Below, one piece after another: positions 1 through 26,834 of a DNA stretch of 26,834 bases. Within the stretch, counting starts at the first letter, position 1, and each line of letters begins with the position of its first letter. The DNA is from a virus (lineage: Duplodnaviria > Caudoviricetes), in IMG/VR virus record IMGVR_UViG_3300012663_000751, positions 1 to 26,834 of that record. One strand, 5' to 3'. The position numbers and the translations under genes were made by a program. The notes beneath the pieces were generated by a model. It saw nothing but the letters and a program-made list of their open reading frames with translations, was not told the DNA's origin and made no database searches.

Positions 1-448
1 CAGATAAAATAATATGGGGAGCTAAAGTATCAATAAAATCTAAAACTTGAAAGAAAGCTTGTCTTAAATATAAATATCCCGCACCATTTGGTAGAGATAA
101 TACATTGTCACCATCATAGTTTTTACCCATGCTGGTATTCTTGTAAAGCTTTATGGCTAAAGGCATTACCATATCTTCTAATGCAGTTACAGTATCTATT
201 GTAACATACTTGTATGGGAATCCTCCTGCTTTAATAGCTTTACCTGCATCAAGCAATTCCTGAAGACTATTAATCTTTAACTTTATGGCTTCTACATAGT
301 CAGAACCATTCTCTAAGTCAAAGATTAGATTGTTATCTAGTCCGGCAAATGCAGTTGTTTTACCTGTCTTAGGCTTTGAATAGATTACTAATCTCTTAGG
401 ATTAACTCTTTCAGCCTTGACCTTTGTAGTTGGAAGTACTATACTCAT
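1..448 (-). CDS. AAA_24 / Sak4-like P-loop ATPase (phage recombinase-like), truncated at window edge
   Basis: Not in ORF track; manual translation MSIVLPTTKVKAERVNPKRLVIYSKPKTGKTTAFAGLDNNLIFDLENGS...YVTIDTVTALE. Walker A (SKPKTGKT), DLExG and IDT motifs typical of AAA_24. ATG overlaps TGA of upstream gene (ATGA). Confidence 0.8.
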   Translation of the reverse strand, partial: MSIVLPTTKVKAERVNPKRLVIYSKPKTGKTTAFAGLDNNLIFDLENGSDYVEAIKLKINSLQELLDAGKAIKAGGFPYKYVTIDTVTALEDMVMPLAIKLYKNTSMGKNYDGDNVLSLPNGAGYLYLRQAFFQVLDFIDTLAPHIILS

Positions 449-1026
449 TTTATCTTAGTTGCTAGTTTTTGAAACTCTGTTGCAATTCTTAGAAGAATGT
501 CAGAAGCTGATTCTTCTACATCTAAACTTACTTCCTTAAGCTTTGGAATAAATTCATTCTCAAAGTCTGGAAATACAGATAGACTTACTTGCTCTTTAGG
601 AGCTTCAGCTTTTCTCTTCTCATAAAGATTGTGTGTAATTTCAGAACCATCAGGCATAATAACCATTAACTCAGACAATGGAATTGTATAAGCAAAGTAA
701 TTATCACCATTAGAACTTGTACCTTCTTTTACATCATACTCTTCTGCAAAATAAGGATTGTGTTTGTACTTAAAGAGTGGTCTATCTTCAAAAGCATGTT
801 CAATGCCTGTTTCTTTACCAAGTGCATCTCTCTTGATGTCAATAAACTCAATATAGATATCTTCTCCTCTCTTTAGTTCACCCTCAAATAACTGGACTTG
901 TCTACCATACTTACCTTTCTGAAAGAAAGCAGTCTTGATAGCAAAGAAAGGATCAGTTACTTGAGCTTTACGGAATTTGTCCATGTGATGGGCAAAGAAT
1001 TCCTTTTCTTTTTCTTTTCTACTCAT
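445..1026 (-). CDS. Hypothetical protein in replication module
   Basis: 193-aa ORF packed between the DnaB-like and AAA genes; no recognisable motif. Confidence 0.7.
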   Translation of the reverse strand: MSRKEKEKEFFAHHMDKFRKAQVTDPFFAIKTAFFQKGKYGRQVQLFEGELKRGEDIYIEFIDIKRDALGKETGIEHAFEDRPLFKYKHNPYFAEEYDVKEGTSSNGDNYFAYTIPLSELMVIMPDGSEITHNLYEKRKAEAPKEQVSLSVFPDFENEFIPKLKEVSLDVEESASDILLRIATEFQKLATKIK

Positions 1027-1028
1027 AC

Positions 1029-2027
1029 TTAAATTTTAATTGTTTTACTTGCTTGGGCTGGAGTTGCTATTTCAATAATCCTCATGGAGTTTCTATCAAG
1101 CTTGAAGAAGCTAATCCTAGTGGTACCATTTCTAGATTTAAGGAAGTGAAACACAAGAGTGTCTTCATCACTAATTATAAATCTCTCTGGACCATACTGT
1201 CTAATCTTTCTGATAGAGGGTTTATTAATACCCAAAACTACATCAGCATGTTGCAATAAAGCATCTGCTCCAAATAAATCAGAATCTAATACATAATTTC
1301 CATAGTCACCATCTTTAGATCTGTCTGGGTTATCTATGTTCCTGTTCAACTGACTTAGAATAAGAAACGCCACAGGATAATGTTTCTTCATATATGTCAT
1401 GGCTTCACCAAGAGCATATAATACTTCAAACTTATCTTTCTGACCTTTACCTACTTTAAATAAAGCTGAGTGGTCAATAGTAACCAAGGCATTTGTGTAG
1501 TTACCTGCTTCATCCTTGTGAGCTTCCATATAATAATGTATAGTTGCACACATCTCATCTACAGTACACGGATCATATACCACATCAATGATGTCATTTC
1601 TAGAACTATCTTCATAGTACTGGACACATCTTAGATATAGATCTTTATCTACTGGTTCACCTTTACTCATTAATGTATTGTAATCAGCACCTGTATTCAG
1701 ACTCAGCTTTCTGATTCCATTGGTCTCATCAAGCATTTCAAACTGGAACTTAAGTACTCTAAACTTATGGTCTTGATTCTCCTGAATAATATCAGAGATC
1801 AACTGTTCCATAAATAAAGTCTTACCTGTTCCCGGTCTAGCACCTACAACGGTGATAGTTCTCCATTCCAATCCATCACAGAAGGCATCATTAAATTTGG
1901 GCCATGAACTTTTAAGTGATTTTAGCTCACCAGATCTTCTAGCCTTCATCTTAAGAAGGGCTTTTCTAAGAGCGTCTCTTTCACTCACAGGCTTCAGAGC
2001 CCGGGCACCATTAAATAAATCTGCCAT
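1029..2027 (-). CDS. dnaB: DnaB-like replicative helicase (C-terminal ATPase domain)
   Basis: GARPGTGKT Walker A, FEM, IDH Walker B, LSQLNR, ADVVL and KSRNG motifs. Confidence 0.9.
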   Translation of the reverse strand: MADLFNGARALKPVSERDALRKALLKMKARRSGELKSLKSSWPKFNDAFCDGLEWRTITVVGARPGTGKTLFMEQLISDIIQENQDHKFRVLKFQFEMLDETNGIRKLSLNTGADYNTLMSKGEPVDKDLYLRCVQYYEDSSRNDIIDVVYDPCTVDEMCATIHYYMEAHKDEAGNYTNALVTIDHSALFKVGKGQKDKFEVLYALGEAMTYMKKHYPVAFLILSQLNRNIDNPDRSKDGDYGNYVLDSDLFGADALLQHADVVLGINKPSIRKIRQYGPERFIISDEDTLVFHFLKSRNGTTRISFFKLDRNSMRIIEIATPAQASKTIKI

Positions 2028-2036
2028 ATACTTGGA

Positions 2037-2207
2037 TTAAGTTGTTAGTTTACGTTTTACATCATTATAGATGAAATGGGATAAACCCACTATAAATTCA
2101 ATTGCTATGAATTGTATGATGCTCATCTCTACAAGAAGCTTATCAATCAATATCCAAGAACAAAAACTTCCTGTTAAAGCAATGAAAAATAATTTGGTTT
2201 TAATCAT
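2037..2207 (-). CDS. Small membrane protein (56 aa)
   Basis: Manual translation MIKTKLFFIALTGSFCSWILIDKLLVEMSIIQFIAIEFIVGLSHFIYNDVKRKLTT; fills the gap with ATGA coupling; two hydrophobic segments. Confidence 0.65.
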   Translation of the reverse strand: MIKTKLFFIALTGSFCSWILIDKLLVEMSIIQFIAIEFIVGLSHFIYNDVKRKLTT

Positions 2208-2791
2208 ACTATATGTTCTTTAAAGTAATTTGGTTCTTCATAATCATCTGCTTCAATCATATCACAATAAGTTGCCAGTGTAGAATCCCAGGTTTTATCT
2301 GTATTCTGTTTTCTAACAAAGTATTGAGAGTTACGCATGTAGTTGTATCTATTCATAGAATACTCATCTACATACCTGTCAGTAGCTTTTAACACAGTTT
2401 CCCATGAATAGCTAAAGTTCTCAAAGAACCATCTGAAAGCATTCTCAAGACCCTTAACATTTACTCTTGCAGGCACACCGCTAGGTAACTTACCCTTTGG
2501 AAACAATTCATTGTAAAGTTTAATGTTGTCTAGGAAGTCATCTCCCATTAGATTCTTAGATGTTTTCTTCTTGGATTTCTTGAAGAAGCCATCAATTTCT
2601 TCTATAAATTTAAGGCTATTCCCTGACAATTCCAAGGATTCCGTCAGGTAATTACCTGATAATAATCTAGAAACCTCAATAGAAGTATTGACTGATTTAT
2701 CTGGGATAATGTTATTGTGTATACAATATAAAACATAAAATGAATTAGGTGTAAGCCCTATACTTATTAGTTTAGAAAATACTTCTTGCAT
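2204..2791 (-). CDS. Putative replication initiator/helicase-loader-type protein
   Basis: 195 aa, possible N-terminal winged helix; lies just upstream of DnaB. Function inferred from context only. Confidence 0.45.
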   Translation of the reverse strand: MQEVFSKLISIGLTPNSFYVLYCIHNNIIPDKSVNTSIEVSRLLSGNYLTESLELSGNSLKFIEEIDGFFKKSKKKTSKNLMGDDFLDNIKLYNELFPKGKLPSGVPARVNVKGLENAFRWFFENFSYSWETVLKATDRYVDEYSMNRYNYMRNSQYFVRKQNTDKTWDSTLATYCDMIEADDYEEPNYFKEHIV

Positions 2792-3501
2792 TACCAGATA
2801 ATTTTATAGTTGTATAAATGATGTACAGTATCCCGAACTTCACCAAAGACACCTTTAGAATCCCATTTGCTACCATTATATGCAGCACTTGCCGGATGTG
2901 AGACCATAAATTTAGTACAATTTTCTCCACACATGTCTGCCCACTCCTGAGATTTTTTACCCATATAGACATAAACTAGTCCAGGATGAAAATTCTTGAG
3001 ATAATCAAATACATAAGCTACAAATGGAGCCCAGATTTCATAATGCTGACCAATCTTACCTACTTCAGTTGTAAGAGCTGTATTAAGCATAAGTATACCC
3101 TGTCGGGACCATTTTGATAGATCTAAAGGTCTTTCATACCCGTCCGGGTATAATTTCTCAACCTCATCATGGATGAATCTTAGAGAAGGTTGTTCTCTTT
3201 CAGATTTACTACAACTAAATGCAATGCCATCTGCTACACCTATTGTAGGATAAGGGTCTTGTCCTACCATAACTACTTTAAGTTCATTATATGGGCACTC
3301 CTCAAATGCTCTGAACACATCTTTCAATACAGGAGTAAACCTTTTACCATCATTTGATAGGTTATATAAATCAGTAAGAATCTTTTCAAATTCTAGACTA
3401 AATATAAAAGGTTTAAGAACTCTTCCCCATCCACTAGGTTCAAGTTTATTAAATATTTTTTGTTTATAATCATCAATGTCTATTATATTAGCCATAATCA
3501 T
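2791..3501 (-). CDS. ung: Uracil-DNA glycosylase, family 1
   Basis: VMVGQDPY catalytic motif, ADGIAFS, QGILMLNTALT and SHPAS motifs. Confidence 0.93.
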   Translation of the reverse strand: MIMANIIDIDDYKQKIFNKLEPSGWGRVLKPFIFSLEFEKILTDLYNLSNDGKRFTPVLKDVFRAFEECPYNELKVVMVGQDPYPTIGVADGIAFSCSKSEREQPSLRFIHDEVEKLYPDGYERPLDLSKWSRQGILMLNTALTTEVGKIGQHYEIWAPFVAYVFDYLKNFHPGLVYVYMGKKSQEWADMCGENCTKFMVSHPASAAYNGSKWDSKGVFGEVRDTVHHLYNYKIIW

Positions 3502-3502
3502 G

Positions 3503-3510
3503 TATATTTG
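3503..3510 (+). promoter_or_regulatory. Bacteroidota-type -7 promoter box (TAnnTTTG)
   Basis: TATATTTG 18 nt upstream of ATG 3529 of a divergent gene. Confidence 0.5.
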
Positions 3511-3528
3511 TTAAAAAAGTATAATATA

Positions 3529-3837
3529 ATGGTCAAAGTAAAAGAAATAAAAGATGGTGCAACTCTAAACATTACAGTAAATAAGAATTTTTACATAATG
3601 TGTAAATCTCTTTCATTTTATCTATTCCAACAAATTGGTGAAAAACAAAATGAAGATTATCTTAAAGACATTATGAGTAAGTCTTATTCAGACTTAGATG
3701 ACTTGCAAAAATCATTTTATACTATTGCTCTTTTATTAGCTGAAATTGAAGCACAAGCTAAAGATTCTGACCAATATGAAGAAAAAGAAATTCTTCAACC
3801 AAATGATGAAGGTTTCATTGAACCTACCCAAGATTAA
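3529..3837 (+). CDS. Hypothetical protein (102 aa)
   Basis: Start moved to ATG 3529 (MVKVKEIK) to avoid overlap with ung; acidic C-terminus. Confidence 0.7.
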   Translation: MVKVKEIKDGATLNITVNKNFYIMCKSLSFYLFQQIGEKQNEDYLKDIMSKSYSDLDDLQKSFYTIALLLAEIEAQAKDSDQYEEKEILQPNDEGFIEPTQD

Positions 3838-4198
3838 GATTAAAATCTCTTCCAATCTCTACACAAGACTCTATAGCTAGAGCCAATTCTGATTTACTAC
3901 AGTCAGCAAAAGATTTACAAATCTCTGCATCTCCTGCATCATAACAAAGACCTGCATGGGTCTTAATAATCCGTTTCATTTCATCAAAAGTATAGCCAGA
4001 TTCCTGTGCTAATGTACGTATGCATGCATGTACTTTAGCCACCTGTGCTAGTGAGGCATTGTCAGAAGTTAAGCCCATAAAGACCTCAACCTGCTGTCCA
4101 TCAGCAAGTTTATCAATGAAAATCTGAAAATTTAATTTTGATTTATCATCAGGATAAACTAACTTACCCCCACGTTTCACTAATTTAGTAGTAAACAT
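3824..4198 (-). CDS. NinB/Orf-like recombination accessory protein (tentative)
   Basis: SLAQVAKVHACIRTLAQESGYTFDEMK...KSFADCSKSEL resembles the NinB/YbcN pattern. Confidence 0.5.
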   Translation of the reverse strand: MFTTKLVKRGGKLVYPDDKSKLNFQIFIDKLADGQQVEVFMGLTSDNASLAQVAKVHACIRTLAQESGYTFDEMKRIIKTHAGLCYDAGDAEICKSFADCSKSELALAIESCVEIGRDFNLNLG

Positions 4199-4208
4199 AA
4201 GCTGATTT

Positions 4209-4220
4209 TTTGTATATTAT
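4209..4220 (+). promoter_or_regulatory. TTTGTATATTAT putative promoter
   Basis: Lies in a 30-nt divergent gap; the identical 12-mer precedes the plus-strand gene at 25576. Confidence 0.45.
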
Positions 4221-4228
4221 TAATAGAT

Positions 4229-5257
4229 ATGGCACCAAAGAAAGGAAACCTAAATGGGAGAAGTGAAGATACTAATATTATATTAGATTATCTTGCTAAA
4301 TTCCCAAATTCTCCATCTAAAACTCTTGCAAGAAAAATCTATGCTGACAATCCAGCATTTGCAAATCTTGAATCAGTTTATAGTAGAGTAAGATACTACA
4401 GAGGACAACTTGGTAGTACAAATAGAAAAAAACTATTTACTAACCACCTTCAAAAAGAACTTAAAGTTGAATTTACTATGAAAGAAAAATTCCTACCGGA
4501 GTCTTATGCAACCAAGCGTGATACTTTTATATTCCCATCAGGTTGCAACTCAGTAGGAGTTATAGGTGACCTTCATATACCATACCAAGATAATGATGCT
4601 ATAGAAGCAGCATTTGATAAAATGGAAGAACAAAACATAGAGTCTCTACTTATCAACGGTGATATGTTAGATTTCTATCAGATGTCCTTCCATGAGAAAG
4701 ACCCAAGAATGGTTCACTTTAAAGAGGAACTTGAGTCAGGTAGACAATTCTTAGATTACTGCAGATCAAGATTCCCAGGTATTCCTATTTACTTAATACC
4801 AGGTAACCATGAGAATAGATTTGAAAGATACCTTAGAGTTAAGGCATCAGAACTATTAGACATGGATGAATTCAGACTAGATGTACTTCTACGTGTAGCT
4901 GAATATGGTGTACAGTATATTCCATTTAGATCCAAAGTTGTATTTGGAGACTTCCTTATAGAGCATGGTGACAAAATTCCCGGTGCAGGTGGTGTAGTAC
5001 CAGCCCGCACTGCTCTAATGAGATTAAAGACCAATTGTCTTATAAATCACTTTCACAAAACAAGCTCTAGCTCACAGAGAGTGTATGGTCCTGATGAGTC
5101 TACAACTATCCGTGGATATAGCCTTGGTTGCTTATGTGAACTTACTCCAGAATACTTAGAAATAAATGAATGGAACCATGGATTTGCTATTCTAAAAAGA
5201 AATGGTAACTTAGTGCAAGTTAGCAATTACAAAATAGAAGGTAACCAAATAGTCTAA
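4229..5257 (+). CDS. Calcineurin-like metallophosphoesterase with N-terminal extension
   Basis: GDLHIP, NGDMLD, GNHE, EHGD and NHFH motifs. Confidence 0.88.
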   Translation: MAPKKGNLNGRSEDTNIILDYLAKFPNSPSKTLARKIYADNPAFANLESVYSRVRYYRGQLGSTNRKKLFTNHLQKELKVEFTMKEKFLPESYATKRDTFIFPSGCNSVGVIGDLHIPYQDNDAIEAAFDKMEEQNIESLLINGDMLDFYQMSFHEKDPRMVHFKEELESGRQFLDYCRSRFPGIPIYLIPGNHENRFERYLRVKASELLDMDEFRLDVLLRVAEYGVQYIPFRSKVVFGDFLIEHGDKIPGAGGVVPARTALMRLKTNCLINHFHKTSSSSQRVYGPDESTTIRGYSLGCLCELTPEYLEINEWNHGFAILKRNGNLVQVSNYKIEGNQIV

Positions 5258-5568
5258 TGTTCCTACCAATAGAATTTACAGATGAGCACGGTCCATATAT
5301 TGAGCATCTAAATGTTACTCATATAACCAGAATATCTTTTGTTAATCCCAGAAACCCTGATGCTGGCAGTAAGATACATCTCCGTACAGGAGAAATACTA
5401 AAAACTACCATGGCATTTGACCTTCTATCCCAAGCTATTGATGAAGCTTGGGAATCTGCATCTACTCTTATTCTATCTACAGTACTTTCTGAGAAGGCCA
5501 AACTCATGAAGAAGTCTGACCTACAGAATGAAGGAATAGAAGAGCTTGATCCTCTGACTGAGGCATAA
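5257..5568 (+). CDS. Hypothetical protein (possible FlbD-like small beta domain)
   Basis: TAATG-coupled to the upstream gene; HLNVTHITRI...SKIHLRTGE pattern. Confidence 0.6.
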   Translation: MFLPIEFTDEHGPYIEHLNVTHITRISFVNPRNPDAGSKIHLRTGEILKTTMAFDLLSQAIDEAWESASTLILSTVLSEKAKLMKKSDLQNEGIEELDPLTEA

Positions 5569-5736
5569 CTAAGCTTGCTTCTCTGTTAGTGTTTTAGCAA
5601 TTAGTTTAGCTAGATAAGGACTGCACTTGTACTTATGCATTACATACCCTGCTATTATCTTAGGACTCATTATCTGAATGTCCTTGTTCTCTAGTCTTAT
5701 TTCTTTGACTATATGTTCTTTAACTAGATTAGCCAT
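5569..5736 (-). CDS. Hypothetical protein (55 aa)
   Basis: Start moved to ATG 5736 (MANLVKEH), which overlaps the stop of the upstream gene. Confidence 0.55.
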   Translation of the reverse strand: MANLVKEHIVKEIRLENKDIQIMSPKIIAGYVMHKYKCSPYLAKLIAKTLTEKQA

Positions 5737-6148
5737 TAGCTGGAGACATTGTTTGCATAAATACTTCATGGTTAAGTATCTCATGTGGATAGTCTTTGGC
5801 AATTTTCCAATAGACTTGGTTTACTTTACTATACTCACCATTTTCTTTGATTCTAAGATCTCTAAAGCTCTTAATTGATAGAGTAACCATATGAAGGTTC
5901 TCTTGATCTGAAGATTCTAACATTGCAATCATGTTCTTTATCTCAGTATCATTAATGTAGCCCATTCTCTTTAGCAGTTGTAACTCTGCCATATATACAA
6001 AAGGACGGAATGTCCCAACTTTACTACCCTTATGGTACATATACCACAGATAGTTTAAGTTTCTATCTACACTCTCTGTCAATTCATAATGTTCTTTTGC
6101 AATCTCTGCTGATAATTCCAGCATTTCATCCATTATTTTCTTTTCCAT
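5729..6148 (-). CDS. Hypothetical protein (start uncertain: 6148 or 6196)
   Basis: The track start (6427) overlaps the radical SAM gene by 164 nt, so a downstream ATG is preferred. Confidence 0.6.
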   Translation of the reverse strand: MEKKIMDEMLELSAEIAKEHYELTESVDRNLNYLWYMYHKGSKVGTFRPFVYMAELQLLKRMGYINDTEIKNMIAMLESSDQENLHMVTLSIKSFRDLRIKENGEYSKVNQVYWKIAKDYPHEILNHEVFMQTMSPANG

Positions 6149-6263
6149 TATATTATCTAATATTAAATCATCAAGCTTTCTATCGGCTTTACTCATTCCA
6201 TAAATATCTTCATTTATTAAGGCATTAACAATTCTTGGATCATCAATAGATCTAACAGAAATT

Positions 6264-7133
6264 TTAGAAAATGTAACGGATAGTGTTCCATGGAAGGATC
6301 CTATCATGAAGTTCCTGAAATTGTCTAATATAGTCTGCCTTCCTTCTGTGTTCATATCTAACATTGGTACCACCATACTGAGAAACTTTTGATTCTTGAA
6401 TTTTTGGAGTCCATAAGAACTCTTCACCTGGTAATTTATTTGCTACATTATACCAATGCTTTTCTTCATTATGAGTTAAAAAGATTACCTCAGCTTTAAC
6501 TCTTGTAAGATCCCAACCATGACTTTTTGCCATAAAAGCAACACTTTTAAATAAAGTTTCATAATGCTGTAACCAGTTGTCATGTACAATAACAGGACTA
6601 AAGTTTAAGTGAACATCATATCCGGCATTTAAAAACTGGGTTATTGCTAAAAGTCTTTCATAAATAGTACTTGTATGAGGTTCAAGGAGTTTATGTAGCT
6701 CAAAGGGCATTAGACTAAATCTAATCCTAACTTTACCTTCAGGATTAAATGCAAGTAAGTCTCTGTTTACATGCTTAGTAGCAAATGAACCCATAGCAAG
6801 TGGATGATCTCTAAAGAACTTAAAGATAGTTTCCCAGTCATGATACTTAGCATGTAGAGCAAAGTCCTCATTGCAACTGATATCATATGTAATATAATCT
6901 CCAGTCTGATTTGGCTTCTCTACATCTGCAAAGAATGCATGGGAATTAATTTCTGTCAGGATATCCATAGTATTTGTAGCTATGGTTAATCCTTCCGGCT
7001 TATGTCTCTTCATATAACAGTAAGTACAGTTATACAAACAACCATGACCAAAGGACGGACTGATATAATCAGTTGACCGTCCTGAAGGCCTAATAATCAT
7101 ACTCTTTCTAGTGACTTTCTCTACAACTGACAT
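6264..7133 (-). CDS. Spore photoproduct lyase (SplB)-like radical SAM protein
   Basis: GCLYNCTYCY CxxxCxxC motif, DISCNED, FATK, RIRFSL and NFSPVI as in the SPL family. Confidence 0.85.
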   Translation of the reverse strand: MSVVEKVTRKSMIIRPSGRSTDYISPSFGHGCLYNCTYCYMKRHKPEGLTIATNTMDILTEINSHAFFADVEKPNQTGDYITYDISCNEDFALHAKYHDWETIFKFFRDHPLAMGSFATKHVNRDLLAFNPEGKVRIRFSLMPFELHKLLEPHTSTIYERLLAITQFLNAGYDVHLNFSPVIVHDNWLQHYETLFKSVAFMAKSHGWDLTRVKAEVIFLTHNEEKHWYNVANKLPGEEFLWTPKIQESKVSQYGGTNVRYEHRRKADYIRQFQELHDRILPWNTIRYIF

Positions 7134-7176
7134 AATTTCTTAATCCGCTGCACTTTCCTAACACATGTAGAAATTA

Positions 7177-7359
7177 TCACTTTAGAAAGTTAATGTAAGC
7201 TTGCGCACCTTTTCTTGTACTGTATATTACATCAAATCCTGCATTGTTCTTAATATTCTTCCAAAAGAACCATAAAAACTTCTTCTGTACAAGGTAGTAG
7301 ATTTGATAACCTTCTATTCTTTCTACTATTCTGTAATCTTTCTTGTTTACACTCATCAT
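7177..7359 (-). CDS. Small hypothetical phage protein
   Basis: 60 aa, YRIVER...YLVQKKFLWFFW; coupled to neighbour. Confidence 0.65.
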   Translation of the reverse strand: MMSVNKKDYRIVERIEGYQIYYLVQKKFLWFFWKNIKNNAGFDVIYSTRKGAQAYINFLK

Positions 7360-7592
7360 TCTAAATCTAAATTATAATCGTTTAATATTTCTCTAATTCT
7401 TGTTCTAAGATCATCAGCTGCTTCAATTTCTTCTGAAGTAGCTTCACGGTTATTAACCTGACCGTGTTTTATTATACTTCTGAGATCTTGGTCAAGACGC
7501 CACATAGCCATCTTCCAATTAGGAGCATCTAATGCTGTTCTAGCTTCTTCAGAATCTTCAATGGAATCAAACTCAAATATTATCTTTCCCAT
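7356..7592 (-). CDS. Small hypothetical phage protein
   Basis: 78 aa, IIFEFD...WRLDQDLRS, a common phage-type pattern. Confidence 0.7.
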   Translation of the reverse strand: MGKIIFEFDSIEDSEEARTALDAPNWKMAMWRLDQDLRSIIKHGQVNNREATSEEIEAADDLRTRIREILNDYNLDLE

Positions 7593-7791
7593 TTGTTATA
7601 TCTTTCAATTGGTTCCATATAGATTCAGAGTTCTCTCCCCAGTACATATCACAAGTAAACTTATTATCTTCTGTTTTACCAGGAGCTTCAAAGAAATAAC
7701 TTTGCATGAACTCACTCTTGGGAGCTGTAAATCTATAACATTTTTCTTTAACAGGGCAATTAGTCCCTGGACAACATGTAATATCAGCCAT
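7573..7791 (-). CDS. Small Cys-rich phage protein
   Basis: MADITCCPGTNCPVKEKCYRFTA...QSYF...CDMYW. Confidence 0.75.
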   Translation of the reverse strand: MADITCCPGTNCPVKEKCYRFTAPKSEFMQSYFFEAPGKTEDNKFTCDMYWGENSESIWNQLKDITNGKDNI

Positions 7792-7880
7792 TATAAGAAG
7801 TAATTAAATAATATATGACCGAAGCCAATACCTGCTAAAAAGTAAACAAGATTGTTTACCCATTTTGGATAATTATCCAT
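7791..7880 (-). CDS. 29-aa single-TM peptide
   Basis: Manual: MDNYPKWVNNLVYFLAGIGFGHILFNYFL; TAATG coupling to next gene. Confidence 0.55.
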   Translation of the reverse strand: MDNYPKWVNNLVYFLAGIGFGHILFNYFL

Positions 7881-7881
7881 G

Positions 7882-8001
7882 TTAGAATAAATTAAAAATT
7901 GTCTGAATAGTAACACCAATAAGAACCAATGATACAATACCTACTAACACCATAGTAATATATGCTGCTATTTCTTCTCTATGTTCTCTTTGATTTTTCA
8001 T
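7882..8001 (-). CDS. 39-aa single-TM peptide
   Basis: Manual: MKNQREHREEIAAYITMVLVGIVSLVLIGVTIQTIFNLF; fills the gap exactly. Confidence 0.55.
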   Translation of the reverse strand: MKNQREHREEIAAYITMVLVGIVSLVLIGVTIQTIFNLF

Positions 8002-8002
8002 A

Positions 8003-8599
8003 TTAAATCTTTTTAAGTATTAAACATCCATCTTTATCAAGTTTTGGTACTGATTTATAAGTTGTAATTTTATCTCCACTACCTTTAACTCTTTTTACTG
8101 CACCAACCACTTTTGTTTTGTCAACAACTTTTTCCATCTCAATCTTAACTTCAATTTCTGTTGGTTGTTGTAGGGATTTTATTAACCTATTCATAGATTG
8201 ACCAAAAGTTTCATTAAGTACAACTTCATCAGGAGAAGTAAAATTAGAGCCAGCTATAAAAGCTCTCTTCATATCCTCCAAAGTAAACTGCTTGTCTTTA
8301 TTCAACTCCATTGCTTTGTTGCAGCCATTCCTAAACCCAAGTCTGTATGGAGCAACTTGTGAGCTTTCAATTACAAAGTTCTCTTTAAATTTAGCATCTT
8401 CTTCAGCCAACTTCTCAACATCAACTACTCCAAATATCTCATCGCAGTTTTGTTTGGATATTTTGTATTTAGTACTAGCTCCTGACTTATCTAGTATTAA
8501 TTGTTGTGAAGGAGAACAAGTAGCTTCAAGCAGTCTTCCTTGTGGTTGCTCTATTCCTAGATTATAACCATCTTCTCTTTTAATCAGTATTGCTTTCAT
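8003..8599 (-). CDS. Hypothetical phage protein
   Basis: 198-aa ORF, ATGA-coupled to thyX. Confidence 0.75.
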   Translation of the reverse strand: MKAILIKREDGYNLGIEQPQGRLLEATCSPSQQLILDKSGASTKYKISKQNCDEIFGVVDVEKLAEEDAKFKENFVIESSQVAPYRLGFRNGCNKAMELNKDKQFTLEDMKRAFIAGSNFTSPDEVVLNETFGQSMNRLIKSLQQPTEIEVKIEMEKVVDKTKVVGAVKRVKGSGDKITTYKSVPKLDKDGCLILKKI

Positions 8600-9243
8600 A
8601 GTTTAAATGCTTTAATAGTATCTACAAAAGGATCACCTTCTATGTTCTTAACTAAGTCTAACATTTGCTGAGCCAATTCTCTCACCTCAACTTGAGCATG
8701 CTCAGAGTTTCTAAGTTCTTGAAAATGTGCAAAAGACCTCCAATTAAACATAAGATCCATAGTAATCTGTGAGTTAAAGGTCTTGAAGAATCTTGCAGAT
8801 TCCTTAGCTCTCTTGCGACCAAGTACAGGAGTTAATTCTTCTAAACACTGATGATAAAGCTCATTGCTTCTCATAGTGTGTTGATGCAATAACTCTTGCC
8901 AGTCTTGTCCTACTAATCCTCCATCACCAGCATTGGCCCAGTCAACAGGAATGTAACTTTTATCTTTCTTTAGCTCTTTATATCTAGCTGACTCACCATT
9001 AATAGAAACTCCAATCCTATGCTTTAAAAGATGGATGTGAGTAGCCTGGTCCACAGTTACTAAAAAGTGCAGTGAAGACTTCTCAAATGGAGTATGATGA
9101 CCTTCTGAGGCCAACATTTCTAAGAGCTTAGGTATGCGCTCAAATTTATCTGGTGATAAATCTCTGGAGGTACTAGTCCATGCTGACAATGCATGTACAA
9201 TATCAGACCCATAGTATCCTAATAATTCTACTGTATTTTTCAT
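8596..9243 (-). CDS. thyX: FAD-dependent thymidylate synthase ThyX
   Basis: GHHTPFE, HLLKHRIGVSINGESARY (RHR-like motif plus SARY), NWRS and HAQVEVR. Confidence 0.92.
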   Translation of the reverse strand: MKNTVELLGYYGSDIVHALSAWTSTSRDLSPDKFERIPKLLEMLASEGHHTPFEKSSLHFLVTVDQATHIHLLKHRIGVSINGESARYKELKKDKSYIPVDWANAGDGGLVGQDWQELLHQHTMRSNELYHQCLEELTPVLGRKRAKESARFFKTFNSQITMDLMFNWRSFAHFQELRNSEHAQVEVRELAQQMLDLVKNIEGDPFVDTIKAFKL

Positions 9244-9404
9244 GCTTCTTCTGTATAATTTTCTACTATTTCATAGTGAGACATGCGCCCACAATTAACA
9301 CACTCTAGCTTATTAGATGATACATGATGTACTGACAATGATTCATGCCCACATAAGTCACACTTAATAAGAGCACTTATCCATCCTGTTTCTAGTTCAC
9401 TCAT
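9240..9404 (-). CDS. Zinc-ribbon protein (54 aa)
   Basis: Manual: MSELETGWISALIKCDLCGHESLSVHHVSSNKLECVNCGRMSHYEIVENYTEEA; two CxxC; ATGA coupling at both ends. Confidence 0.7.
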   Translation of the reverse strand: MSELETGWISALIKCDLCGHESLSVHHVSSNKLECVNCGRMSHYEIVENYTEEA

Positions 9405-9607
9405 TTGTCAATGTGTATTAAAAAACTTATTTTCCTATTCAATGTAGGATACTGGCTCAATAACCATAAAGTTAATTGATCTTGTTCTATTCCATCAATA
9501 TGAAACTCTGCATAAGTATGTATTTTATGTCCTTGCAAGACTGGGTCCTGTTGTAAATGCTCTGGAATCTCTGACAACTTAATTACTGATTTTGTTATTG
9601 TCTTCAT
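9401..9607 (-). CDS. Small hypothetical protein, last gene fed by the cassette junction repeat
   Basis: 68 aa; start codon lies inside ACAAGAACAATGA. Confidence 0.7.
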   Translation of the reverse strand: MKTITKSVIKLSEIPEHLQQDPVLQGHKIHTYAEFHIDGIEQDQLTLWLLSQYPTLNRKISFLIHIDK

Positions 9608-9720
9608 TGTTCTTGTGCATCATTATATAACATATACACCCTTTCTAAAATCTCTTCTTTGAGCTCATCTGTTAATGTTTGTAAATCCAAATCATTTAAC
9701 CATTGTTCAAAATCTTCCAT
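9604..9720 (-). CDS. Cassette peptide (38 aa)
   Basis: Manual: MEDFEQWLNDLDLQTLTDELKEEILERVYMLYNDAQEQ; bounded by junction repeats. Confidence 0.6.
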   Translation of the reverse strand: MEDFEQWLNDLDLQTLTDELKEEILERVYMLYNDAQEQ

Positions 9721-9732
9721 TGTTCTTGTTGT

Positions 9733-9786
9733 TTAAAATTTAATTTGTTTTTTACTTCTTAAGTATTTCAAGTGTAATTCTTTCAT
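9733..9786 (-). CDS. 17-aa mini-ORF or cassette remnant
   Basis: Manual: MKELHLKYLRSKKQIKF between two near-perfect repeats 66 nt apart. Confidence 0.35.
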   Translation of the reverse strand: MKELHLKYLRSKKQIKF

Positions 9787-9980
9787 TGTTCTTGTTGTTT
9801 AAATGTTTCGTTAAAGTATTGTTCTGATATTTCTGTAGTACCAATAGAACTTCTATATCCTTGATAATGAGCATTTATAATCTGCTCCTTATGCATTTCT
9901 TTGGCTTTATCAATGTCATATTGATATATAGCACCTTGAAGCGCATACATGTGCAATAAGTATTCTACTGCTGTTTTCAT
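9783..9980 (-). CDS. MKTAVE-family cassette protein
   Basis: MKTAVEY...KEQI...EQYFNETFKQQEQ; paralog of 10625 and 11082. Confidence 0.8.
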   Translation of the reverse strand: MKTAVEYLLHMYALQGAIYQYDIDKAKEMHKEQIINAHYQGYRSSIGTTEISEQYFNETFKQQEQ

Positions 9981-10135
9981 TGTTCTTGTTTAAATAGTTC
10001 AAGTTCTTCAATTACATCTTTTAAGTTTTCAATCACTTCATTTATTTCAAGTAAATCACTTTTAAAAATAGTAGTTTCAATTTCATTTACTTTTAATTCT
10101 AAAAATGCGTGTGTTCTTTTTATTGTTACTTTCAT
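9977..10135 (-). CDS. Cassette peptide (52 aa)
   Basis: Manual: MKVTIKRTHAFLELKVNEIETTIFKSDLLEINEVIENLKDVIEELELFKQEQ. Confidence 0.7.
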   Translation of the reverse strand: MKVTIKRTHAFLELKVNEIETTIFKSDLLEINEVIENLKDVIEELELFKQEQ

Positions 10136-10269
10136 TGTTCTTGTTGTTTAAAATGATTAATAATTATTCGTGTTTTACGCATCCACAGCCAACGCTTAAA
10201 CTTAAACCATCTTCTTAACTTCTTATGCCAATGGTCGTCCTTTAATCTTTTAGCCGCTTCTTTTATCAT
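10132..10269 (-). CDS. Cassette peptide (45 aa, Trp/Arg/Lys-rich)
   Basis: Manual: MIKEAAKRLKDDHWHKKLRRWFKFKRWLWMRKTRIIINHFKQQEQ. Confidence 0.65.
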   Translation of the reverse strand: MIKEAAKRLKDDHWHKKLRRWFKFKRWLWMRKTRIIINHFKQQEQ

Positions 10270-10460
10270 TGTTTTTGTCTTCTTAGTTCTGCAAGTAAAG
10301 CGTCTGCAAACTTTACGGCCATGATATCAATATCTCCCCTGTAATCAGAGGCTAACATTCCCTGCATTGCCAACCCTGCAAAGTATTCACGCTTGGTTAG
10401 GCCTACAAATTCTGTTTCTTTGTAATATGTAGGTGTAATTGGTTGTTCTCCATTTTTCAT
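10266..10460 (-). CDS. Small conserved phage protein (GLTKREYFA...AMQG family)
   Basis: GLTKREYFAGLAMQG...ADALLAEL, a widespread phage motif of unknown function. Confidence 0.8.
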   Translation of the reverse strand: MKNGEQPITPTYYKETEFVGLTKREYFAGLAMQGMLASDYRGDIDIMAVKFADALLAELRRQKQ

Positions 10461-10479
10461 TGTTCTTGTTGTTTAAAGG

Positions 10480-10623
10480 TTAATAAAATTCTTGTTTTAC
10501 GGTGTAGCCACTTTTATTTGTTCTTTCCCAACAAAATATAACACTTGCACCCATATTAAATTGGTATCTATTTCTATACCAAACACCACCCCGAAACTTT
10601 CTATACCATTGAAATCTGCTCAT
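10480..10623 (-). CDS. Cassette peptide (47 aa)
   Basis: Manual: MSRFQWYRKFRGGVWYRNRYQFNMGASVIFCWERTNKSGYTVKQEFY; stops just before an intact, untranslated repeat. Confidence 0.6.
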   Translation of the reverse strand: MSRFQWYRKFRGGVWYRNRYQFNMGASVIFCWERTNKSGYTVKQEFY

Positions 10624-10624
10624 A

Positions 10625-10897
10625 TCACTTTGTTTTAAATGTTTTATTAAAGTATTCTTCTGATTTTATTTCTTCTGTCAAAAGATTGAAATCTTTTATT
10701 CCATATTCTCCATTCCAACCTTCCGCACTTGCCATAAAACCATTATTTCTTGCCTCAATAACCTGCTCCTTTTCCATTTGTAATGCTTGTTCAAAGTATT
10801 CAGATAAGTCAGAATCTTCATACCATCTTGCCAATAATTCTTTATCAACACTTTCAAATACAATTTGTGATTGCAACCATTCTACTGCTGTTTTCAT
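10625..10897 (-). CDS. MKTAVE-family cassette protein
   Basis: MKTAVEWL...MEKEQVIEA...SEEYFNKTFK. Confidence 0.8.
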   Translation of the reverse strand: MKTAVEWLQSQIVFESVDKELLARWYEDSDLSEYFEQALQMEKEQVIEARNNGFMASAEGWNGEYGIKDFNLLTEEIKSEEYFNKTFKTK

Positions 10898-11085
10898 TGT
10901 TCTTGTTGTTTTGAACTTGCCGGAATTTCCGGATAGTTGGATTTTTTAAAGGTTACTTTACATCTTTCACAAGTGGAATTACTTGCAATTCTATTGTCCA
11001 AAGGCACATAACCAAACTCTTCAATGTAATCATTCATTGAGGCAGTCCATTTATGCCATCCAAATAAGCATAGTATTCTTTTCAT
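10894..11085 (-). CDS. DUF1660-like small Cys/His protein in cassette array
   Basis: ILCLFGWHKW...CERC; ends KQQEQ. Confidence 0.7.
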   Translation of the reverse strand: MKRILCLFGWHKWTASMNDYIEEFGYVPLDNRIASNSTCERCKVTFKKSNYPEIPASSKQQEQ

Positions 11086-11303
11086 TGTTCTTGTTTAAAG
11101 GTTTGGTTATAGTAATTCTCTGCCGTTATATTTACACCATCAAAATAATCAGCGCCAAAAATATCTCCTTGGGTAAATGCTGACATAACTTGTTCACGGT
11201 GCTTTTCTAATGCTTTTACTATGCATGGCTCATCCATTGCAACATTGAGCCCCGTCAACTTATTTATTTCTTCTACTACAAATTCTACTGCTGTTTTCAT
11301 CAT
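11082..11303 (-). CDS. MKTAVE-family cassette protein
   Basis: MKTAVEF...HREQV...AENYYNQTFKQEQ. Confidence 0.8.
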   Translation of the reverse strand: MMKTAVEFVVEEINKLTGLNVAMDEPCIVKALEKHREQVMSAFTQGDIFGADYFDGVNITAENYYNQTFKQEQ

Positions 11304-11857
11304 TGTTGTTTAAGTATGTTAGTATATCTCTTACCTTTTAACTCATCAATAGATATAGGTCTATAATCAATCAAATGAGCATCTACATTAAAGTACTTAT
11401 CTAATGTTGGAGCCGGTTTACTACCTTCATCCGTGTATGCATTACTGACTATAACTTCCTCAAGTTTATTTACATGATGAATATGTGCATGAATATTTCC
11501 CCGGTAGAACTGTACTTCATTAGGATGGATAGGTACATGAGTAACAATAAATCCTTTGTAGTCTACAGCTCCGGCAACACCATCTACATAAAGTAGTAGC
11601 TCTTTAACATTCTGATGTCTATCATGATTACCAAGAACTACTATCTTCCTGCCATTTAATTGGTCTAGCTTATAGTAATCTAAGGATTTCTCCATAGTAA
11701 CATCACCTACAATATAGGTAGTGTCTCTTTTAGATACCATTAGATTCCATCTTTTAATAAGATGCTCATCATGCTCTTCAGCATTATCAAATCCTCTATG
11801 CCTTGCTATACTAGCATGTCCTAAATGTAGACATCCTATGAACCTAACTATACTCAT
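11300..11857 (-). CDS. Calcineurin-like phosphoesterase (small phage type)
   Basis: GCLHLGH, VGDV, LGNHD, THVP, HAHIH and NVD motifs. Confidence 0.88.
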   Translation of the reverse strand: MSIVRFIGCLHLGHASIARHRGFDNAEEHDEHLIKRWNLMVSKRDTTYIVGDVTMEKSLDYYKLDQLNGRKIVVLGNHDRHQNVKELLLYVDGVAGAVDYKGFIVTHVPIHPNEVQFYRGNIHAHIHHVNKLEEVIVSNAYTDEGSKPAPTLDKYFNVDAHLIDYRPISIDELKGKRYTNILKQQ

Positions 11858-11986
11858 TTTTATGTGTTTTTAACAGTGTTGTCTTAATCCATCTTTTTGT
11901 GAAAAAATCACATTTTATGCTGGTTTTAACCCACATAATCGGATATTAACCGGTTAAATAGGTCAAAAATGACACTTTTTTGTGAT

Positions 11987-12190
11987 TTACTTATCCTCAA
12001 TATTAAGGTATCCAATAATAATACCTACACCTGTAAATGTACCCACAGTGTAAACTATTTCAGCTTTACCAATAGGTTCCCAATTACATGTACACATCTT
12101 GTATATACATCTGATTTCTCCAAAAAGTGCGGCTGCACCAAGTAAAATTGGTAATAATGTTATTAGAACTACCCCTGCTTTATTTTTCAT
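11987..12190 (-). CDS. Small two-TM membrane protein
   Basis: Start at ATG 12190 (MKNKAG); two hydrophobic segments. Confidence 0.65.
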   Translation of the reverse strand: MKNKAGVVLITLLPILLGAAALFGEIRCIYKMCTCNWEPIGKAEIVYTVGTFTGVGIIIGYLNIEDK

Positions 12191-12374
12191 TTCTTGTGTT
12201 TTTGTAATCAATAATAAATCCTACTGCTACAATAATATTCATACCCATGGACATGAGTATCTCATGTATGTCTTTGTATACATTCATACTAAGGTGTACA
12301 TGACCTACCATCCAAAATGGTATGGACAAGTTTTGGCTTATCCATACCAAGGTATATCTAATAAAGTGTCTCAA
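12180..12374 (-). CDS. Small membrane protein
   Basis: 64 aa, WISQNLSIPFWMVGHVHL; hydrophobic. Confidence 0.7.
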   Translation of the reverse strand: MRHFIRYTLVWISQNLSIPFWMVGHVHLSMNVYKDIHEILMSMGMNIIVAVGFIIDYKNTRNEK

Positions 12375-12835
12375 GGTTTAGCAACATAATTTACAGCAGC
12401 TGTTGAACCGCTCATAGAATATGTATACAATGTTTTAATTGTTTCAGAACAATCAAAATCATTAATTCTAATTTTTATTGTGCTGGCAGCTTTAAAGTCA
12501 GCATAAAAATCTTCATTAAGTAAATCTACAGATATAACAGCAATAGGATCTTCATCACCATATAATGGACATGATCTTCCGTATTGCTTATTTACACCAT
12601 TTACTTGAAAAGATAGTTCTACAAATACAGGACCATCCCCACAGTAAGCTTCACCACCTACAAAGAAGACAACATCATCATCAACATTCTCTAACTTAAG
12701 ATATACAGACTTCTTTTCACCTGTATATGCAATCTTAGATGGAATATCAAATCCATTATCTAATTTGTTTGTCATCCATTGTGCATTAGAAGTAAAACTC
12801 AATGCAATAATTCCTACTAATAATAATCTTTTCAT
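12371..12835 (-). CDS. Secreted/periplasmic protein
   Basis: Bacteroidota-style signal peptide MKRLLLVGIIALSFTSNA|Q. Confidence 0.75.
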   Translation of the reverse strand: MKRLLLVGIIALSFTSNAQWMTNKLDNGFDIPSKIAYTGEKKSVYLKLENVDDDVVFFVGGEAYCGDGPVFVELSFQVNGVNKQYGRSCPLYGDEDPIAVISVDLLNEDFYADFKAASTIKIRINDFDCSETIKTLYTYSMSGSTAAVNYVAKP

Positions 12836-12838
12836 AAT

Positions 12839-13033
12839 TTAATTTTTTGTGTTGTACAAATGATTTAAGTAACCTAATTTCCAACCTTTTGCAGTCTTAG
12901 ACCAGTCCTTAACTTTTACAAATTTATAAGTTTCTTTTTTCTTTGTAACTGGTTTAGGTCTAGTAAGATATGCAATAATTGGTATCCATATCATGAGGCT
13001 AAGTACAATTATAATTCTAGTCTCCTTCCTCAT
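12839..13033 (-). CDS. Single-TM basic protein
   Basis: 64 aa with N-terminal TM helix. Confidence 0.6.
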   Translation of the reverse strand: MRKETRIIIVLSLMIWIPIIAYLTRPKPVTKKKETYKFVKVKDWSKTAKGWKLGYLNHLYNTKN

Positions 13034-13311
13034 TATTTATCCTTTGGATATCTTTTTGCAATTTCTCTCTGCTCTGATCTTCTGAGTTCTTCTTCCCAGA
13101 AGTCTTGAGCTTGTGCAACCTTTGCAATCTCTCTTGGATTTTCTTGTTTAACTCTGAATAGTCTAATTTTCTCTTGTTCTCTTTCATACTCTTCCCAGTT
13201 ATAAATTTGTAACTCTTTCATTTTAGCCATATCAGCAAGAGTCATTTCTTCTGGAACTTTGCCCATATTCTCTTGCATGATCTGCATATAAACTTCTTTC
13301 ATTCTGCCCAT
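13033..13311 (-). CDS. Hypothetical charged helical protein
   Basis: 92 aa, starts MGRMKEVYM. Confidence 0.65.
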   Translation of the reverse strand: MGRMKEVYMQIMQENMGKVPEEMTLADMAKMKELQIYNWEEYEREQEKIRLFRVKQENPREIAKVAQAQDFWEEELRRSEQREIAKRYPKDK

Positions 13312-13733
13312 AATTTCATAGATTTTTCAAGTAAATGTGCAACTGTAGTTCTAACATCTTTATGCCCAAATAAGTCTCTAACTAAAGTCAGCTTTTTAAA
13401 TAGTTTATCATCAACAGTTATTTGTATTGTTCTCTGTCTTTGTGATTTAATAGCATGACTTTTACTAAAATCAAAGGGAAACAATTGAGCATATACATAT
13501 ACATTTTCTTTATATGCAGCATCATCTTTAAATTGAACTGGCAATCTTCTATTGTAGTTTACCTTTTCTCTTTTAAGCCCTGTTAATTTTGCAATTGTAT
13601 GTTCAGATAAACCAAATTTTTGATGTAGAATACCAATTAAATAGCTTCTTTGATCAACAACATTTCTCTTGCGGGTCTTTTGGTCTAGAGAACTAAGTTC
13701 TTTGATAATTTCTTCTTTAGTATACTCTTCCAT
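13299..13733 (-). CDS. Putative DNA-binding protein: DnaA domain IV-like HTH plus C-terminal ribbon-helix-helix
   Basis: KTRKRNVVDQRSYLIGIL...GLSEHTIAKLTG and RTIQITVDDKLFKKL...VAHLL patterns. Confidence 0.55.
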   Translation of the reverse strand: MEEYTKEEIIKELSSLDQKTRKRNVVDQRSYLIGILHQKFGLSEHTIAKLTGLKREKVNYNRRLPVQFKDDAAYKENVYVYAQLFPFDFSKSHAIKSQRQRTIQITVDDKLFKKLTLVRDLFGHKDVRTTVAHLLEKSMKLWAE

Positions 13734-13735
13734 AA

Positions 13736-14005
13736 TTAAATTAATTCTAAGTCAGCTTCTTTTACTACTTCTTCTTCTAAGTTAGCAACCTGATCATCTA
13801 ATGGTACAAATCTATCAGCATCATAGTATTCATATGGAAAACAGTCAGCAGACATTTGTACCTCTTTTAGAAGTACACCGTATCTGCCATCCTGTAATCC
13901 CATCTTTACTACTTTGATAATAGTATAAGTTTCTCCTTTTTTGATCCATTGCGCAATAGGAATCTTAGCAGGCTTATTGCTGCTGTTCAGGCATATCACC
14001 TTCAT
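13736..14005 (-). CDS. Small SH3-like hypothetical protein
   Basis: MKVICLN...KKGETYTII...YDADRF. Confidence 0.7.
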   Translation of the reverse strand: MKVICLNSSNKPAKIPIAQWIKKGETYTIIKVVKMGLQDGRYGVLLKEVQMSADCFPYEYYDADRFVPLDDQVANLEEEVVKEADLELI

Positions 14006-14240
14006 ACTCTTCCATTTTTACTTTTAAACCAAGAGCTTCTAAAGATTCTCTCATGGTTTCAATCTGAGCCCAACATCCATGTTTAATAGTACACTTGCCC
14101 GCAAGGTCAGCAACTAGAGCACACTGTTCTGCTTGTTGTGGTTCATGTCCACAGTATTTGATCAAACAAGCCATAACATAAGAAAAGCTGTTTTTATCAT
14201 CATTGTACAATATAAGTTTATGATCTTCTGGTAGTTCCAT
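13974..14240 (-). CDS. clpS: ClpS-like N-degron adaptor
   Basis: LILYNDDKNSFSYV...CGHEPQQAEQCAL...GKCTIKHG...GL matches the Bacteroidota ClpS pattern. Confidence 0.85.
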   Translation of the reverse strand: MELPEDHKLILYNDDKNSFSYVMACLIKYCGHEPQQAEQCALVADLAGKCTIKHGCWAQIETMRESLEALGLKVKMEEYEGDMPEQQQ

Positions 14241-14244
14241 TTTA

Positions 14245-15339
14245 CTAGTTCAATTTTAAATTATAATCCATCCAGAGAATTTTACTCTGATCAAATCCTT
14301 CAAGAGCTTCTTTAACCCATTTCTCATCCACAGTATCCATATAACAGAGTATATGTACAATAGCTTTTTCATCTGGATTAAGGCGGAGCAATCTACCAAT
14401 TCTCTGTGCTGCTTTTCTCTCATTACCATATGCATGCATAATGATACCTTGTCTTAAATCAGGTATGTTAATACCCTCATTCAACTGCAGTACACAAGAT
14501 AGTTGCTTGATCTTACCTTCTTTGAATAATAACAAGTTATCTTCAGAACTCTTATTACCACTGTGATAACTATATCTGCATAGTTTATCTGCTTGATCCT
14601 GAGTATTGGCAAAGACAATACACTTAGAATTAATACTCTCTAGTAATTTCTTGGTGTATTTCTCTTTAGTAGAATATTCCATGAGAGCTTTCATTCTCAT
14701 AACCCGGAGCATATGCATGTTACCAGAACCTACATCAATTCTTCTAGACCAGTAAATATAATTATCATACTCTGAAGTAACAAAAGATTTATTCTTCATT
14801 ACTGCTTGATAACCTTTGCACTTGTTTAGTTCAAGCTCGTGTACAACAATCTGGTAATCATTAATGATACCATTCTCAATAGCATCATCAGCTTTAAAAG
14901 TATAAACTACAGGACAGAACTGACCAACCATTATTCCTTTCTCAGAACTGCTGTGTTTAGGTGGGGTACCAGTTAAACCTAGTATCCCACCTTTGTACAC
15001 ATCAAGAAATGTTCTATGAGAATCAAGAAGAGAATGACATTCATCTAAGTATACATAATCATATTCATTTGGATCTCTTTTTGATAAACCAATATATGTA
15101 GAGAAAGTAATTCTCTTTAACAAATCTTGTTTACCAAACTTTACAGCATCATCAGACCAAGACTGAAAGATAGATTTCTTTGGAGCAACTACTAATACAT
15201 TTTGCATAGCATTAGTATTTCTCTCCATGTGTAATAGGCCAACAAGGGTCTTACCGACCCCTGTACCTAATACTACGGAACATCTCCGTCTCCCTTCTGT
15301 TGCCTTTAATGCTTCTTCTTGAATCTCTTCTCTTTTCAT
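14245..15339 (-). CDS. Superfamily 2 helicase (ResIII/DExH)
   Basis: GTGVGKT, DECH, GLTGT, EGINIP and QRIGRLLR motifs. Confidence 0.9.
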   Translation of the reverse strand: MKREEIQEEALKATEGRRRCSVVLGTGVGKTLVGLLHMERNTNAMQNVLVVAPKKSIFQSWSDDAVKFGKQDLLKRITFSTYIGLSKRDPNEYDYVYLDECHSLLDSHRTFLDVYKGGILGLTGTPPKHSSSEKGIMVGQFCPVVYTFKADDAIENGIINDYQIVVHELELNKCKGYQAVMKNKSFVTSEYDNYIYWSRRIDVGSGNMHMLRVMRMKALMEYSTKEKYTKKLLESINSKCIVFANTQDQADKLCRYSYHSGNKSSEDNLLLFKEGKIKQLSCVLQLNEGINIPDLRQGIIMHAYGNERKAAQRIGRLLRLNPDEKAIVHILCYMDTVDEKWVKEALEGFDQSKILWMDYNLKLN

Positions 15340-16103
15340 TATTTAGTTAAATTGAAAATGTTTTTGCTAATAAATGCTTCAGCAGCACCTGTATCACTCA
15401 TAGCTTTAACAGTCTTAATATGCTTATCAAGATTAGCTAATGCTTTGTTGTGATCATAAGTACCCCAAGCACGCATAAATACTTGTAAGAATTGGTGCTT
15501 AACCCAACGGTCAGCTCTACCAATCTTTAAAAAGAAATCATTGAATGCTTTAGCCATTTCTTGTGCATCAGGATTAGTAATTCTAAACTTACCTGACTTT
15601 AACAATTGGCTTCCGGATACAACAGCAGAAGTACCTTTTGTACATAATGCAGCCAACATTAATGGCTCAATGTCATACATAAGGCGTAAGTTAAATAAAG
15701 TATTGTAATCAGGAATGTGCATCTTAAATGCATTAACATAGTTTAATAATGTCCATGACTTAGATGAATTGTTAAGCATGGCCATTTTATTAACCAAGTC
15801 AATGTCATTATCTGTATCAATGACAATATAAGGAATCTCTAAGTCTTCTGCACAAAGAGCTTTAAATAGATGTTGACCATCTATAACGTAGATTCTCTCT
15901 GTACCATCAATAAACTTGACTTTAACACAGATAACAGGTCTTATAACACCCATTGATCTAATACTTGCTACCATCTTCTGAACATGCTTAGAATCTGTGA
16001 TTCTGTTAATGTTCTCAAGAAAGTAAAACTTGTTGTAGTCTTTGCTAAATTTAATTTTCTTCAATAGTGATAAAGCATTTTTTAAATCATTTTTCATAAT
16101 CAT
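15339..16103 (-). CDS. ParB/Srx-like N-terminal domain protein
   Basis: INR...HVQKMVASI...YVIDGQH...LNNSSKSW. Confidence 0.75.
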   Translation of the reverse strand: MIMKNDLKNALSLLKKIKFSKDYNKFYFLENINRITDSKHVQKMVASIRSMGVIRPVICVKVKFIDGTERIYVIDGQHLFKALCAEDLEIPYIVIDTDNDIDLVNKMAMLNNSSKSWTLLNYVNAFKMHIPDYNTLFNLRLMYDIEPLMLAALCTKGTSAVVSGSQLLKSGKFRITNPDAQEMAKAFNDFFLKIGRADRWVKHQFLQVFMRAWGTYDHNKALANLDKHIKTVKAMSDTGAAEAFISKNIFNLTK

Positions 16104-16125
16104 AATTTTTAATCAATAAATAAAA

Positions 16126-16536
16126 TCATTTTAACCAGCCTAATACTCTGGCTTCTGCAGGGTTATTGTGAATATGGTTATGACAGTTCCTGCATACTGC
16201 TAACCATGTACTTTGTACCAAATAGAAAGCATCTCTGTTAGAGCCGGCAAATTTATGGTGCACATCAGTACTACCATTCATACAGCCGGCTACAGAGACC
16301 TGACATATTGGATTTTCAGTAAGAAATCTTTCTCTCAGTTTGAGATACTCAAGATCTTTCTTTTTCTTTTTAGAAGAAACCTGAGGGACTTTGTAGTCGT
16401 TTGGTTTCTGTGTACTGTCACTATTAATGGCTTTTTGGCAACTCCAGCAATATTTACAGTATTTAAATCCCTCATGGTTCTTCCATATGACAGTCTGTTT
16501 ACCACAGGCGTCACATTCTTTAAGCTTTGACTTCAT
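16126..16536 (-). CDS. HNH-type endonuclease with N-terminal zinc finger
   Basis: CDAC/CKYC, then CQV...C...STDVHH...WLAVCRNCHNHIH. Confidence 0.75.
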   Translation of the reverse strand: MKSKLKECDACGKQTVIWKNHEGFKYCKYCWSCQKAINSDSTQKPNDYKVPQVSSKKKKKDLEYLKLRERFLTENPICQVSVAGCMNGSTDVHHKFAGSNRDAFYLVQSTWLAVCRNCHNHIHNNPAEARVLGWLK

Positions 16537-17023
16537 ATTTTAATCTAGGTAGTGCTAATGGTGCATCTTTTAAATCTAAAAAGTTTTTTGGTAAGATACC
16601 TTCAGCAATAAAGATAGCAATAATATCTTGCTTCTCAATACCTAAATCTTTAAAAGTTAAAGTGTTCTTAAACTTCTCATCTGTCTCAGTATCAGCCAAT
16701 AAAAACTGAGTAATGGGACTATTTGGGAAGAAAGTATTAAAGATTGCATTAGAATACTGAATGGTTACTTGTTGCTTAAACTTATTAAGTGTAACTTGAG
16801 CACGCTTGTAAACATTAATAATCCTTTGCTTTTTCTTACTACACATAGTAGCAAGTTCTTTCTCTGTCAGAGCATCTAAACCATAAAGTGCTCTCTTGTA
16901 GAGATAATTCTGATAGGCTGTAAACCCATCTTGTTCATACTGTACATAAGTCTTACCTGCATACAGTTGGTAATTTCTTACCTGTTCTTTTAGCTTTTCC
17001 ATAATATACATTGGTTTAATCAT
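16520..17023 (-). CDS. Hypothetical phage protein
   Basis: 167-aa ORF in operon. Confidence 0.75.
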   Translation of the reverse strand: MIKPMYIMEKLKEQVRNYQLYAGKTYVQYEQDGFTAYQNYLYKRALYGLDALTEKELATMCSKKKQRIINVYKRAQVTLNKFKQQVTIQYSNAIFNTFFPNSPITQFLLADTETDEKFKNTLTFKDLGIEKQDIIAIFIAEGILPKNFLDLKDAPLALPRLKYEVKA

Positions 17024-17053
17024 AAAATAGAAAAGGGGATATTTCTACCCCCT
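17024..17053 (-). terminator. Rho-independent terminator (putative)
   Basis: Minus strand: G-rich/C-rich hairpin (GGGGGT...ATCCCC) followed by TTTTCTATTTT. Confidence 0.55.
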
Positions 17054-17075
17054 AATCACATCAATCAACAACTTT

Positions 17076-17552
17076 CTATCCGTTGATAGAAAACTCTTCA
17101 TTAGGTTTCATTGCAGAAACTTTCTCTTCTTCTTTGTAAGCATTACGTAATTCAGATACATTATCATGTTGTACCCAAGTATCTGGTGCTTTGTCATTAA
17201 ATGTGAATCTAGTTCTACGGTAAATAGGTGCACCATCTACACGGCATACAATACCTGTTTTACCTGCAACTTTAAGATCACGTTCAGGATTCTTTTTGTT
17301 AAATGGAGTCAATGACTCTTCAATAACAACTTTACCTGGAATTTCTTGACCTTCATAAAATGCTGCCTCCTTTAAGTCATCAATAGGAGCAGTTACTAAT
17401 GCAGTAACAGGTCTTGCACTTAAGAAGCCAGTCTTTTCATCAGTTAGAAATCTTGTTTGTTTAACCCTGATGTATCCAAACTCAGGATTCTTTGATAGGT
17501 TAATAACGCTTTTTGTGGCATCATCTGCCAATACAATAACTTTTGTATTCAT
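17076..17552 (-). CDS. Conserved phage protein, recalled from crAss-like genomes (function unknown)
   Basis: GYIRVKQ...GKVVIEESLTPF...KVAGKTGIVCRVDGAPIYR...HDN; family link from memory, unverified. Confidence 0.7.
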   Translation of the reverse strand: MNTKVIVLADDATKSVINLSKNPEFGYIRVKQTRFLTDEKTGFLSARPVTALVTAPIDDLKEAAFYEGQEIPGKVVIEESLTPFNKKNPERDLKVAGKTGIVCRVDGAPIYRRTRFTFNDKAPDTWVQHDNVSELRNAYKEEEKVSAMKPNEEFSING

Positions 17553-17581
17553 AACAATAAATTAAATAGTGAATGAAAATG

Positions 17582-17622
17582 TGAGTAGATTACTATACTA
17601 TTAGTTACTCTAGCTAATAGTA
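17582..17622 (-). other. H-type pseudoknot candidate in 5' leader
   Basis: TACTATTAG-CTAGAGTAA-CTAATAGTA-TAGTAATC-TACTCA: 9-bp P1; loop GAGTA pairs with TACTC. Confidence 0.5.
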
Positions 17623-17644
17623 AGTGTTTATTGCTAATGCAATA

Positions 17645-17914
17645 TTATATATCAGAAGGACTAGATAAATCTATTATGTCATCAAATGGTTCATCATCTG
17701 ATGCTCTTTCCTCTAAACCATCATCATCAGGAAAATAGTCAAAGTCATAATACTGCTCTTTAGTATTTTCTAGAACTGCTGAATCAGCAAAAGGATTTAG
17801 AATGTGCTCGCCAAAGTCAATAGACATAAGATACTGAATGTCTTCAGGGTTGAGCTCAAGATATTGCTCAATGGTTATATGAATAACCTTACCGTTTGGC
17901 AGCTGATATAACAT
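17645..17914 (-). CDS. Acidic hypothetical protein
   Basis: MLYQLPNGKVIHITIEQYL...; ATG 17914 or GTG 17923 start. Confidence 0.75.
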   Translation of the reverse strand: MLYQLPNGKVIHITIEQYLELNPEDIQYLMSIDFGEHILNPFADSAVLENTKEQYYDFDYFPDDDGLEERASDDEPFDDIIDLSSPSDI

Positions 17915-18002
17915 TCTATACACATAAAGTTTAGTAAATGTATGATATTAAATCTTACATAGCTTAAACTAGTGTTTAAAATCTGACATTATATAGCTAA
18001 TC

Positions 18003-18034
18003 AAGGAAAAAGGGAGGGATTAATAGTCCCTCCC
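18003..18034 (-). terminator. Rho-independent terminator
   Basis: GGGAGGGACT-ATT-AATCCCTCCC followed by TTTTTCC. Confidence 0.75.
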
Positions 18035-18077
18035 ATGCTCCTTTGTTAGGAAAAGCATACCAACAGATATACTATCT

Positions 18078-18506
18078 TTAAAGCTCTTCTACAACGCTTA
18101 GTACTTGATTGTAAGCTACAAACCCTGTATCTTCAAATGTTTTATCATTATCATCTACATTCATAAAGTTTACAAGATATGTAGTGTAATCACCAAAACC
18201 CTTAAACTCCTTGATTAGAGCAGTAGCATGTCCACTAATATTAAGCAGACCAAGTTTTTTCATACCCTCTACATTGGCTTTATAACTCAAATCACGTGGA
18301 TTTACTGTAATCATAGTACCATTAGGTAATACTTCTGGTGCAGCACCCATAAAATATGTTTTAAAGAATATAGATGATAGTCTTTCATTGGGTGCAATAA
18401 TACTTGTTAGTGCTTTTGCTATCTCTACTCTATTAGGATGATCAATGATCTTCTTAATAGCATTAAACATATCTGTTTCTTCTAGTTCTAGTTTAATTTT
18501 AGTCAT
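18078..18506 (-). CDS. Hypothetical protein
   Basis: 142-aa ORF in operon. Confidence 0.75.
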   Translation of the reverse strand: MTKIKLELEETDMFNAIKKIIDHPNRVEIAKALTSIIAPNERLSSIFFKTYFMGAAPEVLPNGTMITVNPRDLSYKANVEGMKKLGLLNISGHATALIKEFKGFGDYTTYLVNFMNVDDNDKTFEDTGFVAYNQVLSVVEEL

Positions 18507-18717
18507 TTCTCCTCCTATAATCTCTAATTTTACTTAACAAAGGTTCATTAAAGTTAGTGAACCACTTTTCCCCGCCAATCTTGGTACCTACAATAGGAGT
18601 ATCGGAGGATAGGTAATCTATCCTCCTTGCTCCTGTTCTAATAGGTTGACCATTATTGTCCACCAGATTGAGCTCAAAATTGAACCCAATAACTGATGTA
18701 AAGATCTTACTCTCCAT
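18499..18717 (-). CDS. Hypothetical protein
   Basis: 72 aa from ATG 18717. Confidence 0.65.
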   Translation of the reverse strand: MESKIFTSVIGFNFELNLVDNNGQPIRTGARRIDYLSSDTPIVGTKIGGEKWFTNFNEPLLSKIRDYRRRND

Positions 18718-19027
18718 GATTGATTCCACTTAATATAGCAGACAATGGATTATTAGCCATTTCCTTAAGCTTAGCCATCATAGAAATAGTAAATACAACT
18801 TCATTGATATGCTTACATCCAGCAACAGCCTCTTTACAAGCAGAACTATATAAGTCCTCAGCCTTGTAGCTATTAAAAGCTAATTTCATTAGCTCTTCTC
18901 TTCTTTCATCTGTAATTCCAAGCATCTCTTGGAAATCAGTTCTATCCTCACCAATAATAAGTACTTCAAACTTACTATCCTTTGGATAAGTTTTTTTCTT
19001 GTTGAATAGTTTTCCTAACACATTCAT
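18707..19027 (-). CDS. Hypothetical protein
   Basis: 106 aa, LGITDERREEL. Confidence 0.75.
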   Translation of the reverse strand: MNVLGKLFNKKKTYPKDSKFEVLIIGEDRTDFQEMLGITDERREELMKLAFNSYKAEDLYSSACKEAVAGCKHINEVVFTISMMAKLKEMANNPLSAILSGINHGE

Positions 19028-19058
19028 AATCAGAATTTTAAGTGAATAAATAAGACAT

Positions 19059-19086
19059 AAAAAAGCCCCTAATTACTTAGAGGCTT
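19059..19086 (-). terminator. Terminator directly after tRNA
   Basis: AAGCCTCTAA-GTAA-TTAGGGGCTT followed by a T run. Confidence 0.75.
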
Positions 19087-19162
19087 GGTGATCCTGACAA
19101 GATTCGAACTTGTGGCCTACTGCTTAGAAGGCAGTTGCTCTATCCAGCTGAGCTACAGGACC
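19086..19162 (-). tRNA. tRNA-Arg(UCU) with encoded CCA
   Basis: GGTCCTG/CAGGATC acceptor stem, TAGCTCAGCTGGATAGAGC D arm, ACTGC-CTTCTAA-GCAGT anticodon arm, GTTCGAATC T loop. Confidence 0.96.
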
Positions 19163-19169
19163 ATTGTTA

Positions 19170-19430
19170 CTATGACATCATATAGATAGTCATACCAGTA
19201 ACAAAGATAATAAATCCTACTAGCATAAGCTTAAGTGGAAACATTCCTAGTTCATGTTCAAGTTCATCAATCTCTTGTTCAAGTAGATACTGTTTGCACT
19301 GTAAATCATTAACATGATGGTACTTCATATCAGGGTCTGCATCAGAAACTTTTGCTTCTGCAATTTCCCATTCTAATTCAGCCCACAGAATCTTTAAATT
19401 CCCTAAGTGTTCTTTCTTTTTTCCTAACAT
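19170..19430 (-). CDS. Coiled-coil protein with C-terminal TM
   Basis: 86 aa, hydrophobic tail. Confidence 0.7.
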   Translation of the reverse strand: MLGKKKEHLGNLKILWAELEWEIAEAKVSDADPDMKYHHVNDLQCKQYLLEQEIDELEHELGMFPLKLMLVGFIIFVTGMTIYMMS

Positions 19431-19434
19431 AGTT

Positions 19435-19656
19435 CTACAAGTTATCTCTTTCTAATACAGCAGGAATACTATCAATAGGACAGAAGTATGTGTGTCTATC
19501 TAATCCTTCAATAATTGCTGAATTACCCTTTAGCTCAATAAAGTATTCAGTGTCCACATGTCTTGTGCGGTGTTGTGTTAATGAACTAATTAACCAACCT
19601 CCAAATAGTCCTAATGCAAAGTAGGACACTACAAATAAACTGTTTCTCTTTTCCAT
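19435..19656 (-). CDS. Single-TM hypothetical protein
   Basis: 73 aa, N-terminal TM, ends RDNL. Confidence 0.7.
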   Translation of the reverse strand: MEKRNSLFVVSYFALGLFGGWLISSLTQHRTRHVDTEYFIELKGNSAIIEGLDRHTYFCPIDSIPAVLERDNL

Positions 19657-19661
19657 AATTT

Positions 19662-19970
19662 TTAAATTGCATCAAAGTTTGGTAAATCAGAATCAGTAAC
19701 TAATTCATCTAAGAATTTAGTTTTCTGATCTATTAGTCTTTCAATCTTAGCATCAAGTTTTACTATATGAAAGTCTCTAAGAAAAGAATCAATACGGCTA
19801 TGGTGTACAATACCTTCAATTGCTTGACCATATTTGCCATTATCCCAAGTACAAAGACCTGGATATTTCTTTACTAAATCTAATGCTTGTTTATTAGATA
19901 GTTTAACATTAAGCTTAACAAGGGTTTGTCCACCAAAAGATGTGTAACCAAAAGGAATTTTGTTTCTCAT
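19662..19970 (-). CDS. Hypothetical protein
   Basis: 102-aa ORF with A/U-rich leader. Confidence 0.7.
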   Translation of the reverse strand: MRNKIPFGYTSFGGQTLVKLNVKLSNKQALDLVKKYPGLCTWDNGKYGQAIEGIVHHSRIDSFLRDFHIVKLDAKIERLIDQKTKFLDELVTDSDLPNFDAI

Positions 19971-20002
19971 GAGTATATTTTTTTAGTTGAATAAAATAGT
20001 CT

Positions 20003-20262
20003 CCTAGTGATAAAGATATATAGCCAAAGACAAATTCAAAATCTAAGTCAAAGACCTTCTCTTCTTCAAAGGCAAAAACAAAAACTAAGTCTAGAGTGTG
20101 TCAGCCAATTTGCAAGTGTATCTGCAATAACCTGTCTGACGGAGAGTTCTATCTCAGTAAAGTTTGAAGAGAAGCGGTTCATATAAGATGATTAATAAAT
20201 CTTAAGAATGTAAGGGCGCATAACCCGTTCTTGCTATATCTTTTAAAATCTTTATCACTAGG
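20003..20262 (-). ncRNA. Structured ncRNA candidate with 6-nt periodic tract
   Basis: Perfect 15-bp terminal inverted repeat (20003-20017/20248-20262) extended by 7 bp, nested helices, and G every 6 nt from 20091 to 20025; no start codon in frame. Confidence 0.75.
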
Positions 20263-20306
20263 TGTAAAGAGCAAGAGAATCAGCTTCTGCTTATCTCTTG
20301 CTCACC
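20261..20306 (-). other. Strong hairpin between CDS stop and ncRNA (processing site or terminator)
   Basis: GAGCAAGAGA...TCTCTTGCTC 10-bp stem followed by TTT. Confidence 0.6.
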
Positions 20307-20315
20307 TATAAGTTC

Positions 20316-21227
20316 CTAGTTCTCAGGAATAATGAACATGTCAATTACACTTTGAAATCTAGGATCAACACTAATTCTTAGTGCAGCAGCATCTTTAATT
20401 GCCTTCTCACGGTTGGCATTAAAAGATGAATTCTCAGCTATGAACTGAGAGCGGTATGTATTCATAGCAGCTCTGTATTCTTCATTAATACGTTGCTCCT
20501 CTAATTCATAAGCTTTTGCTTTATCAGCATTTTCTTTCTGAATACGTGCATTCTCATCACTAACCAAGTTTTTAACCTTGGCTTTGTAATAGTTTACACG
20601 TTGCTCATAAGTTCTATGCTCATTAGCAATTTGCTCATGAGTAGCAAGCAACTGCTGTGCAGTATGATGCTTCTGAATCTTAACTGGTGTTTTCTCACCA
20701 TCTTTAACATTCATCCACTCAATAGCAGGAAGATCAGCTAACTGCTTACGCATCTGAGTCAACTTACCACCTTTGTGGATGAATTGACCAAGATGAGCAG
20801 CATATGCTTCAGCAGATAAGTACTCATTATACTCACTAGGAGTAAGCTGAGACCAACCCCAATTCTCACCTACAGAATTACTGATGTGAAGATCCGGATA
20901 CTCTGGACGCTCAGGCTCTACAAGATTAGAGCTATCAAATCTAGAACTTTCTAATTCTTGAATGATATCACTCTTCTCTTTAATAGCCTCCATCAAGAAT
21001 GCTTGAGTAGCATGCAATTTAGCTTTCTCTTTGAGTAACTCAAGAACTGTAGATGGCATAGCATATGCAGACTCTAAGTCAAATGTCTCACCAGCAATCT
21101 TAATTGATTTACTAGAGACATTGTAAGAGTCTAACTCACGTTGCATTTCTTGTGCACGTTGGTTGCACAGGTTAGAAATAGACTGTGCTTGGGACATAGA
21201 AAGTCCTTTTGTAGATAAATTTTTCAT
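20316..21227 (-). CDS. Long helical/coiled-coil protein upstream of the ncRNA
   Basis: 303 aa; GLSMSQAQSISNLC, AFLMEAIKEK, EAYAAHLGQFIHKGG, HRTYEQRVNYYK and LRISVD motifs; no catalytic motif recognised. Confidence 0.85.
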   Translation of the reverse strand: MKNLSTKGLSMSQAQSISNLCNQRAQEMQRELDSYNVSSKSIKIAGETFDLESAYAMPSTVLELLKEKAKLHATQAFLMEAIKEKSDIIQELESSRFDSSNLVEPERPEYPDLHISNSVGENWGWSQLTPSEYNEYLSAEAYAAHLGQFIHKGGKLTQMRKQLADLPAIEWMNVKDGEKTPVKIQKHHTAQQLLATHEQIANEHRTYEQRVNYYKAKVKNLVSDENARIQKENADKAKAYELEEQRINEEYRAAMNTYRSQFIAENSSFNANREKAIKDAAALRISVDPRFQSVIDMFIIPEN

Positions 21228-21272
21228 AATCAGAATTGGTTAAAAATAAATAAATAGAAAATAAATAGATAA

Positions 21273-21780
21273 ATAGTGTTGGCTCCCAGATCTTCTCAGC
21301 CCCGCACTATAAACGGACAATCTTTTTGTTCTCATAAAGATAGATTTATCCTGCGCTCACCACAGTGCCATTCCAATAGTATTGCTACTACCCAGAGCCA
21401 TGCGTCCTCTGTATTGTTAATAAAAATGCATGCCTATTTCATGGTCACATGCTCCCAATAACCCCTCTGCACTCAGTTTCCTACCTACCTATTTGTCACA
21501 TAATAGGAATTATTAGTTCTTAGAAACTGCTCACCCTTGGGAAGTAGAAATGGTACATTAGTTCAGTCCTTAAGGCATATGGACTAAAACCTGCATTGAC
21601 TACTGAGCTATGCTAACGCCAGTAACTTACTGGATAGTTGCCTGGTTAAAGGAAAGGCAACAATACTACTTTTATAACTTTGCTTGACATCAACAACCCC
21701 CTCAAGTATAAATACTTGTATGTAAACTGTATAGAGTGCAAAGGCCAAAAACTCCCCCTCAGTTATTTACAGTTGATGTG
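21273..21780 (-). ncRNA. About 510-nt non-coding region tiled with hairpins (ncRNA or structured leader)
   Basis: At least 8 stems seen by eye; richer in G/C than adjacent leaders; no credible ORF. Confidence 0.45.
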
Positions 21781-22059
21781 CTAATTTCTTGGTGGTAATG
21801 CTTCTACCTGAGCCATTACATCTGTGACATTATCAGGAGTTAAATACCCCATAACATCATTAGTAATCGGAGTATCATATACCAACTGAGATTCTTTATC
21901 TTCAGGAGCCATGTATACAACAGCCAACTCATATAGTCCATCTCTACCACCATAAGTATAAGGACCACGTACTACTGACACACCATAATGGTTGTCAAAG
22001 ATGTGAAAGGCTTGTTCTCCTAACTCATCAGTTGTAAATTTTAAATTAGAAAAAGTCAT
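21781..22059 (-). CDS. Conserved phage protein (GLYELAV family)
   Basis: FDNHYGVSVV...YGGRDGLYELAV...YDTPITNDVMGYLT. Confidence 0.85.
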   Translation of the reverse strand: MTFSNLKFTTDELGEQAFHIFDNHYGVSVVRGPYTYGGRDGLYELAVVYMAPEDKESQLVYDTPITNDVMGYLTPDNVTDVMAQVEALPPRN

Positions 22060-22061
22060 AA

Positions 22062-22253
22062 TCAATCTTCTATGTCTTCATTATACTTAAACTGACCAGT
22101 TTCAAGATACTGGACTATCTCTGCTTTGTAAGCATACTCAATTCCCGCAGAAGGAACTGAGTATATAGTTCTACCATCTACATTGTCCGTAGCAATAATA
22201 TGACCGGAGTGTAACTGTAGAACAAACATCAAGTTTGCTAATAGTAAATACAT
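22062..22253 (-). CDS. Small hypothetical protein
   Basis: 63-aa ORF. Confidence 0.65.
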   Translation of the reverse strand: MYLLLANLMFVLQLHSGHIIATDNVDGRTIYSVPSAGIEYAYKAEIVQYLETGQFKYNEDIED

Positions 22254-22264
22254 AGTATATAGTA

Positions 22265-22420
22265 TTAGAATTGTAGTGCTAATAAGAGAGTTTCTCTAAT
22301 AGCTTGTAGTTCTTCAATAGAACTATTTTGAAGTACTTTTTCTTCATGTGGAGTTACTTCATCTCCTGTTAATCTCACTGAGAGATCAATAATCTGTTGA
22401 ATCATGTGTTGAGCAATCAT
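22265..22420 (-). CDS. Small hypothetical protein (51 aa)
   Basis: Manual: MIAQHMIQQIIDLSVRLTGDEVTPHEEKVLQNSSIEELQAIRETLLLALQF. Confidence 0.65.
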   Translation of the reverse strand: MIAQHMIQQIIDLSVRLTGDEVTPHEEKVLQNSSIEELQAIRETLLLALQF

Positions 22421-22458
22421 AAGTATATAATTAAGGGTAAATAATCAAAATAAATAGA

Positions 22459-22641
22459 CTACTCTGCAAGAGAGTAGTCCACTTTAATTCCTGTAACTCC
22501 TATTGCTTCCATTTCTTGGATAGCATTAGCTAACTCTTTATCTTTCTCTGAAGATATAAAGCAAAAGTCTTGGTTCTCAACATTCTTAATGCCTTGTTCC
22601 ATTAGTTCTTGCATAAGTGCGGGTGAAAAGGTAAATTCCAT
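22459..22641 (-). CDS. Small hypothetical protein (60 aa)
   Basis: ATG 22641 (MEFTFSP); leader duplicated with the 22420 gene. Confidence 0.65.
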   Translation of the reverse strand: MEFTFSPALMQELMEQGIKNVENQDFCFISSEKDKELANAIQEMEAIGVTGIKVDYSLAE

Positions 22642-22673
22642 TTTATATAGTTTAGGGTAAATAAACAAAATAA

Positions 22674-22701
22674 TGAGCAGTTTAATATCTTACTCAGGAT
22701 A
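22674..22701 (-). other. H-type pseudoknot candidate in 5' leader
   Basis: TATC-CTGAGTAA-GATA-TTAAAC-TGCTCA; loop TGAGTA pairs with TGCTCA. Confidence 0.5.
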
Positions 22702-23169
22702 GTAGTCTGGATTGCTAATCCATAGTATAGGGAATTACATACTCAAAGCAATAAGAGTAAAACCACTGACTGTGTTTCATGTAATCTGTACCTATCATTT
22801 GTTCAAGGTTACTGATTAGTATAATTCCGGAAGATGTTACTGTGCTCTTCTTACTGTATATAGTAGTAGTAATAGTAATAAGTATAGTATATATAGAGAT
22901 AATACATATAGAGCTATGTTAGTACTCATGTTAGCTATATATACTAGTAATATATGCCTAAAACACTCATTTTGTACCACTTACTATGACCGTAATAATA
23001 GGAAGTGTTTTTCTGCCACACTAATTGCCTCTCATTCTCACAAAAAATTACCACTGATAATCAGGCAGTTAGCTTAAGTTGGTCTCATTTCTGTATATAT
23101 AGAGTACAAGACAAACTAACAGTACTATTACTTACTGTGACCGACACAGTACACCGCATCCTCCACCGC

Positions 23170-23182
23170 AGTTACAAGCGGC
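23170..23182 (-). promoter_or_regulatory. GCCGCTTGTAACT, 1-mismatch copy of the early motif
   Basis: 12/13 match to the four perfect copies; points into a non-coding tract. Confidence 0.55.
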
Positions 23183-23225
23183 AACCAAGCCTGAGCCTTT
23201 AGGCTCATACACCATGGGTCTGTAC

Positions 23226-23260
23226 AAAAAGAAAAACCCTGCACTTCCGTGCAAGGTTCT
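23226..23260 (-). terminator. Rho-independent terminator
   Basis: AACCTTGCAC-GGAA-GTGCAGGGTT followed by TTTCTTTTT. Confidence 0.8.
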
Positions 23261-23271
23261 TCCCCCAAGAA

Positions 23272-23655
23272 TTACTTCTTCTGAACTTTGTCAAAATCAG
23301 CAATCTCCAACAATGACATATCAATGCCAAAGTCTTCCGCAGTAGCTTGAGTAGCTCTGTCAAGGTGAGATAATACAAGCAAAGGTAATTTACCTGCTAC
23401 TTGAATGATTTTGCCAAGGTACGTAGTACCAACAGACATCCCGTAATTGTAGTTGCTTTGGTATACCAAGCATCCACGTTTTACAAGATCACCCGCAACA
23501 TTCTCATACTGCACAGTAGCAGGATAGAAGTTGGTACCTTTGCTGTTAGGAATAGCATCTTTAGCAATTGAGATTAACTCACCTTGCATAGAAGCAACTA
23601 ACATCTTCTCACCCGTGTTTGGGTTTGTTTCTAATTTAAAATCATACTTTGCCAT
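23272..23655 (-). CDS. Putative OB-fold-like early protein
   Basis: 127 aa, beta-rich, GELISI...NSKGTNFYPATV, acidic tail. Confidence 0.7.
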   Translation of the reverse strand: MAKYDFKLETNPNTGEKMLVASMQGELISIAKDAIPNSKGTNFYPATVQYENVAGDLVKRGCLVYQSNYNYGMSVGTTYLGKIIQVAGKLPLLVLSHLDRATQATAEDFGIDMSLLEIADFDKVQKK

Positions 23656-23701
23656 AATGATGGGGTTTTAAGTAATTAATAAATAAACAATAATCCCTAA
23701 C

Positions 23702-23714
23702 AGTTAAAAGCGGC
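23702..23714 (-). promoter_or_regulatory. GCCGCTTTTAACT repeated motif (putative phage promoter)
   Basis: Identical 13-mer, 46 nt upstream of ATG 23655. Confidence 0.7.
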
Positions 23715-23773
23715 AAATAAGCCTGTTGCGCAGCAACATTCACAATGGGTCAATCAGAGTTAGTATAAGAGCA

Positions 23774-24055
23774 CTATGCTCCTATACTAAACTCCAATGT
23801 TGGAAGCTCACGTACTTTTGTTAAAGGTTTAATGTTCATAAAAACAAGATTCTTATAAATCTTACTCCTATAAAGCTTACTCCCATCAACAGTTTCCACT
23901 TTAACAATACAGCCTATGTTTAACTTGTTAAGGTCAGAACCAAAACAATTAGCTGTATATACATTACCATTAGCAACTACATTGCATGCTTGGTAAATGT
24001 TTCCGTTTTGAGCTACTTGTGCTTTACTTGCAAAGCCTACAAAAATTGCATTCAT
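23774..24055 (-). CDS. Putative OB-fold-like early protein
   Basis: 93 aa, AQNGNIYQACNV...ANCFG...LNIGCIVKV. Confidence 0.7.
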   Translation of the reverse strand: MNAIFVGFASKAQVAQNGNIYQACNVVANGNVYTANCFGSDLNKLNIGCIVKVETVDGSKLYRSKIYKNLVFMNIKPLTKVRELPTLEFSIGA

Positions 24056-24080
24056 AATAAACAGTTTAAGAATTAATTAT

Positions 24081-24093
24081 AGTTAAAAGCGGC
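24081..24093 (-). promoter_or_regulatory. GCCGCTTTTAACT repeated motif
   Basis: 25 nt upstream of ATG 24055 and abutting the terminator T-tract of the previous gene. Confidence 0.7.
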
Positions 24094-24120
24094 AAAAAAA
24101 TAAAGGGGATTACTCCCCTT
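24094..24120 (-). terminator. Terminator with stop codon in GTAA loop
   Basis: AAGGGGA-GTAA-TCCCCTT followed by TATTTTTTT. Confidence 0.75.
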
Positions 24121-24361
24121 CTTTAAATAAATGACTAAAGTCCTCTTTAATGATTTTAGCAGCAATAGTTTCCTGTAACTGTTTCATAAAATCAACTAAA
24201 GCTTTTCTCTCTATGTCATGCTTCTCTTTAGCTTCTTTTATTTCAGCACTACTATAGTTATGTGCTATCATAAATAGTTGCAAGTCACTATACTCACGTG
24301 TCAAGTTCCAAACTTTCTTTTCAAGCATAGCAACTACTTTGATTAATGTTTCTGTGTCCAT
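24110..24361 (-). CDS. Helical hypothetical protein
   Basis: 83-aa ORF with its own motif and terminator. Confidence 0.7.
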   Translation of the reverse strand: MDTETLIKVVAMLEKKVWNLTREYSDLQLFMIAHNYSSAEIKEAKEKHDIERKALVDFMKQLQETIAAKIIKEDFSHLFKEGE

Positions 24362-24384
24362 TTTAGTTAGTTTAAATTAATATT

Positions 24385-24397
24385 AGTTAAAAGCGGC
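24385..24397 (-). promoter_or_regulatory. GCCGCTTTTAACT repeated motif
   Basis: 23 nt upstream of ATG 24361. Confidence 0.7.
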
Positions 24398-24419
24398 CTA
24401 AGTATTGTGGGTCTGTAGT

Positions 24420-24448
24420 AAAAAAGAAAAGCAGAATTACTCTGCTTT
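24420..24448 (-). terminator. Terminator with stop codon in GTAA loop
   Basis: AAAGCAGA-GTAA-TTCTGCTTT followed by TCTTTTTT. Confidence 0.75.
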
Positions 24449-24610
24449 ATCTTTTAACACACACAGCTCAAAGAATATGTACTCACCTGCAGTTGAGGTC
24501 TTGTACTTCTTAAGCTTGCCAATGGTGATCCATTGGTTGATTGTCTGTTGCATCTTGGTCAGAGTTTCTGAATCAGTAACCAAGATTGCTTTGAATATTA
24601 CTTTGTGCAT
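24437..24610 (-). CDS. Small hypothetical protein (57 aa)
   Basis: ATG 24610 (MHKVIFK); first gene after the strand divergence. Confidence 0.7.
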   Translation of the reverse strand: MHKVIFKAILVTDSETLTKMQQTINQWITIGKLKKYKTSTAGEYIFFELCVLKDKAE

Positions 24611-24636
24611 ACAAATCAATTTAAAAGTTCAAGAAC

Positions 24637-24649
24637 AGTTAAAAGCGGC
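24637..24649 (-). promoter_or_regulatory. GCCGCTTTTAACT repeated motif
   Basis: 26 nt upstream of ATG 24610. Confidence 0.7.
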
Positions 24650-24719
24650 AGCAAGTTTTTCCACAGGAATAAAATCTTCCTTCTGCTGTCTGTTTTCAGG
24701 TTGGTCCTCAGAATTCATA

Positions 24720-24779
24720 GGGGGTACCCACCCAGCTCCGCCACCCCGGGGGGTGCTGCGCTAATGGGTCACCTCCCCC
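24720..24779. other. GC-rich imperfect long hairpin at strand-divergence point
   Basis: GGGGG-T-ACCCA...CACCCC/GGGGTG...TGGGT-CACCT-CCCCC in an otherwise AT-rich sequence. Confidence 0.55.
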
Positions 24780-24913
24780 TCTTATATATCCCAAAACCCA
24801 TCCCGTAGTTTATTCTAAAATTTATCCCTACCTTTACCATGCTACAGGTAGATTGCCCTGGGGGGTTTTCTTTTCATTTGTTCCCCCTGGGGTAATCACA
24901 TAATAAATTGGAT

Positions 24914-25546
24914 ATGGCATATATAGAACACAACTTTTTTCCCCTTAAAGTATTTGTTAGAAATGAGTATATGTACCAACATACAAAAGGGCACGGAGAA
25001 TTTACCCCGGGGGTTATTATATCAGTAAGGTGTATGCCAGGGCAAGCTGCGTTATTTCAAGTACTCTTAGAGAATGGTGTACTCCGGGATAAACTGCCAA
25101 GTCATGCACTACTCCATGAGCCAGAGATGCCTAGCCCAGATTTACCTTTTCACTATCTTCAGATATGGAACTGTTTTTCTTATAACTTTACTTTACTTCA
25201 CTTATCGTATTTGTATGATACCAGAGTAGAGGTCTATATGAAAGATCATAAGTTCTACCCGGGTAGTTATTATGGTACGATCAACTGGGGGTCTAATGAT
25301 CCTAACACAGATCTATCACTAGCAGAAGATCCACTAGAGCATAAGAGCCACCACATCATTTTACTTGACAATGGTCAGATAGCGTTGCAACCTAATAACC
25401 GGATCAAGTGGTCAGAGCCTAGCTTTGTGACTAAACCATTCCCAGAGAAACCAGATTACTTAGTTAACAAAGACTATTATAACTGTGAGGGCTTTGAGAA
25501 ATGGAGTACAGAAGATTCTGAGAGAATGTTCTATGATAATGAATAA
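24914..25546 (+). CDS. Conserved phage hypothetical protein
   Basis: MAYIEHN...VRNEYMY...KLPSHAL...QIWNCFSY...EHKSHH...LDNGQIALQPNNRI, a widespread phage pattern. Confidence 0.85.
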   Translation: MAYIEHNFFPLKVFVRNEYMYQHTKGHGEFTPGVIISVRCMPGQAALFQVLLENGVLRDKLPSHALLHEPEMPSPDLPFHYLQIWNCFSYNFTLLHLSYLYDTRVEVYMKDHKFYPGSYYGTINWGSNDPNTDLSLAEDPLEHKSHHIILLDNGQIALQPNNRIKWSEPSFVTKPFPEKPDYLVNKDYYNCEGFEKWSTEDSERMFYDNE

Positions 25547-25558
25547 TTTGTATATTAT
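25547..25558 (+). promoter_or_regulatory. TTTGTATATTAT putative promoter
   Basis: Identical to 4209-4220; 17 nt upstream of ATG 25576. Confidence 0.45.
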
Positions 25559-25575
25559 ATTAAAACTAATATACT

Positions 25576-25710
25576 ATGGCAAAGGCAAAAGAAGGCTTTA
25601 ATAAGCTAGAGAAGAAGAAGACTTCTCGTCCGGGTGTACATGCAAAGAGCAAAACATCTAAACTTAAAAGTTCTAAGAAGTATAAGAAGTTGTACAGAGG
25701 GCAGGGATAA
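25576..25710 (+). CDS. Small basic protein ending YRGQG (44 aa)
   Basis: Manual: MAKAKEGFNKLEKKKTSRPGVHAKSKTSKLKSSKKYKKLYRGQG. Confidence 0.8.
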   Translation: MAKAKEGFNKLEKKKTSRPGVHAKSKTSKLKSSKKYKKLYRGQG

Positions 25711-25771
25711 CGTGTCTTTAAAAGTACAATACAGTACCTATTTGATACTTATATAACAACTTACAGTTTTT

Positions 25772-25800
25772 AAACCCCTCACACAGAGGGGTTTTTTATT
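25772..25800 (+). terminator. Rho-independent terminator
   Basis: AAACCCCTC-ACACA-GAGGGGTTT followed by TTTATT. Confidence 0.8.
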
Positions 25801-25825
25801 TAGAAAAGTTTTTTATATTTGTGCT

Positions 25826-26077
25826 ATGGCACAATTGTTTAAAACCAAACCACTTATGATAGAGGCCATTCAATGGAATGGAAATAATCATTTGGAAGTT
25901 ATGGACTTTTGTGACACTTGTTATTTTACAACTCATGGTCATGTTAAAGATCTTTTATTAGATCCCACAGAAAACAATGAAGTTGTTTGTCTTAATGACT
26001 TTATAGTAAGAACAGTAACAGGTAAATATATGGCATATACACCTCAAGATTTTATAAAAACTTTTGAGAATGTATGA
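25826..26077 (+). CDS. Conserved small phage protein (KPxxIEAIQW family)
   Basis: FKTKPLMIEAIQWNGNN...DFIV...FIKTFE; TATATTTG box at 25814-25821. Confidence 0.8.
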   Translation: MAQLFKTKPLMIEAIQWNGNNHLEVMDFCDTCYFTTHGHVKDLLLDPTENNEVVCLNDFIVRTVTGKYMAYTPQDFIKTFENV

Positions 26078-26448
26078 CAACACAACAGTTGGACATATGG
26101 CGCAAACTAACAGCTGAGTCAGAAACCAACTTGGAAGCACGTATTAAATTTGATAAATATATGGAAGAACAACAAGAAGGAATGGTAGGGATTAGAGAAG
26201 TAAGAATCCCTACATTTGGAGAACAATTAGTTGGATTAGATTTTAATCCAAGTGGAGATGCAGATGTACATAGAGTAAAAGAATTAGCAGCAGAGATGGC
26301 TGAGATTCTAAAGCGCAGATACTCTGAGGATAAAAGAACTCCAGTAAAAAGTCTTTTATTTGATCATGCAGTAGGAGAGATTCTTAATGCTCAAATGAAT
26401 GTAGTTAAAGTAATCACAATGAACCCAAAAGAAAATGAAACCATTTAA
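26074..26448 (+). CDS. Acb2/Tad1-like helical-hairpin protein (candidate nucleotide-signal sponge)
   Basis: TFGEQLVGLDFNPSG...VHRVKELAA...AVGEILNAQMNVVKVIT. Confidence 0.55.
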   Translation: MTTQQLDIWRKLTAESETNLEARIKFDKYMEEQQEGMVGIREVRIPTFGEQLVGLDFNPSGDADVHRVKELAAEMAEILKRRYSEDKRTPVKSLLFDHAVGEILNAQMNVVKVITMNPKENETI

Positions 26449-26728
26449 AACATTAAGAGGAAGAGCAATCTTATTAGACCTTCCAAAAAGAAAAGAGTCT
26501 GTAATTCAGTTAAGTGCTAAGGATGAAGAAGCAATGATGGCTGATGCAGTAAAAATGTGGAATAAACTAACTGTGTTTGCAGTAGGTGATAAAGTAGAAG
26601 AGGTAGCTGTAGGAGACCAAGTCTATGTACGCACCAGTGCACTAAACATGGAAGTAGTAGAGCGCATTGATATTGATGGAGAAGTTAAACTAGTCCTTAC
26701 TGAAGGAGATGTTGTTATAGTATGGTAA
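26435..26728 (+). CDS. GroES-like co-chaperonin
   Basis: LRGRAILL...VFAVGDKVEEVAVGDQVYV...IDGEVKLVLTEGDV. Confidence 0.75.
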   Translation: MKPFKTLRGRAILLDLPKRKESVIQLSAKDEEAMMADAVKMWNKLTVFAVGDKVEEVAVGDQVYVRTSALNMEVVERIDIDGEVKLVLTEGDVVIVW

Positions 26729-26834
26729 ACTTTAGTCAAGAAAGTGAAGAACAGTACAAAAAAGTTGCTTGTTCTAAAACGGAGATCAGTGGCACTCCAC
26801 TTGATGTATCTAATAGGGTTATTATTGTTAATGA
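26722..26834 (+). CDS. Partial ORF running off the window
   Basis: MVNFSQESEEQYKKVACSKTEISGTPLDVSNRVIIVN...; overlaps the GroES stop. Confidence 0.5.
   Translation, partial: MVNFSQESEEQYKKVACSKTEISGTPLDVSNRVIIVN

Follow-up and report, generated by a model that had tools for sequence, protein, structure and literature searches.

How phage genomes become mosaic is an old question, with modules either exchanged through conserved linkers or joined at random and sorted by selection, and clear linker cases are few. The linker model of modular phage evolution, in which the linker is a conserved boundary sequence, reportedly goes back to Susskind and Botstein (1978) and Botstein (1980). Integrons have a tyrosine recombinase (IntI), a primary site (attI), attC sites that are hairpin-forming imperfect palindromes, and circular cassettes. 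Relaxed recombination by Rad52-like proteins has been described (PMC3945230), and the T4-type phages RB49 and phi1 carry promoter-early stem-loop (PeSL) cassettes, which their authors themselves compared with integrons (Arbiol et al. 2010, PMC2839356). Cluster K mycobacteriophages carry Start-Associated Sequences (SAS/ESAS), with the SAS consensus GGGATAGGAGCCC and its SD core AGGAG (PMC3203893).

Here we analysed a window of 26,834 nucleotides from an uncultured phage, in which a 19-base seam, TAAACAACAAGAACAATGA, forms both the end of a tiny gene and the start of its neighbour along a row of small genes (Table 1). Scanning the whole window, we located its 12-base core, ACAAGAACAATG, in eight exact copies, all on the minus strand and all within 9605-11094 (at 9605, 9718, 9784, 9978, 10133, 10458, 10895 and 11083). 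Allowing one mismatch gave nine copies in the window, with none on the plus strand, and two mismatches added just two loose matches, at 7242 and 9474. When the window was simulated 300 times with an order-2 Markov model, two simulations contained one core copy and the other 298 none. The array of repeat-joined micro-genes proposed in an earlier note on this DNA is therefore real, and the exact core is confined to it, as the note had said.

The junctions are unequal: three are exact 21-mers, one is a 21-mer ending in ATGG, one has two mismatches, two are 18-base short forms, one is core-only and two are degenerate. The start at 10623 scarcely matches the repeat and was rejected as a copy; most of the 11 junctions counted in the earlier note thus carry a full, short or degenerate form, but this one does not. 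ATGA serves as both stop and start at 8 of the 11, and the ten units have the lengths attributed to them (17-90 aa). Units 3 and 4 occur elsewhere as a single block.

Table 1. Junctions, micro-gene units, flanking genes and candidate recombination genes in the window.
Feature	Position	Strand	Remarks
Sak4-like single-strand annealing protein, cut by contig end	1..448	-	PHROG 124 E 5e-19; Pfam AAA_24
Possible NinB/Orf-like recombination mediator	3824..4198	-	language-model atlas features (0.93) only
54-aa zinc-finger-like gene	9240..9404	-	downstream anchor in L131, L132, L136, L141
68-aa gene	9401..9607	-	started by junction 11
Junction 11	9604..9616	-	core only
Unit 10, 38 aa	9604..9720	-	C-terminus AQEQ
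Junction 10	9717..9737	-	21-mer ending ATGG
Unit 9, 17 aa	9733..9786	-	stop is TAA inside next repeat; probably a remnant gene
Junction 9	9783..9803	-	exact 21-mer
Unit 8, 65 aa	9783..9980	-	MKTAVE-type family; C-terminus FKQQEQ
Junction 8	9977..9994	-	18-base short form
Unit 7, 52 aa	9977..10135	-	
Junction 7	10132..10152	-	exact 21-mer
Unit 6, 45 aa	10132..10269	-	5 further copies, each after a different upstream gene
Junction 6	10266..10278	-	degenerate; core with one mismatch
Unit 5, 64 aa	10266..10460	-	PHROG 2201-like, function unassigned
Junction 5	10457..10477	-	exact 21-mer, non-coding (upstream frame already stopped)
Unit 4, 47 aa	10480..10623	-	start junction (10620-10639) barely repeat-like
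Unit 3, 90 aa	10625..10897	-	MKTAVEW family
Junction 3	10894..10914	-	21-mer, two mismatches at 5' end
Unit 2, 63 aa	10894..11085	-	94% identical copy with other neighbours in an Erf-encoding phage
Junction 2	11082..11099	-	18-base short form
Unit 1, 73 aa	11082..11303	-	MKTAVE-type family; C-terminus FKQEQ
Junction 1	11300..11313	-	degenerate: TAAACAACA then ATGA
Metallophosphoesterase gene, upstream anchor	11300..11857	-	C-terminal KQQ in junction 1; PHROG 547 E 1e-36

Nine of the ten units had no PHROG match, and neither the nine units searched against Pfam (unit 4 lay outside that search) nor the 68-aa gene matched there. Unit 5 has distant homologs only, unit 3 gave no tblastn match among cultured phage relatives, and unit 8 fell into unnamed viral clusters of the protein atlas, its structure matches lying under the atlas threshold. 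A blastn search with window positions 8000-13000 against 50,697 phage records returned a single match, at 67%, to the thyX gene. The seam-linked pool comprises at least 193 families (696 proteins, 104 singletons), whose micro-proteins may, at a guess, serve in host takeover or counter-defence.

At 341 of 733 junctions the seam encodes the tail FKQQEQ on a frame of at least 30 aa, as might be expected of a degron, export or packaging tag under selection, which the note had raised. However, of 110 FKQQEQ-stop matches, 106 share one set of six codons (~10% expected), leaving 4 synonymous variants (~90% expected), and the seam is about equally intact when untranslated: an exact 19-mer is present in 33 of 51 cases in which the upstream gene stops before it and in 263 of 341 in which it is coding. 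Near-identical genes, such as the MKIEVITPSL gene in L003 and L007, also occur with and without the tail, and a tag strikes us as most improbable. Codon choice indicates that the conserved thing is the DNA and not the peptide, the tail being a proposed by-product. Conservation at the nucleotide level had been suggested from 10455-10477 and 9718-9738, and both places bear it out: the 47-aa frame reaches its stop 19 bases ahead of the start at 10460 with the repeat intact, and the 17-aa frame stops at a TAA inside the repeat at 9717-9737.

The full seam turned up in clusters on viral contigs numbering in the hundreds, which belong to at least three genome types unrelated to one another (about 30, 120 and 170 kb), with several separate patches per genome; three complete relatives (G022-G024) have no copy of it. 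Throughout, the seam is asymmetric, lies in one orientation at the starts of non-structural genes, and joins tandem single-gene cassettes whose content varies between genomes. It is rare in cellular genomes: a search of 185,579 returned 25 matches and no array among them, and several Bacteroidota genomes carry the same 19-mer as a single copy before ordinary genes. A literature search, mostly outside subscription journals and confined to main texts, found no description of the motif.

Several features of the seam are in keeping with a role in translation. It has a single G ahead of the start codon, junction folding is 0 to -3.3 kcal/mol (RNA parameters), and SD-like words precede only 28 of 1199 control starts. 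The Bacteroidota -7 element is absent from the 19-mer on inspection, and the seam's C and G positions (96-98% conserved, partly by ascertainment) have no known role in initiation. Its adenines, at -3, -6, -12 and -13, fit PMC6847099. We infer a translation start signal and not a promoter; action as a translation enhancer would be consistent with the SD-less, A-rich pattern.

The seam might be a mere optimal SD-less leader, or a translational-regulator site, on dispensable genes, with illegitimate recombination and selection acting at gene boundaries. The adenine positions and the lone 19-mers of Bacteroidota would suit such a leader, and ordinary junctions too break at the start codon. Ordinary starts in the carrier phages, however, are A-rich without being identical (median perfect match 4 bases, versus 19), the seam-bearing starts of the window number only 8-10 and lie within one patch, and the C and G conservation is a further point against it. 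Moreover, the 733 junctions combine 360 distinct upstream with 367 distinct downstream sequences. Among 107 close-relative pairs, 75 of 123 repeat junctions show a break in synteny, against 39 of 236 ordinary small-gene junctions (61% versus 17%). These rates are not probabilities, because the loci were retrieved by exact patterns and the pairs are not independent; for the latter reason no weight was placed on a Fisher p-value for the contrast. We consider a leader alone unlikely, although repeat-bearing genes may be more dispensable than control genes.

Gene order is thus not constant among related genomes, and cassettes are gained, lost and replaced with breakpoints at the repeat, as the earlier note had anticipated. 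The note had named two outcomes that would count against its reading, a constant gene order without such breakpoints and a motif spread evenly over all gene starts, and neither was found. Reordering was borne out in part, with different neighbours between genomes but no permutation inside one lineage. Where a gene start is the same (at least 76 of 80 bases), the upstream neighbour differs in 334 of 349 repeat pairs and 36 of 204 small-gene control pairs; where a gene end is the same, the downstream neighbour differs in 269 of 296 and 17 of 132, respectively. Non-consensus bases at -25 to -16 go with the upstream gene (45-77% shared) and those at +4 to +11 with the downstream gene (45-92% shared), whereas the bases from -15 to -1 track neither gene. 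In broken pairs that have either side in common, identity stays at 0.77-1.0 over -15 to +3, against 0.33-0.66 over -15 to -1 in controls. Homology thus runs through the boundary sequence and stops at its far side, as for a linker. The aligned junctions show crossover within -15 to +3 of the start codon, with an exchange unit that runs from seam to seam.

Relatives with the window's flanks have zero to two different genes where the window has 11. Joins at the repeat were seen in L131, L141, L242 and L037, and in L132 these anchors are linked by a degenerate junction. The phosphoesterase gene of L131 (91% identical) ends in a full repeat and those of other relatives in different junctions; in L141 the 68-aa gene directly follows the phosphoesterase gene, with one repeat between. 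Near-identical units also occur in phages with almost no other gene in common. Over its first 149 bases, unit 3 matches a gene of G005 at 99.3% identity; G005 is a 29-kb Erf phage that has one or two proteins in common with the window. The copy of unit 2 (in L017) loses identity at both seams.

An assembly artefact, in which strain variants are joined at short repeats, is favoured by perfect matches of up to 29 bases between junctions and by the finding that no Logan contig crosses the whole array of the window. Against this, identical arrays come from different samples (L047, L072 and L090; L007 and L048), and independently built Logan contigs (31-letter words) from four runs carry single units at 94-99% identity that run into different sequence past the seams. 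The Logan joints have sides of 18-32 letters with undetermined letters between, and contig pieces alone, not deletions, were counted. It is very improbable that the pattern is largely such an artefact.

Exchange extends beyond the seam. Between close relatives, 260 of 353 internal alignment ends lie away from the repeat, 103 of them at ordinary gene starts, so the seam strengthens a tendency that is general and is not the source of all exchange. One within-locus duplication was seen, at a contig end, and may be an assembly overlap. A second, unrelated 21-base stretch within MKTAVEW genes is a swap point too (11 of 12 pairs), which points to homology and not to a single dedicated site.

Candidate catalysts had been named in the note. 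The Sak4-like ATPase gene is backed by its PHROG match, and its product is a candidate catalyst. The NinB-like gene is less certain: language-model features score 0.93 to a cluster that is 65% NinB, but PHROG and Pfam gave no match. By profile search, 18 of 28 carriers have at least one of Erf (10), Sak4-like (6) or RecA-like (2) genes, a count of gene presence and not of catalysis, and 10 have none of the three. Perfect matches between unrelated seams have a median of 19 bases, under the Red-beta minimum of 23-27 bases quoted in PMC3945230, and 21% reach 23; Sak4 without its SSB is a weak annealer (PMC5928155).

Homology shorter than that minimum could instead mean that the seam is a site acted on by a dedicated recombinase with its own sequence specificity, which would come from the host or from a family not yet recognised and would work integron-like through circular intermediates. 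The sharp 19-base crossover zone, the near-invariant core and the recurrence of one site in phages with different recombinases speak for such an enzyme. However, tyrosine integrase (PF00589) was found in 0 of 33 related records (0 of 20 near-complete), nor was one found among the 46 window proteins (PHROGs) or 91 neighbourhood representatives (Pfam), and PF00239 occurs only in two proviruses, both without the 19-mer. No protein family is common to all eight genomes compared (BLASTP E 1e-4, proteins of at least 60 aa, a comparison that remote or small proteins can escape), the widest-shared being the cassette family itself (7 of 8). Folding and inspection of the 19-mer found no dyad symmetry, inverted repeat or hairpin, and the lack of cellular arrays and the MKTAVEW swap point also count against it. 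We judge this recombinase distinctly unlikely, and no less so the reading in which a standard 19-base connector is common to unrelated freshwater phages of one host group and is read by a dedicated, perhaps host, recombination activity. If such an activity existed, integrase-free cassettes would place hundreds of ready-to-translate micro-genes in common among 30-kb, 120-kb and 170-kb phages.

It is at the seam that adjacent small genes differ from one phage genome to another, and we think it fairly likely that the seam is at once a translation start and a stretch of homology for general recombination, whose enzymes would add, drop and replace single genes. The A-rich, unstructured seam would start translation in an SD-less host, probably of the Bacteroidota. 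It would also terminate the upstream gene in two of the three reading frames, through TGA in ATGA or a TAA 12 bases earlier, so that most new joins would leave both genes whole and translationally coupled and would pass selection. As phages co-infect a cell or replicate, two seams, or one seam together with homology beside it, would be paired by template switching or by annealing proteins (of Sak4 type in this phage, of Erf or RecA type in others). Recombination would be most efficient between exact copies, which would keep the seam uniform across lineages, and new genes would be recruited more rarely, through microhomology joins at ATGAA. The case offers a crossover zone defined to 19 bases, matched control junctions and exchange among phages sharing almost no other gene, and the linker question can be put to the test with known enzymes and a short sequence.

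Like an integron, the array comprises tandem promoterless single-gene units in one orientation with varied cargo of unassigned function; unlike one, it has no tyrosine recombinase and no hairpin site, occurs in several patches per genome, and gave no sign of an integron-type primary insertion site among assembled contigs. The note's phrase of an integron-like locus without an integrase therefore holds for the varied cassettes and the absent integrase, but is a loose analogy. As in the linker model, modules would be swapped through short conserved flanks by annealing proteins, with the incoming gene correctly placed and expressed; here the modules are single genes of 30-100 aa, and a single 19-base sequence, no longer than the minimum pairing length quoted in PMC3945230, serves as linker many times over within a genome and across lineages. 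With SAS the seam shares a short, non-palindromic repeat at non-structural gene starts, one orientation, rarity in host or cellular genomes, an occasional upstream stop and a proposed role in translation initiation (PMC3203893). SAS are 13 bases long, include an SD core, lie 3-7 bases before the start in one cluster only and, in the available text of PMC3203893, are not tied to recombination breakpoints, whereas the seam contains the start codon, has no SD core and marks exchange points. The array is not an integron and, by analogy, would work like the T4-type PeSL linkers: in both, plastic regions hold non-essential ORFans separated by short, conserved regulatory repeats, with gains, losses and replacements mapping to the repeat and no integrase identified (PMC2839356). 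PeSL is a promoter plus terminator hairpin whose mini-circles were shown experimentally (PMC2839356), whereas the seam, seen here in assembled contigs, is unstructured, spans stop and start codons, would couple translation and recurs in phage groups that otherwise share hardly a gene.

The 12-base core of the seam, the 19-base stop/start sequence between the small genes of the array, occurs only on the minus strand (Table), in eight exact copies and one that has a mismatch. The window holds no copy outside the array, as the earlier note had stated, and 298 of 300 simulated windows contained none at all. The ten units of 17–90 amino acids described previously were recovered between the starts at 11303 and 9607. 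Eight of the 11 junctions proposed there carry the exact core and two a degenerate form; the one at start 10623 hardly matches. In one reading frame the seam encodes the C-terminal tail FKQQEQ and a stop; the frame used by the new start has a TAA 12 bases upstream, and the third is open.

Coordinates of features in the window and in one fetched locus
Feature	Position	Strand
Small-gene array	9603–11313	
12-base core copies	9605–11094	minus
Unit 2	10894–11085	minus
Unit 3	10625–10897	minus
GCCAAAGAAATGGAGAAGGAG stretch in MKTAVEW genes	9877–9916; 10758–10797	
Spore-photoproduct-lyase-like radical SAM gene	6264–7133	
36-base A/T-rich leader (family D7), three copies ahead of minus-strand genes	16089–16124; 19019–19054; 21219–21254	
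Motif around GCCGCTTTTAACT, five copies	23157–24655	minus
G+C-rich inverted segments in non-coding gap	24712–24890	
Tandem cassettes in locus L001 (end of record G001)	2578–3712	

The seam array is real, widespread and mechanistically informative. In the viral collection, the exact 21-mer, a longer form of the repeat, accounted for 131 stretches from 24 of 64 parts (~330 estimated), two variant patterns in 47 and 126 stretches, and metagenome contigs contributed 129 stretches with the repeat. Copies cluster in viromes, a test proposed in the earlier note: among the initial 130 loci, some of which overlap, 93 have at least two cores and none has an opposite-strand core, and 28 of 33 whole virus records carry the 19-mer in 1–21 copies each, grouped in one or a few patches; the same 33 records contained no match to a reversed control pattern. 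A scan of 185,579 cellular genomes gave 25 hits, of which 23 were single within 6 kb and two had a second loose copy >1.5 kb away; several resemble the usual leader sequences of Bacteroidota genes. In the bins of cellular genomes, two short contigs (L358 and L354; Flavobacteriia and Phycisphaerales) have seams with cassette-type flanks and are probably mis-binned phage DNA.

Sequence comparison shows seam-bounded units taking on new neighbours and passing from one phage to another, unrelated one. Related loci differ in cassette presence at the repeat, the comparison proposed in the earlier note. The window has 11 genes between the phosphoesterase and a zinc-finger-like gene; in that place loci L131 and L136 have two other genes each, L132 one other gene, and L141 only the last array gene of the window, joined via one repeat. 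In L242, where the phosphoesterase is absent, a single gene flanked by repeats precedes thyX, and in L037 the gene upstream of the phosphoesterase is followed by one repeat and the gene at window 8001. Unit 2 recurs in L017 at 94% identity, beginning and ending at seams. Unit 3 matches G005 at 99.3% identity over its first 149 bases; G005 is a 29-kb phage that encodes Erf and has one or two proteins in common with the window. Logan contigs of 522, 3192 and 399 bases contain window 10130–10278, 10897–11088 and 10874–11095, respectively, followed by other sequence. In L001, three cassettes (651 bases) are tandemly repeated at the contig end, through either unequal crossing-over or assembly overlap.

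The 530 of 667 loci that have the core, with cellular hits excluded, yielded 1,976 non-identical junctions: 733 repeat, 44 degenerate and 1,199 control. Small genes with the same start (≥76 of 80 equal bases) had different upstream neighbours in 334 of 349 repeat pairs versus 36 of 204 control pairs, and those with the same end had different downstream neighbours in 269 of 296 versus 17 of 132; repeat and control rates alike are raised by the merging of identical junctions in each class. Among close relatives (107 pairs; 260 loci of ≥2.5 kb in 194 genotype groups), alignments broke at 75 of 123 repeat junctions versus 39 of 236 controls at small genes and 64 of 260 at large genes, which is at odds with a conserved gene order lacking breakpoints at repeats. 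Internal alignment ends (n = 353) fell at the repeat (93; 3% of sequence), at control starts (103; 6%) and elsewhere (157), so the seam is a strong exchange hotspot, not the only one. In broken pairs (413 and 408), non-consensus bases up to −16 relative to the downstream start codon track the upstream gene, those from +4 on track the downstream gene and bases between −15 and −1 are hardly ever shared, which places crossovers within 19 bases, −15 to +3; core invariance is partly built in by detection at ≤1 mismatch in 13 bases, and much of the variation at −15 to −11 is due to a short form of the repeat.

Conservation at the nucleotide rather than the peptide level, as first suggested from the window, held up. 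An all-synonymous-codon search for the tail, evaluated on its 90 new loci, with 41 loci reused from the exact search excluded, gave 110 distinct matches: 101 exact, five with the same codons plus TAA and four with any synonymous change, where all-preferred codons would be expected in ~10%. The exact 19-mer was present at 263 of 341 coding junctions, 33 of 51 with an earlier upstream stop, 143 of 199 lacking a long upstream frame, 97 of 111 that terminate at the internal TAA (a class whose definition biases it upward) and none of 31 with another stop position.

An adenine at −12 is tied to initiation in Flavobacterium johnsoniae. With adenines at −3, −6, −12 and −13 and hardly any structure, the seam would fit a translation-start role; in F. 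johnsoniae, adenines at −3 and −6 raise initiation and −13 is enriched, according to the available portion of PMC6847099. We propose that general recombination acts at the seam, that joins would survive because it provides a start, plus a stop in two frames, and that uniformity would be maintained as exact copies pair best. New genes may be recruited through microhomology at ATGAA; the phosphoesterase and thyX genes occur both with and without the seam.

No tyrosine integrase was found in the 33 records, and a resolvase domain occurred only in two proviruses, both without the 19-mer. Recombinases among the 28 carriers were Erf (10), Sak4-like (6) and RecA-like (2); two further carriers have a BLAST match to a protein from an Erf-annotated position, and most of the remaining carriers are fragments. 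Beside arrays (164 loci) lie Erf in 81, NinG in 37 and, in 91, an unannotated 226-amino-acid protein whose motif may be YqaJ/lambda-exonuclease-like. Unrelated seams share a median perfect match of 19 bases (≥23 in 21%); excerpts of the literature quote 23–27 bases for Red-beta (PMC3945230) and describe Sak4 as weak without its SSB (PMC5928155). Per-event efficiency may be low, compatible with build-up over many infections, and is the weakest step of the model.

No protein family was common to all of the eight genomes compared, the window and seven whole records; the MKTAVEW cassette family, present in seven of the eight, was the most widely held. This family is the commonest cargo (units 1, 3 and 8; 223 of 696 cassette proteins) and had no Pfam, PHROG or named atlas match. 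A 21-base stretch inside its genes is a second swap point: among 55 genes, the halves on its two sides differed in 11 of 12 pairs in either direction, which favours homology over a single specific site as the basis of exchange. The stretch reads GCCAAAGAAATGGAGAAGGAG in 18 of the 55 genes.

The window spans the entire 26,834-base virus record. Its genes, mostly on the minus strand, include those for a DnaB-like helicase, a Sak4-like protein, ThyX and phosphoesterases, along with many small ones of unknown function. Homologs of its radical SAM gene in loci L549 and L553 carry intein domains, and the G+C-rich inverted segments that lie in the gap separating divergent gene blocks may mark an origin or genome end. 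Relatives identified via two flanking genes include contigs of 112–124 kb; sequence searches found no close cultured relative, and the best-matching sequencing runs were mostly freshwater metagenomes, four of which supplied the Logan contigs compared with the window. We infer a Bacteroidota host because an SD-like word precedes only 28 of 1,199 ordinary gene starts in the fetched loci and the best named matches of the helicase are crAss-like ‘cr’ phages (~31%).

Other repeats occur alongside the seam. The motif around GCCGCTTTTAACT lies upstream of small genes, several copies following TTT, and resembles a Bacteroidota promoter −7 element; by analogy with the promoter-early stem-loop (PeSL), it may be a second, promoter-type repeat. 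Among control junctions of the fetched loci, a family ending ATCAGAATAAGATG joins eight distinct upstream to eight distinct downstream genes, and a variant joins five to four. As far as the accessible parts of the reports describe those systems, the seam works like PeSL-mediated shuffling but fails the hairpin test (PMC2839356), and looks like Start-Associated Sequences but fails the SD test (PMC3203893). Seam arrays fail both the integrase and the attC tests of integrons. No published account of this motif was found in the main texts searched, and the seam system is probably a translation-coupled variant of linker-mediated modular exchange.

Follow-up and report, generated by a model that had tools for sequence, protein, structure and literature searches.

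Organization of the locus

The window, i.e., the whole stretch of 26,834 nucleotides analysed here, carries on its minus strand a gene for a 303-residue protein, followed directly on the 3' side by a conserved structured RNA of ~310 nt. The features of the locus, all on the minus strand and given in 5' to 3' order with the evidence for each, are as follows.

20316–21227, minus strand: 303-aa partner gene, an open reading frame for a helical protein with two β-hairpins
20003–20312, minus strand: structured non-coding RNA, ~310 nt (conserved wherever relatives have downstream DNA; covariation; RNA-library contigs)
20269–20303, minus strand: P1 hairpin, a 10-bp stem plus a 3-bp apical stem (compensatory changes in all 8 + 2 pairs)
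20248–20262, minus strand: closing stem P2, 5' strand (exact 15-nt inverted repeat; all 14 pairs covary)
20233–20239, minus strand: P2b (AUAUAGC), pairing with GCUAUAU at 20018–20024 (helix-potential count in homologues)
20214–20226, minus strand: small GGG/CCC hairpin of the variable 5' domain (compensatory changes in 3/3 pairs; 84% of cells paired)
20166–20174, minus strand: long-range helix P3, 5' strand CUUCUCUUC (compensatory changes in 9/9 pairs; 94% of cells paired)
20144–20155, minus strand: P4 hairpin GAG-AUAGAA-CUC, inside the conserved ACUGAGAUAGAACUC box (invariant)
20100–20140, minus strand: P5 helix GUCAGACAG / UUGGCUGAC (compensatory changes in 6/8 pairs; 98% of cells paired)
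20067–20091, minus strand: hexamer row A, GACUUA GUUUUU GUUUUU GCCUUU G, unpaired (fixed length; entropy)
20056–20064, minus strand: P3, 3' strand GAAGAGAAG, between the two hexamer rows (covariation)
20020–20055, minus strand: hexamer row B, GUCUUU GACUUA GAUUUU GAAUUU GUCUUU GGCUAU (fixed length)
20003–20017, minus strand: P2, 3' strand (inverted repeat and covariation)

All sequence features reported in a preliminary description of this DNA are present in the letters. The length of 260 nt given there is revised to ~310 nt, because the first hairpin, with its nearly invariant apical loop, belongs to the RNA. A shorter form of ~276 nt, starting near 20277–20280, may exist, and the 3' end likely lies at the base of the P2 3' strand. 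Window and record each contain a single copy of the element, and the tRNA-Arg gene that ARAGORN finds in the window (19086–19162) is separate from it.

Covariation defines the fold of the RNA

The 331-nt stretch folds with −87.7 kcal/mol (z = −3.49), and none of 100 shuffles is equally stable. Homologues were searched with sequence-only nhmmer profiles, and among 81 distinct sequences compensatory changes occur at 42 of the 47 consensus pairs. In these sequences 93.5% of the cells are paired, as against 77.6% after shuffling and 41–53% with slid partners, values that none of 500 shuffles reached. The alignment contains 282 G-U/U-G cells and 55 A-C/C-A cells, an excess indicating that the gene strand is the one that folds. 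Taken together, 20003–20312 on the minus strand is a conserved structured non-coding RNA, and the closed structured unit proposed earlier stands.

The helices proposed from the single sequence also covary in relatives, namely the 10-bp hairpin (P1), the closing stem (P2), CTTCTCTTC/GAAGAGAAG (P3), GTCAG/CTGAC (P5) and GGG/CCC. The P2 arms, CCTAGTGATAAAGAT, have exactly two matches in the window, at 20003–20017 (plus) and 20248–20262 (minus), and two matches were obtained in none of 100 shuffles. The suggested extension of this stem, ATATAGC/GCTATAT (P2b), is retained, with a helix of at least 5 bp possible in 67/81 homologues versus 30/81 when the 5' segment is shuffled. The GAG/CUC stem of P4 is invariant in all 79 sequences with letters there, so that covariation neither supports nor refutes it. 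Residues of the P1 apical internal loop (UAAGC-ACAA-GCUGAU) are likewise invariant or nearly so. P5 encloses a variable hairpin with insertions in some relatives, and the AAGAT/ATCTT pairing described earlier falls within the variable, poorly alignable part. The UGCUCUUUACA stretch after P1 resembles a BoxA element, but it is not conserved among relatives, because its GCUC forms the 3' side of the covarying P1 stem, and a BoxA reading was therefore rejected.

The RNA matches no Rfam 15 family. Across the whole window, with GOLLD, ROOL, tmRNA and ribozymes included, only tRNA passes the gathering score; within 19900–20400 the best match is STnc150 on the opposite strand, at 19.6 bits versus a cut-off of 60, and E-values up to 10 return only noise. 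Full-text literature searches found no description of the RNA.

The RNA and the protein gene form an obligate pair

In a search led by the protein, the RNA is found downstream of the gene in 79 of 80 loci (50–95% protein identity), and the sole exception has 3 nt of downstream DNA. When the search is led by the RNA, present at 86 of 119 pattern loci, the gene lies upstream in 80 of the 86, and the remaining six have at most 148 nt of upstream DNA. The suggested pairing of the RNA with its neighbouring gene is thereby borne out for protein relatives down to ~44% identity; among more distant relatives, two single-protein queries found no usable locus. The surroundings vary, with 58 upstream ORFs falling into 31 clusters and 62 downstream ORFs into 22, and in a few loci inserts of 160–755 nt (small ORFs or other) separate gene and RNA while the pair stays intact. 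The linkage is thus obligate within an otherwise variable neighbourhood.

Among 60 related loci, 36 have tRNA genes within 2 kb of the pair; tRNA-Arg(UCU) lies downstream in 30 related loci, and tRNA arrays lie upstream in three (L215, L220 and L223). The relatives found come from lake and freshwater phages that have not been cultured; a link to crAss-like phages, suggested in the preliminary description, stays tentative. Phage contigs carrying the pair, from lakes and other aquatic habitats, reach ~340 kb. A phage collection gave no DNA match and, in a protein search, one weak match with 25% identity over half of the protein. Only six MAG contigs matched; these are probably mis-binned phage and therefore give no clue to the host.

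The RNA is transcribed

Contigs from six RNA runs (lake metatranscriptomes) lie on the RNA. The contigs at 20003–20277 (X15, depth 46.3), 20123–20280 (X17, 41.8) and 20143–20290 (X19, 38.2) are deeper than the ORF contigs of the RNA runs (2–14.5), contig depth being a poor measure of expression. The X15 contig stops at 20003 without a loose end, and one X19 contig ends at 20312 in what is presumably Illumina adapter sequence, contig ends being weak hints of RNA ends. Contigs from two DNA runs continue across either end of the RNA with an even depth (8–14). Two contigs, 20148–20380 (X20) and 20288–20459 (X17), bridge gene and RNA. Parts of the stretch that no contig covers are no evidence of silence. 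The RNA is therefore transcribed and, in some contigs, joined to the 3' end of the gene.

Such co-transcription would also suit a purely cis-acting 3' UTR element that stabilises or terminates the upstream message or regulates downstream genes, as would the position of P1, 13 nt past the stop codon, and the U-rich stretch after the long P2 stem. However, a terminator or 3' protector would need far less than 310 nt, five helices that covary and unpaired boxes that do not change, the downstream gene is not constant across loci, inserts between gene and RNA are tolerated, and the contigs of the RNA runs are deeper on the RNA than on the ORF. We regard a purely cis-acting role as improbable.

Two rows of unpaired hexamers have fixed lengths

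The 12 consecutive G-initial hexamers reported from the single sequence are present as written. Row A (24 nt) holds four G-N-N-U-U-U units and row B (36 nt) six, and neither row contains an indel in any of the 81 sequences; row B is unpaired apart from its final unit, which overlaps P2b. A covariation scan of the homologues found no intramolecular partner columns for the rows, and with the row lengths kept in 81/81 sequences the earlier claim of unpaired, phased hexamers holds. The further claim that the 6-nt register runs on through the paired part does not, as the register is kept there in only 48/81 homologues and 33/81 have one extra base.

Mean entropy at hexamer positions 1, 4, 5 and 6 is 0.10–0.63 bits, compared with 0.87 bits for all well-occupied columns. 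The two NN positions are the most variable of the hexamer (0.65–1.09 bits), yet they lie close to the column average and are therefore not hypervariable; NN is identical among relatives with 80–95% protein identity. Row A is conserved nearly letter for letter, GGUCUUUG in row B is nearly invariant, and the two most conserved units, G(U/C)CUUUG, flank P3 on each side. Judged from the alignment, these conserved, unpaired and phased hexamers look like repeated binding sites.

The one-base indel between the rows bears directly on the notion that the tract is no RNA gene at all and is instead a small coding or tmRNA-like frame, or else an element acting as DNA, for instance a MITE with terminal inverted repeats, a promoter array or an origin. 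Across the tract the window does contain an open frame (DLVFVFAF...VFDLDFEFVF), the 15-bp arms resemble terminal inverted repeats, and TTTG recurs in the tract as in Bacteroidota −33 boxes. But the indel in 33/81 homologues rules out a reading frame, and in relatives a stop codon immediately precedes the tract, so that the tmRNA-like internal frame proposed earlier falls away. A DNA-level element is countered by the single copy in window and record and by the compensatory changes and the 282:55 predominance of G-U over A-C, as expected if a single strand is transcribed. Within the reach of sequence analysis both versions are refuted, and we consider their probability negligible. A repeat template for a polymerase, likewise suggested earlier, is abandoned: the hexamers differ from one another, and a Pfam scan of 51 window ORFs found no reverse transcriptase.

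The best-conserved units resemble cold-shock protein sites

We know of no natural RNA with an array of CspB-type sites. The site favoured by CspB of Bacillus subtilis is 5'-GTCTTTG/T-3', in which position 3 is C and positions 2, 4 and 6 are T (PMC1904285), and the conserved G(U/C)CUUUG heptamers of the rows equal this consensus, which was measured on ssDNA; single-stranded DNA and RNA are bound by cold-shock domains with little distinction (PMC7825780). The RNA of the window contains GTCTTTG twice and GCCTTTG once. In the 81 RNAs, GTCTTT[GT] occurs at 3.33/kb versus 0.15/kb in ~300 kb of flanking sense strand, and G[TC]CTTTG at 5.37/kb versus 0.09/kb. The consensus heptamer GTCTTTG/T thus occurs twice without mismatch in the RNA of the window and on average 1.12 times per RNA, 22-fold over the flanks, and the best-conserved row units as a class are enriched 20- to 60-fold.

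This match makes a host-protein decoy a live rival. In overlapping G-N-N-U-U-U-G heptamers, the rows would then sequester or recruit abundant host OB-fold single-strand binders (cold-shock proteins, S1) during infection, with the gene linked only via shared transcription. The match is, however, to a 7-nt motif, and cold-shock domains show limited sequence selectivity (PMC7825780). A decoy also leaves unexplained both the strict linkage to one gene and the ornate core (P1 loop, P4 box and P5), and none of the 51 ORFs scanned in the window encodes a cold-shock or S1 protein, host proteins lying outside that scan. We consider a decoy unlikely, though less so than the cis-acting element.

The partner protein is predicted to be a helical bundle

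The AF2 model of the 303-aa protein (pLDDT 87, pTM 0.78) comprises, in order, a helix, a β-hairpin, a long helix, further helices, a second β-hairpin and a long helical hairpin. The description of the protein as a coiled coil is thus only partly apt: part of it is coiled coil, whereas the model as a whole is a helical bundle with two β-hairpins and an invariant His/Glu cluster. The invariant residues are C21, E140, H145, H151, H187/H188 and H197, and a His/Glu/Cys set of this kind is as compatible with catalysis as with RNA binding. With a pI of 5.84 the protein is acidic, close to the family median of 5.79.

One search returned 2423 homologous proteins, all unnamed or "hypothetical", and a second protein search yielded 805 cluster representatives at 50% identity. 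No family match was found in Pfam or PHROGs, and 21 distant representatives gave nothing above the Pfam cut-off. Foldseek against the PDB returned nothing at E <= 0.001, either for the whole protein or for residues 1–191; a BFVD fold search matched only an unnamed homologue; and VIA-align gave best Z values of 7.6 and 8.5, all to generic helical hairpins or bundles. Unnamed clusters in the ESM Atlas scored 0.78–0.80, below the Atlas's own trust level, and a sequence profile search of the PDB gave only noise. Neither the RNA nor the protein therefore matches a catalogued family (Rfam 15, Pfam, PHROGs, fold searches). The fold searches revealed no recognisable RNA-binding fold, a feature that, with the acidity, was counted against a role in an RNA–protein particle.

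Comparison with known RNA–protein systems

The RNA and its partner lack the defining protein and repeat features of VIPR, TRAP and Ro–Y, and identity with any of these systems was rejected.

TRAP binds 11 (G/U)AG triplets in the Bacillus trp leader, arranged in one row with 2–3-nt spacers; the protein is a ~75-aa β-sandwich that forms an 11-mer ring, and the leader RNA switches a terminator. The likeness lies in a fixed number of short, unpaired U/G-containing units with a 5–6-nt period, which TRAP reads with one subunit per unit. Here, in contrast, the units are UUUG-type hexamers rather than (G/U)AG triplets, the RNA is a free-standing folded molecule of 310 nt rather than a terminator-switching leader, and the 303-aa protein has no match to Pfam TrpBP.

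Y RNAs are closed by a long terminal stem in which their two ends pair, and the stem here likewise arises from a 5'-proximal segment and the 3' end (P2, 14–15 bp, all pairs covarying), a resemblance only. Ro60 (Rsr) with Y RNA or YrlA also presents a protein gene beside its cognate structured RNA, in bacteria and phages (PMC4201824), and tRNA-related contexts are common to both. A Ro/Y-like helper in RNA quality control or tRNA handling, in which the stem holds the protein and the rows thread into a host nuclease or other enzyme, would also fit the tRNA genes less than 2 kb from the pair in 36/60 loci. Yet Pfam finds neither TROVE nor vWA domains in the 303-aa protein (0 families), the Rfam Y RNA and YrlA models give no match, a tRNA-like module is absent from the RNA according to ARAGORN, phased hexamer rows are not a feature of Y RNAs, and phage tRNA regions contain many unrelated small genes. 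We deem such a helper doubtful, about as much so as the cis-acting element; it amounts to a special case of an RNA–protein particle with its task named.

GOLLD and ROOL are large covarying RNAs of phages and prophages near tRNA genes. The present RNA resembles them as a covarying phage RNA near tRNA genes to which no function is assigned, but it is much smaller and does not match their Rfam models; to our knowledge, neither has an obligate partner gene or hexamer rows.

VIPR offers a parallel in logic. Its vrRNA is ~100 nt long and headed by 9–16 YNNGG repeats (10.64898/2026.04.26.720920), and Vipr protein reportedly oligomerises along the repeat tract (10.64898/2026.04.26.720927). Both systems are phage-encoded protein genes flanked by a phased-repeat RNA with constant and NN parts and a structured constant region (10.64898/2026.04.26.720920). 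By analogy, the hexamers could act as a noncontiguous guide, the constant UUUG being held by the protein while the NN dinucleotides, the most variable hexamer positions, read a nucleic-acid target. However, the period here is 6 nt (G-NN-UUU) rather than 5 (YNNGG), and the 4 + 6 units lie inside a multi-helix RNA of 310 nt; a vap gene and an RNA array are absent. The protein is modelled as a helical bundle with two β-hairpins, whereas Vipr is a RAMP (RRM core, G-loop, thumb): the AF2 model has no β-α-β-β-α-β unit and no RRM-type topology; that Cas5/6/7 do not appear in the fold-search match lists carries little weight by itself. NN is not hypervariable and is shared by close relatives, row A is almost fully conserved, and with RNAduplex no target on either strand of the window, which is 23% of the genome, beats shuffled rows. 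A VIPR-like guide is accordingly very improbable.

A candidate RNA–protein module

The reading that we prefer, with a probability that we judge evenly balanced, is that the RNA may be the RNA half of an RNA–protein particle whose hexamer rows dock a fixed number of protein copies, most likely of the neighbour protein. Cutting or trimming of the transcript would leave a stable species that extends from ~20312 (or ~20278) to ~20003, with the terminal stem P2 shielding its 3' end. Each hexamer, with its constant G and UUU and freer NN, would serve as one docking unit, and a single-strand-binding protein, most likely the 303-aa protein, would dock on the single-stranded rows A and B, assembling on its own RNA while both are made together. 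The pair might then perform an RNA-handling task, an idea prompted by the tRNA genes that surround or neighbour it in 36/60 related loci.

Mutual information between protein and RNA columns gives top pairs that reflect clade signal, and the hexamer columns are not outstanding; the linkage can also come from shared transcription alone. Of the earlier interpretation, the structured RNA, the gene linkage and the phased unpaired hexamers are kept, while the reading frame and the polymerase template are dropped.

A bolder version, rather unlikely but worth stating, would make this the third independent case, beside TRAP and VIPR, of a protein oligomer reading short phased repeats in an RNA: a widespread phage RNP with a 310-nt scaffold, exactly 4 + 6 G-NN-UUU units and a new-fold protein, capturing cold-shock/S1-type proteins or reading nucleic acids via NN. 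The fixed 4 + 6 hexamer ruler provides a testable handle on stoichiometry and specificity. The pair is abundant (2423 homologues; 805 representatives), yet both of its halves are unnamed and lack relatives by fold or in Rfam. Time and again, a large conserved RNA obligately linked to a partner gene has proved to be a new machine, as with tracrRNA, omega RNA, Y RNA and vrRNA. If this version is true, a new-fold RNP would take over host RNA metabolism.

A conserved structured RNA behind the 303-aa gene

Window positions 20003-20312 (minus strand) are a conserved structured RNA, and what the preliminary description had seen behind the 303-aa gene in the window is confirmed.

Features of the gene-RNA pair and its downstream neighbours (window coordinates, strand, description)
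20316-21227, minus, 303-aa ORF; the 345 nt behind it hold no credible ORF
20269-20303, minus, P1 hairpin, apical loop nearly invariant
20248-20262 with 20003-20017, minus, P2, closing stem
20233-20239 with 20018-20024, minus, P2b, probable extension of P2 (a helix of at least 5 bp is possible in 67/81 homologues vs 30/81 shuffled)
20214-20226, minus, covarying GGG/CCC hairpin of a variable 5' domain
20166-20174 with 20056-20064, minus, P3, long-range helix
20144-20155, minus, P4, invariant box
20132-20140 with 20100-20108, minus, P5, enclosing a variable hairpin
20067-20091, minus, row A, four hexamer units, unpaired
20020-20055, minus, row B, six hexamer units, unpaired
start at 19970, minus, 102-aa ORF, the next beyond the 345-nt gap
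19086-19162, minus, tRNA-Arg(UCU) (ARAGORN), ~840 nt past the RNA

The 15-nt arms, read earlier as perfectly paired, form an inverted pair with exactly two occurrences in the window, matched in 0/100 shuffles, and the stretch that had been proposed to fold into a closed unit is more stable than 100/100 shuffles (z = -3.49). A first scan of viral contigs, starting from the protein, turned up 23 loci at 52-95% protein identity, all of which keep the intergenic stretch at 70-98% nucleotide identity (a contig end cuts it in L004); a search with a 15-nt box of the RNA yielded 119 further loci, with the whole element in 86. Covariation of the stems is borne out by RNAalifold on 81 distinct sequences, which gives 47 pairs, 42 of them with compensatory changes. 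Paired cells on this structure amount to 93.5%, vs 77.6% in shuffled alignments and 41-53% when partners are shifted by 1-3 columns, and on none of five pairing measures do any of 500 shuffles reach the observed value. G-U/U-G cells number 282 vs 55 A-C/C-A cells; the fold therefore belongs to the gene-encoding strand. A reading of the stretch as a DNA element was rejected.

The gene and the RNA form a module

In a second, profile-led scan the RNA lies behind the gene in 79 of 80 loci (50-95% protein identity), as the preliminary description had anticipated for homologues, usually starting 4-30 nt past the stop codon; the single locus without it has just 3 nt of DNA beyond the gene. Conversely, among the RNA-led loci the gene is upstream in 80/86, and the remaining six have at most 148 nt of upstream DNA. 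Neighbouring ORFs are not conserved (58 upstream ORFs fall into 31 clusters, 62 downstream ORFs into 22), and in 12 loci listed the RNA starts 160-755 nt past the end of the protein match, most of these gaps holding small ORFs or another non-coding piece. Because the linkage holds while neighbours vary and inserts separate the two, gene and RNA are a module and not a by-product of general synteny. Two relatives carry, between gene and RNA, a ~160-nt non-coding insert richer in G+C (L026:2192-2354 and L201:2910-3070), which may be another small RNA.

tRNA genes lie within 2 kb of the pair in 36/60 loci, and tRNA-Arg(UCU) is found 0.4-1.9 kb downstream of it in 30/60. Suppressor-type tRNAs with anticodons CUA (tRNA-Pyl per ARAGORN) and UUA adjoin the module in two relatives (L200:4088-4162 and L212:1834-1911), a hint that some of the phages recode stop codons. 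At L217:3216-3304 ARAGORN also reports an unusual tRNA-like gene of 89 nt, whose anticodon has four letters (aaag) and which starts 2 nt past the end of the RNA match. The pair is further present on L228 (JBAZIW010000001.1, 362,763 nt) and L062 (343,544 nt), one of which is filed as a Paceibacterota MAG; both contigs are probably jumbo phages, not cells.

The window itself is a 26,834-nt uncultured phage fragment (23% complete by CheckV estimate) with genes for replication and nucleotide metabolism: a DnaB-like helicase, a Sak4-like ATPase, ThyX, a UDG-like protein, a ParB-like protein, a helicase, ClpS and numerous unnamed small ORFs. The ClpS adaptor homologue (13974-14240, minus; Pfam PF02617, E = 5e-14) occurs in the same phage as the tRNA-Arg. 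Upstream of the 303-aa gene, 553 gene-free nucleotides (21228-21780, minus) show mosaic conservation among relatives, have no Rfam match even at E-values up to 5 and, as a whole, fold no better than shuffles (z = +0.61). They include a ~36-nt motif (~21525-21560) containing CTTCCCAAGGGTGAGCAG, which repeats elsewhere in related loci and lies directly past the RNA in L020 and L021. A second gene-free stretch of ~600 nt (22669-23271) is 97% identical in L001, and other relatives share short patches only. At 9225-11316 (minus-strand genes, repeat families D1-D9), the common leader TTAAACAACAAGAACAATGAAAA (gene strand) precedes at least seven small ORFs and lacks a Shine-Dalgarno-like purine run, which we presume would fit a Bacteroidota host.

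Contigs in RNA libraries

The stretch is near-identical to contigs from lake and freshwater runs, and contigs on the RNA were found in six RNA libraries (X15-X20).

Contigs on the RNA, by RNA run
X15, 20003-20277, whole 273-nt contig, depth 46.3
X16, 19995-20178, 20150-20277 and 20150-20273
X17, 20123-20280, depth 41.8; also 20288-20459
X18, 20009-20242
X19, 20143-20290, depth 38.2; 20264-20312, depth 29.6
X20, 20148-20380

ORF contigs of the same runs have depths of 2-14.5, and in two DNA runs contigs span both RNA ends at an even depth of 8-14. The X20 contig and the second X17 contig bridge gene end and RNA; the two are therefore co-transcribed. The shorter X19 contig continues past 20312, 4 nt after the stop codon, into non-window sequence, which we take to be Illumina adapter and which points to many inserts ending there. 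Contigs of three runs, from three studies, break off at 20273-20280 and have no loose ends. The depth and the ends of contigs are weak as evidence for expression level and RNA ends, and at that weight they hint at a discrete, relatively abundant RNA species of 276-310 nt.

The 303-aa protein

One search gave 2423 homologues of the protein, none named beyond 'hypothetical', and another gave 805 representatives at 50% identity; full-length representatives among those listed are ~300-340 aa with zero fusions. No Pfam domain occurs among the 120 homologues listed, and no family scored above cut-off for 21 distant representatives. A confident AF2 model (pLDDT 87, pTM 0.78) has two helix/beta-hairpin/long-helix units followed by a C-terminal helical hairpin, and searches of solved and viral structures gave no likeness past generic helices. 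Invariant features include an N-terminal G-L-S-x-S-Q-A motif, C21, E140, H145, H151, H187, H188, H197 and, behind an E-Q-x-V-N motif, lysines 215 and 219. The protein is acidic (pI 5.84) and therefore not an obvious RNA coat protein; it may have an enzymatic role.

Hexamer rows and comparison with known systems

Rows A and B flank the 3' strand of P3 and have zero indels in 81/81 sequences, their lengths being constant at 24 and 36 nt. Hexamer positions 1 (G) and 4-6 (UUU) are conserved far above the average column, positions 2-3 about average. The single register once read through both rows is not general: row starts lie 36 nt apart in 48 sequences but 37 nt apart in the other 33. Rows A and B therefore form distinct arrays, and the window's open frame is an accident. 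This break in register also disposes of a coding or tmRNA-like frame, and the suggestion of a repeat template for a polymerase was rejected. The rows show no covariation with columns elsewhere in the RNA beyond clade signal, and no pairing sites within the window better than those of shuffled rows.

VIPR (bioRxiv 10.64898/2026.04.26.720920) follows a similar logic: a phage protein goes with an RNA whose short phased repeats are split into a constant and an NN part, and a constant region of that RNA is structured. However, the VIPR protein is a RAMP, whereas the 303-aa protein, by its modelled topology, is not; the VIPR repeat is a 5-nt YNNGG with hypervariable NN, whereas here it is a 6-nt G-NN-UUU with NN not hypervariable, in rows internal to a 310-nt RNA. 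Each defining VIPR feature described there and open to testing fails here, and membership was rejected. TRAP and Ro60-Y RNA are ruled out by protein family and RNA motif, the terminal stem shared with Y RNAs being a mere resemblance. Full-text literature searches returned no paper on the gene-RNA pair, the proposed check against Rfam 15 returned no family for the RNA, and no described family fits RNA or protein.

In a serious rival reading, the RNA would serve as a decoy for host proteins of the cold-shock or S1 type, or recruit them. The best-conserved row units read G(U/C)CUUUG and flank P3 on either side; they match the heptamer that B. subtilis CspB prefers, GTCTTTG/T (PMC1904285), and this heptamer is 22-fold enriched in the RNAs over their own flanks; for these two reasons the rival stands. 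The best-supported reading is a predicted RNP of the RNA and the 303-aa protein, with binding as the putative key step. In such an RNP a defined number of protein subunits would be expected to dock on the hexamer rows, because the unit number is fixed, the phase is fixed within each row and the rows are single-stranded.
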